The notes beneath the pieces are model-generated. The model made no database searches. It saw only the letters and a program-made list of their open reading frames with translations, and had not been told where the DNA came from. A stretch of DNA of 64,000 nucleotides. Source: Escherichia coli (GTDB lineage Bacteria; Pseudomonadota; Gammaproteobacteria; Enterobacterales; Enterobacteriaceae). The stretch lies in the NCBI RefSeq assembly GCF_017348835.2, contig NZ_CP071375.1. One strand, 5' to 3'. Positions 1 through 64,000 of this stretch are shown piece after piece (positions within the stretch are counted from its first letter, which is position 1; each line of letters starts with the position of its first letter). The translations under genes and the position numbers were made by a program.

Positions 1-12862: not shown

Positions 12863-14047
12863 ATGACCAAACCTAATCATGAGCTTAGCCCGGCGCTAAT
12901 CGTGCTGATGTCTATCGCCACCGGTCTGGCGGTCGCCAGCAACTATTACGCCCAGCTATTGCTCGACACCATCGCGCGTAACTTTTCCCTTTCCGCCAGT
13001 TCGGCAGGCTTTATTGTTACCGCCGCGCAGTTGGGCTATGCCGCCGGTCTGCTGTTTCTTGTTCCCCTCGGTGATATGTTTGAACGCCGCCGCCTGATTG
13101 TCTCGATGACCTTACTGGCGGCATGCGGCATGTTGATTACCGCCAGCAGTCAGTCGCTGGCGATGATGATCCTCGGTACGGCATTAACCGGTTTATTCTC
13201 AGTCGTGGCACAAATTCTGGTTCCACTGGCAGCGACGCTGGCTTCACCGGACAAACGCGGCAAAGTGGTTGGCACCATTATGAGCGGTCTGCTGTTGGGG
13301 ATCTTGCTGGCACGAACCGTTGCCGGGTTACTGGCAAACCTCGGCGGCTGGCGCACCGTCTTTTGGGTTGCCTCGGTGTTAATGGCACTGATGGCGCTGG
13401 CATTATGGCGTGGTCTGCCACAAATGAAATCAGAAACCCACCTCAATTACCCACAGTTGTTGGGTTCCGTTTTCAGTATGTTTATCAGCAATAAGATCCT
13501 GCGCACCCGCGCGTTGCTGGGCTGCCTGACCTTTGCCAACTTCAGCATTCTCTGGACCTCAATGGCCTTTTTGCTTGCCGCTCCACCTTTTAACTACAGC
13601 GATGGTGTCATTGGTCTGTTTGGACTTGCGGGAGCTGCCGGAGCGTTGGGCGCTCGTCCAGCGGGCGGTTTTGCCGACAAGGGCAAATCGCACCACACAA
13701 CAACTTTCGGTCTGCTTCTGCTGTTACTTTCATGGCTGGCAATCTGGTTTGGTCACACTTCCGTACTGGCGTTGATTATCGGCATTCTGGTGCTGGACCT
13801 CACCGTACAGGGCGTGCATATCACTAACCAGACGGTAATTTATCGAATACATCCTGATGCGCGTAATCGCCTGACCGCAGGTTACATGACCAGCTACTTT
13901 ATTGGCGGTGCCGCCGGTTCGCTAATTTCAGCCTCAGCCTGGCAACATGGCGGTTGGGCTGGCGTTTGTCTGGCTGGCGCGACGATTGCCCTGGTTAACT
14001 TACTGGTCTGGTGGCGAGGTTTTCATCGTCAGGAAGCCGCAAATTAA
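12863..14047 (+). CDS. ygaY: MFS transporter, YgaY-like, apparently intact
   Basis: 394-aa uninterrupted ORF with 12-TMS-like hydropathy at the ygaX/ygaY position. Confidence 0.8.
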   Translation: MTKPNHELSPALIVLMSIATGLAVASNYYAQLLLDTIARNFSLSASSAGFIVTAAQLGYAAGLLFLVPLGDMFERRRLIVSMTLLAACGMLITASSQSLAMMILGTALTGLFSVVAQILVPLAATLASPDKRGKVVGTIMSGLLLGILLARTVAGLLANLGGWRTVFWVASVLMALMALALWRGLPQMKSETHLNYPQLLGSVFSMFISNKILRTRALLGCLTFANFSILWTSMAFLLAAPPFNYSDGVIGLFGLAGAAGALGARPAGGFADKGKSHHTTTFGLLLLLLSWLAIWFGHTSVLALIIGILVLDLTVQGVHITNQTVIYRIHPDARNRLTAGYMTSYFIGGAAGSLISASAWQHGGWAGVCLAGATIALVNLLVWWRGFHRQEAAN

Positions 14048-14170
14048 GCAATCAGCAACCGTTTTCGTGGCTTTACACTTATAAGGGTGTTAAGAAGCCC
14101 ATCAGTCTGATAAGGTTAAGATATTCATTCAGTCTATTTATAATATTAACAATCGTTAAGCGTACACTCT

Positions 14171-14908
14171 ATGGAAAGCCCTACTCCACAGCCTGCTCCT
14201 GGTTCGGCGACCTTCATGGAAGGATGCAAAGACAGTTTACCGATTGTTATTAGTTATATTCCGGTGGCCTTTGCGTTCGGTCTGAATGCGACCCGTCTGG
14301 GATTCTCTCCTCTCGAAAGCGTTTTTTTCTCCTGCATCATTTATGCAGGCGCGAGCCAGTTCGTCATTACCGCGATGCTGGCAGCCGGGAGTAGTTTGTG
14401 GGTTGCTGCACTGACCGTCATGGCAATGGATGTTCGCCATGTGTTGTATGGCCCGTCACTGCGTAGCCGTATTATTCAGCGTCTGCAAAAATCGAAAACC
14501 GCCCTGTGGGCGTTTGGCCTGACGGATGAGGTTTTTGCCGCCGCAACCGCAAAACTGGTACGCAATAATCGCCGCTGGAGCGAGAACTGGATGATCGGCA
14601 TTGCCTTCAGTTCATGGTCATCGTGGGTATTTGGTACGGTAATAGGGGCATTCTCCGGCAGCGGCTTGCTGCAAGGTTATCCCGCCGTTGAAGCAGCATT
14701 AGGTTTTATGCTTCCGGCACTCTTTATGAGTTTCCTGCTCGCCTCTTTCCAGCGCAAACAATCTCTTTGCGTTACCGCAGCGTTAGTTGGTGCCCTTGCA
14801 GGCGTAACGCTATTTTCTATTCCCGTCGCCATTCTGGCAGGCATTGTCTGTGGCTGCCTCACTGCGTTAATCCAGGCATTCTGGCAAGGAGCGCCCGATG
14901 AGCTATGA
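14171..14908 (+). CDS. ygaZ: AzlC-family branched-chain amino acid exporter subunit YgaZ
   Basis: 245-aa membrane ORF recognised as YgaZ. Confidence 0.9.
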
Positions 14909-15233
14909 GGTTCTGCTGCTTGGGTTACTGGTTGGCGCGGCGAATTATTGCTTCCGCTATTTGCCGCTGCGCCTGCGTGTGGGTAATGCCCGCCCAACCA
15001 AACGTGGCGCGGTAGGTATTTTGCTCGACACCATTGGCATCGCCTCGATATGCGCTCTGCTGGTTGTCTCTACCGCACCAGAAGTGATGCACGATACACG
15101 CCGTTTCGTGCCCACGCTGGTCGGCTTCGCGGTACTGGGTGCCAGTTTCTATAAAACACGCAGCATTATCATCCCAACACTGCTTAGTGCGCTGGCCTAT
15201 GGGCTCGCCTGGAAAGTGATGGCGATTATATAA
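14898..15233 (+). CDS. ygaH: AzlD-family exporter subunit YgaH
   Basis: 111-aa membrane ORF overlapping the ygaZ end. Confidence 0.9.
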
Positions 15234-15323
15234 CCCACAAGAATCATTTTTCTAAAACAATACATTTACTTTATTTGTCACTGTCGTTACTATATCGGCT
15301 GAAATTAATGAGGTCATACCCAA

Positions 15324-15854
15324 ATGGATAGTTCGTTTACGCCCATTGAACAAATGCTAAAATTTCGCGCCAGCCGCCACGAAGATTTTCCTTATCAGGA
15401 GATCCTTCTGACTCGTCTTTGCATGCATATGCAAAGCAAGCTGCTGGAGAACCGCAATAAAATGCTGAAGGCTCAGGGGATTAACGAGACGTTGTTTATG
15501 GCGTTGATTACGCTGGAGTCTCAGGAAAACCACAGTATTCAGCCTTCTGAATTGAGTTGTGCTCTTGGATCATCCCGTACCAACGCGACGCGTATTGCCG
15601 ATGAACTGGAAAAACGCGGTTGGATCGAACGTCGTGAAAGCGATAACGATCGCCGCTGCCTGCATCTGCAATTAACGGAAAAAGGTCACGAGTTTTTGCG
15701 CGAGGTTTTACCGCCGCAGCATAACTGCCTGCATCAACTCTGGTCCGCGCTCAGCACAACAGAAAAAGATCAGCTCGAGCAAATCACCCGCAAATTGCTC
15801 TCCCGTCTCGACCAGATGGAACAAGACGGTGTGGTTCTCGAAGCGATGAGCTAA
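15324..15854 (+). CDS. mprA: MarR-family repressor MprA (EmrR)
   Basis: 176-aa ORF recognised as MprA/EmrR, upstream of emrAB. Confidence 0.9.
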
Positions 15855-15898
15855 CGCGTCATCTCGCTCAAAAATCCAGATTTATAAAAGAAAAAATG

Positions 15899-15930
15899 AC
15901 CGGCCAGCATCGCAACATGCTGGCCTTTTT
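15899..15930 (+). terminator. Hairpin plus T-run between mprA and emrA (possible attenuator)
   Basis: ggccagcat/atgctggcc 9-bp stem followed by ttttt, inside an operon. Confidence 0.45.
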
Positions 15931-15980
15931 GGCAAGCAGGTCGGCTCAGCCGATGAGTTAAGAAGATCGTGGAGAACAAT

Positions 15981-17153
15981 ATGAGCGCAAATGCGGAGAC
16001 TCAAACCCCGCAGCAACCGGTAAAGAAGAGCGGCAAACGTAAGCGTCTGCTCCTCCTTCTCACCTTGCTCTTTATAATTATTGCCGTAGCGATAGGGATT
16101 TATTGGTTTTTGGTACTGCGTCATTTCGAAGAAACCGATGACGCATACGTGGCAGGGAATCAGATTCAAATTATGTCTCAGGTGTCTGGCAGCGTGACGA
16201 AAGTCTGGGCCGATAACACCGATTTTGTAAAAGAAGGCGATGTTCTGGTCACTCTCGACCCGACAGATGCTCGCCAGGCGTTTGAAAAAGCCAAAACTGC
16301 ACTGGCTTCCAGCGTTCGCCAAACCCACCAGCTGATGATTAACAGCAAGCAGTTGCAGGCGAATATTGAGGTGCAGAAAATCGCCCTCGCGAAAGCACAA
16401 AGCGACTACAACCGCCGTGTGCCGCTGGGCAATGCCAACCTGATTGGTCGCGAAGAGCTGCAACACGCCCGCGACGCCGTCACCAGTGCCCAGGCGCAAC
16501 TGGACGTCGCGATTCAACAATACAATGCCAATCAGGCGATGATTCTGGGGACTAAACTGGAAGATCAGCCAGCCGTGCAACAGGCTGCCACCGAAGTACG
16601 TAACGCCTGGCTGGCGCTGGAGCGTACTCGTATTGTCAGTCCGATGACCGGTTATGTCTCCCGCCGCGCGGTACAGCCTGGGGCGCAAATTAGCCCAACG
16701 ACGCCGCTGATGGCGGTCGTTCCAGCCACCAATATGTGGGTGGATGCCAACTTTAAAGAGACGCAGATTGCCAATATGCGTATCGGTCAGCCGGTCACTA
16801 TCACCACCGATATTTACGGCGATGATGTGAAATACACCGGTAAAGTGGTTGGTCTGGATATGGGCACAGGTAGCGCGTTCTCACTGCTTCCGGCGCAAAA
16901 TGCGACCGGTAACTGGATCAAAGTTGTTCAGCGTCTGCCTGTGCGTATCGAGCTGGACCAGAAACAGCTGGAGCAATACCCGCTGCGTATCGGTTTATCC
17001 ACGCTGGTGAGCGTCAATACCACTAACCGTGACGGTCAGGTACTGGCAAATAAAGTACGTTCCACTCCGGTAGCGGTAAGCACCGCGCGTGAAATCAGCC
17101 TGGCACCTGTCAATAAACTGATCGACGATATCGTAAAAGCTAACGCTGGCTAA
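15981..17153 (+). CDS. emrA: Multidrug efflux periplasmic adaptor EmrA
   Basis: ORF 15969..17153; start trimmed to MSANAETQTPQQ (390 aa); ggag RBS. Confidence 0.9.
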   Translation: MSANAETQTPQQPVKKSGKRKRLLLLLTLLFIIIAVAIGIYWFLVLRHFEETDDAYVAGNQIQIMSQVSGSVTKVWADNTDFVKEGDVLVTLDPTDARQAFEKAKTALASSVRQTHQLMINSKQLQANIEVQKIALAKAQSDYNRRVPLGNANLIGREELQHARDAVTSAQAQLDVAIQQYNANQAMILGTKLEDQPAVQQAATEVRNAWLALERTRIVSPMTGYVSRRAVQPGAQISPTTPLMAVVPATNMWVDANFKETQIANMRIGQPVTITTDIYGDDVKYTGKVVGLDMGTGSAFSLLPAQNATGNWIKVVQRLPVRIELDQKQLEQYPLRIGLSTLVSVNTTNRDGQVLANKVRSTPVAVSTAREISLAPVNKLIDDIVKANAG

Positions 17154-17169
17154 TCCAGAGGTGCGTGTG

Positions 17170-18708
17170 ATGCAACAGCAAAAACCGCTGGAAGGCGCGC
17201 AACTGGTCATTATGACGATTGCGCTGTCACTAGCGACATTCATGCAGGTGCTGGACTCCACCATTGCTAACGTGGCGATCCCCACTATCGCTGGGAATCT
17301 GGGCTCATCGCTCAGCCAGGGAACGTGGGTAATCACTTCTTTCGGGGTGGCGAATGCCATCTCGATCCCGCTTACCGGCTGGCTGGCAAAGCGCGTCGGG
17401 GAAGTGAAACTGTTCCTCTGGTCAACCATCGCCTTTGCTATTGCGTCGTGGGCGTGTGGTGTCTCCAGCAGCCTGAATATGCTGATCTTCTTCCGCGTGA
17501 TTCAGGGGATTGTCGCCGGGCCGTTGATCCCGCTTTCGCAAAGTCTATTGCTGAATAATTACCCGCCAGCCAAACGCTCGATCGCGCTGGCGTTGTGGTC
17601 GATGACGGTGATTGTCGCGCCAATTTGCGGCCCAATCCTCGGCGGGTATATCAGCGATAATTACCACTGGGGCTGGATATTCTTCATCAACGTGCCGATT
17701 GGCGTGGCGGTGGTGTTGATGACACTGCAAACTCTGCGCGGACGTGAAACCCGCACCGAACGGCGGCGGATTGATGCCGTGGGGCTGGCACTGCTGGTTA
17801 TTGGTATAGGCAGCCTGCAGATTATGCTCGACCGCGGTAAAGAGCTGGACTGGTTTTCATCACAGGAAATTATCATCCTTACCGTGGTGGCGGTGGTGGC
17901 TATCTGCTTCCTGATTGTCTGGGAGCTGACCGACGATAACCCGATAGTCGATCTGTCGTTGTTTAAGTCGCGCAACTTCACCATCGGCTGTTTGTGTATC
18001 AGCCTCGCGTATATGCTCTACTTCGGCGCGATTGTTCTGCTGCCGCAGTTGTTGCAGGAGGTCTACGGTTACACGGCGACCTGGGCAGGTTTGGCCTCTG
18101 CGCCGGTAGGGATTATTCCAGTGATACTGTCGCCGATTATCGGCCGCTTCGCGCATAAACTGGATATGCGCCGACTGGTAACCTTCAGCTTTATTATGTA
18201 TGCCGTCTGCTTCTACTGGCGTGCCTATACCTTTGAACCAGGTATGGATTTTGGCGCGTCGGCCTGGCCGCAGTTTATCCAGGGGTTTGCGGTGGCCTGC
18301 TTCTTTATGCCGCTGACCACCATTACGCTGTCTGGTTTGCCACCGGAACGACTGGCGGCAGCATCGAGCCTCTCCAACTTTACGCGTACGCTGGCGGGGT
18401 CGATCGGCACATCGATAACCACGACCATGTGGACTAACCGTGAGTCGATGCACCATGCGCAGTTGACTGAGTCGGTAAACCCGTTCAACCCGAATGCCCA
18501 GGCGATGTACAGTCAACTGGAAGGGCTTGGGATGACGCAACAGCAGGCCTCCGGCTGGATTGCCCAGCAGATCACTAACCAGGGGCTGATTATTTCCGCC
18601 AATGAGATCTTCTGGATGTCAGCTGGGATATTCCTCGTCCTGCTGGGGCTGGTGTGGTTTGCTAAACCGCCATTTGGCGCAGGTGGCGGCGGAGGCGGTG
18701 CGCACTAA
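17170..18708 (+). CDS. emrB: MFS multidrug efflux pump EmrB
   Basis: ORF 17161..18708; start trimmed to MQQQKPLEG (512 aa); poly-Gly C-terminus. Confidence 0.9.
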   Translation: MQQQKPLEGAQLVIMTIALSLATFMQVLDSTIANVAIPTIAGNLGSSLSQGTWVITSFGVANAISIPLTGWLAKRVGEVKLFLWSTIAFAIASWACGVSSSLNMLIFFRVIQGIVAGPLIPLSQSLLLNNYPPAKRSIALALWSMTVIVAPICGPILGGYISDNYHWGWIFFINVPIGVAVVLMTLQTLRGRETRTERRRIDAVGLALLVIGIGSLQIMLDRGKELDWFSSQEIIILTVVAVVAICFLIVWELTDDNPIVDLSLFKSRNFTIGCLCISLAYMLYFGAIVLLPQLLQEVYGYTATWAGLASAPVGIIPVILSPIIGRFAHKLDMRRLVTFSFIMYAVCFYWRAYTFEPGMDFGASAWPQFIQGFAVACFFMPLTTITLSGLPPERLAAASSLSNFTRTLAGSIGTSITTTMWTNRESMHHAQLTESVNPFNPNAQAMYSQLEGLGMTQQQASGWIAQQITNQGLIISANEIFWMSAGIFLVLLGLVWFAKPPFGAGGGGGGAH

Positions 18709-18716
18709 GTACAACT

Positions 18717-18746
18717 AAGCCAGTTCATTTGAACTGGCTTTTTTCA
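18717..18746. terminator. Bidirectional terminator between convergent emrB and luxS
   Basis: 10-bp stem aagccagttc/gaactggctt followed by tttttt. Confidence 0.6.
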
Positions 18747-18771
18747 ATTAATTGTGAAGATAGTTTACTGA

Positions 18772-19287
18772 CTAAATGTGCAGTTCCTGCAACTTCTCTT
18801 TCGGCAGCGCCAGTTCTTCGTTGCTGTTGATGCGCACGTCACGTTCCAGAATGCTACGCGCAACATCCTGTGCTTCCTGCAACGAGTGCATCTGGTAAGT
18901 GCCACACTGGTAGACGTTCAGTTCCGGGATCTGATTCTGATCCTGCACTTTCAGCACGTCTTCCATTGCCGCTTTCCAGGCATCAGCAACACGCTGCTCA
19001 TCTGGCGTACCAATCAGACTCATATAAAAACCGGTGCGGCAGCCCATTGGCGAGATATCGATAATCTCTACACCATTACCGTTAAGATGGTTACGCATAA
19101 AACCAGCAAACAGGTGCTCCAGAGTATGGATCCCTCTTTCTGGCATCACTTCTTTGTTCGGCACGCAGAAGCGCAGATCGAACACGGTGATTGCGTCGCC
19201 ATGCGGGGTGTTCATTGTTTTCGCCACCCGAACTGCAGGCGCTTCCATCCGGGTATGATCGACTGTGAAGCTATCTAACAACGGCAT
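18772..19287 (-). CDS. luxS: S-ribosylhomocysteine lyase LuxS
   Basis: 171-aa ORF recognised as LuxS ([23 protein letters not shown]...). Confidence 0.95.
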
Positions 19288-19322
19288 TTAGCCACCTCCG
19301 GTAATTTTTTTAAAAATTTTCT

Positions 19323-19349
19323 GAACTCTTTCTTCCCAGGCGAGTCTGA
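19323..19349 (+). promoter_or_regulatory. Sigma-E-type promoter of micA
   Basis: gaactc, 16-bp spacer, tctga, placed about 7 nt before the MicA 5' end. Confidence 0.5.
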
Positions 19350-19355
19350 GTATAT

Positions 19356-19429
19356 GAAAGACGCGCATTTGTTATCATCATCCCTGAATTCAGAGATGAA
19401 ATTTTGGCCACTCACGAGTGGCCTTTTTC
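19356..19429 (+). ncRNA. micA: MicA (SraD) small regulatory RNA
   Basis: Matches the MicA sequence as I recall it, ending in a GGCCACUCACGAGUGGCC hairpin plus U-run; lies between luxS and gshA. Confidence 0.85.
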
Positions 19430-19436
19430 TTTTCTG

Positions 19437-21020
<1,584 letters not shown>

Positions 21021-21065
21021 TTAATTAGCATAACTGTAATGGTGACCATATGTGCAGGCCTACAA

Positions 21066-21494
21066 TTAGTGCCACCACATCATGCCCTGAACGGTCGCTG
21101 CTGCAACTGCAACATAGCGTAACGCTTTACCAAGGCACAAAAAAAAGATTACCGGCCCCCAGGAGATGCGCATCCATCCCGCTAACAGACACAGTAAATC
21201 GCCAACCACGGGCATCCAGCTTAATAATAGCGTGACTGCACCATAGCGTTTCAGCCAGCCGGTAGCTTTCTCTTGCCAGCGCGATGTTTTACGCAATGGA
21301 AAGAAACGCCCAAGGATAACGTTAGTTAACCCTCCAAGGCTATTACCCATTGTTGCTGTTAAAACTAAAACCCAGGGATGACTGATCCCGGAAAGCAACA
21401 TTGCCACCAGCACGACTTCGGAGTTGCCGGGTAATAGTGTAGCGCTGAGAAAACTACTGGCAAACAACGAGAAAAGCGATAACGCTTCACTCAC
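21066..21494 (-). CDS. yqaA: DedA/SNARE-associated family membrane protein YqaA
   Basis: 142-aa hydrophobic ORF. Confidence 0.9.
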   Translation of the reverse strand: MSEALSLFSLFASSFLSATLLPGNSEVVLVAMLLSGISHPWVLVLTATMGNSLGGLTNVILGRFFPLRKTSRWQEKATGWLKRYGAVTLLLSWMPVVGDLLCLLAGWMRISWGPVIFFLCLGKALRYVAVAAATVQGMMWWH

Positions 21495-22057
21495 AGCAAG
21501 CGAACATCCACAGCGTCCATGCCTGCTGCACGGGCCGCCTGAATACCGAAATCGGCATCTTCAAAGACCACACACTGCGTCGGTTGCACGCCCATACGCT
21601 GCGCGCACAACAAAAATGTGTCTGGCGCGGGTTTATGGTGTTTGACGTGATCAGCAGCGACGACGGCGTCAAAATAACGGCGTAATCCCAGGTGCGCCAG
21701 CAATGCCTCAGCGATGGCGCTTTCACTCCCCGTTCCTACAGCCATTGGGCGACGACCATGCCAACCTTTCACCACATCAACAAGAGGAAGCGGTTCGACG
21801 CTATCCAGCAGCATACTTCTTACTGCTTCTGTTTTTTCACGCGCTAACGCATGCGGGTCGAGATCGGCCTGATTCAGCTCAATAATTGCCTGAGCAATAC
21901 GCCAGGTGGGCGATCCATTAAGCGCAATCATCGCCTGAACATCGTACTGAAGACCGTAGTGCCCTAATACTTCGCGCCACGCTTTACGGTGCGTAGGCTC
22001 CGTATCCAGGATTGTGCCATCCATATCAAAAATTAAACCTGCATAACGCTCGTACAT
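21491..22057 (-). CDS. yqaB: HAD-superfamily phosphatase YqaB
   Basis: 188-aa ORF with the HAD motif I (FDMDGTILDT). Confidence 0.9.
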   Translation of the reverse strand: MYERYAGLIFDMDGTILDTEPTHRKAWREVLGHYGLQYDVQAMIALNGSPTWRIAQAIIELNQADLDPHALAREKTEAVRSMLLDSVEPLPLVDVVKGWHGRRPMAVGTGSESAIAEALLAHLGLRRYFDAVVAADHVKHHKPAPDTFLLCAQRMGVQPTQCVVFEDADFGIQAARAAGMDAVDVRLL

Positions 22058-22204
22058 GGTCTTCTCGCAAGTCGAAAAATATGACGCTACTTTAGCGTAA
22101 TTGCTTGATTTTGTCGCTGATGGCGAAGGAGAAGAAAATTCAGGAAATGGATAAAGTAGTTATTTAGAAATGAGATATTTTTGAAGGAAATTTTTTGGAG
22201 AAGA

Positions 22205-22327
22205 TGGTGCATCCGGGAGGATGACTCACTGGCGTTCGCCCTTCGGGCCGTTGCTAAAGCAACGTTATCCTTCCTGGTGCCTGCGATTAATTCCGCTACC
22301 TCTTCGATATCTTCATTGCTGAAGATT
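22205..22327 (-). repeat. Structured spacer element, degenerate copy, 3' of the last tRNA-Arg
   Basis: Begins with a tRNA 3'-end-like tggtgcatccgggagga on the plus strand, then about 105 nt shared with the 22478..22612 element. Confidence 0.6.
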
Positions 22328-22404
22328 TCGGAGAATATGGTGCATCCGGGAGGATTCGAACCTCCGACCGCTCGGTTCGTAGCCGAGTACTCTATCCAGC
22401 TGAG
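22328..22404 (-). tRNA. argQ: tRNA-Arg (anticodon ACG)
   Basis: Reverse complement reads GCATCCGTAGCTCAGCTGGATAGAGTACTCGGCTACGAACCGAGCGGTCGGAGGTTCGAATCCTCCCGGATGCACCA. Confidence 0.9.
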
Positions 22405-22477
22405 CTACGGATGCATCGGGAAAATTTATTTTACTGCTGATATTGATATCGCTACTAAAGCCATATCAAGTAAGAGA

Positions 22478-22612
22478 TGGTGCACCAGGGAGGATTACTC
22501 GCCTTGCGGCTCGCCCTTCGGGCCGTTGCTGGCGCAACGTTATCCTCCCTGGTGCCTGCGGTTAATTCCGCTACCTCTTCGATATCTTCATTGCTGAAGA
22601 TTTCGGAGAATA
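22478..22612 (-). repeat. Structured spacer element with a perfect 13-bp inverted repeat and internal hairpins
   Basis: caccagggaggat ... atcctccctggtg enclosing a gcccttcgggc hairpin and gttgc/gcaac; ends tRNA-like (..cctccctggtgcacca on the transcript). Confidence 0.6.
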
Positions 22613-22689
22613 TGGTGCATCCGGGAGGATTCGAACCTCCGACCGCTCGGTTCGTAGCCGAGTACTCTATCCAGCTGAGCTACGGATGC
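22613..22689 (-). tRNA. argZ: tRNA-Arg (ACG)
   Basis: Identical 77-nt copy. Confidence 0.9.
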
Positions 22690-22751
22690 ATCGGGAAATT
22701 AATTTTACTGCTGATATTGATACCGCTACTAAAGCCATATCAAGTAAGAGA

Positions 22752-22828
22752 TGGTGCATCCGGGAGGATTCGAACCTCCGACCGCTCGGTTCGTAGCCGA
22801 GTACTCTATCCAGCTGAGCTACGGATGC
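22752..22828 (-). tRNA. argY: tRNA-Arg (ACG)
   Basis: Identical 77-nt copy. Confidence 0.9.
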
Positions 22829-22892
22829 ATCGGGAAACTTACTTTACTGCATATTTTTTGATACCGCTACTAAAGCCGTATCAAGTAAGAGA

Positions 22893-22969
22893 TGGTGCAT
22901 CCGGGAGGATTCGAACCTCCGACCGCTCGGTTCGTAGCCGAGTACTCTATCCAGCTGAGCTACGGATGC
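22893..22969 (-). tRNA. argV: tRNA-Arg (ACG)
   Basis: Identical 77-nt copy, 3 nt from the tRNA-Ser. Confidence 0.9.
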
Positions 22970-22972
22970 AAA

Positions 22973-23065
22973 TGGCGGTGAGGCGGGGATTCGAACCCCG
23001 GATGCAGCTTTTGACCGCATACTCCCTTAGCAGGGGAGCGCCTTCAGCCTCTCGGCCACCTCACC
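22973..23065 (-). tRNA. serV: tRNA-Ser (GCU), long variable arm
   Basis: Reverse complement reads GGTGAGGTGGCCGAGAGGCTGAAGGCGCTCCCCTGCTAAGGGAGTATGCGGTCAAAAGCTGCATCCGGGGTTCGAATCCCCGCCTCACCGCCA. Confidence 0.9.
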
Positions 23066-23380
23066 ACACGCCTCTTACGAGTGCTTCGAAGAACTTGCTT
23101 ATCGCTCATCGTCGCTGCGTGGCGCACATATTACTTTCTGAGACTTATAAGTCAAACAATTTTTCCCACACTTTTATCGTTTGCACACTTCACGCTCAAT
23201 TAGTCTGTAAAAACGTCAAAAAGAGTGTTTTATCAACAGAAAAACGGAGGTCTGACAGATAGCAGTAATGTAAAAAAATGGAGACTTAAGTTGAATGAAC
23301 GGGAGTAAAGCGAAAAGACTATAGAGTGAAGGAGAAATTTTTAGGGTGCGTCTCACCGATAAAGATGAGACGCGGAAAGA

Positions 23381-23566
23381 TTAGTAACTGGACTGCTGGG
23401 ATTTTTCAGCCTGGATACGCTGGTAGATCTCTTCACGGTGAACAGAAACTTCCTTCGGGGCATTTACGCCAATACGTACCTGGTTGCCCTTTACCCCTAA
23501 AACTGTCACGGTGACCTCATCCCCAATCATGAGGGTCTCACCAACTCGACGAGTCAGAATCAGCAT
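23381..23566 (-). CDS. csrA: Carbon storage regulator CsrA
   Basis: 61-aa [51 protein letters not shown].... Confidence 0.95.
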
Positions 23567-23800
23567 TCTTTGCTCCTTGAAAGATTAAAAGAGTCGGGTC
23601 TCTCTGTATCCCGGCATTATCCATCATATAACGCCAAAAAGTAAGCAATGACAAACACATTACATCTAAGCAGTCATGGCATTACATTCTGTTAAACCTA
23701 AGTTTAGCCGATATACACAACTTCAACCTGACTTTATCGTTGTCGATAGCGTTAATGCGAATGCCGTGAAGCGAGTCCACGGCATTGCCTGACGCTTATA

Positions 23801-26431
23801 TTATTGCAATTTCGCGCTGACCCAGCCTTTCACACTGGCTAACGCTGCAGGTAAGGCCGCAGCATCCGTACCACCGGCTTGCGCCATGTCAGGACGTCCA
23901 CCACCCTTGCCGCCCACCTGCTGAGCGACCATACCAATCAGCTCCCCTGCTTTCACACGATCTGTGACGTCCTTAGATACGCCTGCAATCAGAGAAACCT
24001 TACCTTCGGCTACCGTTGCCAGCACGATAATTGTCGACCCCAGCTGATTTTTTAAATCGTCAACCATGGTACGCAACATTTTCGGCTCAACACCGCTAAG
24101 CTCGCTAACCAACAGCTTAACACCATTAACATCAATTGCCTTACTGGAAAGATTTGCGCTCTCCTGTGCGGCAGCTTGTTCTTTAAGCTGTTGTAGTTCT
24201 TTTTCTAACTGACGCGTACGTTCCAGTACTGAGCGCACTTTATCAGCCAGATTATTGCTATCGCCTTTCAGCAGATGCGCGACTTCGCTTAAGCGATCGC
24301 TGTCTGCATGAACGGTGGCGATAGCACCTTCTCCGGTTACCGCTTCGATACGACGAACGCCTGCAGCAGTACCCGATTCAGAGATGATGCGGAACAGACC
24401 AATATCACCAGTGCGGCTGGCGTGAGTACCGCCACACAGCTCGGTGGAGAAATCGCCCATGCTCAGCACGCGTACGCGCTCATCATACTTCTCGCCGAAC
24501 AGCGCCATCGCACCTTTCGCTTTCGCCGCTTCGAGATCCATGATGTTGGTTTCGATCGGCAAATTGCGACGAATCTGTGCGTTCACCAGGTCTTCGACCG
24601 CACGAATCTCTTCTGGTTTCATCGCTTCGTTGTGTGAGAAGTCGAAGCGCAGCACCTTGTCGTTAACCAGTGAACCTTTCTGCGATACATGAGTACCCAG
24701 AACCTGGCGCAGCGCAGCGTGCATCAGGTGCGTTGCGGAGTGATTCAGACGAATACGGGCGCGACGAGCCTCATCAACATCAGCCTGCACAGCGTCGCCC
24801 ACTTTCAGAGAACCCGCAGCAAGTTTACCGATGTGACCAATCGCCTGGCCGTATTTCTGCGTATCTTCCACCACGAAGGAGAAGTTAGCGCCTTTCAGTT
24901 CGCCTTTATCACCAACCTGACCGCCGGATTCCGCATAGAATGGCGTTTGATCCAGCACGACCACAGCTTCCTGGCCTGCATTGATGGCATCAACCGCTTT
25001 ACCATCAACAAACAGCGCAGTCACTTTGCCGTTCAGTTCCAGATGGTCATAGCCTTTAAATTCAGATGCACTGTCAACACGGATCATTGCGTTGTAATCG
25101 GCACCAAAGCCGCTGGCTTCGCGCGCGCGACGACGCTGCTCTTCCATTGCAGCTTCAAAACCAGCTTCGTCAACTTTGATGTTGCGCTCACGACAAACAT
25201 CAGCCGTCAGGTCAACCGGGAAGCCATAGGTGTCGTACAGACGGAAAGCAGTTTCACCATCCAGCGTATCACCAGAAAGTTTTGCCAGCTCTTCATCCAG
25301 CAACGCCAGACCGCGCTCCAGAGTACGAGCAAACTGCTCTTCTTCAGTCTTCAGCACCTGCTCAACCTGCGCCTGCTGGCGTTTCAGGTCTTCACCCGCA
25401 GAGCCCATAACGTCGATCAGCGGACCAACCAGTTTGTAGAAGAAGGTTTCTTTCGCGCCGAGCATATTACCGTGACGCACTGCGCGACGAATGATACGAC
25501 GCAGTACATAACCACGGTTTTCATTGGACGGCATTACGCCATCCGCGATCAGGAACGCACAAGAACGAATGTGGTCAGCGATTACGCGCAGCGATTTATT
25601 GCTCAGATCGGTTGCGCCAGTGACTTTCGCTACCGCCTGGATCAACGTGCGGAACAGGTCGATGTCATAGTTAGAGTTAACGTGTTGCAGCACCGCAGCA
25701 ATACGCTCCAGACCCATACCGGTATCTACAGACGGTTTCGGCAGCGGTTCCATCGTGCCATCGGCCTGGCGGTTGAACTGCATGAAGACGATGTTCCAGA
25801 TCTCAATGTAGCGGTCGCCGTCTTCTTCCGGACTTCCCGGAGGGCCACCCCAAATGTGGTCGCCGTGATCGTAGAAGATTTCGGTGCACGGGCCGCACGG
25901 ACCAGTGTCACCCATCTGCCAGAAGTTGTCAGATGCGTATGGCGCACCTTTGTTATCGCCGATGCGAATAATACGTTCGCGCGGGATCCCTACTTCTTTT
26001 TCCCAGATTTCGTAGGCTTCGTCGTCGCTTTCATAGACGGTAACCCACAGACGCTCTTTCGGCAGGGCAAACCATTTTTCGCTGGTCAGCAGTTCCCATG
26101 CAAACTGAATGGCATCGTGTTTGAAATAGTCGCCGAAGCTGAAGTTGCCCAGCATTTCGAAGAAGGTATGGTGACGCGCGGTGTAACCGACGTTTTCCAG
26201 GTCGTTGTGTTTACCACCCGCACGCACGCAGCGTTGGGAAGTGGTAGCGCGGGAATAATTACGCTTGTCGAGCCCAAGGAACACATCCTTGAACTGGTTC
26301 ATCCCGGCGTTGGTAAACAACAAAGTTGGGTCGTTATGGGGTACCAGGGAGCTGCTGGCAACTACCTGATGTCCCTTACTATGGAAAAAGTCGAGAAACG
26401 CCTGACGGATCTCAGCGGTGCTCTTGCTCAT
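23801..26431 (-). CDS. alaS: Alanyl-tRNA synthetase
   Basis: 876-aa ORF recognised as AlaS. Confidence 0.95.
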
Positions 26432-26558
26432 AATTATCCTGAAATCAAGCTAACGAAATATCGCCACCAGCTCCAGCGTGTCTTAACCGCCGGGCTGGTA
26501 ACTGAAAAGTGGGAATAAGATAAGTTTTCTTGACTGGGAAGTAAAATACCGTATGCGT

Positions 26559-27059
26559 TCAGTCGGCAAAATTTCGCCAAATATCCTGGATATCTTCCAT
26601 CAGATAGCCACGATAGAGCAGAAAACGCTGGATCTTAACTTTTTCTGAAAAGACAGTTGGCAAAGGTTCACCATATTTTCGCGTCGCCTGATCGCGCGCC
26701 AGTGCGCACCAGTCGATGTCACATTCACGCATCGCTTTTTCTGTCGCTTCGCGGGAAATACCTTTCTGATTCAGTTCCTGGCGAATACGCGCAGGTCCAT
26801 AACCTTTGCGGCTACGGCTGGCGATAAAGCGCGCAACAAATCGGCTGTCATCGAGATAGCCATGTTCATGGCACCAGGCAATAACGCGCTCGTAATCTTC
26901 TGCCGTAGCATCAATCTCTTCTGGGCCATTTTTGCCCATAATCGGTGCCGCGAGTTTACGTCGCAGTTCTTGCTCACTGTGATCGCGCACCGCCAGAATG
27001 CGTACCGCACGATCCAACAGGCGAGCATATGCCGGGCGACGGGACGTTGATTCTGTCAT
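26559..27059 (-). CDS. recX: RecA regulator RecX
   Basis: 166-aa ORF immediately downstream of recA. Confidence 0.95.
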
Positions 27060-27127
27060 GGCATATCCTTACAACTTAAAAAAGCAAAAGGGCCGCAGAT
27101 GCGACCCTTGTGTATCAAACAAGACGA

Positions 27128-28268
<1,141 letters not shown>

Positions 28269-28766
28269 TCAAGTGTTTTGTAGAAATTGTTGCCACAAGG
28301 TCTGCAATGCATACGCAGTAGCCTGACGACGCACCGCATCACGGTCGCCGCTGAAGCATTCCCGCCGGGTAATGCCTTCACCGCGGGCAGTGGCAAAAGC
28401 AAACCAGACGGTGCCGACAGGCTTCTCTTCACTGCCGCCATCCGGCCCGGCGATACCACTAATAGACACGGCGTAATCAGCACGAGCCGCTTTCAGTGCG
28501 CCTATCGCCATTTCCACCACGACGGGTTCGCTCACCGCGCCATGCTGCGCCAGCGTCTCTTCGCGTACGCCGATCATTTGCGCTTTGGCTTCGTTACTGT
28601 AGGTGACAAATCCGCGTTCAAACCAGGCGGAACTGCCGGCAATATCGGTAATCACTTTCGCTACCCAACCGCCGGTACAAGACTCAGCAGTTGTTACGGT
28701 TGCGCCACGGGCTTTCAGCGCCTGCCCAACCTGTTCGCTTAACTGCATCAGTTCACTGTCAGTCAT
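28269..28766 (-). CDS. pncC: NMN amidohydrolase PncC (YgaD)
   Basis: ORF 28269..28769; CinA-type domain; start trimmed to MTDSELMQLSE (165 aa). Confidence 0.9.
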   Translation of the reverse strand: MTDSELMQLSEQVGQALKARGATVTTAESCTGGWVAKVITDIAGSSAWFERGFVTYSNEAKAQMIGVREETLAQHGAVSEPVVVEMAIGALKAARADYAVSISGIAGPDGGSEEKPVGTVWFAFATARGEGITRRECFSGDRDAVRRQATAYALQTLWQQFLQNT

Positions 28767-28910
28767 CACAACCTCTGTCAGTCAAAAATTTATGCCGGAC
28801 AAGATAGCACTTTCGTCAGGAAGATGGTGTTGGCGTTGCAATTTTACGAGGAGGATTCAGAAAAAAGCTGATTAGCCAGAGGGAAGCTCACGCCCCCCTC
28901 TTGCAAATAG

Positions 28911-29996
28911 TTACTGCACGCGCGCCAGCGCCACGGCTTGTCCTAACTGCCAGACCGCCATTGCGTAATGGGTGCTGTGGTTATAACGGGTAATGGTGTA
29001 GAAGTTCGGCAGACCGTACCAGTACTGGTAACCGGTACCGACATCCAGACGCAGCAGGCTGGCTTGTTGATGGTTGCCCAGCGGCTGCTGTGGCGTTAAA
29101 CCTGCCGCGGCAAGCTGCGAAATGCTGTACCTGGTTTTGAAGCCATTTGGCAAGCCTGGAGCCTGACCGTTTGCCATTACCGCGACCTGATCGCCTTTCA
29201 CCCAACCGTGCGCTTTGAAATAGTTCGCCACGCTACCGATCGCATCAACCGGATCCCACAGGTTGATATGCCCGTCGCCGCTGAAATCTACCGCATATTG
29301 TTTGTAAGACGACGGCATAAACTGTCCGTAGCCCATCGCCCCGGCAAAGGAACCTTTCAGATTGAGCGGATCGTCCTGCTCGTCGCGCGCCATCAACAGG
29401 AAGGTTTCCAGCTCGCCAGAGAAATACTCCGCGCGGCGTGGGTAGTTAAATGACAGCGTTGCCAGCGCATCGAGGATGCGAGTTTTCCCCATCACGCGCC
29501 CCCAGCGGGTTTCAACGCCGATAATCCCGACGATAATTTCCGGCGGTACGCCATACACCTGCCACGCGCGATTCAACGCATCTTCATACTGATTCCAGAA
29601 AACCACACCGTTCTGCACGTTGTCCGGCGTAATAAATTTTTTGCGATAACGCAGCCATGCGCCGTTCGGACCTGATGGCGGTTTCACCGATGTGGTTGGT
29701 GCCTGGTTATCCATCAGCCGCAGTACCGAATCCAGACGCTTCGCCTGGGAGAGAATTTCCTGCAACTGCTGACGATCGAAACCGTGTTTGTTCACCATTC
29801 TGTCGATGAACTGCTGGGCATTCGGGTTATTAGCGAAATCGCCGCCCATCTGCATCACATTGTGCTGCGGCTCAAGCAGGAAGCCGCCAGACGGCGTTCC
29901 GGTGGTCGTTTCAGTCTCAGTAGGTTTTGGCTTGCTGCTACAGGCGGCAAGCAACACAAAAAGGGGAAGCAATGTTACATAACGACGCTTGAACAT
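28911..29996 (-). CDS. mltB: Membrane-bound lytic murein transglycosylase B
   Basis: ORF 28911..30101; start trimmed to MFKRRYVTLLPLFVLLAACSS (lipoprotein signal, 361 aa). Confidence 0.85.
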   Translation of the reverse strand: MFKRRYVTLLPLFVLLAACSSKPKPTETETTTGTPSGGFLLEPQHNVMQMGGDFANNPNAQQFIDRMVNKHGFDRQQLQEILSQAKRLDSVLRLMDNQAPTTSVKPPSGPNGAWLRYRKKFITPDNVQNGVVFWNQYEDALNRAWQVYGVPPEIIVGIIGVETRWGRVMGKTRILDALATLSFNYPRRAEYFSGELETFLLMARDEQDDPLNLKGSFAGAMGYGQFMPSSYKQYAVDFSGDGHINLWDPVDAIGSVANYFKAHGWVKGDQVAVMANGQAPGLPNGFKTRYSISQLAAAGLTPQQPLGNHQQASLLRLDVGTGYQYWYGLPNFYTITRYNHSTHYAMAVWQLGQAVALARVQ

Positions 29997-30233
29997 GAGG
30001 GGTCCATTTAACAGATTCAACCAGGGGCAAGTATGGTAAAGCATCCCGCCCCGCACAAGGAAGCGGTAGTCACTGCCCGATACGGACTTTACATAACTCA
30101 ACTCATTCTCCTCGCTATCCTTTTACTCAAACTTTCAAATTAAAATATTTATCTTTCATTTTGCGATCAAAATAACACTTTTAAATCTTTCAATCTGATT
30201 AGATTAGGTTGCCGTTTGGTAATAAAACAATAA

Positions 30234-31771
<1,538 letters not shown>

Positions 31772-31781
31772 AGGCTGAAAC

Positions 31782-32936
<1,155 letters not shown>

Positions 32937-32981
32937 TCAACAGCGGAGATCCGTTAAGGATCTCCGTGAGACTAATAGAAT

Positions 32982-33010
32982 GCCTGATGCGCTACGCTCA
33001 TCAGGCCTAC
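32982..33010. repeat. REP element between srlD and gutM
   Basis: gcctgatgcgctacgctcatcaggcctac palindromic unit; an upstream hairpin ggagatccgttaaggatctcc is also present. Confidence 0.5.
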
Positions 33011-33041
33011 AGGACTTCCGCCACTACATTAAGGAAAAGTT

Positions 33042-33401
33042 ATGGTATCCGCACTCATCACTGTCGCCGTTATCGCCTGGTGTGCGCAACTGGCCTTAGG
33101 CGGCTGGCAAATTTCTCGTTTTAACCGTGCCTTCGACACACTATGCCAGCAAGGGCGGGTTGGCGTGGGCCGTTCCAGCGGGCGCTTTAAACCGCGGGTC
33201 GTGGTCGCCATCGCGCTGGACGAGCAGCAGCGCATCGTCGACACCTTGTTTATGAAAGGACTGACCGTCTTCGCACGACCGCAAAAAATTCCCGCAATTA
33301 CGGGCATGCATTCTGCTGATTTACAGCCCGATGTGATCTTTCCCCATGATCCACTATCACAGAATGCTCTATCATTGGCGCTTAAACTGAAACGTGGATA
33401 A
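33042..33401 (+). CDS. gutM: Glucitol operon activator GutM
   Basis: 119-aa ORF. Confidence 0.9.
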   Translation: MVSALITVAVIAWCAQLALGGWQISRFNRAFDTLCQQGRVGVGRSSGRFKPRVVVAIALDEQQRIVDTLFMKGLTVFARPQKIPAITGMHSADLQPDVIFPHDPLSQNALSLALKLKRG

Positions 33402-33467
33402 TTTCGTTGTGAATGTTACTTGCTTGCGAAGTTATCATTTTGAAACCTAAATCAGGTAATCACGCCC

Positions 33468-34241
33468 ATGAAACCTCGTCAGCGTCAGGCCGCCATTCTG
33501 GAGTATCTGCAAAAGCAGGGTAAATGCTCGGTTGAAGAATTGGCGCAATACTTTGACACCACAGGCACAACCATTCGCAAAGATCTGGTCATTCTGGAAC
33601 ATGCAGGAACCGTCATTCGTACTTATGGCGGAGTGGTGTTGAATAAAGAGGAATCCGATCCGCCTATCGATCATAAAACACTCATCAACACCCACAAGAA
33701 AGAGCTGATTGCAGAAGCTGCCGTTAGTTTTATCCATGATGGCGATTCGATCATTCTTGATGCTGGCAGTACCGTTTTGCAGATGGTCCCCCTGCTCTCG
33801 CGCTTTAATAACATCACAGTGATGACCAACAGCCTGCATATCGTCAATGCGCTATCCGAACTGGATAACGAACAAACTATCCTGATGCCAGGCGGAACAT
33901 TTCGTAAAAAATCGGCCTCATTTCACGGGCAGCTGGCAGAGAATGCCTTCGAGCATTTCACCTTCGATAAATTGTTTATGGGCACCGACGGCATCGATCT
34001 CAATGCGGGCGTAACCACCTTCAACGAGGTTTATACCGTCAGTAAGGCAATGTGCAATGCCGCGCGCGAAGTGATTTTGATGGCGGACTCATCAAAGTTT
34101 GGCCGTAAAAGCCCCAATGTAGTTTGCAGTCTTGAAAGCGTCGATAAGCTAATTACCGACGCAGGTATCGATCCGGCGTTTCGTCAGGCGCTGGAAGAGA
34201 AAGGGATCGATGTGATCATAACCGGAGAGAGCAATGAGTGA
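33468..34241 (+). CDS. srlR: DeoR-family glucitol repressor SrlR
   Basis: 257-aa ORF with N-terminal DeoR-type HTH. Confidence 0.9.
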
Positions 34242-35199
34242 AGCACTACTGAACGCGGGACGTCAGACGTTAATGCTGGAGTTGCAGGAAGCAAGCCGCT
34301 TACCGGAACGTCTGGGCGATGATTTTGTTCGCGCCGCCAATATCATCCTGCACTGCGAAGGCAAAGTGGTGGTTTCGGGAATTGGCAAATCGGGCCACAT
34401 TGGTAAGAAAATCGCCGCAACGCTTGCCAGTACTGGCACACCGGCTTTTTTTGTCCATCCGGCAGAAGCACTGCACGGCGATCTGGGGATGATCGAAAGC
34501 CGCGATGTGATGCTGTTTATCTCTTACTCCGGTGGCGCGAAGGAACTGGATCTGATTATTCCGCGTCTGGAAGACAAATCTATCGCGCTGCTGGCAATGA
34601 CAGGAAAACCGACGTCACCGCTGGGCCTGGCAGCGAAAGCGGTACTGGATATTTCGGTAGAACGCGAAGCCTGTCCGATGCATCTTGCGCCGACCTCGAG
34701 CACCGTCAATACCCTGATGATGGGCGACGCGCTGGCGATGGCAGTCATGCAGGCGCGCGGTTTTAATGAAGAAGATTTTGCCCGTTCACATCCAGCTGGG
34801 GCACTGGGCGCTCGCTTGCTGAACAAAGTGCATCATCTGATGCGCCGTGATGACGCCATCCCGCAGGTGGCGGTAAATGCCAGTGTAATGGACGCGATGC
34901 TGGAACTCAGCCGCACCGGTCTGGGGCTGGTGGCGGTATGTGACGCTCAACAACAGGTACAAGGCGTCTTTACCGACGGCGATTTACGTCGCTGGCTGGT
35001 TGGCGGCGGCGCACTCACCACGCCAGTTAATGAAGCGATGACGACAGGCGGCACCACATTACAGGCGCAAAGTCGCGCCATCGACGCCAAAGAGATCCTG
35101 ATGAAGCGCAAAATCACTGCCGCACCGGTGGTGGATGAAAACGGCAAACTCACCGGAGCAATTAACCTGCAGGATTTCTATCAGGCCGGGATTATTTAA
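34234..35199 (+). CDS. gutQ: D-arabinose-5-phosphate isomerase GutQ (SIS + CBS domains)
   Basis: 321-aa ORF recognised as GutQ. Confidence 0.9.
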
Positions 35200-36710
35200 T
35201 CCTTCAATCCCAGACGTTTCGCCAACCGATGCAGGTTGGCGACGTCAGTTTCCAGCATTCGCGCGCAGGCAGCCCAGTTGTGATGATTTTGTGCCAGTGC
35301 CTGACGAATAGTTTCACGCTGGAACGCTTCTGTCGCTTCACGCAGGTTTTGCTTAACAACGGGCACCGCCGCCGCTTCTGGCGGCGGTAACGTCACCTCA
35401 GGAAAAGCAAAATGTTGCGCCTCAAGAATCACTTCATCGCCGTTGCGGGTGGCTCTCGCCAACACTACCGCCCGATGAATAGCATGTTCCAGTTCGCGCA
35501 CGTTCCCCGGAAAACGATAGTGTTGCAGTAAATTTCGCGCTCCGGCACTTAATACCACGCGGGAGAGCCCCAGCCGCAAACGACACTGCTCGCAGAAATA
35601 CCCCGCCAGCAGAATGACATCATCGCCCCGCTCACGCAGCGGCGGCACCGAAAGTGGAAACACGCTCAGGCGGTGGAACAAGTCAGCGCGAAATCGCCCT
35701 GCCAGCACCTCTTCGCGTAAATCGCGGTTAGTCGCCGCCAGCACGCGCACATCGACCCGCAAACTACGGTCATCGCCAACGCGCTGAATATCGCCATACT
35801 GCAACACCCTCAGCAGCTTGGCCTGCAATGCCAACGACAACTCGCCGATCTCATCGAGAAACAGCGTGCCGTTATCCGCCATTTCAAACTTCCCACTGCG
35901 GTTACTGATAGCGCCAGTAAACGCTCCTTTCACATGCCCGAACAACTCACTTTCCGCCACACTTTCCGGCAGTGCGGCACAGTTGAGATAGACCAGCGGA
36001 TTCACCGCCCTTGGCGAGGCTTCATGAATCGCTTTCGCCACCAGCTCCTTACCGGTTCCCGTCTCACCGCTGATTAAGACGTTGAGATCGGACGCCGCCA
36101 CAATCTCAATCTCTTTTTTCAATTGCGTCATGCCTGGCGATAAGCCAATCATCTGCGTCTGTTTCACCGCTTCAAATGGAGCGGCATCGCCCGGCAGCAT
36201 ATTCTGGCTTTCCAGTTGCTCAATCAGCAACGCATTGCTTAACGCTCCCGCCGCCAGCGCAGCAATCAGCCGTAACTCTTCATCGCTGAAAACATCGAAC
36301 TGATCGGGCTGCATCCCGTCGAGCGTCAATGCGCCAATCAGGTTTTGCCCGGCAAACAACGGCAGACCAACGCAGGCGTGAACCTTCAGACTCTCCTGCC
36401 CTGGAATCAAACCGTCATAGGGATCGGGCAATTCGCTGTCTGCGGGAAAGCGCACCACGTCCCCGGCGCGGGCAATCGCTTCCAGCCGTGGATGACCTTC
36501 CAGCGCAAAGCGTCTACCGAGTACATCCTTCGCCAGCCCGTCGATGGCAAGCGGAATAAACTGCCGCGAGTCGTAACGTAGCAACGCAGACGCATCGCAC
36601 TCCAGCACCTGACGCAGCGTGGTGATCAGGCGCTGAAAACGATCCTGATGACCAATCCCACGCTGCAATTCGATGGCGATATTCGCCAGCACATCAACGG
36701 AAAAACTCAT
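35196..36710 (-). CDS. norR: Sigma-54-dependent NO-responsive activator NorR
   Basis: ORF 35196..36785; GAF + AAA+ ([14 protein letters not shown]) + HTH; start trimmed to [15 protein letters not shown] (504 aa). Confidence 0.9.
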
Positions 36711-36722
36711 CTTTGCCTCACT

Positions 36723-36778
36723 GTCAATTTGACTATAGATATTGTCATATCGACCATTTGATTGATAGTCATTTTGAC
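36723..36778. promoter_or_regulatory. Three NorR binding sites (GT-N7-AC) in the norR-norV intergenic region
   Basis: gtcaatttgac (36723-36733), gtcatatcgac (36744-36754), gtcattttgac (36768-36778). Confidence 0.7.
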
Positions 36779-36833
36779 TACTCATTAATGAGCATAATTT
36801 TATTTATAGAGTAAAAACAATCAGATAAAAAAC

Positions 36834-36849
36834 TGGCACGCAATCTGCA
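36834..36849 (+). promoter_or_regulatory. Sigma-54 (-24/-12) promoter of norVW
   Basis: tggcacgcaatctgca matches TGGCAC-N5-TTGCA, about 50 nt upstream of the norV start. Confidence 0.7.
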
Positions 36850-36896
36850 ATTAACAAGACATCTTTTTAGAACACGCTGAATAAATTGAGGTTGCT

Positions 36897-38336
36897 ATGT
36901 CTATTGTGGTGAAAAATAACATTCATTGGGTTGGTCAACGTGACTGGGAAGTGCGTGATTTTCACGGTACAGAATATAAAACGCTGCGCGGCAGCAGCTA
37001 CAACAGCTACCTCATCCGCGAAGAAAAAAACGCGCTGATCGACACCGTCGACCATAAATTCAGCCGCGAATTTGTGCAGAACCTGCGTAATGAAATCGAT
37101 CTGGCGGATATCGATTACATCGTGATTAACCATGCAGAAGAGGACCACGCCGGGGCGCTGACCGAACTGATGGCACAAATTCCCGATACGCCGATCTACT
37201 GTACAGCCAACGCTATCGACTCGATAAATGGTCATCACCATCATCCGGAGTGGAATTTTAATGTGGTGAAAACTGGCGACACGCTGGATATCGGCAACGG
37301 CAAACAGCTCATTTTTGTCGAAACACCAATGCTGCACTGGCCGGACAGCATGATGACTTACCTGACAGGCGACGCGGTGCTGTTCAGTAACGATGCTTTC
37401 GGTCAGCACTACTGCGACGAGCATCTGTTCAACGATGAAGTGGATCAGACGGAGCTTTTCGAGCAGTGCCAGCGTTACTACGCCAATATCCTGACGCCGT
37501 TCAGCCGCCTGGTAACGCCGAAAATTACCGAGATCCTGGGCTTTAACTTACCAGTCGATATGATAGCGACCTCCCACGGCGTGGTCTGGCGCGATAACCC
37601 GACGCAAATTGTCGAGCTGTACCTGAAGTGGGCCGCTGATTATCAGGAAGACAGAATCACCATTTTCTACGACACCATGTCGAATAACACCCGCATGATG
37701 GCTGACGCTATCGCCCAGGGGATTGCGGAAACCGACCCACGCGTGGCGGTGAAAATTTTCAACGTCGCCCGAAGCGATAAAAACGAAATCCTGACCAATG
37801 TCTTCCGCTCAAAAGGCGTGCTGGTCGGCACTTCGACGATGAATAACGTGATGATGCCGAAAATCGCCGGGCTGGTGGAGGAGATGACCGGATTACGCTT
37901 CCGTAACAAACGCGCCAGTGCTTTCGGCTCTCACGGCTGGAGCGGCGGTGCGGTGGATCGTCTTTCCACGCGCCTGCAGGATGCGGGTTTCGAAATGTCG
38001 CTTAGCCTGAAAGCGAAATGGCGACCAGACCAGGACGCTCTGGAGTTATGCCGTGAACACGGTCGCGAAATCGCCCGTCAGTGGGCGCTCGCGCCGCTGC
38101 CGCAGAGCACGGTGAATACGGTAGTTAAAGAAGAAACCTCTGCCACCACGACGGCTGACCTCGGCCCACGGATGCAGTGCAGCGTCTGCCAGTGGATTTA
38201 CGATCCGGCAAAAGGCGAGCCAATGCAGGACGTTGCGCCAGGAACGCCGTGGAGTGAAGTCCCGGATAACTTCCTGTGCCCGGAATGCTCCCTCGGCAAA
38301 GACGTCTTTGACGAACTGGCATCGGAGGCAAAATGA
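36897..38336 (+). CDS. norV: Flavorubredoxin (anaerobic NO reductase)
   Basis: 479-aa ORF with C-terminal rubredoxin CxxC...CxxC. Confidence 0.95.
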
Positions 38337-39466
38337 GCAACGGCATTGTGATCATTGGTTCGGGCTTCGCCGCCCGCCAACTGGTGAAAAATATTCGCAA
38401 ACAGGACGCCAGTATTCCATTAACCCTGATTGCCGCCGACAGCATGGATGAGTACAACAAACCTGACCTCAGCCATGTTATCAGTCAGGGGCAACGTGCC
38501 GACGACCTTACCCGCCAGACGGCGGGTGAATTTGCCGAGCAGTTTAATCTGCTCCTGTTTCCGCAAACCTGGGTGACGGATATCGATGCCGAAGCCCGTG
38601 TGGTGAAAAGCCAGAATAATCAGTGGCGATACGACAAGCTAGTGCTGGCAACCGGTGCCAGCGCCTTTGTCCCGCCAGTGCCTGGGCGTGAGTTAATGCT
38701 GACGTTAAATAGTCAGCAAGAGTATCGCGCCTGTGAAACGCAACTGCGGGATGCCCGACGCGTGTTGATTGTTGGCGGTGGCTTGATTGGTAGCGAACTG
38801 GCGATGGATTTTTGTCATGCAGGCAAAGCGGTCACGCTAATCGACAACGCTGCCAGTATTCTGGCGTCGTTAATGCCACCAGAAGTAAGCAGCCGCTTGC
38901 AGCATCGGTTGACGGAGATGGGCGTTCATCTGCTGTTGAAATCTCAGTTGCAGGGGCTGGAAAAAACGGATTCTGGCATTCTGGCAACGCTGGACCGCCA
39001 GCGTAGCATCGAAGTGGATGCGGTAATTGCCGCCACCGGACTGCGCCCGGAAACCGCCCTGGCACGACGCGCCGGGCTGACGATTAATCGCGGCGTTTGC
39101 GTCGATAGTTATCTGCAAACCAGTAATGCCGATATTTACGCGCTGGGCGATTGCGCGGAAATTAACGGTCAGGTACTGCCGTTCCTGCAGCCGATTCAAC
39201 TTAGCGCGATGGTGCTGGCAAAAAATCTTCTCGGCAATAACACGCCGCTAAAACTACCGGCGATGCTGGTGAAAATCAAAACGCCGGAATTACCGCTGCA
39301 TCTGGCAGGCGAAACCCAGCGTCAGGATTTACGCTGGCAGATTAATACCGAAAGCCAGGGAATGGTGGCGCGCGGTGTTGACGATGCAGACCAGCTTCGC
39401 GCCTTTGTGGTCAGTGAGGATCGGATGAAAGAGGCATTTGGATTGTTGAAAACATTGCCGATGTAG
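38333..39466 (+). CDS. norW: NADH:flavorubredoxin reductase
   Basis: 377-aa ORF with FAD/NAD-binding GxGxxG motifs, overlapping the norV stop. Confidence 0.95.
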
Positions 39467-39487
39467 GTGGGCTACTGTGCCTAAAAT

Positions 39488-39571
39488 GTCGGATGCGACG
39501 CTGGCGCGTCTTATCCGACCTACGGGGACGCATGTGTAGGCCGGATAAGGCATTTACGCCGCATCCGGCAA
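39488..39571. repeat. REP/BIME element between norW and hypF
   Basis: gtcggatgcgacgctggcgcgtcttatccgacctac and gtaggccggataaggcatttacgccgcatccggca. Confidence 0.75.
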
Positions 39572-39593
39572 GGGTGTCCAAATGCAACACGCT

Positions 39594-41846
39594 TTATCCG
39601 TTCTGGACTTCACCCGCTAACCAACGCGCCGCAGCAATAACCCCCTGCCCCAGAGACAAACCGCCATCACCCGCCGGTAAACTCTGTGGAAAGAGCAATG
39701 TGAAATCAGCGAGATAATGCGCCAGACGTGCACGCAGCAAACGGTTATGAATAACCCCGCCGCTAAATACCAGCGTAGTGATACCACGCATCGTGGCCTG
39801 CTCACGCATCAACGCGGCAAAACCCTGCGCCAGCGCATCATGAAACGCCCACGCGCGTTGATTAACCGGAGCCTGCCAGTTCAGCCACTGCTGCCAGAAA
39901 GTGGCGAGATCCAGTTGATTGTCCACCCGCGGCATCGTCACCGGATGCGTCACTCCGTCGCACGAATCTGCGAGCGCCTCCAGAGCACAAGCTGCTTCAC
40001 CTTCATAACTTAACGTGGCTGGCGCACAGCCCAGTGCCGCCGCCACAGCATCGAACAAACGCCCACACGATGACGCCAGCGGCGCGTTAATTCCACGCTC
40101 AATGGCCCGCGCCAGCACGCTCCAGTTTTGCTGTTGCACACTTGCCGTTTCAGGGTAATTCTGCCACTCCGGCACAAAGCGCAGGCACTGCGCCAGCAGG
40201 TTACGCCACGGCTGCTTCGCCGCCAAATCGCCACCCGGAAGCGCCACTGCAGGCAAGCCGCCCAGGTGCTCACATTCGCGATAGTTCACCCGCAGGCACT
40301 CGCCGCCCCACAAAGCGCCGTTCTCCCCCATACCGATACCGTCGAGCGTCAAAGCAATGACATCACCGCCATCCAGCGGCCACTGATGCTCTGCCAGACA
40401 CGCCGCTGCATGGGCATGATGATGCAGCACCGTTTGCGTCGGCAGATTCATTTCGCGCGCCCACTGGCTGGAGACATAGCCCGGATGCGCGTCATGCACA
40501 ACGTATTGCGGGGTAAAATCGTAGATGTTTTGCATCAGGCGTAACGCTTCGCGCCACTGCATCTGGATGCCATCGTCACTTAAATCGCCCAGATGCTGGC
40601 TCAACACCGCTTGTTCACCGCGCACCAGGCAGAAGGTATTTTTCAGATCCGCGCCGAGACACAGCACAGGCGGAACATTTTTAAAGCCCGGAGGCAAAGC
40701 CAGCGCATCCGGCACATACCCCCGCGAACGGCGCAGCATTTCGCCGCTTTCGCGCACCACCGAATCATCCATCCGCTGCACGATGTCGCGGTTATGTATC
40801 AAGAATCCGTCGGCAATGCCCTGCAAATCCGCCAGCGCCTGTTCGTTGCTGATAGCCGGTGGTTTACCGCTCAGGTTGCCAGAGGTCATCACCAGCGGGC
40901 ATTGCAGTTCCTGTAACAGCAAATGCTGGAGCGGGTTCGCAGGCAACATTACCCCGACTTCGTTAAGGTCAGGGGCGATATCATCACAAAGCTCAGGTAC
41001 GTATTTTTTATCCACCAGCACAATCGGCGCGGCGAGCGTGGTAAGCAACTGGCGCGCAGCGTCTGGTAAACCGTCAGCCACTGGCAACATGACCGCCAGC
41101 GGTTTCGCCGGGCGATGTTTGCGCGCCCGCAGTGTCGCCACCGCGTTACTGTTACGTGCATCGCAGGCAAGATGAAATCCGCCAATCCCTTTGATGGCGA
41201 CAATGTTGCCCATTTTTAACTGTGCGATAGCTGCCTGTAATGCCGCCTCTTGTTCCGCATGTTCACCATGACTTACCCATTCAAGATGCGGGCCACACTC
41301 CGGGCAGGCCACCGGCTGGGCGTGGAAGCGACGATCGAGCGGGTCGCGGTACTCTTTATCACAGGCTGGACACAGCGGAAACGCCGCCATCACGGTAAAC
41401 GGGCGATCGTAAGGCATGGCGCGAATAATGGTGAAGCGCGGGCCGCAGTGGGTACAGTTGATAAATGGATAACGATAACGCCGTTCGCCTGGGGTATTCA
41501 TTTCGGCAAGGCAAGCAGGGCAAGTGGCAGCATCGGGAACAATTTGCGTATTCATGGTGCCGCCTGTGCTCTGGCGGATGGTGAACTCGGTGGGCGGCTG
41601 TGACCAGATAAACGGCTTACGCTCGACGCTATCAATACGCGCCAGCGGCGGGCAGTGCTGATGCAATTGAACAAGAAACGTTTCCGGGTCTTCCAGCAGC
41701 CGGACTTCTACGCCATCGCCGTCATTACAGACATCGCCGTGAAGATTTAATTGCTGTGCCAGCTGCCAGACAAACGGACGAAAACCGACGCCCTGCACTT
41801 TGCCACGAATACGCAGTTGAACACCGCAAGATGTGTTTTTTGCCAT
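39594..41846 (-). CDS. hypF: [NiFe]-hydrogenase maturation carbamoyltransferase HypF
   Basis: ORF 39594..41918; acylphosphatase, Zn-finger and YrdC/Kae1-like regions; start trimmed to [25 protein letters not shown] (750 aa). Confidence 0.9.
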
Positions 41847-41998
41847 TGAGTTATTCCCGCCATCATGAATTGCGTAACCCGCCCTGCCGGACACGACAGC
41901 GTCGCATCCGGCAGTCACAGGTCGGCGATACCGCCCGCTCCGTATTCTACGAATATTTCCGGGAATTCCTTTGATGCCAGAACAGTTCTGTAAGATTT

Positions 41999-42526
41999 TT
42001 AGAACATCAGCGCCGTACGGCGGCGTTTTTCTGCGCTCAGTTGTTCAAGTTTATTACGATCGACACAAATCAGCGCATGAGTCGGGCAAGCCGCCATACA
42101 CGCCGGGCCGTCTTCACGATGGTTGCACAGGTCGCATTTATTGGCTTCGGCTTTGTCAGCCCGTACATTCAGACCCGCGCCGCTGTTGCGGATCACCGGA
42201 CGTACCACCACTTCCATCGCGCCATACGGGCAAGCCACAACGCAGGTTTTACAACCAATGCAACGTTCCTGCATCACATGAACAAACCCTTTATCACGGC
42301 TGATAGCACCATTCGGGTAGACGTTAGCGCACGGTGCATCTTCACACTGACGGCAAACTGTCGCCGTGGAAATGTTCACACCTTTAATGACATGGATACG
42401 CGGTAAAAATGTTTCCGGGGTCAGCGATGCACAGTCCTGATTTTCCTGATGAGAAACCACGCACGCCACTTCACAGGTACGGCAACCAATACATTTACTC
42501 GCGTCAGCAATGATGAAACGGTTCAT
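41999..42526 (-). CDS. hydN: Ferredoxin-like 4Fe-4S electron-transfer protein HydN
   Basis: ORF 41999..42541 with multiple CxxCxxCxxxC motifs; start trimmed to [15 protein letters not shown] (175 aa). Confidence 0.9.
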
Positions 42527-42562
42527 CAAATTCTCCAGCAATGACAGTTAATGCGCCGATAC

Positions 42563-42670
42563 ATTCACAAATCATGCCAGTTTTTAATTCACTGTTATTT
42601 AAGGAAATTAATTTCTATAATGCAGGAAAAAAGATGTCATCGACACTAGTGACGATGACATGTGATGACA
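42563..42670 (-). promoter_or_regulatory. Putative hydN-hypF control region: -24/-12-like element plus FhlA-UAS-like tgtcatc/gtcgatgaca repeats
   Basis: Minus strand reads ctggcatgatttgtgaatg (imperfect sigma-54 element) and catgtcatcgtcactagtgtcgatgacatc upstream. Confidence 0.35.
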
Positions 42671-42674
42671 ATGT

Positions 42675-43685
42675 TTATCGCGAAAGAGCAATGAGTGAGT
42701 CGCGGCAGATCAGTTTTCCGCTGAAGGTTTTCGGCGGTGAGAAATCCCCGCCATCGAGCATAAAAATCAGCCGTCCAATAATTTCCTGAATCATCTCAGT
42801 CACCGGAATTTTTACGCTGGAGAGCGCCGGAACGATATAGGGGGCAATTGCGATATCATCGAATCCGATAACTGACACCTGCTCTGGCACCGCTACGCCG
42901 CGCTCGTGTAACGCTTTCATCGCACCTATCGCCATATCGTCGTTACTGGCAACTAACGCGCTAAATTTAGCCCCACGTTCGAGCAACGTTTCTACCCCTT
43001 CGGCCCCGCTGGCGGGCGTCCATTTACCGTTAGCGATAAGTTTTTCATTGAGCGCAATACCATGCTGCGCCAGCGCGTCTTTATATCCGGCAAGACGTTC
43101 AACGCTGGTGGGGGAATCCATCGAGCCGGTAAGAAAAGCAATCTCCTGATGCCCGGCGTTTATCAACTCTGCCACAGCGTTAAAGCTGGTCTGTTTATGA
43201 TCGCACCAGACGCTATGGCTGCTATTTTTGCGCAGGCGGCGATTAAGCACCATTATCGGCTGACTGTGCGCGTCAATGATGTCATCGATTTCATCCACAC
43301 TTAAAAAACGCGGGTAAATCATAATGGCGTCGCAGCGCAAATCCAGCAGATACTGAATCGCCTGGCGCTCTTCTTCGGCGCTGTGTTTACCATCTGCCAA
43401 TAGCAACTGCCGCCCTTTCTCTTCCGCCATTCGCGCGGCATGAAACAGTAATTCACTAAAATAAATGCCGTGGTAAAGCGTGTTAGTCACTACCAGCCCC
43501 AGCGTCTGGGTACTTTTCGCCGACAGATTGCGCGCCAGCAAGTTTGGACGGTAACCGCTCTCTTCTACCGCCTGAAACACGCGATCTTTAGTCTCCTGGC
43601 TGACGTAGCCATTACCTGAAAGCACGCGGGAAACGGTCGCTTTTGAAACCCCGGCGCGCTTCGCCACTTCCAGCATCGTCGTCAT
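42675..43685 (-). CDS. ascG: LacI/GalR-family repressor AscG
   Basis: ORF 42675..43727; start chosen at MTTMLEVAKRAGVSKATVSRVL (HTH); exact start uncertain. Confidence 0.85.
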   Translation of the reverse strand: MTTMLEVAKRAGVSKATVSRVLSGNGYVSQETKDRVFQAVEESGYRPNLLARNLSAKSTQTLGLVVTNTLYHGIYFSELLFHAARMAEEKGRQLLLADGKHSAEEERQAIQYLLDLRCDAIMIYPRFLSVDEIDDIIDAHSQPIMVLNRRLRKNSSHSVWCDHKQTSFNAVAELINAGHQEIAFLTGSMDSPTSVERLAGYKDALAQHGIALNEKLIANGKWTPASGAEGVETLLERGAKFSALVASNDDMAIGAMKALHERGVAVPEQVSVIGFDDIAIAPYIVPALSSVKIPVTEMIQEIIGRLIFMLDGGDFSPPKTFSGKLICRDSLIALSR

Positions 43686-43944
43686 CATTTTCATCCCTTT
43701 ACACGCAATCAACGCAGTGTACTGCACCGTTTACCGATTGTCCTTGCGCAATCGGCGGGAAAAATATTCAGGTGACCGGTTTCACAAATATAAAAAATGA
43801 ACAACTAACTCTCTTGCTTATTTGGTTACAACTATTCATGATTTTGTGAAACCGGTTTCTTAATTCCGTTTCAGCATCGGCATTTTTCCGTCACGTCGAC
43901 TGATAACAACTACATCTTCCCTACTGATAACAGGATAAAATCCG

Positions 43945-46835
<2,891 letters not shown>

Positions 46836-46844
46836 GCAACCGTG

Positions 46845-46924
46845 CCGGATGCGGCGTGAACGCCTTATCCGGCCTACATGTCGCACGAACTATGCAGGCC
46901 CGATAAGCACTGCGCATCGGGCAA
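46845..46924. repeat. REP/BIME element downstream of ascB, at the left edge of the accessory insertion
   Basis: gccggatgcggcgtgaacgccttatccggcctac plus a second, inverted, more degenerate unit. Confidence 0.7.
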
Positions 46925-46948
46925 TCTGGAGTTTGGCATCAGTCAAAA

Positions 46949-47368
46949 TCAAAGAAACCATTCCGGCTTAACGCCAAATCGGGCTGAAAGTGCCTTAATG
47001 TGGGATATTGTCAGGGATCGTTGTCCAGACAAAATCTGACTAACCAGGGATTTAGAGCCGATTTCGTTCTTCAAATCCGCATAGGTCAGATTATGTTGAT
47101 CAATCAACGTGCGAAGTAACGCCACGCCAACCGGCATTGCCGCAACGGCTTTGTCGAACTCTGCAAACTTTTCGTTGTTGTTTTCATACTCTGCAATGCG
47201 GCTCGCCAGAAAGTCGATAAGTGGATTGGTGTCATCTTCTTCAATCAAATATTCGACCAGTTCCAGTGCTTCACGATAATCATCTTCTGAGTCACTGCCT
47301 CCCAGAAAGGGGACTGCATTGACCAGTTCTCTTGTTGCTTTAACAGCGCGTGCAGCATTAGCAGTCAT
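46949..47368 (-). CDS. HigA-like antitoxin (XRE-type HTH at the C-terminus)
   Basis: 139-aa ORF resembling E. coli HigA (AVPFLGG...ALELVEYL...EFAEF...LLRTLIDQ...GSKSLVSQILSGQRSLT); overlaps the upstream toxin gene by 4 nt. Confidence 0.8.
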   Translation of the reverse strand: MTANAARAVKATRELVNAVPFLGGSDSEDDYREALELVEYLIEEDDTNPLIDFLASRIAEYENNNEKFAEFDKAVAAMPVGVALLRTLIDQHNLTYADLKNEIGSKSLVSQILSGQRSLTISHIKALSARFGVKPEWFL

Positions 47369-47676
47369 TCTTTGTTCTCTCTGTAGTAACGTGTCAGTTT
47401 GTCATACTCTGCGTGATTCGTTATGTGCTTCACAAAGAACCGCTTATTAACAAAGTTTATGTAGGCAATAACCCTAAGATTGTTCCCGCCGACATCCAGA
47501 ACGTACCATTTGTTGCGATATTTAAAATTGTCGAGGTTGGGAAACGCCGTTCGCATTTCTTCTGGCGTAGAAAAATCCGTTTCCTTAATAACCCGATACA
47601 ATGCCTGAAGAGCCAGAGCGTCGTTAGGATATTTACGCGCAGACTCTTCAAATGGCACTTTAGAAATGATGTGCAT
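47365..47676 (-). CDS. HigB-like mRNA interferase toxin (RelE/ParE superfamily)
   Basis: 103-aa ORF resembling E. coli HigB (MHIIS...KYP...FPNLDNFKY..K.YV.DVGGNNLRV...EYD); toxin-first order and 4-nt overlap with the antitoxin. Confidence 0.8.
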   Translation of the reverse strand: MHIISKVPFEESARKYPNDALALQALYRVIKETDFSTPEEMRTAFPNLDNFKYRNKWYVLDVGGNNLRVIAYINFVNKRFFVKHITNHAEYDKLTRYYRENKE

Positions 47677-47680
47677 TTTT

Positions 47681-47784
47681 AAGTTTTAACTTCCTTATAG
47701 TAAGTAAACAGCCACATCTGCGAGTTCTATCCTCATGTGTTCGGAAACTATAGCTCATCAAATCCAAGTTCACAATATGTAAAC
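47681..47784 (-). promoter_or_regulatory. Putative higBA-like promoter/operator region
   Basis: Minus-strand -35 ttgtga, 16-bp spacer, -10 tatagt; inverted repeats gttcaca-ata-tgtaaac (47768-47784) and aagtt-tt-aactt (47681-47692) overlap the -35 and RBS regions. Confidence 0.35.
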
Positions 47785-47837
47785 ACTTGCGCGTGATATA
47801 ATTACCCCCAAAATCCTCATAACCACTCTGCAAAAAG

Positions 47838-48611
47838 TCAGTTCTGATTCACCCCATCAAGCACATCCCCCTTTATCAAGCAACGCTGCGTCAGCGACAG
47901 ATCTTCCGTTTGTGTGTCGCGCCCGGCGATGGGTTTGAGGACGAGTTTACGGTTGGGGGTATAAGTAAAGCGCGTGAGCGCGGGATAGCTTAACTTGCCA
48001 AACCAGCCGTGAACACGCTGCCATTTGGCGTCTTTTACCTGATACAGACTGGTTATCCAGTAACCAGAATTAAACTGCATATCCAGCAATTGCGTGTGAC
48101 CATTGCCTTGTAAATCCAGCAAATCATCTACGCCAGTTTTGCTTGCAGTGTAGAATCCCCAGGGTTCAAAGACACAGGGACGGCCTTCGTGCGTGAACGT
48201 CATGAGGATTAAATGTGCATAGGGCGCCAGACCATTACCGGCACTTGGCAACCAGATAACCAGATCCTGAATGCCGTTACGATCCAGATCGGCGCGATAG
48301 AGCTGCCCTTTGCCCGCCATATTTGCCAGCAACCCCACTGGCACCGTCCAGGATTTACCCGCGCGGTCTTTAGCGGTTAATTGCCAGTAATCCTCTTCAT
48401 TTGGCATCTTCTCAAGCGTCACGCCAGCAACGCCGATTTTTCTAAAATGCCAAGTTTGCTCGGTATAATAAGGCATGGTCAGGAGAGGTTTCAGCGCCCG
48501 CTTTTGCGCATATTCGCTGCCACTCATTGGCAGATATTCGGTAAAGCTGGTGGCCTGTGCAGACTGCACTAAGCTCAATAAAAAAGCGCACATCCCTGTT
48601 CTGATGTTCAA
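47838..48611 (-). CDS. Exported protein of unknown function with Sec-type signal peptide and two DxDxNG-like repeat motifs
   Basis: 257-aa ORF; TTG start at 48611 or ATG at 48593; signal-like CAFLLSLVQSAQA; motifs ADLDRNGIQDLVIW and DLLDLQGNGHTQLLD; Trp-rich. Confidence 0.6.
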   Translation of the reverse strand: MNIRTGMCAFLLSLVQSAQATSFTEYLPMSGSEYAQKRALKPLLTMPYYTEQTWHFRKIGVAGVTLEKMPNEEDYWQLTAKDRAGKSWTVPVGLLANMAGKGQLYRADLDRNGIQDLVIWLPSAGNGLAPYAHLILMTFTHEGRPCVFEPWGFYTASKTGVDDLLDLQGNGHTQLLDMQFNSGYWITSLYQVKDAKWQRVHGWFGKLSYPALTRFTYTPNRKLVLKPIAGRDTQTEDLSLTQRCLIKGDVLDGVNQN

Positions 48612-48635
48612 TTCCCTGAATTCCCTGATGAAGAA

Positions 48636-49106
48636 TTATTCTTCTTCCACCGCTAACTGCGCAAATCCGCCGTTCCCTTCCCAGCCTTCCAGTCGTTGAT
48701 AAACGGTTTCTACCGCATCTTTAATCGGCTGGGTCATTGGGTAGTAAAAGCCGACGATATCCGGCTGGATGCCGAGAAAAATCACCTCGCCAATATCTTC
48801 TTTCAACTGGTCGATAAGATAGTTCAGCGGCATGTTATGGGTAGTCATCATAAACATTTCGGCGATATCATCCGGATCGATGATGCGGATCTCGCCGGGG
48901 TTTAGCCCCATATCCGTGGCGTCGACAATCAGCAGTCGTGTCGGGCGCAGTTCGCGGATAGCGACAATGTCGTTTTCCGGTGCGCTACCGCCGTCAATCA
49001 CCACCCAGTTGCCTTTCGGCGCGGCGGCGCACTTTTCCGCCAGCAGCGGACCTGCGCCATCATCGCCCATCATGCTATTGCCAACACAGAGTAAAACGTC
49101 AGTCAC
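48636..49106 (-). CDS. hycI: Hydrogenase 3 large-subunit maturation protease HycI
   Basis: 156-aa ORF recognised as HycI. Confidence 0.95.
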   Translation of the reverse strand: MTDVLLCVGNSMMGDDGAGPLLAEKCAAAPKGNWVVIDGGSAPENDIVAIRELRPTRLLIVDATDMGLNPGEIRIIDPDDIAEMFMMTTHNMPLNYLIDQLKEDIGEVIFLGIQPDIVGFYYPMTQPIKDAVETVYQRLEGWEGNGGFAQLAVEEE

Positions 49107-49509
49107 GCAGTCTCCTCACCATCAAATAGATGGCGTTTTCCTGATGAATATCATGCAGCATACTTAACAGCATTGTACTCCATTCCTGCTGCTGCGAAGT
49201 TTGCGCTGCCCGGGCTTTATCGAATGCATTGGCCAGCATCGGCACATGGTTAATGTCGATGACGATCTCACCGTACTTCGGTACGCCTTCCATTTTGCGG
49301 CGGGCTTCGCTGCCCGCCTCCAGAGTGGCAATCCATGCCAGATATTCATCCCACGGGCAGGTGAGCGCCGCTTCCAGGCAATCGATAACCCCAAGGTGGT
49401 GACCAATCGCCAGGCTGTAATAGACCACCTGCTGCGCCTCGGCGGGCGTGGCATCGTTCTCATCAATAAATTTACGGCTCAGTTGACTGAACACCACCTT
49501 TTCACTCAT
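49099..49509 (-). CDS. hycH: Formate hydrogenlyase maturation protein HycH
   Basis: 136-aa ORF. Confidence 0.9.
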
Positions 49510-50273
49510 CGGATACGCGCCTCTTCAACAACATGATTCAGATGGCTGACAATCTCGTTCAGACGCGGATCGTTTTCCGCTTCCAGCCAGCGTGCAACCT
49601 GTTCTTCGCCCTGCCCTAACTGTGTAAGGTAATCATCGGCAATCTGACGACCGTAACGATAACCCGCCAGTCGACGTGCTTCGCGATCCACTTTCACACG
49701 CAGCGGCTGCACCATATCGCCATGCAGGATCTCCGCCGGTTGTTCATCCTGCTCACCCGGCCCACGGGCGTGAATTTTCTGCTCCAGCAGGCCGAGCGCC
49801 ATTGCAAAGCCGTACAGCGTGGCGGCAGGCGTTGGCGGGCACCCCGGAATGTAGACATCCACCGGGACGATTTTATCCGTACCGCCCCACACGCAGTAGA
49901 GATCGTGGAAGATCCCGCCGCTGTTACCGCAGGCACCGTAGGAGATACAAATTTTCGGGTCCGGCGCGGACTGCCACGCACGCAGCGCAGGGGATCGCAT
50001 TGCACGGGTGACCGCGCCGGTAAACAGTAAAATATCCGCATGACGCGGTGAAGGAACGACTTTAATGCCGAAGCGTTCTGCATCGAACAGCGGCGAAAGC
50101 GTGGCGAAAATTTCGATTTCGCAGCCGTTACAGCCGCCGCAGTCCACACGGTAAACGTAGGCAGAACGTTTGATTTTTTTCAGTAACGACGCCTTCATGC
50201 TGGCGATGGATTCATCCACCGTCATCGGGACCGGAATGCCGTTGGCGTCACGGGGGCCTAATAAATTGCTCAT
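49506..50273 (-). CDS. hycG: Hydrogenase 3 small subunit HycG
   Basis: 255-aa ORF, NuoB-like with Cys ligands. Confidence 0.95.
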
Positions 50274-50815
50274 CAGATGGCCTCTTTCATATGGCGAGTC
50301 AGTTCAATACGGTCGGACGGCACCAGGCATTTCTGGCGCTTACATTCCGGGCAAGTCTCAAAGCTTTCGCGGTGGTTTTCCGCGCGGCTGTCACCATTGT
50401 GCTTAAGCAGCGCAATGGCGTAGTCTATCTCTTTCTGGACGGCGAAAGGACGATTGCAGACGCGGCAGTTGCACAGCGCGAAGCGGGACTGTTGCAGGAA
50501 GTCTTCTTTCTTCCACACCGCCAGTTCGTACTCTTGCGACAGTTTGATCGCCGCCGTCGGGCAGACTTCTTCGCAGCGTCCACAGAAGATGCAGCGACCG
50601 AGATTAAACTCCCAGGCAAGCTCTCCTGTGGCGAGGTCGGTTTCAACCGTTAAAGCGTTTGACGGGCAGGCATTGACGCAGGCCGCGCAGCCGATGCACT
50701 GCTGCGGGTTCTGCTCTGGCTTACCACGGAAGTTTTTATCAACCGCAATCGGCTCCAGCGGATAAGACGAGGTCGCCGTGCCGGTTTTGATGACTTTTTT
50801 GATAAAGGTAAACAT
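50273..50815 (-). CDS. hycF: Formate hydrogenlyase Fe-S subunit HycF
   Basis: 180-aa ORF with two 4Fe-4S CxxCxxCxxxCP motifs. Confidence 0.95.
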
Positions 50816-50824
50816 GGCGATTCC

Positions 50825-52534
50825 TTATTTCAGCGGCGAGTTTTTACGCTCAATGCTGTAACGCTCGAGTTCTTTGTACGGCACCACTTTGCTCTTCTTC
50901 TTACGCACATCGACCACGGTCATGCGGTCGGTACAGGAGTAGCAAGGGTCGAGGCTACCGATAATCAGCGGCGCATCGGAAACGGTATTGCCACGCAGCA
51001 TGTAGCGCAGGGTCGGCCAGTTCGCGTAAGTCGCGGCACGGCAGCGCCAGCGGTACAGCTTCTGGTTGTCGCCGGTCATGCTCCAGTGGATATCGTCGCC
51101 GCGCGGCGCTTCGGCAAAGCCCAGCGCAAAGCGGTGCGGAATGTAGGTAAAGCCTTCCACCATCAGCGGGCCACCCGGCAGGTTATCCAGACCGTAGTCG
51201 ATCATGTTCAGCGCGGTATAGACTTCGTTGATACGCACTTTCAGACGGGAAATAACGTCGCAGCCCTGCTCGCTGTGGACTTCCATCGGCAGCAGGCCAT
51301 AACCGACAAACGGGTGATCGGCACGGGTATCGCGGGCGTGACCGCTGGCGCGGACCATCGGGCCGACGTTACTGAAGTCGCGGGCGATTTCCGGGTCCAG
51401 ACGACCAATGCCGACAGTGCGCTGTTCCATGTTCGGCGTACTCAACAGCACATCCACCAGCTCCTGCACTTCACGACGCATCTGTTGTGCCAGCTGGCGG
51501 GTCTGGATCATGTCGTCTTTCAGCAGATCGCGACGAATCCCGCCGATCAAGTTCAGGCCGTAGGTTTTACGCGCACCGGTAAGGATCTCTGCCATTTTCA
51601 TGGAGGTTTCACGCACGCGGAAGAACTGCATAAAACCGGAGTCGAAGCCGGTAAAGTGACAGGCCAGGCCGAGGTTGAGCAGATGCGAGTGCAGGCGTTC
51701 CACCTCCAGCAGAATGGCGCGGATCATCTGCGCTCGTTCTGGCACCTGAATACCCATCGCGTTTTCCACCGACGTGGTGTAGGCGGTGCTGTGGGCGAAG
51801 CCGCAGATTCCGCACACACGGTCAGAGAGGAAGGTCACTTCGTTGTAACCCATGCGGGTTTCCGCCAGTTTTTCCATGCCGCGATGGACGTAGAACAGAC
51901 GGTAGTCGGCGTCGATAATGTTTTCGCCATCGACGAACAGACGGAAGTGACCCGGTTCGTCGGAAGTGACGTGCAACGGACCAATCGGCACGACGTTGTT
52001 TTTCTTGTCGCCCAGTTCGTTGATGAACTCGTAGGTTTCAGCATCGGTGGTCGGTGCCGGACGCTGACGATAATCCATGCTGTCTTTACGCAGCGGATAA
52101 AGTTCATCCGGCCAGTCATCCGGCAGCACCAGACGGCGTTCATCCGGCAGACCAACCGGAATCAAACCGTACATATCGCGCACTTCGCGCTCGCCCCACA
52201 CCGCCGCCGGAACGCGCGGCGTTACGGACGGATATTCCGGTTTGTTGGCGTCAACTTCGACGCGCACCGTTACCCAACACTTAGTCCCCTTCTCCATCGA
52301 CAGCACGTAATAAACGGCGTAATGACCATTCAGTTTGCGTTCGTCGTTACCAAACAGCACCGACAGCCAGCCACCCTGTTTGTAGTAAAGAAACTCCACC
52401 ACTTCCGGCAGGTAGTTCACCTTTACGGTGACAGTCAGCTGATCTTTGGTCTGCCAGGCGTGGTCCAGCACGACGCCCGGAAATGCCTCATTCAGCGCGG
52501 CGAGATAATGTTGACCTAATTTTTCTTCAGACAT
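50825..52534 (-). CDS. hycE: Hydrogenase 3 large subunit HycE
   Basis: ORF 50825..52555; start trimmed to MSEEKLGQHYLAALNEAF (569 aa); C-terminal DPCxxC Ni-binding motif. Confidence 0.95.
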   Translation of the reverse strand: MSEEKLGQHYLAALNEAFPGVVLDHAWQTKDQLTVTVKVNYLPEVVEFLYYKQGGWLSVLFGNDERKLNGHYAVYYVLSMEKGTKCWVTVRVEVDANKPEYPSVTPRVPAAVWGEREVRDMYGLIPVGLPDERRLVLPDDWPDELYPLRKDSMDYRQRPAPTTDAETYEFINELGDKKNNVVPIGPLHVTSDEPGHFRLFVDGENIIDADYRLFYVHRGMEKLAETRMGYNEVTFLSDRVCGICGFAHSTAYTTSVENAMGIQVPERAQMIRAILLEVERLHSHLLNLGLACHFTGFDSGFMQFFRVRETSMKMAEILTGARKTYGLNLIGGIRRDLLKDDMIQTRQLAQQMRREVQELVDVLLSTPNMEQRTVGIGRLDPEIARDFSNVGPMVRASGHARDTRADHPFVGYGLLPMEVHSEQGCDVISRLKVRINEVYTALNMIDYGLDNLPGGPLMVEGFTYIPHRFALGFAEAPRGDDIHWSMTGDNQKLYRWRCRAATYANWPTLRYMLRGNTVSDAPLIIGSLDPCYSCTDRMTVVDVRKKKSKVVPYKELERYSIERKNSPLK

Positions 52535-52551
52535 GCTCAAACTCTCTTTAA

Positions 52552-53475
52552 TCACGCCGCCAGCAAGGAGACGAACGCTAAAAATGCAAAGCCAAACCCA
52601 GCCCAGGTAATGCGCGGAGTAATATCAAGACGCAGACGGGCCATGCTGTTTTCGAACAGCGCGATAACCAGGACGCCGACCACCAGTTTGACGATGGCAA
52701 TCACCAACGCCAGCAGCAGCCCACCGACGGTGAAGGTTTCCATTTGTCCCCACGGAATAAACACCCCGACGAACATCTGCAGCACCACCAACTGTTTCAG
52801 GCTGATACCCCATTTCATGACGCCAAAGCCGCTGCCGCTGTACTCAGAGAGCGGACCTTCCTGCAACTCCTGCTCGGCTTCCGCCAGGTCGAACGGCAGT
52901 TTGCCCATTTCGATAAAAGTGGCGAACGCACAGGCACAAAGCGCAAGTACCAGCGGGATGCTCTGGCTCAGCGGCCAGTGATAAACGGTGTCGGTGATGT
53001 TGCTGATGTTGGTGGAACCGGCAACCTGTGCGGCAACCCACAGACCCAGCAGCAGCATCGGTTCGACCAGCACACCCAGCATCGCTTCACGACTCGCGCC
53101 GATAGCGGTAAACGGGCTACCGGTATCCAGACCAGAAATGGCAAAGAAGAAACGCGCGATGGCAAAGAGATACAGTAAGGTGATCAAATCACCCAGTTGC
53201 GGCAGCGGAGAACCGACGGTCACCACCGGCAGCGCAGTAGCGATAGTCAGCATGACGCCCACCATCACATACGGCGTCAGGCGGAACACCCAGCCGGAGG
53301 CATCCGGGCCAACGCTCTGGCGGCCCAGCAGTTTGAAAATGTCACGATACTCCTGCAACACACCCGGCCCACGACGGTTATGCAGACGGGCGCGCGCCAC
53401 GCGGGTAATACCGGAGAGCAGCGGCGCAACGGCAAATAACACCAGCGCCTGAATTAACGGATATAAAACACTCAT
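52552..53475 (-). CDS. hycD: Formate hydrogenlyase membrane subunit HycD
   Basis: 307-aa polytopic ORF. Confidence 0.95.
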   Translation of the reverse strand: MSVLYPLIQALVLFAVAPLLSGITRVARARLHNRRGPGVLQEYRDIFKLLGRQSVGPDASGWVFRLTPYVMVGVMLTIATALPVVTVGSPLPQLGDLITLLYLFAIARFFFAISGLDTGSPFTAIGASREAMLGVLVEPMLLLGLWVAAQVAGSTNISNITDTVYHWPLSQSIPLVLALCACAFATFIEMGKLPFDLAEAEQELQEGPLSEYSGSGFGVMKWGISLKQLVVLQMFVGVFIPWGQMETFTVGGLLLALVIAIVKLVVGVLVIALFENSMARLRLDITPRITWAGFGFAFLAFVSLLAA

Positions 53476-53477
53476 TC

Positions 53478-55304
53478 TCAGGCTCCTCGTGAAACAATAA
53501 TCACCACCAGTACCGCCAGTTCAACCAGCGCCATCCGGCGGAACAGCAACGCACTACCTTCGCACTGCCAGCCCGGCACCAGCGACACCGGATTCAGCCA
53601 TTTGCGTAGTTTCAGCACCGGCGCAAACGCCTGTTTCACCGGCATGGCAAAACCGTGAGCAGTAATCACCATTGATTTTTCGTGGTCGTAGCCGCACACC
53701 CAGGCCGCGCCGCGGGAACGCGATGGCAAACGATCGCCTTTGCAAATCGCCATAATGATGAATGGCAGCAGCGGGCAGGCAATCAGCAGCAACGTGATCA
53801 TCGGTTGAGAAACGGTGGTGTTAGCAGGCTCCAGCGGCAGAGGTACAGCAGCAGACAGCATCGGCAGCAGCCACGGCGCAGCAACACCGCCAATTACGCA
53901 GCAAATAGCCAGTGCCACTACGCTTACGCTCATCAGGAGCGGCGCACAGGTGGCGTTTTCGGCTTCTTTGGTACGCGGCGCGCCGAGGAACGTGACGCCA
54001 TAGACTTTCGCCATACACATCACCGCCAGCGCACCGGTAATTGCCAGACCCACAGCGAGCAGCGGCCCCAGCAGACGGGCAACAAACGCGCCACTATTGC
54101 TCAGTTTGAAAAAGGATTGATAGATAACCCATTCCCCGGCAAACCCGTTCAGCGGCGGCAGCGCAGCCATTGCCATCAACCCGACTAACATGGCGATGGA
54201 GATAACCGGCATTTTCTTGCCAATACCACCGAGTTTTTCGATATCGCGATGACCGGTACGGAACCAGACGCTCCCCGCCCCGAGGAACAGTACGCTTTTG
54301 AACAGGCTATGGTTAAGCAGATGGTACAGACCACCGACCAGACCAAGGGCAATCAGCGCCGGTTGTTCGAGCGCGATACCCGTTACGCCAGCGCCCAGCC
54401 CCAGCAGGATGATGCCGATATTTTCCAGGGTGTGGTAAGCCAGCAGGCGCTGGATGTTGTGCTCCATCAGCGCATACAGACCACCGACAAACGCGGTGAT
54501 CATGCCGAGCACCAGCAGCGCGATCCCCCACCACAGCGGTGCATTACCGCCCAGCAGTGACAGGGTTAAAATGCCCAGCAGGCCAATTTTCATGACTACC
54601 GTAGAAAACAACGCGGCAGCTGGCGCAGAGGCGTTCGCATGTGCCTGCGGCACCCAGCCGTGCAGCGGAATAATCCCGGCCAGCAGGCCAAAGCCAATCA
54701 CACCGAGCAGCCAGATATCGGAACCGAGCGGCAGCTGTTGCATACGCATATCCAGCAGGCGCAGATCCAGCGTGCCGTAACGCTGCCACAGCAGCCAGCA
54801 AGCAATCGCCAGCAGCAGAGTGCCAAGACGCCCCAGCGCAAACCACAGTTTGCCCTCTTTACTGTTGCTGGTGAGGAACACCGCACACAGAGCCATGATT
54901 TCTGCCATTACCACGAACATACCGAGGTTGCTGGCGATGACGGCACAGACGGCAGCAGCCATCAACATATTGATCTGCAAACCGTTGCACTTCACCTGCG
55001 CATGGCGATGCCAGTCAATGTTGTAGAGGCTGACAAACAGACCGCACAGACCGAGCGTAATCAGCCAAATCGCGTTAAGCGGAGAGATTTGCACATCGTA
55101 GCTTACCAGCGACAGCGCACCGCTCACGCCAACCGCGCCAGTCAGTACAGTGAAGCCCGCGGCTGCCGTATACAGACTACCAACCGCGCCGCCAATTCCG
55201 GCTATCCAGCCGCTTAGCGCCTTTTGAAAAGAAAAGAGAAATGCCAGAACAGCGGCGGCGACAAACCACGCCACGCCGCTATTGATCAGGGAAATTGCGC
55301 TCAT
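53478..55304 (-). CDS. hycC: Formate hydrogenlyase membrane subunit HycC (antiporter-like)
   Basis: 608-aa polytopic ORF. Confidence 0.95.
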   Translation of the reverse strand: MSAISLINSGVAWFVAAAVLAFLFSFQKALSGWIAGIGGAVGSLYTAAAGFTVLTGAVGVSGALSLVSYDVQISPLNAIWLITLGLCGLFVSLYNIDWHRHAQVKCNGLQINMLMAAAVCAVIASNLGMFVVMAEIMALCAVFLTSNSKEGKLWFALGRLGTLLLAIACWLLWQRYGTLDLRLLDMRMQQLPLGSDIWLLGVIGFGLLAGIIPLHGWVPQAHANASAPAAALFSTVVMKIGLLGILTLSLLGGNAPLWWGIALLVLGMITAFVGGLYALMEHNIQRLLAYHTLENIGIILLGLGAGVTGIALEQPALIALGLVGGLYHLLNHSLFKSVLFLGAGSVWFRTGHRDIEKLGGIGKKMPVISIAMLVGLMAMAALPPLNGFAGEWVIYQSFFKLSNSGAFVARLLGPLLAVGLAITGALAVMCMAKVYGVTFLGAPRTKEAENATCAPLLMSVSVVALAICCVIGGVAAPWLLPMLSAAVPLPLEPANTTVSQPMITLLLIACPLLPFIIMAICKGDRLPSRSRGAAWVCGYDHEKSMVITAHGFAMPVKQAFAPVLKLRKWLNPVSLVPGWQCEGSALLFRRMALVELAVLVVIIVSRGA

Positions 55305-55912
55305 TTAGCCTCTCCACTTTGAGCCTGCTGAAACAAGGTGAGATCGCCAAAGTCCGTGTTAAAGGTCAGCTCACGCTTACGTTTGCTGACGCGGGCGATA
55401 TCGGTGTTATCCACCAGATGCAGGGCTTTAGTCGGGCACATCCGCACGCAGGCCGGACCTTGTTCATCAAAGCTACAAAGGTCACATTTGACGGCGATCG
55501 CGCGAATACCTGGCACCCAGTCAAGCAATGTGCTGACACGCGCCGGAGCAGGCGGTGCCGGTGGCGCTTTCGGGGTATTGGCGTTTGCCGGAATATCCAG
55601 CGGACGGCTGCCGGAAAATTCAATTGCGCCAAACGGGCAGGCGATGCCGCACAGTTTGCAGCTTACGCACAGGCTTTCATTCAACTGCACGGCCCCATCA
55701 ACGCGGGTGATGGCGTTAACTGGGCAGACCACCGCGCAGGGTGCATCTTCACAGTGGTGACAGAGCTGCGGCGCAGATTCTTTTTCATTTAGCATCACTC
55801 TCAGGCGCGGCATTGATTGCAGGCCGTGCTGGCGATGCGTCTCTGAACAGGCGGCCTCACAAGTGTGGCAGCCGATACAGAGCGTGGAGTCAGCAATTAC
55901 AAAACGATTCAC
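55301..55912 (-). CDS. hycB: Formate hydrogenlyase Fe-S subunit HycB
   Basis: 203-aa ORF with four Cys clusters. Confidence 0.95.
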   Translation of the reverse strand: MNRFVIADSTLCIGCHTCEAACSETHRQHGLQSMPRLRVMLNEKESAPQLCHHCEDAPCAVVCPVNAITRVDGAVQLNESLCVSCKLCGIACPFGAIEFSGSRPLDIPANANTPKAPPAPPAPARVSTLLDWVPGIRAIAVKCDLCSFDEQGPACVRMCPTKALHLVDNTDIARVSKRKRELTFNTDFGDLTLFQQAQSGEAK

Positions 55913-55930
55913 CAGGCATTCCTCAGGTGA

Positions 55931-55988
55931 TTGTCATTTTTGACGAAAACATGCCGATGAAATGTCATTTTCGACACTCATCGACACG
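55931..55988. promoter_or_regulatory. FhlA-UAS-like repeats in the hycB-hycA intergenic region
   Basis: tgtcatttttgacg ... atgtcattttcgacactcatcgacac shares the tgtcatttcgaca-type motif with the hycA-hypA region. Confidence 0.4.
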
Positions 55989-56036
55989 CCCATCCCCAAA
56001 CAGGCGTAACGCCTGCAAAACGGGCAAAGCCTCAGC

Positions 56037-56498
56037 TCATGCTGCCGGGCTTTGTCCCTTTACCAGTTGGCTTAAATTCACCGGCACATTGTTTTCAATG
56101 GCGGTGTATAAGCTGTCGTAAACGCCAGCGATTTTTTCGAGATAGTGTTCCAGAACCTGTTCGCGATCGCGGATGTTGACCTTGCCATCAATCATGCCGT
56201 CAATGCTCAGTTGCGCCTGTGCAATCCGCTGTTTGTCTTCGCCATCTTTTGTTTCGACGTAATACTCGATGATGTGGCTGTTAAAGCCATCCGCCAGGGT
56301 GACGTAAATACGAAAATGTTCAAAAAGGACGAAACAGAGTTCTTTGTCCGGCGCGCAGCTCATGGCGTGATGCAGGCGCGCTTTCGATAACGTGATCCCC
56401 TGAACCAGCGAATTACAGTAGATGTGCCACTGGTCCTGTAGGCGACGATGCCGCTGTGCGATGTAATCGGCTTTCTCGCTTATTTCCCAAATAGTCAT
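56037..56498 (-). CDS. hycA: Formate hydrogenlyase regulatory protein HycA
   Basis: 153-aa ORF. Confidence 0.9.
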   Translation of the reverse strand: MTIWEISEKADYIAQRHRRLQDQWHIYCNSLVQGITLSKARLHHAMSCAPDKELCFVLFEHFRIYVTLADGFNSHIIEYYVETKDGEDKQRIAQAQLSIDGMIDGKVNIRDREQVLEHYLEKIAGVYDSLYTAIENNVPVNLSQLVKGQSPAA

Positions 56499-56533
56499 TG
56501 TCAGGTTACCCGTTTAACAGAGATGCCAGCTTT

Positions 56534-56549
56534 AAGCATTTTCTGTGCC
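56534..56549 (-). promoter_or_regulatory. Sigma-54 (-24/-12) promoter of the hyc operon
   Basis: Minus strand tggcacagaaaatgct, about 40 nt upstream of the hycA start. Confidence 0.55.
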
Positions 56550-56600
56550 AACTTTTAATTCATTGTTATTAAAACGATTTTTAAGCTAAAGATGAATTTC

Positions 56601-56637
56601 GTCGCCGTGTCGACGTGTCATTTCGACATCATCGACA
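56601..56637. promoter_or_regulatory. FhlA upstream activating sequence between hycA and hypA
   Basis: gtcgccgtgtcgacgtgtcatttcgacatcatcgaca, repeated tcgaca/gtcgac motifs. Confidence 0.55.
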
Positions 56638-56663
56638 TTATTCACCGCAGGGATAATCAACAC

Positions 56664-56679
56664 TGGCACAATTATTGCT
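56664..56679 (+). promoter_or_regulatory. Sigma-54 (-24/-12) promoter of the hyp operon
   Basis: tggcacaattattgct, about 30 nt upstream of hypA. Confidence 0.6.
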
Positions 56680-56709
56680 TGTAGCTGGCAATAGTTAATG
56701 GGAGGCGAT

Positions 56710-57060
56710 ATGCACGAAATAACCCTCTGCCAACGGGCACTGGAATTGATCGAACAGCAGGCCGCAAAACACGGCGCAAAACGCGTAACTGGGGTCTGGC
56801 TCAAAATTGGCGCATTTTCTTGTGTCGAAACCAGCTCTCTTGCCTTTTGTTTTGATCTGGTTTGCCGCGGCAGCGTGGCGGAAGGTTGTAAACTGCACCT
56901 CGAAGAACAAGAGGCCGAATGCTGGTGTGAAACATGCCAACAGTATGTGACGCTACTGACCCAGCGCGTCCGCCGCTGTCCACAGTGTCATGGTGACATG
57001 CTACAGATTGTGGCAGACGACGGTTTACAGATTCGGCGGATAGAAATAGACCAGGAGTGA
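56710..57060 (+). CDS. hypA: Hydrogenase nickel-insertion protein HypA
   Basis: ORF 56698..57060; start trimmed to MHEITLCQRALELIEQ (116 aa); CxxC...CxxC zinc site. Confidence 0.9.
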   Translation: MHEITLCQRALELIEQQAAKHGAKRVTGVWLKIGAFSCVETSSLAFCFDLVCRGSVAEGCKLHLEEQEAECWCETCQQYVTLLTQRVRRCPQCHGDMLQIVADDGLQIRRIEIDQE

Positions 57061-57063
57061 GCG

Positions 57064-57936
57064 ATGTGTACAACATGCGGTTGCGGTGAAGGCAACCTGT
57101 ATATCGAGGGTGATGAACATAACCCTCATTCCGCGTTTCGTAGCGCGCCATTTGCCCCTGCGGCACGCCCGAAGATGAAAATCACCGGCATTAAAGCGCC
57201 TGAATTTACCCCCAGCCAGACTGAAGAAGGCGACCTGCATTACGGTCATGGCGAAGCGGGCACTCACGCACCGGGCATGAGCCAGCGTCGGATGCTGGAA
57301 GTCGAAATTGACGTGCTGGACAAAAATAACCGTCTGGCTGAACGCAACCGCGCGCGCTTTGCTGCCCGCAAGCAACTGGTGCTCAACCTGGTTTCCAGCC
57401 CTGGTTCCGGTAAAACCACCCTGCTGACGGAAACCTTAATGCGCCTGAAAGACAGCGTTCCGTGCGCAGTTATTGAAGGTGACCAGCAAACCGTGAACGA
57501 TGCCGCACGCATTCGCGCTACCGGCACACCAGCGATTCAGGTGAACACCGGTAAAGGCTGCCATCTTGACGCACAGATGATTGCCGACGCCGCACCGCGT
57601 CTGCCACTGGACGATAACGGTATTCTGTTTATCGAAAACGTTGGCAACCTCGTATGCCCGGCCAGCTTCGATCTCGGTGAAAAACACAAAGTGGCGGTGC
57701 TTTCCGTTACCGAAGGTGAAGACAAACCGCTGAAATATCCGCATATGTTTGCCGCCGCCTCGCTGATGCTGCTCAACAAAGTTGACCTGTTGCCGTATCT
57801 CAACTTTGACGTTGAGAAGTGCATCGCCTGCGCCCGCGAAGTCAATCCAGAAATTGAAATCATCCTTATTTCCGCCACCAGCGGCGAAGGGATGGACCAG
57901 TGGCTGAACTGGCTGGAGACACAGCGATGTGCATAG
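57064..57936 (+). CDS. hypB: Hydrogenase nickel-incorporation GTPase HypB
   Basis: 290-aa ORF with N-terminal CTTCGC metal motif and GTPase P-loop (GSPGSGKTT). Confidence 0.95.
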
Positions 57937-58199
57937 GCGTTCCCGGCCAGATCCGCACCATTGACGGCAACCAGGCGAAAGTCGACGTCTGCGGCATTCA
58001 GCGCGATGTCGATTTAACGTTAGTCGGCAGCTGCGATGAAAACGGTCAGCCGCGCGTGGGCCAGTGGGTACTGGTACACGTTGGCTTTGCCATGAGCGTA
58101 ATTAATGAAGCCGAAGCACGCGACACACTCGACGCCTTACAAAACATGTTTGACGTTGAGCCGGATGTCGGCGCGCTGTTGTATGGCGAGGAAAAATAA
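57927..58199 (+). CDS. hypC: Hydrogenase maturation chaperone HypC
   Basis: ORF 57900..58199; start trimmed to [14 protein letters not shown] (90 aa). Confidence 0.9.
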
Positions 58200-59320
58200 T
58201 GCGTTTTGTTGATGAATATCGCGCGCCGGAACAGGTGATGCAGTTAATTGAGCATCTGCGCGAACGTGCTTCACATCTCTCTTACACCGCCGAACACCCT
58301 CTGCGGATTATGGAAGTGTGCGGTGGTCATACCCACGCCATTTTTAAATTCGGCCTCGACCAGTTACTGCCTGAAAATGTTGAGTTTATCCACGGTCCGG
58401 GTTGCCCGGTGTGCGTACTGCCGATGGGCAGAATCGACACCTGCGTGGAGATTGCCAGCCATCCGGAAGTCATCTTCTGTACCTTTGGCGACGCCATGCG
58501 CGTGCCGGGGAAACAGGGATCGCTGTTGCAGGCAAAAGCACGCGGTGCCGATGTGCGCATCGTTTACTCGCCGATGGATGCGTTGAAACTGGCGCAGGAG
58601 AATCCAACCCGCAAAGTGGTGTTCTTCGGCTTAGGTTTTGAAACCACCATGCCGACCACCGCTATCACTCTGCAACAGGCGAAAGCCCGCGATGTGCAGA
58701 ATTTTTACTTCTTCTGCCAGCACATTACGCTTATCCCGACGCTTCGCAGTTTGCTGGAACAGCCGGATAACGGTATCGACGCGTTCCTCGCGCCGGGCCA
58801 CGTTAGTATGGTTATCGGCACTGATGCCTATAATTTTATCGCCAGCGATTTTCATCGTCCGCTGGTGGTCGCTGGTTTCGAACCCCTTGATCTACTGCAA
58901 GGCGTGGTCATGCTGGTGGAGCAGAAAATAGCGGCCCATAGCAAGGTAGAGAATCAGTATCGTCGGGTGGTGCCGGATGCCGGTAACCTGCTGGCGCAAC
59001 AGGCGATTGCCGATGTGTTCTGTGTCAACGGCGACAGCGAATGGCGCGGCTTAGGCGTGATTGAATCTTCTGGCGTGCACCTGACGCCGGATTATCAACG
59101 ATTCGATGCCGAAGCACATTTCCGCCCGGCACCGCAGCAGGTCTGCGATGACCCGCGTGCGCGTTGTGGTGAAGTATTAACGGGCAAATGTAAGCCGCAT
59201 CAATGCCCGCTGTTTGGTAACACCTGTAATCCTCAAACCGCGTTTGGTGCGCTGATGGTTTCCTCCGAAGGAGCGTGCGCCGCGTGGTATCAGTATCGTC
59301 AGCAGGAGAGTGAAGCGTGA
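58199..59320 (+). CDS. hypD: Hydrogenase maturation protein HypD
   Basis: 373-aa ORF with CGGH and GPGCPVC motifs. Confidence 0.95.
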   Translation: MRFVDEYRAPEQVMQLIEHLRERASHLSYTAEHPLRIMEVCGGHTHAIFKFGLDQLLPENVEFIHGPGCPVCVLPMGRIDTCVEIASHPEVIFCTFGDAMRVPGKQGSLLQAKARGADVRIVYSPMDALKLAQENPTRKVVFFGLGFETTMPTTAITLQQAKARDVQNFYFFCQHITLIPTLRSLLEQPDNGIDAFLAPGHVSMVIGTDAYNFIASDFHRPLVVAGFEPLDLLQGVVMLVEQKIAAHSKVENQYRRVVPDAGNLLAQQAIADVFCVNGDSEWRGLGVIESSGVHLTPDYQRFDAEAHFRPAPQQVCDDPRARCGEVLTGKCKPHQCPLFGNTCNPQTAFGALMVSSEGACAAWYQYRQQESEA

Positions 59321-60327
59321 ATAATATCCAACTCGCCCACGGCAGCGGCGGCCAGGCGATGCAGCAATTAATCAACAGCCTGTTTATGGAAGCCTTTGCC
59401 AACCCGTGGCTGGCAGAGCAGGAAGATCAGGCACGTCTTGATCTGGCGCAACTGGTAGCGGAAGGCGACCGTCTGGCATTCTCCACCGACAGTTACGTTA
59501 TTGACCCGCTGTTCTTTCCTGGCGGTAATATCGGCAAGCTGGCGATTTGCGGCACTGCGAATGACGTTGCGGTCAGTGGCGCTATTCCGCGCTATCTCTC
59601 CTGTGGCTTTATCCTCGAAGAAGGACTGCCGATGGCGACACTGAAAGCCGTAGTGACCAGCATGGCAGAAACCGCCCGCACGGCAGGCATTGCCATCGTT
59701 ACTGGCGATACTAAAGTGGTGCAGCGCGGCGCGGCAGATAAACTGTTTATCAACACCGCGGGCATGGGCGCAATTCCGGCGAATATTCACTGGGGCGCAC
59801 AGACGCTAACCGCAGGCGATGTATTGCTGGTTAGCGGTACACTCGGCGACCACGGGGCGACTATCCTTAACCTGCGTGAGCAGCTGGGGCTGGATGGCGA
59901 ACTGGTCAGCGACTGCGCGGTGCTGACGCCGCTTATTCAGACGCTGCGTGACATTCCCGGCGTGAAAGCGCTGCGTGATGCCACCCGTGGTGGTGTAAAC
60001 GCGGTGGTACATGAGTTCGCGGCAGCCTGCGGTTGCGGTATTGAAATTTCTGAATCAGCGCTGCCGGTTAAACCTGCCGTGCGCGGCGTTTGCGAATTGC
60101 TGGGACTGGACGCCCTGAACTTTGCCAACGAAGGCAAACTGGTGATCGCCGTTGAACGCAACGCGGCAGAGCAAGTGCTGGCAGCGTTACATTCCCATCC
60201 ACTGGGGAAAGACGCGGCGCTGATTGGTGAAGTGGTGGAACGTAAAGGTGTTCGTCTTGCCGGTCTGTATGGCGTGAAACGAACCCTCGATTTACCACAC
60301 GCCGAACCGCTTCCGCGTATATGCTAA
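59317..60327 (+). CDS. hypE: Hydrogenase maturation carbamoyl dehydratase HypE
   Basis: 336-aa ORF, PurM-like. Confidence 0.95.
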   Translation: MNNIQLAHGSGGQAMQQLINSLFMEAFANPWLAEQEDQARLDLAQLVAEGDRLAFSTDSYVIDPLFFPGGNIGKLAICGTANDVAVSGAIPRYLSCGFILEEGLPMATLKAVVTSMAETARTAGIAIVTGDTKVVQRGAADKLFINTAGMGAIPANIHWGAQTLTAGDVLLVSGTLGDHGATILNLREQLGLDGELVSDCAVLTPLIQTLRDIPGVKALRDATRGGVNAVVHEFAAACGCGIEISESALPVKPAVRGVCELLGLDALNFANEGKLVIAVERNAAEQVLAALHSHPLGKDAALIGEVVERKGVRLAGLYGVKRTLDLPHAEPLPRIC

Positions 60328-60400
60328 TAAAATTCTAAATCTCCTATAGTTAGTCAATGACCTTTTGCACCGCTTTGCGGTGCTTTCCTGGAAGAACAAA

Positions 60401-64000: not shown

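Follow-up and report, generated by a model that had tools for sequence, protein, structure and literature searches.

The ygaY locus and its reading frame

The stretch of DNA analysed here, referred to as the window (64,000 nucleotides of Escherichia coli contig NZ_CP071375.1, assembly GCF_017348835.2), carries on its plus strand, at positions 12863–14047, a single open reading frame of 394 codons plus a stop, beginning with an ATG at 12863 and ending with the final base of the stop codon at 14047. Both the list of open reading frames and a reading of the sequence itself revealed no internal stop, and the coordinates, strand and length given in the preliminary description, which had reported a single uninterrupted frame of 394 amino acids at this place, were all confirmed. 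The frame follows proW-proX and is followed by ygaZ-ygaH-mprA(emrR)-emrA, in a K-12-like gene order. In the pig strains PE164 (China) and F2_81 (Australia), the DNA of which is 100% identical to the window at ygaY, the same frame is annotated in RefSeq as an 'MFS transporter' CDS with identical coordinates (WP_096220543.1).

That this frame might be open by mere chance, or might be an artefact of annotation, has almost no probability left and is already excluded by the evidence. Its product matches the Pfam family MFS_1 (PF07690) with 139.2 bits against a gathering cut-off of 33.4 (E=2e-40), and its homologues retrieved in the homologue search number in the thousands. Orthologues are kept across genera, with 92–97% identity in E. 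fergusonii, E. albertii, E. marmotae, Shigella, Citrobacter and Salmonella. The dN/dS ratio among nine E. coli ygaY alleles is about 0.03, a value that speaks for strong purifying selection on the gene. The AlphaFold (AF2) model, built from a 90-sequence alignment, is confident (mean pLDDT 94.2, pTM 0.92) and contains 12 TM helices, bearing out the 12-TMS-like topology that had been proposed at the outset. Taking the open reading frame, the Pfam match, the RefSeq CDS, the AF2 model and the Foldseek comparison described below together, we consider it highly probable that the frame is ygaY, a core gene of E. coli, present here as a normal uninterrupted allele that encodes an MFS secondary transporter of the YnfM family. 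The central points of this picture were already known, namely the pseudogene status of ygaY in K-12, the routine annotation of intact copies elsewhere and the family assignment in TCDB. Our additions are small ones: the exact lesion with its repeat context, the Cys88 polymorphism, the counts over 5426 genomes and the rare Pro32Leu substitution.

Flanking spacers and expression signals

The proX-ygaY spacer (12672–12862) measures 191 nt and holds one REP/BIME unit in both the window and K-12, while it extends to 291 nt with two such units in BL21(DE3) (L020:2985-3275) and several other strains. The unit of the window (12681–12758, an inverted repeat, no strand assigned) scores 76.4 bits with the REP-derived Rfam family naRNA4 (gathering score 59.5), includes an imperfect palindrome at 12682–12711 and probably acts as the 3' end of proU or as an insulator. 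This REP-derived match was the only one returned by Rfam upstream of ygaY, where neither a riboswitch nor an sRNA was detected. Likewise, a consensus scan revealed no convincing sigma-70 promoter upstream of the gene. Manual reading of positions 12760–12862 yielded promoter-like matches of at most 7/12 and no recognisable Shine-Dalgarno sequence before the ygaY start. An out-of-frame ATG located 13 nt 5' of this start opens an eight-codon mini-ORF (12850–12876; MNKNNDQT and a stop) that overlaps the ygaY start codon. It also begins without a recognisable Shine-Dalgarno sequence, and it may be meaningless or may be a feature of translational coupling or attenuation.

On the other side of the gene, the 123-nt ygaY-ygaZ spacer contains the sigma-70 promoter of the ygaZH operon (TTAAGA-17-TATAAT, 14116–14144, plus strand; 10/12 in the consensus scan), and genomic SELEX picked out the same sequence as an RpoD promoter that drives ygaZH constitutively (PMC3946193). 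The position of this promoter indicates that ygaY is a unit separate from ygaZH. In K-12, ygaY transcripts were reported to be low and to rise after osmotic shock, a rise ascribed to transcription running on from proU, and the ygaY region was found to touch the proU regulatory element via an H-NS bridge (PMC10656529; bioRxiv 10.64898/2026.02.10.705075).

Genomic background and allele mosaic

Starting at MG1655 coordinate 2,795,453, the window aligns colinearly with that genome, with about 98.4% identity over 47 kb. It differs from PE164 by 3 mismatches in 49,880 bp and is identical to F2_81 over 5 kb, and its background is that of a non-K-12, pig-associated clone. The preliminary description had also deduced a non-K-12 background, partly from an insertion between ascB and hycI. 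The divergence from MG1655, the near-identity to PE164 and the insertion itself, which proved to be real, all agree with that deduction. The insertion (1.67 kb, 46943–48614) is absent from both MG1655 and BL21(DE3) and encodes, all on the minus strand, an HTH antitoxin (46949–47368), its cognate HigB-family toxin (47365–47676) and a hypothetical protein of 257 amino acids that looks secreted (47838–48611). PE164 has it in the same arrangement and with the same annotation. Another local difference from MG1655 concerns the tRNA-Arg(ACG) array beside tRNA-Ser (22200–22970), the spacer lengths of which are unlike those of MG1655 (distances between successive tRNA-Arg starts of 141, 139 and 275 nt in PE164 versus 275, 139 and 275 nt in K-12). 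Because of this difference in spacing, the BLAST alignment of the window to K-12 breaks at the array.

At ygaY itself the identity to K-12 drops to 96.4%, compared to about 98.4% in the flanks. With respect to the O157:H7 allele, the gene of the window shows 8 differences that cluster at gene positions 258–294, and it equals K-12 across gene positions ~190–362 (window 13052–13224), a patch that holds both Cys88 and a perfect short repeat (see below). Judged from this distribution of differences, the ygaY of the window is a recombination mosaic composed of an O157:H7-like backbone and a short K-12-like patch, which means that recombination has carried the Cys88 patch between lineages. The common intact alleles, such as those of BL21(DE3) (WP_000165699.1) and O157:H7 (WP_000165714.1), both annotated as 'MFS transporter', share length and synteny with the window allele and 98–99% protein identity; they differ from it in having Pro32 and mostly Gly88, the latter with an imperfect 7-mer repeat.

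The K-12 lesion and its repeat context

The preliminary description had given the K-12 MG1655 locus as an interrupted transporter pseudogene, and the records are in agreement with it. In MG1655 (NC_000913.3) ygaY (b2681) is a pseudogene of 1178 bp at the same position, versus 1185 bp for the intact gene, and other K-12 records label it 'MFS transporter, frameshifted'. The locus was formerly split into two genes, ygaX (b2680) and ygaY (b2681; UniProt P76628), an annotation that arose because the remainder of the K-12 protein is readable in another frame. The K-12 gene occupies the same proX-ygaY-ygaZ locus as that of the window and has the same start and stop. No ORF identical to the intact one is present in MG1655, and pairwise alignment located its disruption in the only indel that separates the two sequences. 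At this point the window carries a perfect tandem direct repeat, GCGGCAT-GCGGCAT (13118–13131, plus strand; units at 13118–13124 and 13125–13131; gene positions 256–269, codons 86–90), where MG1655 b2681 has a single GCGGCAT, and the same site was compared through the junctions of ten alleles and through k-mer counts. The loss of 7 bp shifts the K-12 frame, and translation stops at codon 89, within TM3. When the missing 7-mer was put back, the K-12 gene encoded 394 amino acids with no stops and no further lesion, so that the pseudogene goes back to a single young event. The repaired K-12 protein differs from that of the window only at residues 32 and 210 (Pro32 and Asp210 versus Leu32 and Asn210), of which Asn210 is common to the window and O157:H7, position 210 being variable in the wider family.

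Replication slippage classically leaves its mark in this way, removing one unit from a perfect tandem repeat. We infer that the deletion arose by this route in the K-12 ancestor, on an allele of the Cys88 type. The 7-mer repeat is perfect only when codon 88 (13124–13126, plus strand) reads TGC (Cys), as it does in the window and also in K-12. Most E. coli have GGC (Gly88) and read GCAGCGGGCGGTAT or GCGGCAGGCGGCAT at the repeat site, an imperfect repeat; it is the G-to-T change in this codon that renders the 7-mer repeat perfect. The 48-mer specific for the perfect two-copy junction was found in 790 of the 5426 complete genomes (~15%). Since the family column at position 88 is variable (V/L/A/I/G/C), Cys88 is a neutral polymorphism that has incidentally created a deletion-prone sequence.

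A unit whose length is not a multiple of three, present in two perfect copies inside an open reading frame and with one natural collapse documented in K-12, could also be read as a phase-variation (contingency) switch that toggles ygaY by gain and loss of a unit. We consider this highly improbable, and the distribution of alleles effectively refutes it: known contingency loci have repeat numbers far higher than two, the collapse has been seen only in the clonal K-12 laboratory lineage, some 790 genomes hold exactly two copies, and in most strains the repeat is imperfect. In addition, a 55-mer query for a three-copy allele among the complete genomes returned none among the matches listed, which were merely the 790 two-copy genomes again, aligned in two adjoining segments that together cover 48 nt.

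Distribution of intact and disrupted alleles

A ygaY match is present in 5418 of the 5426 complete E. coli genomes, with a coverage of at least 80% in 5413 of them. Allele states were counted using junction-specific 41- and 48-mers together with two evenly spaced samples of a full-length search. The K-12 junction 41-mer, which is unable to seed on two-copy alleles (the longest common exact word being 25 nt), occurred in 353 genomes. All 60 carriers examined in an evenly spaced sample turned out to be K-12 derivatives, among them MG1655, W3110-type strains, BW25113, C600, DH1, JM109, MC4100, J53 and S17-1. An ungapped 1185-bp match, on the other hand, was obtained for 36/37 and 54/56 non-K-12 genomes in the two samples (~97%), and each of the ten non-K-12 alleles retrieved, including those of BL21(DE3) and O157:H7, is annotated as an intact CDS. 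These counts identify an intact ygaY as the norm of the species and K-12 as a lineage-specific exception. An intact copy such as the one pointed out in the preliminary description is therefore nothing special, K-12 being the oddity.

Sporadic disruptions were also encountered outside K-12, and they account for the exceptions in the two samples. In strain DX6 (L021:201-1384) the loss of 1 bp at gene position 347 of ygaY, beside an SNP, splits the gene into two 'MFS transporter' CDSs and may represent either a genuine frameshift or an error of long-read assembly. In strain PCP06021 (L011:3001-3463) a deletion runs from ygaY codon ~53 through ygaZ and fuses the remainder into a shortened ygaH, an independent loss of ygaY along with a subunit of the valine exporter.

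Family, fold and motifs

E. coli YgaY (P76628) is classified as TC 2.A.1.36.3, a member of the YnfM (acriflavin-sensitivity) family (PMC5417439). In addition to MFS_1, the protein passes the Pfam threshold for MFS_4 (YbfB type; 30.8 versus 26.3). The AF2 model arranges its helices as two sets of six separated by a short linker helix at residues 196–209. The MFS motif A, located in the loop between TM2 and TM3, has the form G-x-x-x-D-R/K-x-G-R-R/K. Residues 68–77 of YgaY read P-L-G-D-M-F-E-R-R-R, a variant form in which Glu replaces the glycine before the RR pair, and of the 89 relatives 87 retain D71, 74 retain R75 and 66 retain R76. The positions conserved family-wide include Y28-Y29-x-Q31-P32-L33-L34 (TM1), G70-D71...R75-R76-R77, R151 (TM5), D272, D312 (TM10) and R336 (TM11). 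With E. coli YnfM (b1596, TC 2.A.1.36.1) YgaY shares the Q-P motif of TM1 as well as motif A, and BLASTP aligns the two over 409 columns (YgaY residues 1–390) with 25% identity (73.6 bits, E=1e-18). YnfM is nonetheless a distant paralogue only, and the LysR-type regulator gene ynfL lies beside ynfM whereas ygaY has no adjacent regulator.

A Foldseek search of the PDB placed DHA1 antiporters on top, with SotB leading (TM-score 0.84–0.90), followed by MdfA and NorA. Overall, the closest solved folds are SotB (6KKK/6KKL), MdfA (4ZP0), NorA (8TTF) and EmrD (2GFP), with TM-scores of 0.79–0.90 over ~380–395 columns, although the sequence identity of YgaY to these DHA1 structures is only 15–17%. The YgaY family profile also recovered EmrD and SotB (E ~1e-14). 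In contrast, a single-sequence phmmer search of solved structures gave only weak and partial matches, the best of them to the N-terminal half of the glucose symporter GlcP; with a single protein as query the structure search is weak, and it took the profile of the family and the comparison of folds to go further. Antiporters of the DHA type typically display motif C (the Paulsen/Varela motif), G-x-x-x-G-P-x-x-G-G, in TM5. This motif is absent from TM5 of YgaY (residues 132–161, RGKVVGTIMSGLLLGILLARTVAGLLANLG), which is glycine-rich and has no G-P. All curated DHA1 models of NCBIfam scored far below their cut-offs (Bcr/CflA TIGR00710, 49 versus 200.9; SotB-like PRK03545, 62 versus 401; EmrD, 36 versus 479), and no NCBIfam equivalog model attained its own threshold. 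By the tests run, YgaY is not a member of DHA1 (TC 2.A.1.2), and the likeness of fold supports a similar way of working but not membership.

Among the homologues, the top match (P0001) is a protein of 596 amino acids in which residues ~98–300 are duplicated in tandem. It comes from a related enterobacterium on a 5.4-kb ENA metagenome contig and is most likely a chimera of metagenome assembly rather than a true 18-TM protein.

A rare substitution in TM1

Codon 32 of the window allele (12956–12958, plus strand) is CTA, and comparison of alleles, orthologues and family members shows it to be a rare missense change to Leu in the TM1 motif Y-Y-x-Q-P-L-L, at the Pro that is otherwise nearly invariant. 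Pro32 is found in all 14 close orthologues and in every other E. coli allele examined. A 41-mer centred on the SNP occurred in 2/5426 complete genomes, both from pigs, and the exact Leu32 protein was found on 22 contigs of a large collection, a number indicating that Leu32 marks a small but real clone and not a sequencing error.

The reference to a 'functional copy' in the preliminary description went beyond an intact frame, and the presence of Leu32 leaves it a supposition. It is possible, if doubtful, that the frame is intact and its protein impaired or altered, the substitution removing a helix-breaking proline and creating a cryptic loss-of-function or changed-specificity allele, i.e. another route to ygaY loss beside the K-12 frameshift. 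The conservation of the site speaks for it, with Pro in 86/89 family members (35–95% identity), Leu in none of them, and Pro also at the aligned position of YnfM and EmrD. The same is true of the rarity of the variant, of the sporadic losses of the gene in K-12, DX6 and PCP06021, and of the AF2 model, where TM1 is broken at residues 26–33, exactly around position 32, structure prediction as such being unsuited to judging what a single substitution like Pro32Leu does. On the other hand, A, S or T occupies this position in three family members, and the allele persists, with no second lesion, in a clone sampled in both China and Australia and on 22 contigs.

A broader proposal, which we judge somewhat unlikely, would combine the two substitutions. 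Pro32Leu would inactivate or re-specify YgaY in a globally distributed pig clone, the gene having been lost repeatedly by different routes, and the perfect repeat created by Gly88Cys would predispose ~15% of E. coli to a frameshift of the K-12 type. If this were true, the routes of loss would comprise the repeat collapse of K-12, the 1-bp deletion of DX6, the deletion of PCP06021 and the present missense change, and the 'intact' frame of the window would not be a working copy.

The possible role of YgaY in transport

As to the role of the normal protein, proton-coupled export of a small molecule is the likeliest, with odds that appear to us about even. Such a protein would operate by rocker-switch alternating access with the proton gradient as its driver, motif A (G70-D71...R75-R76-R77) serving as a putative cytoplasmic gate and three conserved residues within the membrane, R151, D312 and R336, possibly taking part in the coupling to protons or substrate. 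The direction would most likely be that of export, with a small metabolite or a xenobiotic as cargo, as suggested by the closest folds, those of the DHA1 exporters SotB, MdfA and NorA, and by the glutarate export of the paralogue YnfM. In E. coli BL21(DE3) the latter was characterized as a CCCP-sensitive, proton-dependent glutarate exporter, the deletion of ynfM alone abolished extracellular glutarate, and in Corynebacterium YnfM was employed for the export of dicarboxylates (PMC12622518). In BL21(DE3) ygaY is intact. The loss of glutarate export in the ynfM deletion mutant despite this intact gene implies that the substrate of YnfM is not transferable to YgaY, and it would argue against redundancy between the two proteins under the conditions of the BL21(DE3) glutarate test.

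The reverse direction, with YgaY as an importer (a proton symporter) of, e.g., a metal or a nutrient, seems unlikely to us, even though a member of the YnfM family, CuiT (STM1486/PA5030), was reported to be a copper importer (PMC13101709). The lack of the antiporter motif C in TM5 would be compatible with import, and so would the phmmer match to the symporter GlcP, the best among solved structures, which covers the N-terminal half only. When the whole protein is considered, however, the fold and profile comparisons favour the exporters SotB, MdfA, NorA and EmrD, and the full-length alignments in NCBIfam are to efflux families (SotB-like PRK03545, Cmx/CmrA and Bcr/CflA), all of them below cut-off. 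YnfM, the nearest E. coli paralogue for which data exist, is an exporter as well.

The genomic neighbourhoods of P0124, P0125 and P0126, the nearest relatives outside the enterobacteria (47–55% identity), offered no hint of a substrate, their neighbours being mutually unrelated. We found no ygaY phenotype in the literature, where the gene figures as a K-12 pseudogene, as a neutral site for integration or as a point of contact with H-NS. A literature search under STM2812, which we take to be the locus tag of the Salmonella orthologue, returned nothing.

Implications

Overall, K-12 is not a typical reference where ygaY is concerned, and nothing about this gene, deletions of which serve as neutral pseudogene controls, can be learned from knockout collections or fitness screens made in K-12. 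The K-12 lesion, a collapse of a 7-bp repeat, is trivially repairable. Work on this orphan transporter of the YnfM family needs a non-K-12 or a repaired allele, and functional studies should avoid the Leu32 variant and choose an allele with Pro32, for instance from BL21(DE3) or O157:H7.

Follow-up and report, generated by a model that had tools for sequence, protein, structure and literature searches.

EmrAB-TolC exports uncouplers and several antibiotics, and the MprA repressor (EmrR) that controls it also affects capsule and virulence genes. In the stretch of Escherichia coli DNA analyzed here (64,000 nucleotides [nt]; hereafter, the window), a hairpin followed by a run of T residues lies between mprA and emrA, which raises the question of whether transcripts end inside this operon and, if so, how the pump genes are supplied with RNA. 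Our analysis indicates that the hairpin is very probably a Rho-independent terminator at the mprA 3′ end, acting as a constitutive, partial terminator within the operon. This terminator is already known, its RNA 3′ end having been mapped in 2021 and the element having been named a Rho-independent terminator with northern evidence in 2025, and the present work is confirmatory, with a few comparative details added, and makes no discovery. New here are the near-invariance of the stem in 80 loci and the restriction of the perfect U-tract to Escherichia and a few Kosakonia-like genomes, together with a further hairpin conserved in the spacer, where an anti-Shine-Dalgarno pairing is also possible, and an IS4 element within the hairpin of one blood isolate.

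The region corresponds to E. coli emrR(mprA)-emrA and is matched in 5417 of 5426 complete genomes (at least 95% identity), in single copy and always on the chromosome. Upstream of mprA lie ygaZ and ygaH, and emrA is followed by emrB and then, on the other strand, by luxS and gshA. The emrB start was placed at ATG 17170 to match the known 512-aa EmrB. The genes and the elements of the terminator are as follows.

15324 to 15854, + strand: mprA (emrR), MarR-family repressor of emrAB (ORF list, RefSeq annotation under the BLAST match).
15886 to 15897, + strand: A-rich tract AAAAGAAAAAAT just 5′ of the hairpin (sequence; such a tract is kept in most genera).
15902 to 15925, + strand: terminator hairpin, GGCCAGCAU, loop CGCAAC, AUGCUGGCC (sequence, terminator scan, folds, related loci).
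15926 to 15930, + strand: U-tract, with the in vivo RNA 3′ end on its last base (15930, equal to MG1655 2811376).
15981 to 17153, + strand: emrA coding sequence, ATG at 15981 (ORF list, RefSeq annotation; tblastn starts conserved in 80 loci).
17170 to 18708, + strand: emrB coding sequence (ORF list, RefSeq annotation).
18717 to 18740, unstranded: emrB/luxS hairpin, which closes the operon and, on the minus strand, supplies the 3′ end of luxS (terminator scan of both strands, Term-seq).

As read from the sequence, a perfect 9-bp stem (15902-15910 paired with 15917-15925, + strand), with six G-C pairs and a loop of 6 nt, is followed directly on its 3′ side, without any spacer, by the T5 run (15926-15930, + strand), the whole reading ...AAAAGAAAAAATGACC GGCCAGCAT CGCAAC ATGCTGGCC TTTTT GGCAAG.... 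It starts 48 nt downstream of the mprA stop codon (15852-15854), and its end lies 50 nt from the emrA ATG. The initial annotation, which had described a 9-bp stem and then TTTTT between mprA and emrA, is borne out exactly on this point and the hairpin is on the + strand, its start at 15899 taking in three unpaired bases ahead of the stem, which begins at 15902. In a terminator consensus scan, the hairpin was the first + strand entry. Its minimum free energy (MFE) in a 51-nt context was −16.9 kcal/mol (z-score, −2.4), with the hairpin as the sole structure, and it persisted in both the MFE and centroid structures when 200 nt of upstream sequence was added; no antiterminator was found in this 232-nt fold. 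A strict terminator motif (perfect 9-bp stem, at least 6 GC, loop of 3-8 nt, and TTTTT immediately after) occurred once in the 64-kb window, both strands considered, and in none of 100 dinucleotide-preserving shuffles. Together with the fold energy, these counts mark the anatomy as canonical and make a chance origin very unlikely. Directly 5′ of the terminator, at 15886-15899, the A-rich run has an ARN-like pattern, AAAAGAAAAAAUGA, a layout reminiscent of Hfq-binding 3′ UTR RNAs. A REP/BIME-type repeat was ruled out, the 91-nt region being found at a median of one place per E. coli genome.

Published RNA data place a transcript end precisely at this element. A curated Term-seq 3′ end is listed at MG1655 2811376 (+), with 861 reads and the class 'orphan', on the sheet LB 0.4 (Adams et al. 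2021, Supplementary file 1; PMC7815308); the row gives the flanks ATTTATAAAAGAAAAAATGACTGGCCAGCATCGCAACATGCTGGCCTTTTT and GGCAAGCAGG on the two sides of the end, and its sequence, ...GACTGGCCAGCATCGCAACATGCTGGCCTTTTT, ends at the final T, i.e., at window position 15930. This end was called in one of three Term-seq conditions only, and its read count is modest. Drawing on the same Term-seq data, Chen et al. (2025, PNAS; PMC12704781) called the mprA-emrA element a Rho-independent terminator comprising a GC-rich stem-loop and poly-U, and their northern blots showed that the main mprA isoform is an mprA-only RNA of ~900 nt and not the 3.5-kb mprA-emrAB RNA, a read-through species described as 'previously annotated'. 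More specifically, they assigned the ~900-nt RNA to a transcription start site (TSS) at ygaH codon 49 and an end at the terminator, for which they predicted 888 nt. Codon 49 of ygaH falls at approximately 15042 in the window, and adding 888 nt leads to 15930, matching the terminator end. The element in the window strain is the same as theirs, with a C at 15900 where they have a T, outside the stem. Northern analysis had been proposed in the initial annotation, with uniform coverage across the hairpin as the outcome contrary to its reading; the published blots show the opposite, a dominant ~900-nt mprA-only RNA that ends at the terminator. The accompanying suggestion that repressor expression exceeds pump expression is likewise supported at the RNA level by this main isoform. 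SMRT-Cappable-seq long reads at the mprA locus have been presented as a figure only.

We then considered how emrAB is transcribed. A consensus scan found no sigma-70-like + strand site between 15364 and 16338, a range that covers the space between the terminator and emrA. TTGGCA at 15929-15934 was considered as a −35 element and rejected, as no usable −10 was seen by eye at 16-18 bp. Expression of emrAB depends on MprA: in laboratory-evolved E. coli mprA mutants, emrA was upregulated by ~2.9-4.4 and mprA itself by 1.6-2.7, both on the log scale of the supplement (Maeda et al. 2020), and in a Salmonella emrR deletion (delta-emrR), emrA and emrB were upregulated 5.7-5.9 fold. Given the absence of a promoter-like site in the gap and the rise of emrAB upon loss of MprA, the pump genes are most likely supplied by read-through, and the hairpin is most likely a partial intra-operon terminator. 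The initial annotation had termed the hairpin an attenuator; partial intra-operon termination stands, with Term-seq, the northern blots and the emrAB rise in its favor, and of regulated attenuation we found no sign. None of the three Term-seq conditions yielded a + strand 3′ end after emrB, which fits low read-through under those conditions.

Our preferred mechanism is as follows. RNA polymerase would start either at the mprA promoter, which MprA represses, or at the ygaH-internal TSS; once the GC-rich hairpin and the five U's had been transcribed, most complexes would release their RNA at 15930, yielding mprA-only transcripts, and a minority of polymerases would read through into emrAB, for which the 50-nt gap would hold no separate promoter. 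Partial termination would result in more repressor mRNA than pump mRNA and would partly insulate emrAB from upstream transcription, and derepression of the mprA promoter would still raise emrAB. The terminator would thereby set the share of transcription entering mprA that gets to the pump genes, and partial termination may be of benefit for the repressor-to-pump stoichiometry.

To place the element in a wider context, an MprA search on one genome per species yielded 80 loci at 90% or higher protein identity, from Escherichia, Citrobacter, Enterobacter, Klebsiella, Raoultella, Salmonella, Kosakonia, Leclercia and other genera. The mprA-emrA gap measured 114-133 nt in 79 of these 80 loci. In one locus (L019, Enterobacteriaceae bacterium RIT714, 3031-3221), the spacer has 189 nt versus about 126 elsewhere, with ~60 extra nt upstream of the A-rich tract and both hairpins intact. 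The stem core GGCCAGCA/UGCUGGCC was present in all 80 loci, imperfectly in one (L031), and the loop varied in both sequence and length (3-8 nt). RNAalifold recovered the terminator hairpin and a second hairpin as the consensus. According to pair counts in a 77-sequence alignment, the stem core is paired in essentially all sequences, with pairing-preserving changes from GC to AU (twice) and from AU to UA (once); the innermost stem pair is GC in 31 sequences, CG in 6, UA in 3 and UG in 3.

The tail was far less uniform than the stem. At the tail position (columns 93-99 of alignment A1, loci L005-L080), TTTTTGG was found only in five Escherichia sequences and three Kosakonia-like loci, TTTCTGA in 63 loci, and TTTCTGG or TTTCTAA in a few. 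Four loci carried TGTCTGA (examples being Klebsiella indica [L036], Raoultella planticola [L038] and Citrobacter braakii [L013]), in which pairing of the flanking bases lengthens the stem to 12-16 bp and no U-tract remains. We also calculated a d score for the hairpin plus T-tail with ViennaRNA energies, using a classical discriminant attributed to d'Aubenton Carafa et al. in 1990; the scores are relative values only, at about 29 for E. coli and 9-38 for other loci, with one locus below 0. Since the U-tract is poor in most genera, the conserved entity is the hairpin and not a perfect terminator, which leaves scope for a role in RNA stability. The element is probably an ancestral weaker terminator or stabilizer, with the perfect U-tract in Escherichia. 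The ygaZH genes lie upstream of mprA in all eight TTTTT loci, and TTTTT occurs in none of the 47 loci without ygaZH. Nevertheless, the idea that the perfect U-tract evolved with the acquisition of ygaZH is unsupported, given 25 ygaZH-positive loci without TTTTT and the distribution of the eight TTTTT loci over two lineages only; the link between the perfect U-tract and ygaZH is weak.

The remainder of the spacer also contains conserved elements, namely the following.

15875 to 15883, + strand: UCCAGAUUU motif in the mprA 3′ UTR, candidate anti-Shine-Dalgarno strand (MFE helix).
15940 to 15954, + strand: hairpin 2, GUCGGC UCA GCCGAU, in the emrA 5′ leader (fold, RNAalifold consensus, pair counts).
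15964 to 15974, + strand: AGAUCGUGGAG, with the emrA Shine-Dalgarno GGAG at 15971-15974 (alignment A1, nearly invariant across genera).

For hairpin 2, 98.3% of alignment cells are paired, and a UA to CG compensation occurs in two sequences. The emrA Shine-Dalgarno sequence is part of a stretch, AGAUCGUGGAGAA, that hardly varies in the alignment. According to the MFE fold, UCCAGAUUU could form a helix with AGAUC-G-UGGA (15964-15973) in read-through RNA and thereby mask the Shine-Dalgarno sequence. Partition-function folding gave a mean Shine-Dalgarno pairing probability of 0.59 versus 0.25 in controls with shuffled 5′ parts, and the pairing is predicted in most genera and absent in the Klebsiella/Raoultella group. 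In this helix, 87.6% of alignment cells are paired, with one-sided changes only; 17 sequences break one pair, and no true covariation was seen in the 77-sequence alignment. We regard the predicted anti-Shine-Dalgarno helix as a lead. A broader reading would treat the whole 126-nt spacer as a conserved composite module, in which a partial terminator, hairpin 2 and an anti-Shine-Dalgarno strand masking the emrA ribosome-binding site act together, and in which the U-tract was strengthened from UUUCU to UUUUU in Escherichia after the arrival of extra ygaZH transcription. If it were true, pump output would be damped at both transcription and translation; we consider this reading doubtful.

Partial termination has also to be weighed against a primarily stabilizing role, in which polymerase would stop further downstream or the RNA would be cleaved, and 3′-to-5′ exonucleases would trim it back to the stem, such that the mprA segment is stabilized relative to emrAB. 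The retention of the stem in loci where the tail is poor or lacks a U-tract (UUUCUGA in 63, UGUCUGA in 4) speaks for such a role, and termination and trimming are indistinguishable by Term-seq. However, E. coli carries a canonical U5 with the 3′ end on its last U, the d score is above 0 in all but one locus (relative values only), and between MG1655 2,811,1xx and 2,811,7xx, Adams et al. (2021) list neither other RNA 3′ ends nor, in their Supplementary file 2, Rho termination regions, an absence that low expression could also explain. We consider a mainly stabilizing role unlikely and take termination, not trimming, as the probable origin of the 3′ end.

We judge it very unlikely that the terminator is a regulated attenuator, i.e., that a ligand, a leader peptide, a protein or an sRNA switches read-through by means of an antiterminator structure. 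Such a scheme could draw on a 21-codon ATG ORF at 15896-15961 that spans the hairpin in the window strain, and on the further conserved spacer elements (hairpin 2 and the UCCAGAUU motif). Yet the hairpin is unchallenged in the MFE and centroid structures computed with 200 nt of added 5′ sequence, polymerase reaches hairpin 2 only once the choice between termination and read-through has been made, and the ATG of the ORF reads CTG or CCG in other species of Escherichia and in other genera. The would-be leader peptide, MTGQHRNMLAFLASRSAQPMS (+ strand, spanning both hairpins), has a start that is unconserved even within Escherichia, and its ORF is probably a chance one; we rejected the leader-peptide idea on this ground. 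Nor is there an Rfam match: a search of 15000-16500 with E values up to 10 returned nothing at the hairpin and two chance-level matches elsewhere. The mprA terminator resembles trp-type leader and riboswitch attenuators in lying upstream of regulated genes, and it differs from them in that our analysis of mprA-emrA revealed neither a competing antiterminator nor a conserved leader ORF nor an aptamer.

The near-invariance of the arms GGCCAGCA and TGCTGGCC across genera would also suit a palindromic DNA site for a dimeric regulator (a second MprA operator, for instance) rather than an RNA element. However, the arms are separated by 3-8 nt of variable sequence, a misfit to a dimer site of fixed geometry that favors an RNA hairpin over a protein-binding palindrome in the DNA; moreover, the stem changes are compensatory, as RNA pairing predicts, and an RNA 3′ end maps to the hairpin. 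A palindromic operator is therefore highly improbable. Finally, a Rho-dependent termination site or a chance hairpin has a negligible probability, the site not being among the bicyclomycin-sensitive regions of Adams et al. and the hairpin being absent from all 100 shuffles and conserved in the 80 loci.

Partial terminators are known from the interior of other E. coli operons, the rplL-rpoB attenuator and the rpsU-dnaG terminator being examples. Like these, the mprA element would be an intrinsic terminator between co-transcribed genes that lowers distal relative to proximal expression, the distal genes having no promoter of their own. Unlike in those systems, the proximal gene, mprA, encodes the operon's own repressor, and the terminator would set the repressor-to-pump ratio and shield the pump from the extra start inside ygaH. 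Another comparison is with ordinary terminators at operon ends, such as the emrB/luxS one, which has the same layout of a GC-rich stem with a T run behind it and an A-rich tract opposite. T runs flank the emrB/luxS hairpin (18717-18740) on both sides. The mprA hairpin, with its 861 reads, lies in a co-directional cluster, whereas the emrB/luxS hairpin lies between convergent genes and has 208,906 reads on the minus strand, where the luxS-side 3′ end at 2814159 (−) is very strong (Adams et al. 2021, PMC7815308).

Mutations or insertions in the terminator could plausibly raise efflux while the repressor is kept. Six mutations between mprA and emrA were reported from an evolution experiment with CCCP (bioRxiv 10.1101/392977); where other papers mention mprA/emrA intergenic mutations, these relate to sequence upstream of mprA or are given without positions. 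Across E. coli, the segment 15870-15960 is the same as in the window in 1328 genomes and has one mismatch in 4089, which in K-12 is the T at 15900, outside the stem. Six genomes showed an interrupted match to this segment. The one inspected, AF57 (a UK blood-culture isolate; NZ_OZ546943.1), carries an IS4 of about 1.4 kb inside the terminator hairpin (locus L081, 3040-3075 and 4460-4500), with its transposase on the minus strand, that separates mprA from emrA and is flanked by a 12-bp target duplication, CGCAACATGCTG, equivalent to window positions 15911-15922.

Follow-up and report, generated by a model that had tools for sequence, protein, structure and literature searches.

On the minus strand of the window, by which we mean the whole 64,000-nt stretch of Escherichia coli DNA analysed here, ARAGORN and the Rfam tRNA model placed a tRNA-Ser(GCT) gene followed by four tRNA-Arg(ACG) genes, and sequence comparison showed the four Arg copies to be mutually identical (77/77), in agreement with what the first-pass annotation of this DNA had reported. 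The gene context, alaS-csrA-serV-arg(x4)-yqaB-yqaA-gshA, is the same as that of strain 7A (in K-12 coordinates) and of strain PE164, and judged from its sequence the array is the E. coli serV-argVYZQ operon. Two of the Arg genes, argZ and argQ, are directly followed by an element that we assign below to the tRNA-linked repeats (TLRs) raZ and raQ. The features of the locus are:

23128..23155, minus strand: promoter-like site upstream of serV, TTGACT-16-TAATAT (consensus scan, 9/12 matches)
22973..23065, minus strand: serV, tRNA-Ser(GCT) (ARAGORN; Rfam tRNA 56.8 bits)
22893..22969, minus strand: argV, tRNA-Arg(ACG) copy 1 (ARAGORN, Rfam tRNA), followed by a 64-nt short spacer at 22829-22892
22752..22828, minus strand: argY, tRNA-Arg(ACG) copy 2 (ARAGORN, Rfam tRNA), followed by a 62-nt short spacer at 22690-22751
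22613..22689, minus strand: argZ, tRNA-Arg(ACG) copy 3 (ARAGORN, Rfam tRNA)
22478..22612, minus strand: TLR raZ, 135 nt, directly after argZ
22482..22555, minus strand: predicted closing helix of raZ (inverted repeat I1)
22415..22477, minus strand: short spacer after raZ, 63 nt (repeat family D3)
22338..22414, minus strand: argQ, tRNA-Arg(ACG) copy 4 (ARAGORN, Rfam tRNA)
22205..22337, minus strand: TLR raQ, 133 nt, terminal copy, directly after argQ
22084..22098, minus strand: terminator-like hairpin and T-run (consensus scan), lying 107 nt past raQ, shortly upstream of yqaB

Promoter-like matches of the kind listed for serV are as frequent in shuffled sequence as here, position being the sole support for the site at 23128..23155, and sites like that at 22084..22098 are equally frequent in shuffles, which leaves it a candidate terminator only. 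The repeat finder recovered the tRNA 3'-end motif six times in direct orientation, in the four Arg tRNAs and in the two elements, and the trailer UCUCUUACUUGAUA that opens the 63-nt spacer after raZ also follows argV and argY. From one Arg gene start to the next the distances are 141, 139 and 275; of the values 285, 139, 141 and 80 given previously, 139 and 141 were right, 285 should read 275, and 80 is the distance from T arm to T arm between argV and serV, the gene starts of which are 96 apart. Every ORF at the elements overlaps tRNA genes or runs antisense, and the coding-potential check found no tpr-like ORF.

The TLRs of E. coli K-12 have reportedly been known since the work of Egan and Landy in 1978. 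Strain K-12 carries 22 TLRs over 10 loci, and their hallmark is a 3'-terminal stretch of 18-19 nt shared exactly with the tRNA or 5S gene upstream (Stenum et al., 2021, PMC8144298); in the same paper raQ, raZ and raV are named within an argY/Z/Q deletion in the strain table, and the cataloguing of TLRs is, as cited there, that of Rudd (1999). In the window, raZ begins one base past argZ and raQ one base past argQ on the minus strand. The last 18 nt of raQ are those of the tRNA-Arg 3' end at 18/18 positions (ATCCTCCCGGATGCACCA), and the 3' end of raZ matches it at 17/19 positions owing to two lineage-specific substitutions in the window strain; the internal copies read in other E. coli genomes match the tRNA end at 19/19, except for a related variant in F2_81. 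Window raZ is identical to K-12 raZ at 127/135 positions and window raQ to K-12 raQ at 123/133, and the flanking genes and spacers are the same, upholding positional orthology to the K-12 elements. Our own covariance model scored raZ at 145.8 bits and raQ at 144.1 bits, raQ occurs in all E. coli loci sampled, and the TLR core CGTTGC-N-GCAACGGCCCGAAGGG is also present in the K-12 tyrT repeats and in Lys-type repeats. By position and sequence, the elements, which had been taken for unrecognised pseudo-tRNA-like spacers, are the already catalogued TLRs raZ and raQ, related to RtT RNA. Both had been located in the first pass, raZ at 22478-22612 and raQ from 22205, although the end given for the latter (22327) falls 10 nt short of 22337.

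ARAGORN and the Rfam tRNA model RF00005 detected the five real tRNAs only and a cloverleaf in neither raZ nor raQ, whose tRNA likeness is limited to an acceptor/T-stem-like helix and ACCA. In Rfam the elements align to the RtT family RF00391 over their 3' 80 nt without reaching its gathering score of 45 bits: raZ scored 30.0-33.5 bits and raQ 21.2-28.0 bits, with model positions 47-130 matched (E = 3e-5 and 8e-4 in small searches), only the 3' ~80 nt of either element are alignable to RtT, and a scan of RF00391 at the gathering threshold returned no match to either. PGAP annotation likewise marks the tyrT RtT copies and not raZ or raQ. Arg-type TLRs are thus missed by Rfam/PGAP annotation because their scores lie below the RtT threshold. 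Literature searches found no expression data on raZ or raQ, and a pseudouridine-mapping preprint with a citation of the tyrT paper makes no mention of RtT in its text.

The hairpin GCCCGAAGGGC and the terminus ...CCTCCCTGGTGCACCA noted in the first pass are both present in the window sequence, and folding and repeat analysis bear out the proposal that the elements are structured and that their terminus repeats the T-arm/acceptor 3' end of the tRNA. The predicted fold of the intact copy, raZ, is far beyond chance (MFE -69.9 kcal/mol, z = -9.6, 0/200 shuffles as stable), and that of raQ is weaker (MFE -44.5 kcal/mol, z = -3.5). The predicted parts of raZ are a 5' hairpin, a small hairpin, a 14-bp closing helix enclosing three small hairpins, and an ACCA tail. 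In the closing helix the 5' arm GCACCAGGGAGGAU (22542-22555) faces the 3' arm AUCCUCCCUGGUGC (22482-22495), and the surrounding inverted repeat I1 has arms of 17 nt (22482-22498 / 22539-22555) that are 94% complementary and contain the perfect 13-14 bp. The two lineage-specific substitutions of raZ sit in the 3' arm of this helix, while the closing helix of raQ contains mismatches. The Arg-type module as a whole comprises about 115 nt, with two variable 5' hairpins followed by the conserved core AACGUUGC-loop-GCAACG-GCCC-GAA-GGGC-GAG-hairpin-GAGUAAUCC, and its terminus is the copied last 18-19 nt of tRNA-Arg, consisting of the T-stem 3' strand, the acceptor 3' strand and ACCA. Since the upstream GCACCAGGGAGGAU pairs with the copied tRNA end, the RNA is closed by a helix resembling an acceptor/T-stem, from which ACCA protrudes as a 3' tail.

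The perfect 13-bp inverted repeat, described in the first pass as a property of the element in general, is present in window raZ but is a rare lineage-specific variant. Among 5,426 complete E. coli genomes the perfect-repeat variant CTGGTGC is exact in one, that of the pig isolate PE164, and a near-variant, CTGGAGC, occurs in F2_81, likewise from pig; PE164 and F2_81 both have the array layout of the window. The remaining genomes with an internal copy have at least 2 differences from the query, the other copies that were read carry CGGATGC, and CTGGTGC was not found in the other genera sampled. The two substitutions add 9.4 kcal/mol of predicted stability over the tRNA-type end. The helix, bulged elsewhere, is perfected in window raZ, which is a rare derived state, and this is best explained by a recent change in the window lineage through one template-switch ('quasi-palindrome correction') event, in which one helix arm would have been copied onto the other arm. 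Alternatively, the double substitution may represent two independent substitutions or a retained ancestral state. An ancestral and selected perfect repeat of 13-14 bp, overwritten in other strains by gene conversion from the tRNA 3' end, would agree with the 5' strand GCACCAG, the exact complement of the window's CTGGTGC, being kept in Escherichia, Enterobacter, Silvania and Phytobacter despite two mismatches to the tRNA-type 3' strand. We nevertheless regard such an ancestry as very improbable, since the one exact genome and the one near-variant are pig isolates with the window layout, no other genus sampled has CTGGTGC, and one derived change confined to a small clade is by far the more economical explanation.

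More widely, the same core was found in 120 loci of Enterobacterales and other Gammaproteobacteria, where it adjoins tRNA-Tyr, Lys, Arg(ACG) and Pro genes, together with copies that end in the 5S rRNA 3' end. The last 19 nt of the element match the upstream tRNA with 0-1 mismatch in 74 of the 95 tRNA-adjacent copies. In an alignment of 20 Arg-type copies representing 11 genera, pairing holds in 94.4% of cells, compared to 85.8% in shuffled and 28-50% in slid controls, and double-sided changes are seen in 14/33 pairs. The Arg-type copies of these 11 genera have a common fold with covariation support, in which the invariance of the two core hairpins is partly built in, as the genome scan demanded that sequence. 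Compensatory changes preserve the closing helix in copies whose 3' end no longer follows the tRNA: one copy in a Citrobacter MAG (L209) has an A-U to G-C change next to an unchanged tRNA, the second copy in the same MAG has GCA/UGC changed to AUG/UAU, and in Hafnia a T-stem pair within the helix has changed from G-C to A-U. When the 5' strand of the closing helix was compared with its own tRNA type, the preference was clear for Tyr (9.8 vs 6.6 bp for other types) and weak for Lys, Arg and Pro (about 7 vs 6-7 bp), and we do not claim cross-type covariation, because these tRNAs differ too little in their T stems.

The element of Yersinia nurmii consists of tRNA-Arg positions 36-58 (23/23 nt), a 63-nt insert and then positions 60-77 (18/18), and that of Serratia grimesii is laid out likewise, except for a single mismatch in each flank; the element of these two species reads as a tRNA-Arg 3' half with an insert of about 60 nt in the T loop. 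A scan of viral contigs with a 16-mer core gave 91 matches, which is about chance by our own estimate with two degenerate positions, and real TLRs were present only in L034 (Tyr type) and L072 (Lys type); L040 and L041 were rejected as unrelated palindromes. In the phage and plasmid collections, nearly all matches were chromosomal sequence filed as phage or plasmid, and these collections gave no evidence of the element travelling on mobile DNA.

The statement in the first-pass annotation that the long spacers are placed differently in K-12 proved correct, the K-12 spacings being 275, 139 and 275 as against 141, 139 and 275 in the window. K-12 has a third TLR, raV, after argV, where it stands between argV and the normal 64-nt spacer, and the window lacks exactly this 134-nt block, its argV-argY spacer being the K-12 spacer minus raV and one SNP apart. 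Both K-12 and the window carry four tRNA-Arg genes here; of the copy-number change by unequal recombination that had been suggested, recombination between repeats stands as the explanation of the difference, and a change in tRNA copy number does not. Layouts were taken from ten E. coli loci read directly, and sequence and tRNA spacing distinguished seven layouts among them, with 2, 4 or 5 tRNA-Arg genes and 0-3 internal TLRs per locus. Matches to the tRNA occur in 1 to 9 places per E. coli genome (median 4). An internal-type TLR is present in 3,848 of the 5,426 complete E. coli genomes and absent from 1,578 (~29%), and strain p11B is also devoid of internal copies. A layout census of the 5,426 genomes with junction queries at a strict E-value was discarded, as >98% appeared to have both junctions 'covered' where BLAST had joined pieces of neighbouring tRNA and spacer units; only its identity bands were usable, in which 1,647 genomes reach just 90-95% and thus have no raV-like sequence.

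Most likely, the duplicated tRNA ends drive the precise gain and loss of TLRs. The six direct tRNA 3' ends, the identical tRNA genes and the similar spacers would make the array a recombination substrate, in which TLRs would come and go as exact blocks and tRNA copy number would drift; the presence of raV in K-12 and its absence from the window would then be due to recombination between array repeats.

As to the RNA, the elements are most likely co-transcribed with the tRNAs and excised by tRNA-processing nucleases. Both would be transcribed within the polycistronic tRNA precursor. There, each would present a tRNA 3' end, continued in the internal raZ by the same AU-rich trailer as after argV and argY and in raQ by another one. 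RNase E acting in the trailers, together with 3' exonucleases and possibly RNase P at the helix base, would then set each element free as a separate, structured RNA about 135 nt long, whose closing helix would protect its tRNA-like 3' end against mispairing with adjacent tRNA precursors. We infer discrete release and the nuclease roles from the precedents of tyrT rtT and RrB and from general knowledge of tRNA operon processing, and our best guess is that the elements may indeed act as processing signals or persist as stable RNA fragments, as the first-pass annotation had put forward. We know of no trans-acting function of raZ or raQ. A K-12 derivative without all 22 TLRs has been constructed (PMC8144298), and the elements are therefore dispensable in the laboratory. 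Taken as a whole, the account of raZ/raQ identity combined with co-transcription, nuclease release and gain and loss driven by tRNA ends is, in our judgement, very probably right.

The elements could instead be inert relics, either decayed tRNA 3' halves with an old T-loop insertion or scars of integrative elements, regenerated by gene conversion and tandem duplication. The Yersinia and Serratia copies, in which the tRNA-Arg 3' half carries a T-loop insert of about 60 nt, speak for such an origin, as do the greater degeneracy of terminal copies and the free loss of copies between strains. Integrases that cross over in the T loop also leave a tRNA end of 18-19 nt, as reportedly described by Williams in 2002, and the duplicated tRNA end fits this footprint. 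However, the covarying helices and the compensatory changes in the closing helix are signs of selection on base pairing. The same core is also seen after 5S rRNA genes, where a T loop does not exist, and hardly any genuine phage or plasmid record contains the element. In an attR scar, the tRNA 3' fragment would be continuous and not split within the T loop. We therefore consider inert relics possible, at well below even chances. Much further removed is a role in terminating or attenuating transcription of the tRNA operon, of which the first pass had raised termination. GC-rich hairpins do lie inside the elements, Lys-type copies are each followed by a hairpin and T-run, raQ is the last feature of the operon, and other TLRs are located between or beside terminators, such as rrnB T1/T2 (PMC8144298). 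Yet on the transcribed strand a hairpin with U-tract is found at neither element, the sole minus-strand site being the one 107 nt beyond raQ, the closing helix is followed by ACCAUCUC with no U-run, and transcription has to continue past the internal copy into argQ, the next tRNA gene, so that termination by these elements is hardly credible.

Functional trans-acting RNAs have more in their favour than terminators and are nonetheless improbable. The elements would then be tRNA 'top half' mimics, acceptor/T-stem minihelices with ACCA, and would serve to titrate or guide factors that bind tRNA, candidates being RNase P, the CCA-adding enzyme, T-loop modification enzymes and EF-Tu, or they would be sponges or regulators as proposed for RrA/B/F. 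The fold kept with covariation in 11 genera, the compensation that maintains the closing helix also in copies with a 3' end diverged from the tRNA and the occurrence of the core across Gammaproteobacteria all point in this direction, as does the in vitro binding of Hfq and CsrA by three 5S-type TLRs (PMC8144298); a deletion of argY/Z/Q together with raV/Z/Q, which lowers tRNA-Arg2 16-fold and not 4-fold (PMC13170351), is a hint only. Against this, the function of TLRs is not known so far according to Stenum et al., the rtT phenotype was retracted, each of the 19 tRNA-operon TLRs has an InvenireSRNA probability for CsrA binding of <0.01, and the strain without all 22 TLRs could be built (all PMC8144298); furthermore, ~29% of E. 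coli genomes do without an internal Arg-type copy, and no tRNA-like fold was recognised in raZ or raQ by ARAGORN or by the Rfam tRNA model. On a similarly speculative level, TLRs including raZ and raQ might be selected RNAs across Gammaproteobacteria, consisting of a T arm with a T-loop expansion of about 60 nt and an acceptor-like, ACCA-tailed closing helix, with a cis effect on the maturation or abundance of the co-transcribed tRNAs or a role as decoys for top-half enzymes; if so, exact gain and loss of copies would tune the effect between strains.

The window elements are in any case already known, being catalogued repeats that lie where they are expected, and in its departure from K-12 the array shows ordinary variation mediated by repeats. 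The TLR family itself has reportedly been known since 1978, is widespread in Gammaproteobacteria and has a covarying fold, with no known function beyond the in vitro binding of Hfq/CsrA by the three rrn copies. Useful leads are the compensation in the closing helix independent of the tRNA and the expanded T loop of Yersinia and Serratia, and natural strains with 0-3 internal copies constitute a ready allelic series.

Among the known systems, 3'ETS-leuZ is a functional tRNA-precursor spacer, and neither sponge-type pairing nor Hfq binding of its kind is known for raZ or raQ. It is an sRNA sponge acting via Hfq (Lalaouna et al., 2015, as cited in PMC8144298); like raZ and raQ, whose release would be comparable, it is a spacer RNA that the enzymes of tRNA processing free from the transcript of a tRNA operon, but it is short and unrelated to them in sequence. 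RrA, RrB and RrF are the TLRs of rrnA, rrnB and rrnD, where they lie between two terminators, and their release by RNase E at the copied end has been proposed (Stenum et al., 2021, PMC8144298). They resemble raZ and raQ in combining core hairpins (AACGUUGCGAAGCAACGGCCCGGAGGG) with an end that copies the 3' end of the upstream stable RNA, and differ in copying the 5S rRNA end, in their flanking intrinsic terminators and in GGA motifs that bind CsrA. RtT RNA (rttR) is reportedly made up of the 178-bp repeats of the tyrT operon, as attributed to Bosl and Kersten in 1991. Its 3' ~80 nt are homologous to the Arg type, with AACGUUGC..GCAACGGCCCGAAGGGCGAG..GAGUAAUCC followed by a tRNA-specific end, and it too has the copied T-stem strand in a closing helix and lies downstream of a tRNA in one transcript; in contrast, its 5' half is unrelated, it copies the tRNA-Tyr end where the Arg type copies that of tRNA-Arg, and its hairpin CCAAGGUUCGA..CGAGCG is absent from the Arg type. 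K-12 raV, raZ and raQ belong to the same locus and occupy the same places after argZ and argQ, with 92-94% identity to window raZ and raQ, and the two strains differ in that the window lacks raV and that the end of raZ matches the tRNA at 19/19 positions in K-12 and at 17/19 in the window, where it yields the perfect closing helix.

By sequence, the tRNA array in the window is the serV-argVYZQ locus, flanked in matching E. coli records by alaS-csrA upstream and yqaB-yqaA-gshA downstream. The tRNA genes were called with ARAGORN and the Rfam tRNA model, while the promoter-like and terminator-like sites are consensus matches only.

Features of the serV-arg array in the window
23128-23155, minus strand, promoter-like TTGACT-16-TAATAT, about 60 nt upstream of serV
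22973-23065, minus strand, tRNA-Ser(GCT) (serV)
22893-22969, minus strand, tRNA-Arg(ACG) copy 1 (argV)
22752-22828, minus strand, tRNA-Arg(ACG) copy 2 (argY)
22613-22689, minus strand, tRNA-Arg(ACG) copy 3 (argZ)
22478-22612, minus strand, raZ element, 135 nt, after copy 3
22338-22414, minus strand, tRNA-Arg(ACG) copy 4 (argQ)
22205-22337, minus strand, raQ element, 133 nt, after copy 4
22084-22098, minus strand, terminator-like hairpin plus T-run, 107 nt past raQ and just ahead of the yqaB start codon

The four tRNA-Arg genes are identical (77/77). Short spacers of 64 and 62 nt follow copies 1 and 2, and the 198-nt spacer after copy 3 consists of the 135-nt element plus a 63-nt short-type spacer. 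A repeat finder returned the tRNA 3'-end motif six times in direct orientation, once in each of four tRNAs and once per element, and a single inverted repeat with arms at 22482-22498 and 22539-22555, and the predicted folds reached -69.9 kcal/mol (z = -9.6) for raZ and -44.5 kcal/mol (z = -3.5) for raQ. The tRNA calls, repeat finder and folding thus confirmed the first-pass annotation of a tRNA-Arg array with structured elements, with minor changes: the long spacing between gene starts is 275 and not 285, the value given as 80 was measured from T arm to T arm, and the second element extends to 22337 rather than 22327. ORFs around the elements were rejected as spurious. An Rfam gathering-threshold scan of the window also detected the sRNA MicA (19356-19427, plus strand, 83.9 bits) and naRNA4/CssrE (12681-12758, plus strand, 76.4 bits), both expected for this chromosome region.

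Sequence comparison identifies the two elements as raZ and raQ, known tRNA-linked repeats (TLRs) related to RtT RNA and situated at their known locus, being identical to their K-12 counterparts at 127/135 and 123/133 positions, respectively. Both match model positions 47-130 of Rfam RF00391 (RtT RNA), at 30-33.5 bits for raZ and 21-28 bits for raQ, below the gathering score of 45. In K-12, PGAP annotates the tyrT locus with four RtT sRNA features and the arg locus with none. The part common with the tyrT repeats reads ...CGUUGCC-loop-GGCAACG(A/G)CCCGAAGGG(C/U)GA-hairpin-GA(G/A)UAAUCC, followed by a tRNA-specific end. The class name tRNA-linked repeats is used by Stenum et al. (2021; PMC8144298), according to whom these repeats were first seen by Egan and Landy (1978) and catalogued by Rudd (1999), and number 22 at ten loci in K-12; the phenotype originally ascribed to rtT was later retracted. 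The strain table of that study lists Δ(argY/Z/Q, raQ/Z/V) as a component of the strain without all 22 TLRs, which makes raV, raZ and raQ the copies at the K-12 arg locus.

In strain 7A, a K-12-coordinate genome, the Arg-gene spacings are 275, 139 and 275, so the long spacers of K-12 sit after argV and argZ, whereas the window has one only after argZ; the first-pass statement that K-12 places them differently is correct. The argV-argY spacer of the window equals that of K-12 minus an exact 134-nt raV block, plus one SNP. At one boundary of this block lies the tRNA 3' end and at the other the copy of it carried by the element, each followed by the trailer TCTCTTACTTGATA; recombination or slippage between direct repeats would delete or insert a block arranged in this way. 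The difference between the strains is ordinary variation mediated by repeats, in keeping with the suggested recombination, but a change in tRNA-Arg copy number is not involved, since both the window and K-12 carry four genes. Strain PE164 shares the window layout with 99.9% identity over 1.1 kb, and terminal raQ was present in all ten E. coli loci read.

Layouts of ten E. coli loci, from sequence and tRNA spacing (L, long spacer; S, short spacer; M, 102-nt spacer with only the element's 5' hairpin; term, terminal raQ)
K-12 (7A): 4 tRNA-Arg genes; L,S,L + term
Window, PE164, F2_81: 4 tRNA-Arg genes; S,S,L + term
19KM1863: 4 tRNA-Arg genes; L,L,L + term
p11B: 4 tRNA-Arg genes; S,S,S + term
O157:H7 F6321, H52_982342: 4 tRNA-Arg genes; S,S,M + term
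NCTC9104: 5 tRNA-Arg genes; L,S,S,L + term
HUSEC2011: 2 tRNA-Arg genes; L + term

Across 5,426 complete E. coli genomes, the tRNA had a median of 4 matching places per genome (range 1-9) and the 3' part of an internal-type TLR was found in 3,848, while 1,647 reached a maximum identity of only 90-95% to the K-12 argV-raV junction and thus hold no raV-like sequence. The 102-nt spacer that separates tRNA-Arg genes 3 and 4 in H52_982342 and O157:H7 F6321 carries a variant TLR 5' hairpin (tattctccgtaatcatcagtgatgatgg...) without the TLR core or the copied tRNA end, and resembles raZ after an internal deletion.

The perfect 13-bp inverted repeat noted in the first-pass annotation is present in the window, but it is not the typical state of the element. 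Outside the window, PE164 and F2_81, the 3' end of the element in K-12 and all other E. coli loci read is CCUCCCGGAUGCACCA, identical to the tRNA, opposite the upstream strand GCACCAGGGAGGAU, giving a predicted closing helix of 13 pairs with two opposed single-base bulges. The window raZ has CCUCCCUGGUGCACCA instead and both bulges are gone; reverting the two bases lowers the predicted stability by 9.4 kcal/mol (-60.5 versus -69.9 kcal/mol). A 75-nt query across the raZ end was exact in one of the 5,426 genomes, the pig isolate PE164; F2_81 (also from pig) carries CTGGAGC at the variant site, all remaining genomes with an internal copy differed at two or more positions from the query, and the variant was not found in any other genus sampled. 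On this distribution the perfect palindrome is therefore a rare, recent change specific to one small lineage. Two adjacent changes perfecting an imperfect palindrome are reportedly, from the work of Ripley and of Lovett and colleagues, a signature of template-switch "quasi-palindrome" mutation, and such an event is the probable origin of the double change in raZ.

Conservation of the fold was assessed on an alignment of twenty Arg-type copies representing 11 genera. In the RNAalifold consensus, the paired share of cells was 94.4%, versus 85.8% for column shuffles and 28-50% for slid partners, and double-sided changes occurred in 14 of 33 pairs (7.6 expected). Free covariation is seen in both 5' hairpins and in the third core hairpin. 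The stems of the two central hairpins show no variation, which is partly built in because the search pattern required them; copies later found with a covariance model differ there in loops only, e.g., GCCCG[A/C/U]AGGGC. Because the 3' strand of the closing helix follows the tRNA, this helix is largely invariant; where that strand has drifted, the 5' strand compensates. In a Citrobacter MAG (L209), copies at 85-216 and 357-488 have 3' ends drifted from the adjacent tRNA (GGACGCACCA and GGATATACCC); copy 1 changed A-U to G-C beside a tRNA retaining the standard end, copy 2 changed GCA/UGC to AUG/UAU, and in Hafnia one T-stem pair changed from G-C to A-U. In a cruder family-wide test, a better fit of the 5' strand to its own tRNA type than to other types was clear only for Tyr. 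Our Arg-TLR covariance model also gave a weak reverse-strand match in the window (22427-22557, plus strand, 24.4 bits, E ~0.009), most likely a by-product of the palindromic helices.

A core-pattern scan of species-representative genomes found at least 151 copies at no fewer than 120 loci, the matches listed coming from Enterobacterales, Pseudomonas, Stenotrophomonas, Marinobacter, Marinobacterium, Alloalcanivorax, Amphritea and Gilliamella.

Nearest upstream tRNA of TLR copies among the matches listed
Tyr: 34 copies
Lys: 33 copies
Arg(ACG): 14 copies
Pro(TGG): 11 copies
Pro(CGG): 3 copies
None within 700 nt: 52 copies

The last 19 nt differed from the upstream tRNA by at most one mismatch in 74 of the 95 listed copies adjoining Tyr, Lys, Arg(ACG) and Pro genes, and several copies read that had no tRNA within 700 nt end in the 5S rRNA 3' end. 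TLR-bearing serV-arg arrays are also present in Hafnia, in Enterobacter cloacae (both S,S,L,term) and in Brenneria (L,L,term). The Arg-type TLR of Yersinia nurmii (L185, 2034-2169) consists of tRNA-Arg positions 36-58 (23/23), a 63-nt insert and positions 60-77 (18/18), and that of Serratia grimesii (L179, 1962-2084) is laid out alike with one mismatch per flank; both are a tRNA 3' half with the T loop expanded between positions 58 and 60. This points to an expanded T loop as the form in which the family originated or spreads. In Escherichia and Enterobacter the GGUUCGA-plus-first-hairpin part is lost and the T-stem strand joins the core directly. The element was not found in genuine phage and plasmid records. 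At the edge of an IMG/VR contig (2836850911_000005; L072, 12253-12574), Lys-type TLRs are repeated three times in tandem with a period of 153 bp, each having the tRNA-Lys 3' end as its terminus and a hairpin plus T-run after it; this "viral" contig probably includes host flank beside a tRNA integration site. Two loci on IMG/VR contig 3300047160_006838 (L040 and L041) were rejected as unrelated long palindromic intergenic repeats (aaaggtgtctggaaccgttgccgGCAACGGCCCGAAGGGtgc...ggttccagacaccttt) with a chance 16-mer match.

An earlier suggestion that the elements act as terminators found no support, as neither raZ nor raQ carries a terminator-like site and the nearest on the transcribed strand lies 107 nt past raQ. 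Operon position, copied tRNA end, conserved fold and exact gain and loss of blocks were shown, and the raZ trailer is the one after argV and argY. The elements would be transcribed from the serV promoter within the polycistronic precursor and freed by the enzymes that separate the tRNAs, namely RNase E, acting on the AU-rich trailer downstream of each ACCA, and 3' exonucleases, with RNase P possibly cutting at the foot of the minihelix-like stem. The closing helix would shield the tRNA-like 3' end against mispairing with 5' strands of adjacent tRNA precursors, and this protection could alone explain the conserved pairing. Release from the precursor, as outlined for raZ and raQ, is also what Stenum et al. 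propose for RrB (PMC8144298). Deletion of argY/Z/Q together with raV/Z/Q reduced tRNA-Arg2 16-fold, versus the 4-fold expected from gene dosage with three of four genes lost, and editing of the remaining argV tRNA was also lower in the argY/Z/Q deletion (PMC13170351); the 16-fold drop, from a deletion that merges TLRs, tRNA genes and operon end, hints at a cis role of the TLRs.

What the first reader, a model, noticed from the sequence alone, without database searches (positions are those of the whole stretch)
46925..48635. About 1.7-kb three-gene accessory insertion between ascB and hycI
As I recall the K-12 arrangement, ascB and hycI are adjacent convergent genes separated by a short REP-containing spacer. 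Here about 1.8 kb lies between the ascB stop (46835) and the hycI stop (48636). It holds three minus-strand ORFs: an exported protein of unknown function, a HigB-like toxin and a HigA-like antitoxin. The toxin-antitoxin pair is visibly AT-richer than the flanking core genes. A BIME sits at the left junction and a perfect tandem 9-bp repeat at the right junction. No integrase or transposase is present, so the acquisition mechanism is not evident. This is the only clearly non-core block in the window.
Basis: partly seen in the sequence, partly recalled or inferred. Interest (0 to 1): 0.75.

Follow-up and report, generated by a model that had tools for sequence, protein, structure and literature searches.

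The report
Old hyc tail gene plus HigBA
The extra 1.8 kb between ascB and hycI is not one insertion: it is an old, uncharacterised exported-protein gene that follows the hydrogenase-3 operon in several enterobacterial genera and that K-12 has deleted, plus a small HigB/HigA toxin-antitoxin cassette that landed just behind it. It is ordinary in kind, but it corrects the K-12-centred view of this locus.

Summary
Three minus-strand ORFs lie between ascB (stop 46835) and hycI (stop 48636), and K-12 has only a 158-bp spacer there.

The reading as a single three-gene insertion is only partly right. There are two units with different histories.

1. The 257-aa exported protein ('exp', 47838-48611).
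- It lies immediately downstream of hycI in Salmonella, E. albertii, E. whittamii, Phytobacter and Klebsiella spallanzanii.
- It has core-like GC and dN/dS of 0.12-0.26.
- The K-12 spacer is an exp allele with 727-bp and 16-bp internal deletions. The larger one joins two 9-bp repeats (GCACATCCC). This scar is present in 2782 of 5426 complete E. coli genomes.

2. The 899-bp AT-rich higBA cassette (46944-47842).
- It is flanked by a 5-bp direct repeat (TCAGT) and sits exactly at the exp stop codon.
- It is absent from most outgroups.
- Relatives at 71-73% nucleotide identity occur on about 550 enterobacterial plasmids.
- HigB (PF09907) and HigA (HTH_3) align full-length to K-12 HigB/HigA (PDB 5IFG).

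Across the 5426 genomes, higA is kept in 2508, higB in 1091, exp in 1462, and all three in 747.

The function of exp is unknown. It is a VCBS/FG-GAP-like periplasmic protein. Interest is modest.

The parts
46836..46925 (.). BIME: two REP palindromes (46844-46873, 46898-46922) shared with the K-12 ascB-hycI spacer. This is part of the resident site, not of the insert.
   Evidence: Inverted repeats I6 and I14; 84/90 identity to K-12; sub-threshold naRNA4/REP hit, 41.9 bits, E 2e-5.
46939..46943 (.). Left copy of the 5-bp direct repeat TCAGT (ACTGA in hyc orientation) flanking the higBA cassette.
   Evidence: The TA-free alleles of E. coli E69 and the E. albertii type strain carry a single ACTGA at this point (AACTGATGGCAAAC).
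46944..47842 (-). 899-bp higBA cassette: higA, higB and the 161-bp promoter/operator region, plus one repeat copy. AT-rich. This is the only part that looks horizontally acquired.
   Evidence: Junction alignments; GC 0.37-0.46; absent from Salmonella, E. whittamii, Phytobacter and E. coli E69; 71-73% nt relatives on 547 plasmids.
46949..47368 (-). higA antitoxin/repressor, 139 aa, with a C-terminal HTH_3 domain.
   Evidence: Pfam HTH_3 7.9e-9. Full-length match to K-12 HigA 5IFG_B, E 2.5e-35. Present in 2508/5426 genomes. Same protein accession WP_000126294.1 in forms with and without higB.
47365..47676 (-). higB toxin, 103 aa, RelE-superfamily ribosome-dependent mRNA endonuclease family. Toxin-first order with a 4-bp overlap with higA.
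   Evidence: Pfam PF09907 1.8e-23. Residues 1-100 align to K-12 HigB 5IFG_A, E 2.6e-22. Intact in 1091/5426 genomes.
47747..47775 (-). Sigma-70-like promoter of higBA (TTGTGA-17-TATAGT).
   Evidence: This is a consensus match only; 5 sites were found against 3.3 expected.
47768..47786 (-). Candidate HigA operator: 19-nt imperfect palindrome GTGTTTACATATTGTGAAC overlapping the -35 hexamer.
   Evidence: Invariant in the window, in E. albertii and in the otherwise about 50% diverged upstream region of the TA-only allele L003.
47838..47842 (.). Right copy of the 5-bp direct repeat TCAGT. It overlaps the exp stop codon (TCA = TGA on the minus strand).
47838..48611 (-). exp: exported VCBS/FG-GAP-like protein, 257 aa from a TTG start (RefSeq aa from the ATG at 48593). 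It is the ancestral gene directly after hycI.
   Evidence: Synteny in 5 genera. dN/dS 0.12-0.26. AF2 pLDDT 92.6. AFDB relatives are named 'Periplasmic or exported protein' or 'VCBS repeat-containing'. No Pfam, NCBIfam, PDB-sequence or PADLOC hit.
47861..47869 (.). 9-bp direct repeat GCACATCCC, copy 1 (3' end of exp). End-point of the K-12-type 727-bp deletion.
48588..48596 (.). 9-bp direct repeat GCACATCCC, copy 2 (codons 6-8 of exp). The other end-point of the K-12-type deletion.
   Evidence: The K-12 junction allele is present in 2782/5426 genomes.
48610..48627 (.). Perfect tandem 9-bp repeat AATTCCCTG x2 in the hycI-exp spacer (CAGGGAATT x2 on the coding strand, carrying AGGGA Shine-Dalgarno-like motifs ahead of the TTG start). 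It is not an insertion junction.
   Evidence: It is imperfect in other alleles and partly deleted (16 bp) in K-12. Salmonella has AGGGAGAATTTGTG at the homologous place.
48636..49106 (-). hycI, the last gene of the hyc operon in K-12. Here it is followed 24 bp later by exp with no terminator-like site between them.

Best explanation
The locus is a composite of two independent units lying downstream of, and co-oriented with, the hyc (hydrogenase-3 / formate hydrogenlyase) operon.

(1) exp is an ancestral enterobacterial gene that starts 24-42 bp after the hycI stop.
- It encodes a Sec-type exported, all-beta protein with two DxDxNG calcium-loop-like motifs (VCBS/FG-GAP-like).
- It is probably transcribed by read-through from hyc (inferred).
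- Its biochemical role is unknown. My best guess is a periplasmic binding or inhibitor protein (inferred, weak).
- It is decaying in E. coli. About half of all genomes, K-12 and O157:H7 included, carry one deletion allele formed between two 9-bp repeats. Other lineages carry different deletions.

(2) An 899-bp higBA type II toxin-antitoxin cassette of plasmid-like ancestry was inserted at the exp stop codon / REP boundary, leaving a 5-bp direct repeat.
- By homology, HigB is a ribosome-dependent mRNA endonuclease.
- By homology, HigA binds and neutralises HigB.
- HigA is predicted to repress the operon through its HTH domain, at a 19-bp palindrome overlapping the -35 element.
- The toxin gene has since been deleted in more than half of the carriers, while higA is retained unchanged at the protein level.

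What is shown: anatomy, homology, synteny, junctions, population frequencies and selection signatures. What is inferred: direction of the TA event, co-transcription, operator function, toxin activity and exp function.
For: Synteny of hycI-exp:
- Salmonella: hycI-exp-hydN.
- K. spallanzanii: hycI-symE-exp-parDE-symE-ascB.
- E. albertii: hycI-exp-higBA-hyp-hydN.
- E. whittamii and Escherichia sp.: hycI-exp-hydN. E. coli E69 and Phytobacter: hycI-exp-ascB.

K-12 scar:
- The K-12 spacer maps collinearly onto the exp-only allele with 727-bp and 16-bp gaps.
- The 9-bp repeats lie at 47861 and 48588.
- The scar allele is in 2782/5426 genomes. The other 2643 carry some of the block.

Selection and composition:
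- exp dN/dS 0.12-0.26 with dS comparable to hycI; exp GC 0.508 against TA 0.42-0.46.

TA identity and origin:
- Pfam and PDB matches.
- TA junctions with a single ACTGA in TA-free alleles and a duplicated ACTGA in TA+ alleles.
- Operator footprint overlapping the predicted -35.
- Plasmid relatives.

Per-gene census.

exp structure and family:
- High-confidence AF2 model.
- AFDB relatives named VCBS or FG-GAP.
- Weak FG-GAP_3 hits in 27/70 family members.
- Invariant DLDxNG and DLxxNG motifs.
Against: - The direction of the TA event is not proven. A 5-bp direct repeat equally allows precise deletion, and both TA+ and TA-free forms exist within E. coli and within E. albertii.
- An Escherichia cryptic-clade genome (L014) has an unexplained 25-bp insert between two ACTGA copies. 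It could be a cassette remnant.
- The TA-only allele L003 has a different, about 50% diverged higB upstream region that runs straight to hycI. More than one acquisition or a replacement event is therefore possible.
- There is no expression evidence for exp or for hyc read-through.
- Distant exp homologues are not next to hydrogenase genes, so the hyc linkage may be positional only.
Confidence: 0.8

Rival explanations
1. One reading: a single horizontally acquired block of about 1.7 kb carrying three genes was inserted into a K-12-like ascB-REP-hycI site by an unknown mechanism.
For: The block is absent from K-12. All three genes together occur in only 747/5426 genomes. No mobility genes are present.
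Against: K-12 keeps both ends of exp as a scar. exp is syntenic after hycI in five genera. exp has core-like GC. The three genes occur independently in all combinations. The 5-bp repeats bound only the TA part.
Confidence: 0.04
2. The whole arrangement hycI-exp-higBA is ancestral to Escherichia. All TA-free states are secondary precise deletions between the 5-bp ACTGA repeats, so there was no insertion within the genus.
For: The cassette is at the identical position, with identical junctions, in E. coli and E. albertii. A possible remnant exists in Escherichia sp. L014. Deletions are demonstrably frequent at this locus.
Against: TA-free alleles with a clean single ACTGA occur in E. coli E69 and the E. 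albertii type strain. E. whittamii is also TA-free, with ACTAA at the homologous point. Salmonella and Phytobacter have no cassette. The cassette is compositionally foreign. It has plasmid relatives. higBA is 97.4% identical between E. coli and E. albertii, while the adjacent exp is 84.7%, which suggests later spread by recombination.
Confidence: 0.12
3. The three genes form one functional unit, for example a three-component defence or TA system like PD-lambda-2, with exp as an accessory factor.
For: HigB and HigA hit the PD-Lambda-2_A and PD-Lambda-2_B profiles. The three genes are co-oriented and close together.
Against: HigA is 139 aa and matches only positions 9-115 of the 402-position PD-Lambda-2_B profile, with no peptidase domain. 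No P4-antitoxin-like third gene is present. exp has no PADLOC hit. exp occurs without the TA in many lineages, and the TA occurs without exp.
Confidence: 0.03

Closest known systems
E. coli K-12 HigB-HigA (YgjN-YgjM; PDB 5IFG), a type II toxin-antitoxin at the fadH-rlmG locus
   Same: Same Pfam families (PF09907 toxin; HTH_3 antitoxin). The same lengths (103/139 aa here, 104/138 aa in K-12). Toxin-first order with overlapping genes. Full-length alignments, E 2.6e-22 and 2.5e-35.
   Different: This is a paralogue, roughly 45-50% identical by eye in the alignments. It sits at a different chromosomal site and has its own operator palindrome. The published CFT073 higBA knockout targeted the K-12-type locus, not this one: the primers encode CYIREVMTHKEYD. 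I found no experimental work on this copy.
Plasmid-borne higBA modules of Klebsiella, Enterobacter, Cronobacter, Leclercia and Salmonella plasmids
   Same: 71-73% nucleotide identity over both coding genes, in the same order. This is consistent with an addiction-module origin.
   Different: The copy here is chromosomal, and only the coding part is shared (query 5-736). The promoter region and flanks are not shared.
PD-lambda-2 anti-phage system (Vassallo et al. 2022, PMC9519451)
   Same: The first component is HigB-like, and the second begins with a HigA-like HTH. Profile hits 1.5e-15 and 2.4e-14.
   Different: [quoted passage not shown] Both are absent here.
VCBS / FG-GAP repeat proteins, and the periplasmic inhibitor folds PliI (3OD9), X-Tfi XAC2610 (4QTQ) and CarG (4O7J)

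Membership tests
Type II TA, HigB(PF09907)/HigA | Toxin with a HigB_toxin (RelE-like) domain | tested here: met
   PF09907 E 1.8e-23, covering residues 22-93 of 103. Residues 1-100 align with K-12 HigB 5IFG_A, including the C-terminal H-x-E-Y-D stretch.
Type II TA, HigB(PF09907)/HigA | Adjacent HTH (Xre-type) antitoxin homologous to HigA, placed downstream of the toxin (reverse TA order), with overlapping genes | tested here: met
   HTH_3 E 7.9e-9. 5IFG_B E 2.5e-35 over residues 9-138. higB 47365-47676 and higA 46949-47368 overlap by 4 bp.
Type II TA, HigB(PF09907)/HigA | Autoregulation through a palindromic operator in the promoter | tested here: inconclusive
   The 19-nt palindrome is invariant across diverged alleles and overlaps the predicted -35. 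There is no binding data.
Type II TA, HigB(PF09907)/HigA | Toxin arrests growth and the cognate antitoxin neutralises it | not testable with these tools
   Needs expression assays.
PD-lambda-2 defence system | HigA-like HTH fused to a C-terminal peptidase (about 400 aa) | tested here: not met
   HigA is 139 aa and matches only profile positions 9-115 of 402. System description in PMC9519451.
PD-lambda-2 defence system | Third component related to a P4 phage antitoxin | tested here: not met
   The only third ORF is exp, which has no PADLOC hit.
Horizontally inserted island or cassette | Absent from related genomes at a clean empty site, with target-site-like direct repeats | tested here: met
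   This holds for the 899-bp higBA cassette only. There is a single ACTGA in the E69 and E. albertii type-strain alleles and a duplicated ACTGA in TA+ alleles. It is NOT met for exp, which is present in the outgroups.
Horizontally inserted island or cassette | Deviant base composition | tested here: met
   higB 0.417, higA 0.462 and upstream region 0.366, against flanks of 0.52-0.535. exp at 0.508 is not deviant.
Horizontally inserted island or cassette | Integrase or transposase, or terminal inverted repeats | tested here: not met
   No such ORF or domain. The cassette ends CTTTTTGCAG... and ...GATTTTG are not inverted repeats.
FG-GAP / VCBS repeat proteins | Significant match to the FG-GAP or VCBS repeat profiles | tested here: inconclusive
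   The window protein has no Pfam match even at E<=10. In the family, 4/70 members hit FG-GAP_3 at E<=1e-3 and 27/70 at E<=0.1. AFDB homologues carry VCBS or FG-GAP names.
FG-GAP / VCBS repeat proteins | DxDxDG-type calcium-binding loops | tested here: met
   ADLDRNGIQDL and DLLDLQGNGHTQLL are present. D108, D110, D116 and D166 are invariant or nearly so across the family. Metal binding itself was not tested.
PliI / X-Tfi-type periplasmic peptidoglycan-hydrolase inhibitors | Shared fold with significant structural score | tested here: inconclusive
hyc operon member (co-transcribed tail gene) | Conserved position directly after hycI, same strand, short spacer, no terminator | tested here: met
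   Spacer of 24-42 bp in Escherichia and Salmonella. No terminator-like site between hycI and exp. K. spallanzanii has symE inserted in between.
hyc operon member (co-transcribed tail gene) | Co-transcription and FhlA/formate dependence, or a hydrogenase-related phenotype | not testable with these tools
   No expression data. Distant homologues are not next to hydrogenase genes.

The most novel reading that the evidence does not exclude
exp is a functional, hyc-co-transcribed 'tenth gene' of the formate hydrogenlyase operon: a periplasmic VCBS-like calcium-binding protein made during fermentation. It was overlooked because K-12 and O157:H7 deleted it. A second possibility is that the invariant orphan HigA kept by about 1400 genomes is selected as an anti-addiction or immunity factor against plasmid-borne HigB toxins.
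Probability: 0.15. Interest if true: 0.55.

Novelty: new member of a known kind. Interest (0 to 1): 0.3.

Why it matters
Practical value:
- The finding corrects a K-12-centred assumption. The 'short REP spacer' between ascB and hycI is a deletion scar.
- The hyc operon of many E. coli strains (Nissle 1917, 55989, pig and bovine isolates) and of other Enterobacteriaceae is followed by a conserved, purifying-selected exported protein that has never been studied.
- It also gives a clean natural series for studying toxin-antitoxin decay: intact TA, toxin-deleted orphan antitoxin with an invariant protein sequence, TA-free, and scar.
- It shows the same intergenic slot collecting different TA types in another genus (parDE and symE in K. 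spallanzanii).

None of this is surprising in kind. Chromosomal TA cassettes in variable intergenic regions and lineage-specific gene loss are routine in E. coli.

Tried and rejected
- Literature: no paper holds both hycI and higB. None holds STM2844. None holds the RefSeq protein accessions. The ascB+hycI and hycI+toxin-antitoxin searches gave nothing relevant.
- I suspected that the CFT073 delta-higBA mutant of Norton & Mulvey (PMC3464220) was this locus. Its knockout primers encode the K-12-type HigB C-terminus, so it is the fadH-rlmG locus. Rejected.
- NCBIfam: no family for any of the three proteins.
- exp has no Pfam hit, no PDB sequence hit at E<=10, no PADLOC hit and no significant Foldseek PDB hit.
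- Genomic context of distant exp homologues (P0047, P0051, P0053) shows no hydrogenase linkage, so guilt-by-association beyond the Enterobacteriaceae fails.
- I tried to identify the 25-bp insert in Escherichia sp. L014 as a cassette remnant. Only the first 5 bases and the flanking ACTGA match. Inconclusive.
- PD-lambda-2 membership was considered and rejected.
- Rfam gave only a sub-threshold REP-derived naRNA4 hit on the BIME.
- Phage collection: a single 72% relative in a Cronobacter phage, so there is no evidence of phage origin.
Full report
**1. Observation**

- The window has ascB ending at 46835 and hycI ending at 48636.
- Three minus-strand ORFs lie between them: 46949-47368 (139 aa), 47365-47676 (103 aa) and 47838-48611 (257 aa from TTG).
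- MG1655 has a 158-bp spacer at this place.
- A blastn of the whole window against the K-12 region shows collinearity at about 98.3% identity. The exceptions are 46943-48614 and a roughly 134-bp spacer indel in the tRNA-Arg array.
- The TA genes are AT-rich: GC 0.417 and 0.462, with 0.366 upstream, against 0.52-0.535 for the flanks.
- The BIME (two REP palindromes) and the perfect 9-bp tandem repeat at 48610-48627 are real.
- The window is 100% identical over this stretch to E. coli PE164, a pig isolate.

**2. What the genes are**

- The 103-aa protein matches Pfam HigB_toxin PF09907 (E 1.8e-23). It aligns over residues 1-100 with K-12 HigB, PDB 5IFG_A (E 2.6e-22).
- The 139-aa protein has a C-terminal HTH_3 domain. 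It aligns over residues 9-138 with K-12 HigA, 5IFG_B (E 2.5e-35).
- The gene order is toxin first, with a 4-bp overlap.
- A sigma-70-like promoter (TTGTGA-17-TATAGT) lies upstream of higB. Its -35 hexamer sits inside a 19-nt imperfect palindrome, GTGTTTACATATTGTGAAC.
- That palindrome is invariant in the window, in E. albertii, and in the otherwise strongly diverged upstream region of a TA-only E. coli allele. This footprint suggests a HigA operator.
- The pair is a paralogue of the K-12 HigBA at a different site. The only E. coli higBA knockout I could trace (CFT073, PMC3464220) targeted the K-12-type locus, judged from its primers.

The third protein ('exp') has no match in several libraries:
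- no Pfam, NCBIfam or PADLOC match;
- no PDB sequence match.

What can be said about exp:
- Its N-terminus has the shape of a Sec signal peptide: MNIRTGMCAFLLSLVQSAQA|TSF, with a basic n-region, a hydrophobic core and an AxA site. It has no lipobox.
- The alignment with the Salmonella and Klebsiella homologues favours the TTG start over RefSeq's ATG.
- An exhaustive HMMER search found 224 family representatives. Most are 330-360 aa, with an extra C-terminal domain.
- The family keeps two DxDxNG-type motifs, ADLDRNGxQDL and DLLDLxxNG.
- 27 of 70 members give weak FG-GAP_3 hits.
- AlphaFold2 with a 70-sequence alignment gives a confident all-beta model (pLDDT 92.6, pTM 0.88).
- AFDB50 neighbours are named 'Periplasmic or exported protein' (E. 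coli 55989 B7LED0, Salmonella) or 'VCBS repeat-containing protein'.

The function of exp is therefore unknown. A periplasmic calcium-dependent binding or inhibitor protein is the best guess, held with low confidence.

**3. History of exp: ancestral, not inserted**

exp lies directly after hycI, on the same strand, in several genera:
- Salmonella enterica: hycI-exp-hydN.
- E. whittamii and an Escherichia cryptic-clade genome: hycI-exp-hydN.
- E. albertii: hycI-exp-higBA-hyp-hydN, with a frameshifted exp in the type strain.
- E. coli E69 and Phytobacter diazotrophicus: hycI-exp-ascB.
- Klebsiella spallanzanii: hycI-symE-exp-parDE-symE-ascB.

Other evidence that exp is native:
- Protein identity falls with phylogenetic distance: 93% within Escherichia, 83% to E. 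albertii, 70% to Salmonella, 62% to Klebsiella and Phytobacter.
- dN/dS is 0.12-0.26, with dS similar to that of hycI.
- GC is core-like.

The K-12 spacer is a deletion scar:
- It is collinear with the exp-only allele L004, apart from two gaps.
- Positions 1-126 cover the BIME plus the last roughly 24 nt of exp.
- Positions 127-142 are exp codons 6 onward.
- Positions 143-158 are the hycI-exp spacer, minus 16 bp.
- The large gap (727 bp) joins two 9-bp direct repeats, GCACATCCC, found in the window at 47861-47869 and 48588-48596.
- The scar allele covers at least 80% of a junction probe in 2782 of 5426 complete genomes, including O157:H7.
- The remaining 2643 genomes carry some part of the block.

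Other lineages have different deletions:
- L006 keeps only the first roughly 70 nt of exp.
- The ST131-type L005 lost higB and its promoter region, together with all of exp except its 5' ~180 nt, in one event.
- L003 has no exp at all.

**4. History of higBA: a cassette**

- In hyc orientation, TA-free alleles read ...AATCAGA-ACTGA-TGGCAAAC(REP).
- TA+ alleles read ...AATCAGA-ACTGA-CTTTTTGCAG...[higB][higA]...GATTTTG-ACTGA-TGCCAAAC.
- The cassette is 899 bp. It is bounded by the 5-bp repeat at window 46939-46943 and 47838-47842. It sits exactly at the exp stop codon.
- It has no terminal inverted repeats and no mobility gene.
- It is AT-rich and is absent from Salmonella, Phytobacter, E. whittamii and E. 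coli E69.
- Relatives at 71-73% nucleotide identity, covering only the two coding genes, occur on 547 plasmid records, mostly Klebsiella.
- Between this window and E. albertii the cassette is 97.4% identical, while the adjacent exp is 84.7% identical. This fits later spread by homologous recombination through the conserved flanks.
- I therefore read it as an insertion of plasmid-like origin, made by illegitimate or microhomology-mediated recombination. A 5-bp repeat also allows precise loss, so some TA-free states may be secondary.

**5. Population picture in 5426 complete genomes**

| Feature | Genomes | Note |
|---|---|---|
| higA | 2508 | always full-length, 95-100% nt identity in all but 5 genomes (lowest listed 90.7%) |
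| higB intact | 1091 | a further 581 keep only a 33-bp stub |
| exp, at least 80% of length | 1462 | 85-100% nt identity |
| all three genes | 747 | |
| K-12-type scar | 2782 | includes O157:H7 |

- All matches are chromosomal and single-copy.
- The HigA protein is the same RefSeq sequence (WP_000126294.1) in the full form, the TA-only form, the higA+exp form and the ST131 form. This holds despite synonymous divergence of up to 0.17.
- The orphan antitoxin is therefore under purifying selection in the roughly 1400 genomes that lost the toxin.

**6. Mechanism**

- Shown: anatomy, homology, junctions, frequencies and selection signatures.
- Inferred from family knowledge: HigB cleaves ribosome-bound mRNA. 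HigA sequesters HigB and represses the promoter at the palindrome. If HigA production stops while HigB persists, HigB is freed.
- Inferred from position: exp and possibly higBA receive read-through from the FhlA-dependent hyc promoter. The spacer is only 24 bp, and there is no terminator-like site between hycI and exp or between exp and higB.
- The 9-bp repeat carries AGGGA motifs. The first copy lies about 10 nt before the TTG start, and Salmonella has AGGGAGAATTTGTG at the homologous place. The repeat is more likely translation-initiation sequence than a junction.

**7. Comparison and novelty**

- The TA is a new, unstudied paralogue of a well-known family.
- It is not a PD-lambda-2 system, since it has no peptidase domain and no third gene.
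- exp belongs to an unnamed VCBS-like family.
- The locus architecture is ordinary for E. coli.
- What is new here: K-12 is the derived state, exp is a conserved hyc-linked gene, and the orphan HigA is conserved.

Verdict: observation confirmed; interpretation partly supported; interest about 0.3.

Noticed in passing
window 46949-47368; L002 1505-1924; L005 1501-1920: higA is retained without an intact higB in about 1400 of 5426 E. coli genomes. It encodes the identical protein (WP_000126294.1) despite dS of up to 0.17. This is an orphan antitoxin under purifying selection. It may act as an anti-addiction factor or a regulator.
   Followed up: partly
L008 4422-6814 (Klebsiella spallanzanii): The homologous slot around exp in K. 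spallanzanii holds two symE-like toxin genes and a parDE pair. Different toxin-antitoxin types have accumulated at the same place in another genus.
   Followed up: partly
L005 775-1409 (ST131-type E. coli); L009 6737-7165 (E. albertii): In ST131-type E. coli and in E. albertii (L009/L010) the asc operon is absent between hydN and higA. A 142-145-aa hypothetical gene is there instead. The ST131-type locus still keeps a 17-codon ascB remnant.
   Followed up: partly
window 47677-47700 (minus strand, higB 5' UTR): This allele and E. albertii have an 8-bp longer spacer between the conserved AAGGAAG Shine-Dalgarno and the higB ATG than the TA-only allele L003 (13 nt against 5 nt). The longer spacer might lower toxin translation.
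   Followed up: no
window 48636-49509 (hycI, hycH): Within E. coli, synonymous divergence of hycI (dS 0.18-0.31 against this window) is two- to three-fold that of the adjacent hycH (0.06-0.15). This suggests old polymorphism or recombination tracts centred on the variable locus.
   Followed up: no
L014 4760-4810 (Escherichia sp. MOD1-EC7003): A 25-bp insert (CTTTTCACGACGAAGAATCAGTCAG) lies between two ACTGA copies at the exact cassette site. It is either a remnant of a lost cassette or an unrelated small insertion. Unexplained.
   Followed up: partly
P0042, P0044 (E. coli); AFDB A0A633HV03 (Salmonella): Some genomes have in-frame fusion ORFs made by the deletions. One type joins the exp signal peptide and N-terminus to HigA (203-209 aa). 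Another appears to be a HycI-exp fusion (343 aa, named hydrogenase 3 maturation protease, matching exp over 188 columns).
   Followed up: no
window 22338-23065: The argQZYV-serV tRNA array has four tRNA-Arg(ACG) genes as in K-12. The spacing is 275/139/141 bp instead of 275/139/275 bp, a roughly 134-bp spacer indel.
   Followed up: partly
window 48593-48611: RefSeq starts exp at the ATG (251 aa). The alignment with the Salmonella and Klebsiella homologues, and the need for a basic n-region, favour the upstream TTG (257 aa).
   Followed up: partly

Follow-up and report, generated by a model that had tools for sequence, protein, structure and literature searches.

A chromosomal toxin-antitoxin gene pair of the HigB/HigA family, closest among studied relatives to Salmonella SehA/SehB, between ascB and hycI of Escherichia coli

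A single pair of HigB/HigA-like genes is present in the whole 64-kb stretch of Escherichia coli DNA analysed here (the window). An ORF listing places both genes on the minus strand, at exactly the coordinates of the original prediction, and in the arrangement that it had described: toxin first, antitoxin second, with a 4-nt ATGA overlap. The features of the locus are as follows.

47365..47676, minus strand: toxin gene, 103 aa, Pfam PF09907 HigB_toxin family, SehA-like subclade
46949..47368, minus strand: antitoxin gene, 139 aa, HigA/SehB type, with a C-terminal XRE helix-turn-helix
47365..47368, minus strand: ATGA overlap of toxin stop and antitoxin start, read from the sequence (...gaATGAct...)
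47747..47775, minus strand: candidate sigma-70 promoter (-35 TTGTGA, 17-nt spacer, -10 TATAGT; 9/12 consensus match)
47768..47784, no strand assigned: candidate antitoxin operator, a 17-bp palindrome GTTTACA-TAT-TGTGAAC (GTTTACATATTGTGAAC) overlapping the -35 box
47693..47709, minus strand: possible degenerate second operator GTTTACTTACTATAAGG, with the GTTTAC left arm only, overlapping AAGGAAG

Upstream of the pair are ascF and ascB, on the plus strand; beyond it are a gene for a hypothetical protein of 251/257 aa and then hycI-hycH-hycG, on the minus strand, giving the layout ascB / toxin-antitoxin (TA) pair / hypothetical / hycI. The K-12 higBA site is a different one, fadH / higA-higB / rlmG. 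Over a 25-kb part of the window, strain PE164 (NZ_CP114128) matches at 100.0% identity and F2_81 almost as closely, all other matches being at or below 98.2%; in PE164, fadH and rlmG are adjacent, and the canonical higBA is absent from between them. RefSeq (PGAP) already names the toxin (WP_096220540.1) a “type II toxin-antitoxin system HigB family toxin,” and the antitoxin a “helix-turn-helix domain-containing protein” or, sometimes, a “HigA family antitoxin.” An NCBIfam scan of the toxin, the antitoxin and their neighbor matched nothing meaningful; since NCBIfam has no equivalog model for the pair, the PGAP toxin name must stem from other evidence. The hypothetical gene beside the pair is an unrelated one, with zero family matches in profile scans. 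An Rfam scan gave only a sub-threshold match to the REP-derived naRNA4, outside the operon.

The assignment of the toxin to the HigB-type proteins with a RelE fold is well founded. The HMM search proposed with the original prediction returned PF09907 alone from Pfam (E=1.8e-23, model positions 4-73 of 74). The four motifs by which the toxin had been recognized, KYP (residues 15-17), FPNLDNFKY (45-53), VGGNNLRV (62-69) and EYD (90-92), are all present, and align gap-free with K-12 HigB (NC_000913). Overall identity to K-12 HigB is 40% over 99 aa (BLASTP, E=9e-30) and that of the antitoxin to K-12 HigA 46% over 134 aa (BLASTP, E=2e-45), in line with the 40-50% estimated by eye; both values, and the ascB-hycI rather than fadH-rlmG site, bear out the view of a diverged paralogue away from the K-12 locus. 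Among solved structures, the toxin aligns end-to-end with the E. coli/Shigella HigB entries 5IFG, 6KML and 5YCL (phmmer, E about 1e-22). The AlphaFold model, for which 46 homologues were used (pLDDT 89.9; order a1-a3, b1-b3, a4), superposes on 5IFG_A with a TM score of 0.92 and an rmsd of 1.0 A (Foldseek).

The antitoxin likewise has the domain expected of it, a C-terminal XRE helix-turn-helix (Pfam HTH_3 at residues 85-138, E=7.9e-9), and a peptidase domain is absent. It matches the HigA chain 5IFG_B across residues 9-138 (phmmer, E=2.5e-35), and its N-terminal domain can be inferred to mediate dimerization and toxin binding. It is 46% identical to Salmonella SehB and 75% identical to the copy on plasmid pC9_001. 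The SehB residues needed for repression/DNA binding or dimerization have been defined experimentally (PMC7160566), and eight out of eight are conserved here. Observation and family assignment alike are thus confirmed, with two refinements: to judge from sequence, the nearest characterized relative is Salmonella SehA/SehB, K-12 HigBA being farther; and the module is no rarity, but a common, ordinary and already annotated member of a known TA family, uncharacterized by experiment.

The closest relatives in sequence are plasmid and phage copies in Enterobacterales, 78-80% identical in the toxin and 75% in the antitoxin (pC9_001). Relatives of the toxin, with identities of up to 80%, are encoded in 1,046 plasmid records (Klebsiella, Leclercia, Enterobacter and others). 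On the Klebsiella aerogenes plasmid pC9_001 the toxin is 79% identical, and the pair adjoins repA and has the 4-nt overlap too; in the 93.8-kb genome of Cronobacter phage JK004 the toxin is 78% identical. In a protein database clustered at 90%, these sequences form a dense clade across Enterobacterales, all with PF09907. The literature searched yielded no experimental characterization of the plasmid and phage copies.

Promoter-like sites are no more numerous in the region than shuffled expectation, and the predicted promoter is a weak consensus match. The 17-bp palindrome over its -35 box, found by a custom scan (an inverted-repeat search at default-like settings missed it), is the sole match at no more than 2 mismatches in the 64-kb window, where 0.17 would be expected. 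It recurs upstream of the pC9_001 copy at 17/17 positions, though the flanks no longer align, and upstream of the phage JK004 copy at 16/17, and is likely to be the operator. The 7-3-7 palindrome frame is common to the window pair, K-12 higBA (GTTGCCA-N3-TGGCAAC) and sehAB (GTTTTCA-N3-TGAAAAC), and the inner bases differ; the same frame with different inner bases is the pattern that would be expected of insulated paralogous repressors. The pC9_001 copy has a good second palindrome (GTTTACAAAATGCAAAC), of which the window keeps the left arm only, a weak indication that 47693-47709 may be a degenerate second operator. The AAGGAAG that it overlaps is Shine-Dalgarno-like and 13 nt from the toxin ATG, so that translation of the toxin may be poor. 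The ATGA overlap of the two genes, in turn, implies probable translational coupling.

Our main reading, to which we give a probability of roughly 0.5, is that the pair is an intact chromosomal type II TA operon with SehA-like action, whose toxin belongs, within the HigB family, to the YgjN/SehA branch and whose antitoxin is of the HigA/SehB type. That it is a functional type II module of some kind is very probable, the toxicity, neutralization and repression being those that its sequence would lead one to expect. In the proposed scheme, one promoter would transcribe toxin then antitoxin, with translation coupled via the ATGA; an antitoxin dimer would hold the toxin through its N-terminal domain, and would repress the operon at the 17-bp palindrome over the -35 box. 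When the antitoxin is depleted, free toxin would act on the translation apparatus and growth would slow. The most likely target of the toxin would be RNase III, as for SehA, and the toxin itself would not cut ribosome-bound mRNA.

The model for this target is a 2026 report (NAR) that SehA has no endoribonuclease activity of its own and is not an mRNA interferase (PMC12817084). In that study, SehA blocked the cutting of the 16S leader stem by RNase III in vitro, rnc was required for toxicity, and 5′-end sequencing showed cleavage not to be enriched in coding regions (PMC12817084). The traits taken here for the SehA/SehB subclade include RNase III dsRBD binding and rnc-dependent toxicity. A consequence of the report is that “HigB-like” names a fold and a family and leaves the target unsettled. 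Eight alanine substitutions abolish SehA toxicity: Y53, D61, H88, Y91, K93, T95, Y97 and Y98 (PMC12817084). The window toxin is 58% identical to SehA, of equal length (103 aa) and with shared residue numbering, and all eight of these residues are identical in it; K-12 HigB keeps four, and has N61, F93, V97 and H98. Most of the eight are borne by the a4 helix, predicted with high confidence at 88-101 (AlphaFold) and almost identical in sequence in the window toxin (HAEYDKLTRYYRENKE) and SehA (HAEYDKLTAYYRGNKE). Across the family, sampled without bias as 112 representatives of 50%-identity clusters, the D61/K93/Y98 combination is confined to the subclade of SehA and the window toxin, and K-12 HigB sits in a small “NFVH” group. 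The presumed target is highly conserved: the RNase III proteins of E. coli and of Klebsiella, a stand-in more distant than Salmonella, share 96.7% identity.

Another possibility is that the toxin works like K-12 HigB (YgjN), as an mRNA interferase within the same TA architecture. K-12 HigB cleaves mRNA in a translation-dependent manner in vivo, cutting only translated mRNA and mostly between codon positions 2 and 3 (PMC2814082), and the two toxins share a Pfam family and a near-identical fold. After HigB, the structural neighbors of the toxin model are Cami1, YoeB and RelE, weaker and distant matches (Foldseek), but ribosome-dependent RNases; R68, H88, Y91 and K56, invariant across the family, resemble the basic/His/Tyr catalytic set of RelE-type enzymes; and the failure of purified SehA to cut naked RNA is also what would be expected of a ribosome-dependent enzyme. 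R68, H88 and Y91 are nearly universal among the 112 representatives and fit a RelE-type active site equally well, so only four positions discriminate between the mechanisms. At these four SehA-critical positions, the window toxin sides with SehA each time (4/4), and it is 40% identical to K-12 HigB as against 58% to SehA, for which the sequencing and the rnc-dependence described above speak against mRNA cleavage (PMC12817084). An action like that of K-12 HigB is a credible reading, with a chance distinctly below even.

The SehA-side residues, together with the higher identity, favor SehA-like action on RNase III with moderate confidence. Residue conservation says little about binding, since SehA Y53A and Y91A lose RNase III inhibition and keep binding (PMC12817084). 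The RNase III mechanism comes from one 2026 paper, on a homologue 58% identical to the toxin; for RNase III rather than mRNA as the target, we put the odds at even or a shade below.

With either target, the pair could in principle have a role in anti-phage abortive infection: a phage would free the toxin, and the infected cell would stop. PADLOC matches the toxin to PD-Lambda-2_A (E=1.5e-15) and the antitoxin to PD-Lambda-2_B (E=2.4e-14); PD-lambda-2 protects against lambda-vir (PMC9519451), and relatives of the window pair are borne by plasmids and one phage genome. The antitoxin, however, spans only 9-115 of the 402-position PD-Lambda-2_B profile and lacks its peptidase domain, and the third gene is absent at the window locus. 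The logic of PD-lambda-2 is also the opposite one, B being toxic and A rescuing (PMC9519451), and the flanks of the window pair are hydrogenase and sugar-utilization genes and no defence island. Such a role is accordingly rated as improbable. Membership in PD-lambda-2 proper was considered separately and rejected: it is a three-gene system, in which B fuses an HTH to a peptidase, next to a HigB-like A and a P4-antitoxin-like C; the locus has only A-like and B-N-terminal matches.

Across the species, the module is common and variable. The full pair is found in 1,091 of 5,426 complete E. coli genomes (20%), CFT073 among them, where the pair is complete and the asc operon is missing; at least the antitoxin is found in 2,508, and the antitoxin alone in about 1,400 (about 26%). 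In this set each carrier has one copy, on the chromosome and at the ascB-hycI locus, without exception. Canonical higBA is full in 2,825 E. coli genomes and reduced to higA and a truncated higB in about 1,550 more, and both modules are complete in at least one strain, Z142-6. No study of the ascB-hycI pair was found in the literature searched, E. coli TA surveys included; a survey of AIEC strains listed other “higA” pairs and not this one, and gave canonical higB as missing in CFT073. At least six structural states of the locus occur among the strains compared:

State 1: full pair plus hypothetical gene
State 2: pair without the hypothetical gene
State 3: orphan antitoxin plus hypothetical gene
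State 4: orphan antitoxin plus hypothetical-gene remnant
State 5: hypothetical gene only
State 6: empty (K-12, BL21, O157:H7)

Two independent deletions, given in window coordinates, took the toxin together with the promoter and operator:

Deletion A: 47404-47814, shared by O104:H4 and KKo003 down to the junction
Deletion B: 47398-48429, in ST131 JJ2434

Loss of the toxin at least twice in E. coli lineages indicates that it is dispensable. One and the same antitoxin protein (WP_000126294.1) is encoded in PE164, O104:H4, ST131 JJ2434, KKo003 and Ec-U18; between paired and orphan contexts its gene shows as many as 15 synonymous changes and 0 non-synonymous ones, and the antitoxin pN/pS is 0.03. 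Two orphan alleles with one shared junction differ by 8 substitutions, all synonymous, a sign that the antitoxin stayed under selection once the toxin was gone, although recombination could explain part of the pattern. The window toxin is also under purifying selection, in comparison with the CFT073 allele as well as with the plasmid copy (pN/pS 0.13-0.27). Conservation in 1,091 genomes and purifying selection place the pair far beyond chance.

These population data bear on a further reading, in which the pair is a domesticated or decaying plasmid addiction module, its toxin without host function. Selection would then be on the antitoxin, either for regulating transcription or for anti-addiction immunity in which it neutralizes and represses homologues arriving on plasmids or phages. 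It would fit the number of genomes with the antitoxin alone as against those with the pair, the repeated deletion of toxin and promoter, the identity of the antitoxin protein across distant lineages, and the 8/8 synonymous substitutions between orphan alleles with a shared junction; it would also fit the abundance of plasmid and phage copies, 75-79% identical and with the same operator arms, and the position of the pC9_001 pair beside repA. It is less easily squared with a window toxin that is full length, keeps all of its critical residues and is under purifying selection, or with orphan antitoxins that have lost their own promoter, and recombination could account for part of the synonymous-only pattern. 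As an account of the window pair it is rather unlikely. A bolder combination takes the window toxin, with the plasmid and phage relatives 78-80% identical to it, as part of a widespread clade of toxins that inhibit RNase III as SehA does and are not mRNA interferases; the chromosomal antitoxin, kept under purifying selection where toxin and promoter have been lost, would then serve as anti-addiction immunity, or as a cross-repressor, against incoming plasmids and phage-plasmids with the same operator; this we regard as speculative and unlikely.

The SehA-like TA operon that we prefer barely changes the annotation, RefSeq having already named the pair HigB-family. What is new is the affinity to SehAB and to the plasmid copies, the predicted RNase III target, the shared operator-like palindrome, and the orphan-antitoxin polymorphism. 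Of two paralogous PF09907 modules, one of the K-12 HigBA type and the other SehAB-like, natural E. coli strains may have either, both or none. Between these modules exactly four SehA-relevant residues differ, which makes them a test case for whether such toxins are mRNA interferases or RNase III inhibitors, a question opened in 2026. Orphan-antitoxin polymorphism, combined with an operator common to plasmid and phage copies, is a concrete and workable setting in which to examine anti-addiction as a role for remnants of chromosomal TA modules.

Of the systems with which the pair may be compared, HigB/HigA of Rts1 (Proteus vulgaris) shares the name, the toxin-first order and a RelE-superfamily fold. 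Rts1 HigB belongs to Pfam PF05015, and the Rts1 antitoxin has its HTH at the N-terminus. An Rts1-type HigB was considered for the window toxin and set aside, a Pfam scan giving PF09907 only and no PF05015 match; because the two belong to different Pfam families, the catalytic residues of Rts1 HigB are not transferable to the window toxin. PD-lambda-2 (Vassallo et al., 2022) is related through its A component, a HigB-family homologue, and through the N-terminal part of B, homologous to the window antitoxin. K-12 HigB/HigA (YgjN/YgjM; 5IFG, 6KML) is like the window pair in family, fold, gene order, 4-nt overlap and two-domain antitoxin, and the K-12 higBA and window operons are 728 nt each; it is unlike it in sequence (40%/46% identity), in locus, in having only 4/8 of the SehA-critical residues, and in its operator arms (GTTGCCA). 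The plasmid and phage copies, nearest in sequence, are on mobile replicons, whereas the window copy occupies a fixed chromosomal site, once per genome. One of its palindromes is intact, and its 5′ leader is ~70 nt long; in pC9_001 both palindromes are intact and the leader is short.

The closest studied relative is SehA/SehB of Salmonella Typhimurium (STM4031/STM4030), with identities of 58% for the toxin and 46% for the antitoxin, and with the same Pfam family, toxin-first order, 4-nt overlap and 7-3-7 promoter palindromes; the RNase III mechanism has been demonstrated for SehA alone. (A sehAB paper by De la Cruz et al., 2013, is marked as retracted and was left out of the evidence.) SehB is annotated with a longer N-terminus than the window antitoxin. 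The two pairs are at different loci, sehAB between yiiD and fdhE and the window pair between ascB and hycI, and are thus homologues or paralogues and not syntenic orthologues; their operator arms also differ, GTTTTCA in sehAB as against GTTTACA in the window, from which it may be predicted that each would regulate itself in insulation from the other.

At the ascB-hycI locus (46949-47814 in the window; also the comparison loci L004, L005 and L009), the antitoxin gene stands without a toxin gene in about 1,400 complete E. coli genomes. Toxin, predicted promoter and candidate operator were removed by two independent deletions, corresponding to window 47404-47814 and 47398-48429; the orphan antitoxin protein is identical, the differences seen being synonymous only. 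Toxin loss at the canonical higBA site follows the same pattern: there higB is often truncated with higA retained, the full module being found in 2,825 genomes species-wide versus about 1,550 with higA only. In strain PE164, identical to the window, the canonical fadH-rlmG site (L006 646995-650260) lacks higBA altogether.

The surroundings of the pair include several further features:

Window 46844-46873 and 46898-46922 (within 46830-46922): two REP-type hairpins, where ascB and the antitoxin gene converge
L004 (O104:H4 2011C-3493) 1276-2256: IS621 (IS110-like) insertion, between ascB and the orphan antitoxin, beside the REP elements
Window 47838-48611, minus strand: hypothetical protein gene, 251/257 aa, between toxin and hycI
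Window 48636-49106: hycI

One of the hairpins has a sub-threshold match to Rfam naRNA4 (41.9 bits; the gathering score is 59.5). Synonymous divergence in hycI among PE164, CFT073 and O104:H4 is 0.20-0.25; typical divergence of E. coli core genes is much lower, and the asc-hyc junction (hycI and its neighbors) therefore appears to be a segment that is highly diverse or undergoes recombination. In CFT073 and ST131, the asc operon is absent.

The hypothetical protein has a signal-peptide-like segment at its N-terminus and no match in Pfam, NCBIfam, PADLOC or PHROGs. Nucleotide identity among the PE164, CFT073 and O104:H4 alleles of its gene is only 85-90%, with a pN/pS of 0.2-0.3. Its presence or absence is independent of that of the toxin-antitoxin pair, and in ST131 it is truncated.

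The 2013 PLoS Pathogens paper naming sehAB, the Salmonella relative of the pair, is flagged as retracted (PMC3868539), but continues to be cited by later SehB and SehA papers for operator-binding and virulence data.

Putative operator regions of paralogous HigA/SehB-type repressors were compared at four loci:

L002 4457-4640: putative operator region
L007 2850-3003: putative operator region
L008 3815-4003: putative operator region
L013 2884-3003: putative operator region

Judged from their sequences, the operators of these paralogous repressors appear to share one common frame, GTTnnCA-N3-TGnnAAC, within which the inner dinucleotides differ. The inner dinucleotide of the putative operator is GC in K-12 and TT in sehAB, while the window, the plasmid copy (Klebsiella aerogenes pC9_001) and the phage copy (Cronobacter phage JK004) all have TA; across putative HigA/SehB-type operators, this dinucleotide may constitute a simple specificity code.

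What the first reader, a model, noticed from the sequence alone, without database searches (positions are those of the whole stretch)
47681..47784. Candidate autoregulatory operators upstream of the higB-like toxin gene
The AT-rich 161-bp spacer before the toxin gene has a plausible sigma-70 promoter on the minus strand (ttgtga, 16 bp, tatagt). It also has two inverted repeats: gttcaca-ata-tgtaaac overlapping the -35, and aagtt-tt-aactt between the RBS and the start codon. These are the kind of palindromes an HTH antitoxin would bind to repress its own operon.
Basis: seen in the sequence. Interest (0 to 1): 0.4.

Follow-up and report, generated by a model that had tools for sequence, protein, structure and literature searches.

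The report
One real HigA operator, one chance palindrome
Upstream of an E. coli higB/higA-like toxin-antitoxin operon, the palindrome over the -35 box is a conserved antitoxin-binding site, the palindrome near the start codon is an accident of an 8-base insertion, and the second operator that relatives carry has decayed here: an ordinary self-regulated toxin-antitoxin promoter.

Summary
The window is E. coli. A higB-like toxin gene (47365-47676, -) and a higA-like antitoxin gene (46949-47368, -) lie between ascB and hycI.

Within the 161-bp spacer alone, neither palindrome exceeds chance.

**IR1 is a real operator (O1).** GTTTACAtatTGTGAAC (47768-47784) overlaps the -35.
- It matches GTTYACA-N3-TGTRAAC, a 17-bp motif found upstream of higB in 21 related loci from other genera.
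- It scores 26.4 of 29.3 bits on a matrix built without the window.
- It is identical in a second E. coli allele whose spacer is otherwise only 49% identical.
- In diverged subfamilies, including K-12 HigA, the half-site changes together with the recognition helix while the 7-3-7 geometry is kept.

**IR2 is not an operator.** aagtt-tt-aactt is absent from all relatives and from the other E. coli allele. It arose from an 8-nt insertion that moves the ribosome-binding site from 4 to 12 nt before the ATG.

Most relatives have O2 abutting the -10. Here it is degenerate.

This is a new member of a known kind, of low interest. Binding and repression are inferred, not shown.

The parts
47768..47784 (-). 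Its right half contains the -35.
   Evidence: Exact match to GTTYACATWWTGTRAAC, derived from related loci. It scores 26.4 of 29.3 bits on a matrix trained without the window and is the best site in 64 kb by 14 bits. It is identical in class A and class B E. coli alleles, whose flanks are otherwise 49% identical. No variation in 7 class A alleles.
47770..47775 (-). -35 hexamer TTGTGA
   Evidence: Promoter scan, 17-nt spacer. The homologous TTGTAA lies inside O1 at the same spacing in relatives.
47747..47752 (-). -10 hexamer TATAGT
   Evidence: TATAGT columns are at least 80% conserved in 17 aligned related loci, 15 nt after O1 as here.
47724..47746 (-). Decayed remnant of the ancestral second operator O2 (TTCCGAACACATGAGGATAGAAC), directly after the -10
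   Evidence: Aligns with O2 plus leader of Kluyvera and other Enterobacteriaceae loci. No matrix score above -8 bits here. It holds 4 of the 13 variable spacer columns among E. coli alleles.
47693..47709 (-). Weak O2-like sequence GTTTACTTACTATAAGG: intact left half-site, degenerate right half. Probably not a functional site.
   Evidence: 12 of 17 matches to the consensus. It scores 1.8 bits, against at least 18 bits for true sites.
47689..47697 (-). Shine-Dalgarno sequence TAAGGAAGT for higB, 12 nt before the ATG
   Evidence: Read from the sequence. The same sequence lies 4 nt before the ATG in class B alleles.
47681..47692 (.). Not an operator; a by-product of an 8-nt insertion or duplication (TTAAAAC TTAAAAA) between the Shine-Dalgarno sequence and the ATG.
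   Evidence: Absent from all related loci and from class B (GTTAAAATG versus GTTAAAACTTAAAAATG). Matrix score -3.6 bits. This class of inverted repeat is expected by chance. A 2-nt loop cannot form an RNA hairpin, and the leader fold z-score is +0.30.
47365..47676 (-). higB-like toxin gene (103 aa)
   Evidence: PF09907 HigB_toxin, E = 1.4e-23. 40% identical to K-12 HigB.
46949..47368 (-). higA-like antitoxin gene (139 aa), C-terminal HTH. Its start overlaps the higB stop (ATGA).
   Evidence: HTH_3 at residues 85-138. 46% identical to K-12 HigA. Matches PDB 5IFG/6JQ4 at E = 2.5e-35. The recognition helix GSKSLVSQILSG is invariant in all motif-bearing loci.

Best explanation
The spacer carries the sigma-70 promoter of a chromosomal higB-higA-like operon: -35 TTGTGA, 17 nt, -10 TATAGT, and an inferred transcription start near 47740.

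One intact operator, O1 (GTTTACAtatTGTGAAC, 47768-47784), overlaps the -35. A dimer of the HigA-like antitoxin, alone or with HigB, most likely binds it. Its two C-terminal helix-turn-helix motifs would sit on half-sites one helical turn apart, exclude RNA polymerase from the -35, and so repress its own operon.

The ancestral layout, kept in most relatives and in diverged subfamilies, has a second copy, O2, abutting the -10 and covering the transcription start. In the E. coli chromosomal alleles O2 has decayed and the leader is about 35 nt longer. Repression here should therefore rest on O1 alone.

The second palindrome (47681-47692) is not an operator. It results from an 8-nt insertion that widens the gap between the Shine-Dalgarno sequence and the ATG from 4 to 12 nt, which probably lowers toxin translation.

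Shown here: motif conservation, position, co-variation with the recognition helix, and the decay of O2. Inferred: binding by HigA, repression, the transcription start, and the translational effect.
For: 1. Motif and layout. 21 related loci from Enterobacterales and one Desulfuromonadales MAG carry GTTYACATWWTGTRAAC upstream of higB. 17 of them have two copies, 38 bp apart in 16 and 36 bp in one: O1, 15 nt, TATAGT, then O2 immediately.
2. Footprint. In the alignment of those 17 loci, only the O1, -10 and O2 columns reach 80% conservation.
3. Score. A matrix from 15 unique sites, built without the window, gives the window's O1 26.4 bits. The next best site in 64 kb scores 12.2, and true sites score at least 18.
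4. Linkage to higB. In 45 fetched loci (L001-L045), the motif (at most 2 mismatches) occurs only upstream of higB. Loci that lack higB lack it.
5. Two E. coli alleles. Class A (747 genomes) and class B (344 genomes) spacers are 49% identical apart from a shared 19-mer containing O1. In 1000 shuffles the longest shared run was 12. Both place a -10 15 nt after O1.
6. Co-variation at fixed 7-3-7 geometry and fixed promoter position:
   - helix SLVSQILSGQR with half-site GTTYACA (this family);
   - SLVSRILNGTR with GTTTCCA;
   - SNVSNILNGRR with GTTTTCA;
   - K-12 SMVSRVLSGKR with GTTGCCA;
   - Acinetobacter SVISEILSGKR with TATYGCA.
7. Precedent. K-12 HigA represses its own mapped promoter, and its inverted repeats were proposed as binding sites (PMC2814082).
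8. IR2. It is absent from relatives and from class B, scores poorly, and belongs to a class expected by chance.
Against: - There are no binding, footprint, reporter or transcription-start data for this locus or its close relatives.
- Within E. coli class A, zero variation in O1 is not significant: 13 variable columns in about 174, so P(0 in 17) is about 0.28.
- With O2 lost, higB deleted in roughly 550 other genomes, and the Shine-Dalgarno sequence displaced, the module may be decaying. O1 could then be a recent relic rather than a site under selection.
- The co-variation rests on one or a few loci per subfamily.
- That a single operator suffices for repression is an assumption.
Confidence: 0.8

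Rival explanations
1. One reading: both palindromes are antitoxin operators. One overlaps the -35 and one lies between the ribosome-binding site and the start codon, giving two-site repression.
For: Two-operator promoters are the rule in this family and in K-12 higBA. IR2 is invariant in the 7 class A alleles examined.
Against: IR2 (AAGTT-AA-AACTT, 5-2-5) shares neither sequence nor geometry with the 7-3-7 operator and scores -3.6 bits. It is absent from all related loci and from class B E. coli alleles, where the sequence is GTTAAAATG. Its class occurs in 57% of shuffles. The family's real second operator lies next to the -10, not at the ribosome-binding site.
Confidence: 0.04
2. O1 is an inherited but no longer used relic. 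The E. coli chromosomal module is decaying and the promoter is effectively unregulated or silent.
For: O2 is degenerate in both E. coli allele classes. About 550 genomes have lost higB and the promoter but keep higA. The Shine-Dalgarno sequence is displaced by 8 nt in class A. Conservation of O1 within class A is not statistically informative.
Against: O1, the -35, the 17-nt spacing and a -10 survive intact in two allele classes whose remaining spacer has diverged to 49% identity. This is hard to explain without selection. Toxin and antitoxin reading frames are intact. Other natural single-operator relatives exist in Pantoea and Mixta, which keep O2 only.
Confidence: 0.12
3. The O1 palindrome is bound by a host factor other than the antitoxin, or acts at the RNA level as a leader structure or small RNA, rather than as a HigA operator.
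For: No direct binding data exist. O1 contains a TGTGA pentamer that resembles a CRP half-site (my reading of the sequence).
Against: The motif travels with the module into unrelated chromosomal and plasmid contexts and into different orders of bacteria. The half-site co-varies with the antitoxin recognition helix. O1 has no second CRP half-site at the required spacing (sequence inspection). O1 lies upstream of the inferred transcription start, the leader RNA fold z-score is +0.30, and there is no Rfam match in the spacer.
Confidence: 0.04

Closest known systems
E. coli K-12 HigB-HigA (YgjN/YgjM) and its autoregulated promoter (Christensen-Dalsgaard et al. 2010, PMC2814082; HigA structures 5IFG, 6IRP, 6JQ4)
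   Same: - Toxin-first operon with an ATGA overlap.
- PF09907 toxin, 40% identical.
- Antitoxin with an N-terminal dimerisation and toxin-binding domain and a C-terminal HTH, 46% identical.
- 17-bp 7-3-7 palindromes of the form GTTnnnA-N3-TnnnAAC.
- One palindrome overlaps the -35 and one abuts the -10.
   Different: - The half-site is GTTYACA here and GTTGCCA in K-12. The K-12 operators score -1.1 and 5.6 bits on this family's matrix.
- The recognition helix differs (SQILSGQRS versus SRVLSGKRK), so cross-regulation is unlikely.
- In K-12 the -35 lies in the left half of O1, and the operators are 29 bp apart rather than 38.
- The window allele has lost O2 and has a leader of about 64 nt.
Close relatives of this module in Kluyvera, Leclercia, Mangrovibacter, Yokenella, Phytobacter, Pantoea, Photorhabdus and Xenorhabdus chromosomes and on Klebsiella plasmids such as pK195_rmpA2
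   Same: - HigA 65-82% identical, with an identical recognition helix.
- Same O1 motif, -35, 17-nt spacer and -10.
   Different: - 17 of the 21 chromosomal relatives, and the one fetched Klebsiella plasmid locus (L041), carry an intact O2 directly after the -10 and a short leader (O2 at -35 to -29 from the ATG).
- The window has only a decayed O2, a leader about 35 nt longer, and the 8-nt insertion that creates IR2.
Salmonella Typhimurium SehA-SehB (HigBA-like; PMC7160566)
   Same: According to the literature, SehB is an antitoxin with a C-terminal HTH, 46% identical to K-12 HigA. It binds and represses its own promoter, which is said to carry two palindromes on the -35 and -10 boxes.
   Different: Not compared by sequence here. 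SehB is 142 aa, and the positions of its conserved residues imply insertions or deletions relative to this ungapped 139-aa family. The original paper that describes the palindromes (PMC3868539) is marked retracted.
Proteus vulgaris Rts1 HigB-HigA and Pseudomonas aeruginosa HigBA/GraTA operators (PMC12266136, PMC6987408)
   Same: Same logic: the antitoxin dimer binds inverted repeats that overlap the -35 and -10 of a toxin-first operon.
   Different: Those antitoxins have an N-terminal HTH (PMC6987408), and their operator sequences and geometry are unrelated (for example TTAAC GTTAA). From my own knowledge, not tested here, their toxins also belong to a different family.

Membership tests
HigBA type II toxin-antitoxin, K-12 YgjN/YgjM lineage | Toxin gene first, antitoxin second, in one operon | tested here: met
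   higB 47365-47676 and higA 46949-47368 are on the same strand with an ATGA overlap.
HigBA type II toxin-antitoxin, K-12 YgjN/YgjM lineage | Toxin belongs to Pfam HigB_toxin (PF09907) | tested here: met
   83.3 bits against a cut-off of 27, E = 1.4e-23. 40% identical to K-12 HigB.
HigBA type II toxin-antitoxin, K-12 YgjN/YgjM lineage | Antitoxin of about 138 aa with a C-terminal HTH (XRE/HTH_3) domain, homologous to K-12 HigA | tested here: met
   HTH_3 at residues 85-138. 46% identical over 134 aa. PDB 5IFG_B at E = 2.5e-35.
HigBA type II toxin-antitoxin, K-12 YgjN/YgjM lineage | Palindromic operator overlapping the operon's promoter | tested here: met
   O1 at 47768-47784 overlaps the -35. 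It is conserved across 21 related loci and co-varies with the recognition helix.
HigBA type II toxin-antitoxin, K-12 YgjN/YgjM lineage | Two operators: one at the -35 and one abutting the -10 over the transcription start | tested here: not met
   The window has a single site. The position after the -10 holds a degenerate remnant, and the best other spacer site scores 1.8 bits. This feature is typical of the family rather than strictly defining: 4 relatives also have one site.
HigBA type II toxin-antitoxin, K-12 YgjN/YgjM lineage | Antitoxin binds the operator and represses transcription | not testable with these tools
   Needs EMSA or footprinting and reporter assays. Precedent exists only for K-12 HigA (PMC2814082).
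HigBA type II toxin-antitoxin, K-12 YgjN/YgjM lineage | Toxin arrests growth (ribosome-dependent mRNA cleavage) and is neutralised by the antitoxin | not testable with these tools
   Not assayed. A related HigB-like toxin, SehA, is reported to act on RNase III instead (PMC12817084), so the activity should not be assumed.
Proteus/Pseudomonas-type HigA (N-terminal HTH) | HTH at the N-terminus of a roughly 100-aa antitoxin | tested here: not met
   The HTH is at residues 85-138 of 139.
PD-Lambda-2 anti-phage defence system (PADLOC) | A HigB-like A protein together with a roughly 400-aa B protein and the system's other components | tested here: not met
   The toxin matches PD-Lambda-2_A (E = 1.5e-15). 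The antitoxin covers only positions 9-115 of the 402-position B profile. The neighbouring 257-aa protein has no match.
Structured cis-regulatory leader RNA or small RNA | Stable or conserved RNA secondary structure, or a match to an Rfam family | tested here: not met
   Leader minimum free energy -17.4 kcal/mol, z-score +0.30. No Rfam match in 47369-47837 at E <= 1.

The most novel reading that the evidence does not exclude
The E. coli chromosomal alleles may be a natural series of step-wise "taming" of a plasmid-type HigBA module. The steps would be loss of the second operator, a longer leader, an 8-nt insertion that displaces the ribosome-binding site of the toxin (class A only), and finally deletion of the promoter plus higB, leaving an orphan higA in about 10% of genomes.

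Alongside this, the 7-3-7 half-site (positions 4-6) co-varies with the HigA recognition helix across subfamilies. That gives a readable operator code which would keep co-resident HigA paralogues, such as K-12 HigA, from cross-regulating.
Probability: 0.35. Interest if true: 0.4.

Novelty: new member of a known kind. Interest (0 to 1): 0.25.

Why it matters
The practical gain is modest.
- It fixes the operator of an uncharacterised HigBA paralogue. The paralogue is found whole in about 20% of complete E. coli genomes, including a Nissle-derived strain, and is common on Klebsiella plasmids.
- It removes a false operator call.
- It shows that the E. coli copies have lost the second operator that relatives keep.
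- The sequence series (two operators, O1 only, O2 only, fused operators, orphan antitoxin) and the helix/half-site pairs give ready-made constructs. They could be used to test what a second operator contributes to toxin-antitoxin autoregulation, and how paralogous antitoxins avoid cross-talk.

None of this would surprise a specialist in toxin-antitoxin systems.

Tried and rejected
1. **RNA-level role for IR2 or for the 14-nt imperfect repeat around the start codon.** The leader fold is no better than shuffles (z = +0.30), IR2's 2-nt loop cannot form a hairpin, and there is no Rfam match. Rejected.
2. **The 12/17 O2-like sequence at 47693-47709 as a displaced functional O2.** It scores 1.8 bits against at least 18 for true sites. 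Rejected as a full site; a half-site contribution cannot be excluded.
3. **Within-species polymorphism as a test of O1.** Seven class A alleles give too few variable sites. Uninformative.
4. **Literature search for this locus or motif.** No paper holds the protein accessions or the motif strings. The K-12 HigA-DNA structural papers are not in the searchable library.
5. **SehAB of Salmonella as a possible direct relative.** I could not obtain the sequence or the palindromes (they are only in figures), and the source paper is retracted. Left as a literature-only comparison.
6. **CRP-site reading of the TGTGA in O1.** No second half-site at the required spacing, by inspection. Rejected.
7. **L043 (Klebsiella pRYC11).** The HigA-like gene follows a RelE/ParE toxin plus a second HTH gene and has different palindromes. 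It is not comparable and was left out of the co-variation set.

Full report
**Context**

The window is E. coli chromosome (100% identical to strain PE164). Reading along the + strand:
- ascB, 45399-46835 (+)
- REP-like repeats
- a 139-aa HTH protein, 46949-47368 (-)
- a 103-aa protein, 47365-47676 (-)
- the 161-bp spacer in question, 47677-47837
- a 257-aa hypothetical protein, 47838-48611 (-)
- hycI (-)

The 103-aa protein is a Pfam HigB_toxin (PF09907, 83 bits, E = 1.4e-23). The 139-aa protein has a C-terminal HTH_3 domain. They are 40% and 46% identical to K-12 HigB and HigA (YgjN/YgjM). The only solved relatives are K-12 and Shigella HigA (5IFG, 6IRP, 6JQ4, 5YCL; E about 1e-35). The toxin gene comes first and its stop overlaps the antitoxin start (ATGA). 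This is a paralogue of K-12 higBA, which sits elsewhere on the chromosome.

**Check of the observation**

All the listed elements are present at the stated coordinates.
- -35 TTGTGA: 47775..47770
- -10 TATAGT: 47752..47747
- IR1 gttcaca-ata-tgtaaac: 47768-47784, 7-bp arms with one mismatch
- IR2 aagtt-tt-aactt: 47681-47692

The hexamer spacer is 17 nt, not 16.

Taken alone, none of this exceeds chance.
- The promoter scan finds 4 sites in 1.9 kb, against 2.6 +/- 1.7 in shuffles.
- Inverted repeats of IR2's class occur in 57% of dinucleotide shuffles of the spacer.
- Repeats of IR1's class occur 3 times here, against 1.5 expected (P = 0.22).

The question can only be settled by comparison with other loci.

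**Related loci**

A scan of one genome per species returned 30 loci that encode relatives of the antitoxin. 21 of them have a full-length higB directly upstream. These come from Leclercia, Kluyvera, Mangrovibacter, Yokenella, Phytobacter, Citrobacter, Pluralibacter, Pantoea, Mixta, Photorhabdus, Xenorhabdus and one Desulfuromonadales MAG, with HigA 48-82% identical.

Upstream of higB, all 21 carry the 17-bp palindrome GTTYACA-N3-TGTRAAC.
- 17 have two copies, 38 bp apart start to start in 16 of them and 36 bp in the Desulfuromonadales locus L031.
- The layout is O1, 15 nt, TATAGT, then O2 immediately, then about 18 nt, then ATG.
- The -35 (TTGTAA) is the right half of O1, 17 nt from the -10.

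In a MAFFT alignment of the 17 two-site loci, the only columns at least 80% conserved are O1, the -10 and O2. Everything upstream and between is unconserved. This is a clear phylogenetic footprint.

The motif (at most 2 mismatches) occurs nowhere else in the fetched loci. It is missing from loci that have lost higB.

**IR1 is O1**

The window's IR1, read on the coding strand, is GTTTACAtatTGTGAAC. This is an exact match to the consensus, the only one in 64 kb.
- A position weight matrix built from the 15 unique sites in relatives, without the window, gives it 26.4 of a possible 29.3 bits.
- The next best 17-mer in the whole window scores 12.2. True sites score at least 18.
- Its position is homologous to O1 in relatives: the -35 lies within its right half, and the -10 follows 15 nt after it.

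A second E. coli allele gives independent support. 344 genomes lack the 257-aa gene and have a different 166-bp spacer between hycI and higB (class B). The class A and class B spacers are 49% identical in a global alignment, yet they share an identical 19-mer, GTGTTTACATATTGTGAAC. The longest shared run in 1000 shuffles was 12. In class B a -10 (TACTAT) again lies 15 nt after O1.

**Why the antitoxin is the likely ligand**

The recognition-helix segment GSKSLVSQILSG is invariant in every locus that carries this motif, including the 48%-identical Desulfuromonadales protein. In diverged subfamilies the same 7-3-7 geometry and the same promoter positions are kept, but the half-site changes with the helix:

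| Locus | HigA identity | Helix | Half-site / operators |
|---|---|---|---|
| This family | 65-82% (one at 48%) | SLVSQILSGQR | GTTYACA |
| Klebsiella plasmid L042 | 54% | SLVSRILNGTR | GTTTCCA-aga-TGGAAAC |
| Serratia entomophila plasmid L044 | 50% | SNVSNILNGRR | GTTTTCA-act-TGAAAAC at -73 and a near copy at -35 |
| K-12 HigA | 46% | SMVSRVLSGKR | GTTGCCA-atc-TGGCAAC and ATTGCCA-att-TGTCAAC, the second abutting the -10 TATCAT |
| Acinetobacter plasmid L045 | 34% | SVISEILSGKR | TATTGCA-aaa-TGCGATA, twice |

K-12 HigA is known to repress its own mapped promoter, and its inverted repeats were proposed as the binding sites (PMC2814082). The half-site centres are 10 bp apart, which suits a dimer of HTH domains (established knowledge of HTH repressors). 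Binding and repression at this locus remain inferences.

**IR2 is not an operator**

- It has a different geometry (5-2-5) and no resemblance to the motif (-3.6 bits).
- It is absent from all relatives.
- It is absent from class B E. coli, where the sequence is TAAGGAAGTTAAAATG. In the window it is TAAGGAAGTTAAAACTTAAAAATG.

The palindrome is thus created by an 8-nt insertion, apparently a duplication of TTAAAA. Its visible consequence is that the Shine-Dalgarno sequence TAAGGAAGT sits 12 nt rather than 4 nt before the ATG. From general knowledge of spacing optima, this should reduce toxin translation; that is inference, not tested here. An RNA role is unlikely: a 2-nt loop cannot close a hairpin, the leader folds no better than shuffles (z = +0.30), and there is no Rfam match.

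Directly after the -10, where relatives have O2, the window has TTCCGAACACATGAGGATAGAAC.
- The Nissle-type allele (L034) has GTTCCGAACATATAAGGATAGAAC. This aligns with O2 plus leader of Kluyvera and related loci (TATAGT-GTTC..ACAT..TAA..GGATAG..GCAGATG) but with insertions, deletions and substitutions.
- It scores below -8 bits.
- It holds 4 of the 13 variable spacer columns among seven class A alleles. O1, the -35 and the -10 have none.
- Further downstream, GTTTACTTACTATAAGG (47693-47709) keeps one half-site but scores only 1.8 bits.
- Class B also has only O1.

The E. coli chromosomal alleles are therefore single-operator derivatives with a leader about 35 nt longer. Other single-site relatives exist: Pantoea and Mixta keep only O2, and one MAG has O1 and O2 fused by a 38-bp deletion.

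**Population picture**

Of 5,426 complete E. coli genomes:
- 747 carry the window's arrangement (class A).
- 344 carry class B.
- About 550 carry a deletion that removes the promoter and nearly all of higB but keeps higA (class C).
- Others carry smaller remnants.
- K-12 has none of it.

The family is also common on plasmids: 2,495 PLSDB records, 2,061 of them Klebsiella. One example is a virulence-type plasmid with the intact two-operator promoter.

**Verdict**

The finding is a real but ordinary autoregulatory region of a HigBA-type module. One of the two proposed operators is right and well supported by comparison with other loci. The other is a chance by-product of an insertion. The true second operator of the family has been lost in this lineage.

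I found no publication on this paralogue or its motif. It fits an established mechanism, so I class it as a new member of a known kind, with interest about 0.25.

Noticed in passing
window 47677-47697; L032 2618-2640: Class A alleles, including the window, have an 8-nt insertion between the Shine-Dalgarno sequence and the higB ATG (gap of 12 nt, against 4 nt in class B). This may attenuate toxin translation.
   Followed up: partly
L033 2454-2523 (E. coli bR_120_Kylling) and about 550 other genomes: An orphan higA. A deletion removes O1, the promoter and all but the last ~25 nt of higB, leaving higA 70 bp downstream of the 257-aa gene. Roughly 10% of complete E. coli genomes carry this form.
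   Followed up: partly
window 47838-48611 (-): A 257-aa hypothetical protein with an N-terminus that looks like a signal peptide (MNIRTGMCAFLLSLVQSAQA). It has no Pfam, NCBIfam or PADLOC match. It is present in class A and C alleles and absent from class B and K-12, so ascB-hycI is a variable spot.
   Followed up: no
window 47679-47717 and 47695-47736 (-): Two small upstream ORFs lie in the inferred leader. One (MWLFTYYKEVKT) starts at an ATG that aligns near the start region of relatives and stops 2 nt before the higB ATG. The other has 13 codons. Their significance is unknown, and they are not conserved in class B.
   Followed up: no
L041, L042, L044, L045, L001: Across subfamilies of C-terminal-HTH HigA, the operator keeps a 7-3-7 layout. 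Positions 4-6 of the half-site change together with the recognition helix (GTTYACA, GTTTCCA, GTTTTCA, GTTGCCA, TATYGCA). This is a possible recognition code.
   Followed up: partly
window 47365-47676 and 46949-47368: The toxin matches PADLOC PD-Lambda-2_A (E = 1.5e-15). The antitoxin matches the first ~115 positions of the 402-position PD-Lambda-2_B profile. So the pair is related to part of a phage-defence system but is not a complete one.
   Followed up: no
L032 2693-2721: In class B the operator is embedded in a longer 13-3-13 near-palindrome (ACGGGTGTTTACAtatTGTGAACACCCGT), directly downstream of hycI on the same strand. No T-run follows it.
   Followed up: no
L009; L019; L024: Other signs of decay in relatives. 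In L009 a 38-bp deletion fuses O1 and O2 and removes the -10. In L019 (Kluyvera genomosp. 3) higA is frameshifted. In L024 (Xenorhabdus khoisanae) higB is truncated at the 5' end, with the two operators shifted into that region.
   Followed up: no
L002, L017: Contigs labelled as Collinsella sp. and Citrobacter sp. MAGs encode a HigA 99% identical to the E. coli protein. They are probably E. coli contigs placed in the wrong bins.
   Followed up: no
window 46830-46975: REP-type repeats between ascB and higA give sub-threshold matches to Rfam naRNA4 (RF02564; 41.9 bits against a gathering score of 59.5).
   Followed up: no

Follow-up and report, generated by a model that had tools for sequence, protein, structure and literature searches.

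Genes between hycI and ascB

In this work we have examined a short tandem repeat downstream of hycI in a stretch of 64,000 nucleotides of Escherichia coli DNA, which we refer to as the window. The gene hycI (48636-49106, minus strand, according to both the ORF list and RefSeq) encodes the hydrogenase 3 maturation protease, and its TAA stop codon (48638-48636, minus strand) lies 24 nt before the TTG of an ORF of 257 amino acids encoding an uncharacterised exported protein (47838-48611, minus strand). Further along the same strand is a higB-higA toxin-antitoxin cassette (46939-47837), recognised by comparison with strain E69 and by HigB_toxin and HTH_3 Pfam matches. The whole segment 46700-48760 is matched at 100% by E. 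coli strain PE164. A REP-type element at 46830-46886 adjoins the 3' end of ascB and is the reason why about 32 places per genome were returned by megablast; its Rfam match to the REP-derived naRNA4 is sub-threshold, at 41.9 bits against a gathering score of 59.5. The end of hycI itself is somewhat variable. Its C-terminus is encoded by a GAA GAA GAA (Glu-Glu-Glu) run at 48639-48647 on the minus strand, of which the ST131/AZ161 allele has one GAA fewer, a trinucleotide-slippage polymorphism that gives a protein of 155 amino acids, and the stop codon is TAA in some alleles and TAG in others.

Several structural classes of the ascB-hycI interval exist among 5,426 complete E. coli genomes, and we aligned representatives of each in the hyc sense. 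When species genomes were scanned, the first gene downstream of hycI was this ORF in E. whittamii, Escherichia sp. MOD1-EC7003, E. albertii and E69, a divergent E. coli; a cryptic Escherichia clade shows the same arrangement. In Salmonella the order on one strand is hycG-H-I, ORF, hydN, hypF, with a gap of 26 nt after hycI, and in Klebsiella spallanzanii the ORF is found between hycI and ascB. Orthologues were mapped to 2501-3310 of our loci L015 and L016 and to 2474-3226 of L013, the latter being the Klebsiella spallanzanii locus. In Escherichia, Salmonella and Klebsiella alike, the ORF is ancestral and is the next gene 3' of hycI. The distance between the two genes differs, with about 750 bp in Klebsiella spallanzanii (1727-2473 of its locus), which hold no ORF of at least 80 amino acids, versus 24-26 nt in Escherichia and Salmonella. 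The orthologue of the E. albertii type strain, NBRC 107761 (L014, 2501-3270), is apparently frameshifted, since tblastn matched it as two segments in different frames; intact 251-residue versions exist in E. albertii (P0006). We also came across E. coli-type hycI-ORF-higA-ascB sequence in a 1,647-bp contig labelled as a Collinsella sp. metagenome-assembled genome, which is almost certainly a binning contaminant.

The ORF is absent from K-12 by deletion. In K-12, SCU-171 and O157 the sequence after hycI reads ...TTAAGGAAT-CAGGACAGGGATGT-TCTTGATGGGGTGAAxCAGxxCTGA, in which the 5' end of the ORF is joined to its last ~30 nt via a GGGATGT microhomology; the 5' part, ACAGGGATGT, is fused to the 3' part, TCTTGATGGGGTGA (L001, positions 520-625, from K-12 DH5alpha; also L008 and L002). 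A separate deletion removed 16 nt (TCAGGGAATTGAAMAT) and with them the second 9-mer and the start codon. With 30-nt probes specific to the alleles, we found the remnant in 1,956 and 789 genomes, or about 2,745 of the 5,426. Judged by its two retained ORF ends, the hycI-ascB region of the K-12/O157 type is a deletion remnant and not an empty site.

Is there then any real insertion at this locus? E. coli E69 has hycI-ORF-ascB without higBA and thus provides an empty site for the cassette, on the basis of which we identify higBA as the real insertion, situated at the opposite end of the ORF from the 9-mers. The cassette is 899 bp long, begins directly after the ORF stop codon and is bounded by ACTGA direct repeats on the minus strand, the left copy at 47838-47842 including the TGA stop of the ORF and the right copy at 46939-46943 forming the distal higBA end. 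In Klebsiella a different toxin-antitoxin-like pair, apparently of the ParDE type as judged by eye, occupies the interval between the ORF and ascB, which suggests that the locus is an integration hotspot for toxin-antitoxin genes. In ST95 strains (APEC O1, N66) and one ST131 strain the ORF is truncated to 61 codons and stands beside higA, higB having been lost, so that an antitoxin-like HTH gene is left without its toxin in the ST95 and ST131 strains examined.

As for the product of the ORF, no Pfam or NCBIfam family was found for the protein of the window, and weak matches to FG-GAP_3 were seen in 4 of 14 homologues. Two conserved motifs, DLDRNGxQD and DDLLDLxxNG, can be seen in the homologue alignment. 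Beyond Escherichia, Salmonella and Klebsiella oxytoca/spallanzanii, the homologues extend only to a few distant metagenomic sequences. All homologues carry the name "hypothetical" or "Periplasmic or exported protein". The AlphaFold model is partly confident (mean pLDDT 57.6), and a Foldseek search with it against the PDB gave no significant neighbour (best E = 0.29). A literature search on hycI/ascB/higB and on the Salmonella locus tag STM2844 returned nothing relevant. The gene is possibly without a name or literature because K-12 has lost it, and it may represent a distal member of the hyc cluster that has escaped recognition.

The tandem 9-mer and the start of the ORF

On the plus strand, positions 48611-48619 and 48620-48628 both read ATTCCCTGA. 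The minus strand reads TCAGGGAAT TCAGGGAAT TG, and its context is hycI ...GAAGAAGAA TAA ttcttca TCAGGGAAT TCAGGGAAT TG AAC ATC AGA ACA GGG ATG TGC, so the repeat takes up the greater part of the 24-nt gap that separates the hycI stop from the TTG (48611-48609). We call the 9-mer that lies upstream in the mRNA copy 1 (UCAGGGAAU, 48620-48628, minus strand) and the start-proximal one copy 2 (UCAGGGAA plus the U of UUG, 48611-48619, minus strand); the final T of copy 2 is the first base of the TTG, and copy and start codon overlap by this 1 nt. TRF reported the repeat at 48610-48628 with period 9, 2.1 copies, 100% matches and a score of 38. The initial annotation had described a perfect tandem between the hycI stop and the ORF start with two AGGGA motifs on the minus strand ahead of TTG and ATG starts, and the sequence and TRF bear it out on all these points. 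No other perfect 9x2 tandem occurs in the 64-kb window, for which a first-order Markov simulation gave a chance expectation of 0.32 +/- 0.53; the excess over chance is modest. Adjacent pairs of 9-mers with at least 7/9 matches occur 77 times in the window and those with at least 8/9 matches 16 times. Matches of this order are what the site shows in the outgroups and in the most frequent E. coli allele, and such precursor states are therefore unremarkable.

The start of the ORF is annotated inconsistently in public records. RefSeq uses TTG (48609-48611) for the truncated ORF of APEC O1, N66 and ST131, and ATG (48591-48593) for the intact one, which then has 251 amino acids. In the comparative alignment the position of the TTG is occupied by TTG in E. 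coli, E. albertii and E. whittamii, by ATG in MOD1-EC7003 and P0015 and by GTG in Klebsiella and P0016, and because valid start codons interchange there we place the real initiation site at this position. The N-termini of the homologues (MKEIIW..., MKRIIW..., MRFIIG...) align with the MNIRTG... of the window ORF, and 20 residues precede a conserved T-S/G-F in all the homologues aligned; an A-x-A-like motif in front of it fits a signal peptide, the cleavage site of which is predicted to follow ...SAQA. In the 18 nt from TTG to ATG no indels are present, and the substitutions seen there (AGA, AGG, AAA) are all synonymous or conservative. A GGG directly abuts the ATG at 48593, for which the nearest well-placed Shine-Dalgarno-like motif is 20 nt away. 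The TTG, giving 257 amino acids, is the probable true start and has comparative support over the RefSeq ATG, which is probably an internal Met codon.

A Shine-Dalgarno sequence acts at its usual spacing from the start codon, and copy 2 is too close to it. The AGGGA of copy 1 occupies -15 to -11 and ends 10 nt before the TTG, within the usual range of about 5-13 nt, whereas in copy 2 the distance from the end of the GGGA is 1-2 nt to the TTG and about 20 nt to the ATG, outside this range for both. The position of copy 1 is kept in orthologues, with UAAGGA, UAAGGG, AAAGGA or GGAG at about -16 to -9 in Escherichia spp., Klebsiella, P0016 and P0015. We calculated duplex energies with the anti-Shine-Dalgarno sequence ACCUCCUUA of -6.1 kcal/mol for UAAGGA, -5.8 for UUAGGGA and -5.1 for CAGGGA, so each copy of the perfect allele is complementary to the 16S rRNA at -5.1 kcal/mol. 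Copy 1 is probably the Shine-Dalgarno element of the ORF, and copy 2 would be a purine-rich spacer. Neither a terminator nor a strong promoter was found on the minus strand between hycI and the ORF, so that an internal promoter or terminator was rejected for this interval, and since nothing of this kind separates the two genes, the ORF is likely to be co-transcribed with the hyc operon. A structured RNA element was rejected as well, as the folds of four alleles were no better than those of shuffled sequences (z -0.7 to +1.1) and no Rfam family was found at the hycI-ORF junction.

Alleles of the repeat and the origin of its identity

In all the ORF-bearing Escherichia loci that we examined, 24 nt separate the hycI stop from the start codon. 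Copy 2 is invariant among the sampled ORF-bearing alleles of E. coli, whereas copy 1 varies between lineages. Copy 1 is TTAAGGAAT in E. coli 4314, GTAAGGAAT in CFT073 and Nissle, TTAGGGAAT in ST131 and AZ161, and TCAGGGAAT in the window strain, O111:H8 and the ST95 strains APEC O1 and N66. Aligned at the start codon, E. albertii and E69 read cat TAAGGAAT TCAGGGAA TTG, E. whittamii reads cag TAAGGAAT ACAGGGAA TTG and MOD1-EC7003 reads ctt AAGGCAT TCAGGGAT ATG. In outgroups where hycI is followed by the ORF, the first motif is TTAAGGAAT, GTAAGGAAT or TTAAGGCAT and the second TCAGGGAA, ACAGGGAA or TCAGGGAT; all the Escherichia outgroups have a TTAAGGAAT-like and a TCAGGGAAT-like motif that match each other at 6-7 of 9 positions. 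The equivalent of copy 2 is ACAGGGAA in E. whittamii, TCAGGGAT in MOD1-EC7003 and CAGGGAA in Klebsiella. The pair of motifs is kept between Escherichia and Klebsiella, where the sequence reads UAAGGGAACAGGGAA-GUG, and for this reason the doublet may be constrained beyond what a single Shine-Dalgarno site would need.

We determined how common the alleles are with 30-nt megablast probes, for which an exact word of 28 nt was required; about 870 genomes were outside the reach of these probes. The commonest of the alleles in the 5,426 complete genomes is TTAGGGAAT, with 8/9 matches to copy 2 (750 genomes), and the TTAAGGAAT and GTAAGGAAT alleles are present in 388 and 341. The perfect pair was found in 329 of the 5,426, or in 329 of the approximately 1,808 that bear the 5' end of the ORF, and it differs from TTAGGGAAT by a single T>C.

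What, then, made the two 9-mers identical? We consider it very probable that the 18 bp serve the ancestral exported-protein gene as its translation-initiation region and that the perfect tandem is a coincidence of substitutions. Throughout the genus the region carries a pair of purine-rich motifs that resemble each other without being identical: UAAGGAAU, the probable Shine-Dalgarno element about 10 nt ahead of the TTG, and UCAGGGAA, which abuts the start codon. According to this model, in one allele family of E. coli an A>G change in the first motif would have given the very common TTAGGGAAT, and a subsequent T>C would have turned it into TCAGGGAAT, identical to the second motif, without any change of length. 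The identity between the motifs would thereby have risen from 7/9 to 8/9 and then to 9/9.

The initial annotation had offered the possibility of a duplicated ribosome-binding site that tunes translation of the ORF. Both AGGGA motifs would then recruit ribosomes, and in keeping with this each copy pairs with the anti-Shine-Dalgarno at about -5 kcal/mol and the motif pair is retained in both Escherichia and Klebsiella. The part of the suggestion that stands is copy 1, which is at the conserved Shine-Dalgarno position; copy 2, however, overlaps the start codon, and its GGGA is not at the usual distance from either TTG or ATG. Moreover, the derived copy 1 is predicted to pair less well than the ancestral UAAGGA, so that the perfect allele would bind slightly more weakly, by about 1 kcal/mol, with presumably a small effect on translation. 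The identity of the copies is limited to 329 of the ~1,808 genomes with the ORF 5' end, and among these are APEC O1 and N66, in which it precedes the ORF truncated to 61 codons, which argues against selection for tuning. We regard a doubled ribosome-binding site as unlikely.

Could the repeat nevertheless come from a genuine duplication or homogenisation, either an ancient and since diverged 9-bp slippage duplication or a recent templated mutation or gene conversion of copy 1, with copy 2 as the template? The motifs are adjacent and similar in all Escherichia, Klebsiella has AGGGAAC AGGGAAG, and every change that makes the repeat perfect sits in copy 1 and goes toward copy 2. A recent duplication of 9 bp is ruled out by the constant spacer: it is 24 nt throughout, no allele is longer by one unit, and therefore no 9 bp were added. 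Identical head-to-tail copies (100%) do occur, but only in the 329 genomes. An ancient duplication is unnecessary when adjacent 9-mers with 7/9 matches are found 77 times in the window, and the period is 7 nt in Klebsiella versus 9 in Escherichia, with a second motif that is degenerate in the homologue P0016 (AGAGAA) and in Salmonella. As to homogenisation, the intermediate TTAGGGAAT is the commonest allele, in 750 genomes, which fits stepwise substitution. Duplication or homogenisation is, in our opinion, a distinctly unlikely source of the identity.

A further reading concerns the RNA-binding regulator CsrA, whose SELEX consensus is RUACARGGAUGU with an invariant GGA and a preference for a hairpin loop (PMC2896534). 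Two copies of UCAGGGAAU followed 18 nt downstream by ACAGGGAUGU would form a candidate cluster of CsrA sites, through which CsrA would repress the ORF by covering the Shine-Dalgarno and the start codon. CAGGGA is present on the minus strand at 48622-48627, 48613-48618 and 48593-48598. Both copies match the CARGGA core of the consensus (PMC2896534), and GAACAGGGAUGU at 48602-48591 agrees with it at 11 of 12 positions. A cluster of three CARGGA in a span of 35 nt on the mRNA strand is rare, with 0.003 expected per window, and the predicted MFE fold places the GGAA of copy 2 in a tetraloop on a 4-bp stem. On the other hand, the match was noticed post hoc and two of its three sites are the repeat itself, which makes the figure partly circular; the ancestral allele has two CARGGA, for which 0.39 are expected. 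The folds are no more stable than shuffles, with the z values given above, and a Shine-Dalgarno-like sequence contains GGA by its nature. Escherichia and Klebsiella both retain two GGA motifs, but the third site is absent in Klebsiella, the second motif has no GGA in P0016 or Salmonella, and the Salmonella leader differs. It would be quite surprising if the GGA pair, extended to three CARGGA here, were a CsrA-type control of an unrecognised tenth gene of the formate-hydrogenlyase (hyc) cluster, one that K-12 has lost. If it were so, the perfect allele would alter the occupancy of the regulator rather than ribosome binding.

In the weakest reading, the 9-mers are a target-site duplication or another duplication from entry of the ORF (with or without higBA) after hycI; a short duplication left by an insertion event had been proposed by the initial annotation. 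This reading is extremely improbable and was rejected on the outgroup loci and the structure of the K-12 remnant. In its favour, the locus is structurally polymorphic, and the K-12-type strains without the ORF, the kind with which comparison had been advised, show a single 9-mer-like motif (TTAAGGAAT) after hycI. These genomes, however, do not represent empty sites but deletion remnants in which both ends of the ORF are kept, and their missing copy 2 and start codon went with the separate 16-nt deletion. The ORF itself is the neighbour of hycI in E. albertii, E. whittamii, MOD1-EC7003 and Salmonella, and in Klebsiella it is situated between hycI and ascB. The repeats also flank no segment: both are adjacent at the 5' end of the ORF, no TCAGGGAAT was found at its 3' end, and the true insertion, higBA, is about 775 bp away with ACTGA flanks of its own.

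The repeat is a lineage-specific, substitution-made coincidence in an ordinary ribosome-binding region. In itself it matters little, and the insertion-scar account can be dropped. The by-products, unsurprising as they are, should be useful for annotation: an ancestral gene after hycI, its remnant in K-12, the TTG start and the boundaries of higBA.

Comparison with known systems

The repeat resembles several known kinds of element, each in part. With a replication-slippage microduplication it shares a perfect head-to-tail unit of 9 bp, but there is no gain in length here relative to any related allele or outgroup. Like a target-site duplication, it is a short direct repeat at a locus polymorphic for presence and absence; its copies, however, are adjacent, loci in which the ancestral gene is "absent" hold a deletion remnant of it, and the candidate flanking repeat that does exist, ACTGA, belongs to the higBA cassette at 46939-47837. 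In common with CsrA-regulated multi-GGA leaders such as that of ColE7 cel (PMC2896534), several A/CARGGA motifs span the Shine-Dalgarno and start codon, one of them with 11/12 agreement to the SELEX consensus; unlike in those leaders, there is no significant hairpin presentation, and the motifs are only partly kept in orthologues. The remaining likeness is to the Shine-Dalgarno region of a distal gene in a polycistronic operon, in which a purine-rich motif complementary to the anti-Shine-Dalgarno lies about 10 nt before the start, after a gap from the preceding stop that is short (24 nt here), with its position kept in orthologues. What sets our locus apart from such regions is that the motif is an exact copy of the next 9 nt, that the start codon is TTG and that its annotation is inconsistent, with ATG in most RefSeq records.

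Follow-up and report, generated by a model that had tools for sequence, protein, structure and literature searches.

Three clusters of short repeats in the formate regulon of Escherichia coli are very probably upstream activating sequences (enhancers) for the formate-sensing sigma-54 activator FhlA, their putative binding protein, which is encoded in the same window (the whole stretch of chromosome that was analysed, 64,000 nucleotides). The clusters lie between hycA and hypA, in the hycB-hycA spacer and upstream of hydN. A first-pass annotation had claimed that TGTCAT, TCGACA and GTCGAC units recur at these control regions; this observation is confirmed, with the right coordinates, and is highly non-random. 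What the clusters represent is the already known control of the formate regulon by FhlA, sigma-54 and IHF, of which hydN-hypF is a recognised member; the reading is correct but ordinary.

The locus, its promoters and its activator

The window carries, in the order hypF-hydN-ascGFB-hycI..A-hypA..E-fhlA, the following genes of the RefSeq annotation:

39594-41846, minus strand: hypF
41999-42526, minus strand: hydN, with its ATG at 42526
42675-43685, minus strand: ascG, the gene ending at 42675
plus strand: ascF and ascB
between the asc and hyc genes in the annotation list: a HigB/HTH toxin-antitoxin pair and one hypothetical gene
minus strand: hycI through hycB, with hycB at 55301-55912
56037-56498, minus strand: hycA, anti-activator of FhlA (Pfam HycA_repressor, E = 2.8e-90), sitting between both hyc/hyp clusters
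56710-57060, plus strand: hypA, with its ATG at 56710 and hypB-E next
60401-62479, plus strand: fhlA, the presumed activator of the clusters

The gene names used in the first-pass annotation agree with RefSeq and Pfam. FhlA, the cognate activator of the formate regulon units, has the Pfam domains GAF (202-344), Sigma54_activat (381-548) and HTH_8 (645-684). By megablast, segments 55800-56800 and 42400-42800 are present in essentially every complete E. coli genome (100% identity in strain PE164). K-12 MG1655 equals the window at every enhancer unit, i.e., at those of the hycA-hypA region, of the hycB-hycA spacer (site B included) and of hydN, as well as at the -24/-12 bases, with few SNPs, in spacers only; the K-12 literature therefore applies directly.

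For comparison, a HycI scan with one genome per species gave 80 Enterobacteriaceae loci, each taken together with 10 kb of flanking sequence. The positions of hypA, hycA, hycB and hydN, as given by tblastn, served to cut out the three regions, each usable in 64-67 of the 80 loci. Each cluster stands out in these loci as a sharply conserved island within otherwise divergent spacers, and the alignments show the signature of purifying selection on each cluster across species carrying the regulon.

A scan with the pattern TGGCAY-N5-TTGCW, together with a search for IHF-like sites, located these elements:

56664-56679, plus strand: hyp sigma-54 promoter TGGCACAATTATTGCT, no mismatch, the sole perfect match in the window, kept in all species
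56550-56535, minus strand: hyc sigma-54 promoter TGGCACAGAAAATGCT, one mismatch, -24 GG at 56549-56548 and -12 GC at 56537-56536
42579-42564, minus strand: hydN sigma-54 promoter TGGCATGATTTGTGAA, two mismatches, with a non-canonical -12 (GA for GC)
56556-56568, minus strand: IHF-like site TAACAATGAATTA, between the hyc -24 and the enhancer, one mismatch to WATCAANNNNTTR
42585-42597, minus strand: IHF-like site TAACAGTGAATTA, two mismatches, starting 6 nt upstream of the hydN -24

The mismatch counts bear out the earlier ranking of the promoter elements as good for hyp and hyc and imperfect for hydN. Predicted transcription starts are at about 56690 for hyp, 20 nt before the hypA ATG, at about 56524 for hyc, 26 nt before the hycA ATG, and at about 42553 for hydN, 27 nt before the hydN ATG. 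By sequence alone, the hydN element does not reach significance (70 matches with two mismatches in the window scan vs 80 expected). In hydN orthologues its -24 reads TGGCA, TGGCG or TGGAA and its -12 reads TGCA or TGAA/TGTA; the hyc -24/-12 bases are invariant in 27 species.

For sigma-54 occupancy and for dependence on FhlA and formate we rely on the literature. Sigma-54 ChIP-seq in E. coli (Bonocora et al. 2015, PMC4591121) reported sites OS26 at hydN, OS27 at hycA and OS28 at hypA. The hydN element is letter-for-letter OS26 (CTGGCATGATTTGTGAA), the hyp element is exactly OS28, the hyc element is one spacer SNP away from OS27, and our distances to the start codons equal the published ones (PMC4591121). 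Genomic SELEX, done in vitro, picked out the hydN and hycA/hypA spacers as well. All three formate-regulon promoters point toward the regulated gene, are supported by sigma-54 ChIP-seq and are conserved in orthologues.

The predicted IHF-like sites have an identical geometry at hyc and hydN, 6 nt upstream of TGGCA. At hyc the corresponding TTAA..TTGAT block is conserved, being a perfect IHF consensus in Klebsiella, and PMC2636881 states that hyc depends on IHF.

For Salmonella, published lists of sigma-54 operons under FhlA include hydN-hypF, hyc and hyp (PMC3844500; PMC4987338). Expression ratios between rpoN+ and rpoN-null cells, obtained with a constitutive promiscuous activator, were 13, 26 and 5.6, respectively, and ChIP-chip together with microarray data gave hydN, hycA and hypA as sigma-54 sites and FhlA targets (PMC3844500). 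The published regulon tables give fdhF alongside these three operons. A 2025 review states that formate-FhlA enhances hydN-hypF expression (PMC11841067), and the hydN-hypF promoter and its FhlA dependence go back to Maier, Binder and Bock 1996 (cited in PMC3844500 and PMC11841067); PMC2636881, PMC13298927 and PMC3349551 make general statements only. Our literature searches by phrase and by sequence string gave no relevant match. FhlA/sigma-54 control, as claimed earlier, is supported by the ChIP-seq site identity, the regulon literature and conservation. The proposed co-regulation of hydN-hypF is likewise supported by the conserved dyad described below, by the OS26 promoter and by published work that already includes this operon in the regulon.

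It is very unlikely that the repeats are bound by another regulator, e.g., the FhlA paralogue HyfR or ModE, instead of FhlA. HyfR is listed beside FhlA in one activator family, OrthoMCL puts fhlA and hyfR in one group, and ModE has been called a secondary activator of hyc (PMC2636881). However, the published regulon tables give all these operons to FhlA, and the motif recurs at fdhF, a classical FhlA target. Cross-recognition by HyfR would add to FhlA binding rather than replace it. ModE boxes are of the TATAT type, unlike these units.

We propose that FhlA would bind arrays of YGWCA pentamers (TGTCA, CGACA, CGTCA) and that formate-bound FhlA would oligomerise there. An IHF-induced bend may help it contact the closed complex of sigma-54 RNA polymerase, whereupon ATP hydrolysis would open the promoter. 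The hycA-hypA cluster would act in this way on the hyc promoter, the hydN dyad on the hydN-hypF promoter and, most likely, the hycB-hycA cluster on the hyp promoter from about 700 bp away, with HycA presumably antagonising FhlA.

Geometry and conservation of the three clusters

The clusters and their parts are as follows:

56596-56638: hycA-hypA enhancer cluster ATTTCGTCGCCGTGTCGACGTGTCATTTCGACATCATCGACAT, with its core TGTCATTTCGACA at 56616-56628, about -98 from the predicted hyc start
42634-42670: hydN region, ATGTCATCGACACTAGTGACGATGACATGTGATGACA
42634-42661: hydN enhancer dyad ATGTCATCGACAC-TA-GTGACGATGACAT, four YGWCA pentamers, two per arm, with its centre about -94 from the predicted hydN start
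42661-42670: third hydN unit TGTGATGACA, in other genera (A/G)ATGACGAC or ATGTCGAC
55932-55987: hycB-hycA spacer sequence, TGTCATTTTTGACGAAAACATGCCGATGAAATGTCATTTTCGACACTCATCGACAC
55933-55948: site A of this spacer, GTCATTTTTGACGAAA, a GTCA-N4-TGAC inverted repeat plus GAAA, starting 21 nt from the hycB start codon
55963-55987, plus strand: site B, TGTCATTTTCGACAC-TCA-TCGACAC, three direct YGWCA pentamers

Both the hyc core and the hydN dyad fall within the enhancer range of about 80-120 bp upstream of the start. The hycB-hycA cluster, at about -700 to -760 from the hyp start, is the exception. The first-pass annotation had paired each cluster with a -24/-12 element; this stands for the hycA-hypA and hydN clusters, but the hycB-hycA cluster has no -24/-12 element beside it. 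The nearest local promoter candidate, inside hycA (CGGCACATTGTTTTCA, 56082-56097, plus strand), was rejected, its GGCAC not being conserved in orthologues.

Conservation in the hycA-hypA spacer falls into four islands: the hyc -24/-12, the A/T-rich TTAA..TTGAT block, the enhancer and the hyp -24/-12. In the orthologue alignment, the enhancer is conserved as GAC(A/G)TGTCATTTCG(T/A)CA..TCGACAT. Some species have expanded spacers (239-836 bp), in all of which the core is found at position 118/119, counted from the hycA ATG, and the hyc -24/-12, where the pattern found one, lies at position 37 from the hycA start. The position of the core upstream of the hyc promoter is near-constant, with two classes offset by 10 bp, while the gap between core and hyp promoter spans 46 to 672 bp across genera. 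Since the core is fixed relative to hycA while the hyp distance varies, the cluster is positionally tied to the hyc promoter, not to hyp, and by this coupling it would serve hyc. The hyc/hyp spacer of Klebsiella carries a short-spacer unit of the hydN type, TGTCATCGACA, which argues that versions with one T and with three to four Ts between the pentamers are equivalent sites.

Upstream of hydN, a 26-bp dyad, TGTCATCG(T/A)CAC-NN-GTGACGATGACA, is present in 67 of 67 sequences (the window and 66 orthologues); it has a one-T spacer in place of TTT. Paired positions are 89.7% symmetric, above almost all shuffles, and four positions show double changes that preserve symmetry, as in Buttiauxella, where TGTCA...TGACA has become TGACA...TGTCA with the dyad symmetry kept. 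The centre of the dyad lies either 59-62 or 70-72 bp from the -24 GG, two classes that differ by one helical turn.

Such a dyad next to ascG could be read as the intrinsic terminator of that gene. Folding of 42680-42615 (minus strand) gives a stem of 11 pairs (9 + 2 around a single U-U mismatch) at -14.4 kcal/mol (z = -2.4), and the hairpin, which begins 13 nt after the ascG stop codon, is followed on the minus strand by CUUUUUU. Yet dyad, promoter and IHF-like block are kept in E. coli strains and Escherichia species without ascG beside hydN; in E. coli strains lacking ascG, similarity stops about 10 nt past the third hydN unit, and in one such strain the dyad is kept as a perfect palindrome. 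It is also kept in genera without the T run, its arms are conserved in sequence beyond mere pairing, and they have pentamers in common with the hyc/hyp sites. A consensus terminator scan was negative at the dyad, the hairpin and U run appearing only in the direct fold, and in K-12 the T run is interrupted (AAAAAC). We therefore regard a function as terminator only as highly improbable. The enhancer dyad may nevertheless have a dual role in asc-carrying strains, also terminating ascG.

In the hycB-hycA spacer, site A is exact in 54 of 66 sequences (the window and 65 orthologues), with at most two mismatches in the others, and its offset from the hycB start is constant in 47 sequences. Its form, GTCA-N4-TGACGA, is that of the fdhF upstream site GTCAAAACTGACGA. 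Site B is conserved across genera as TGTCA(T)TTTCGACAC-N3-TCGACAC. This cluster would be the enhancer of the hyp promoter reportedly described by Lutz 1990, Schlensog 1994 and Hopper 1994, acting from about 700 bp; long-range action on hyp is its most likely role.

The hycA-hycB spacer is transcribed, and one could suppose that its motifs work in the hyc transcript, through RNA structure or control of hycB translation, and not as DNA sites. In E. coli the spacer RNA has a predicted fold of -55.6 kcal/mol (z = -4.6), and site A sits immediately 5' of the hycB Shine-Dalgarno at a fixed offset. Against this, RNAalifold over 25 species yields only -6.97 kcal/mol, with no compensatory pair and a covariation term of +0.12, and Rfam has no family at any of the three motif places; we rejected a conserved RNA structure here, the strong single fold having neither covariation nor Rfam support. 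It is the primary sequence that is conserved, and the units match those at the hyc and hydN enhancers, which are not transcribed. The chance that the motifs act as RNA is very slim, and we retain the DNA-level reading.

Repeat statistics and the definition of an FhlA site

The repeat units start at these positions:

TGTCAT: 42635, 55932, 55963 and 56616
ATGACA: 42655 and 42665
TCGACA: 42640, 55971, 55981, 56623 and 56632
TGTCGA: 56608
GTCGAC: 56609

The three hexamers named in the first-pass annotation have 98 matches on both strands of the 64 kb, and the richest 60-bp windows are precisely the three claimed places (5, 4 and 4 matches; at most 2 elsewhere). Because the hexamers had been picked after viewing the regions, we added a strict composite pattern, TGTCA-T(1-4)-CG[AT]CA. 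Its four matches (42635 and 55963 and 56616 on the plus strand, 42650 on the minus strand) all lie within the three places, with none elsewhere in the 64 kb, vs a mean of 0.07 and a maximum of 1 in 300 dinucleotide-preserving shuffles; a version with unrestricted spacer gave 6 matches vs 1.17 expected. By density of YGWCA pentamers, a less specific measure than the hexamer or composite tests, the hydN region ranks first (8) and the hycB-hycA spacer second (7), and the hycA-hypA region (5) is tied with a site inside hypA. Chance similarity among A/T-rich spacers, which the shortness of the units and their selection after the fact might suggest, is refuted by the shuffles, by the confinement of the strict matches to the three places and by footprints independently conserved across genera, and its probability is negligible.

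The sites themselves are heterogeneous. Their T-spacers range from 1 to 4 nt, pentamers occur as direct and as inverted repeats, and a single matrix does not describe all of them. FhlA upstream activating sequences of hyc, hyp and fdhF were reportedly described by Lutz 1990, Schlensog 1994, Hopper 1994 and Leonhartsberger 2000. The FhlA consensus CATTTCGTACGAAATG, from Leonhartsberger 2000, is quoted in a review table (PMC4987338). Scanned with it, site A reaches 11/16, a score found at 17 positions in all, the hyc core, the hydN dyad and the other sites reach at most 10, and the best matches (13/16 and 12/16) fall at unrelated positions. The published half-site CATTTCGT falls inside the orthologous core TGTCATTTCGTCA, and CATTTCG(T) is present in the hyc core.

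As a site test, the consensus scan was rejected, as it fails to single out even well-established sites; the full 16-mer palindrome is a poor descriptor and scanning tool. The first-pass annotation had proposed that a failed motif scan at hydN would count against FhlA control there. Run with this consensus, the scan gives the dyad at most 10/16, but a consensus that misses established sites makes such a failure say little, and the proposed ground for refutation is unsound.

We tentatively hypothesize, from the pentamer reading of the sites, that FhlA reads flexibly spaced YGWCA arrays and not the published 16-bp palindrome. The hydN enhancer would then be the compact form of the looser hyc/hyp arrays, with four pentamers in full dyad symmetry (TGTCA-T-CGWCA, mirrored), and in asc-carrying E. 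coli the dyad with its T run might also terminate ascG, insulating hydN from read-through. We consider this possible though doubtful as a whole. If true, the orthologous footprints could provide a revised site model in place of the consensus that reviews now quote, which is unsuitable for genome scanning.

Significance and likeness to known systems

Working from sequence alone, the analysis arrives at the cis-architecture that textbooks give for the E. coli formate regulon, and this is not new biology. What is mildly new is descriptive only: the sites are defined across genera, the hydN enhancer is described as a dyad, the intergenic enhancer is seen to be coupled in position to hyc, and the quoted consensus proves weak. 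The hydN dyad was possibly drawn already in the 1996 or 2000 papers. For each FhlA site, the footprint across genera provides exact and conserved coordinates, which may be of some use for formate biosensors and regulon prediction.

The closest known system is the E. coli formate regulon itself, in the FhlA upstream activating sequences of hyc, hyp and fdhF, with the same organism, loci and sequences and an IHF-like site between enhancer and promoter. Nothing substantive differs from the published E. coli FhlA sites, the strain of the window having spacer SNPs only. The upstream region of fdhF (K-12, outside the window) carries GTCAAAACTGACGACA, TTTCGTCAC and TTTTTCGTCAG and also TTTCGTCA units, and the form shared by fdhF and site A recurs at the hydN dyad centre of other species. 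The upstream regions of hyc, hydN and fdhF follow the same plan, i.e., -24/-12, IHF-like site and enhancer, and a three-way alignment of them has TAATA(A/T)CA..GAAT..TAAAA..TGGCA in common.

More distant likenesses are found in the enhancers of GlrR (TGTC-N10-GACA) and NorR (GT-N7-AC), described in PMC4987338; the norV promoter also lies in the window (36834-36849). Like the FhlA sites, these enhancers consist of short half-sites, in dyad or repeated, that lie some 80-120 bp upstream of a -24/-12 promoter, and IHF often sits in between. The FhlA units differ from them in half-site spacing and flanks (TGTC-N3..6-GACA), in the T-run and CG inside, and in being arrayed in groups of 3-5.

The hydN upstream region

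The conserved 26-bp dyad upstream of hydN, read as a site for the formate-sensing activator FhlA, lies next to ascG (42675-43685, minus strand) and may have a second role. When 42615-42680 is folded as minus-strand RNA, the dyad forms a hairpin of -14.4 kcal/mol (z = -2.4), which begins 13 nt 3′ of the ascG stop codon (42675-42677) and is directly followed by CUUUUUU. The hairpin may serve as an intrinsic terminator of ascG that overlaps the FhlA site. The T run that follows the dyad is broken up in K-12.

In a nucleotide similarity search, 727 of the 5426 E. coli records lack the asc genes beside hydN, and their match to the window therefore stops right of ~42680. One such strain is AVS0750 (L087, 2680-2760), where similarity breaks off ~10 nt past the last hydN enhancer unit and the dyad, with a GTGTCG arm, is perfectly palindromic.

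The hydN promoter in this region was compared with the Enterobacteriaceae orthologue loci L004-L083:

42564-42579, hydN sigma-54 promoter

Escherichia, Salmonella, Citrobacter and Buttiauxella carry a non-canonical -12 element here, TGAA or TGTA. In Klebsiella, Kluyvera and Pseudocitrobacter the -12 element is the canonical TGCA, and several loci of this second group have a weaker -24 element instead, TGGAA or TGGCG.

The hycA-hycB spacer and gene order around hyc

55988-56025, hairpin GCCC..CAGGCGTAACGCCTG..GGGC, immediately 3′ of the hycA stop
46949-48611, HigB-family toxin paired with an HTH antitoxin, plus one hypothetical gene, between ascB and hycI

The hairpin occurs only in the Escherichia/Citrobacter/Salmonella group, whose spacer measures 127-149 nt, against ~85-100 nt in other genera. 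For the full spacer RNA of E. coli the predicted fold has an energy of -55.6 kcal/mol (z = -4.6), and no covariation support for this fold was found. In a related strain the ascB-hycI interval holds another set of small genes; therefore, 46949-48611 is a strain-variable islet within the hydN-hyc interval.

Gene order at three loci from Phytobacter and Kosakonia sp. (L049, L070 and L074) is unlike that of the others: hypA lies directly upstream of a hycI homologue, and neither hycA nor hycB was found within 10 kb. These are possibly hyf-type loci.

RNA genes and other sigma-54-like elements

Rfam matches in the window, which have no relation to the FhlA-motif finding, are as follows:

12681-12758, plus strand, naRNA4 (CssrE)
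19356-19427, plus strand, MicA sRNA
22341-23065, minus strand, cluster of five tRNA genes

Further sigma-54-like elements, with mismatches counted against TGGCAY-N5-TTGCW, are located at:

3368-3383, plus strand, TGGCATAAAAAATGCT, one mismatch, stpA-alaE intergenic region, oriented to alaE
9235-9250, minus strand, TGGCATGAATATTGAT, within proV
36834-36849, plus strand, TGGCACGCAATCTGCA, known norV sigma-54 promoter

In the sigma-54 ChIP-seq study (Bonocora et al. 2015, PMC4591121) the norV promoter is site OS25, and the main text makes no mention of the element facing alaE. An intragenic sigma-54 site has been reported in Salmonella proV, and TGGCATGAATATTGAT is its counterpart here.
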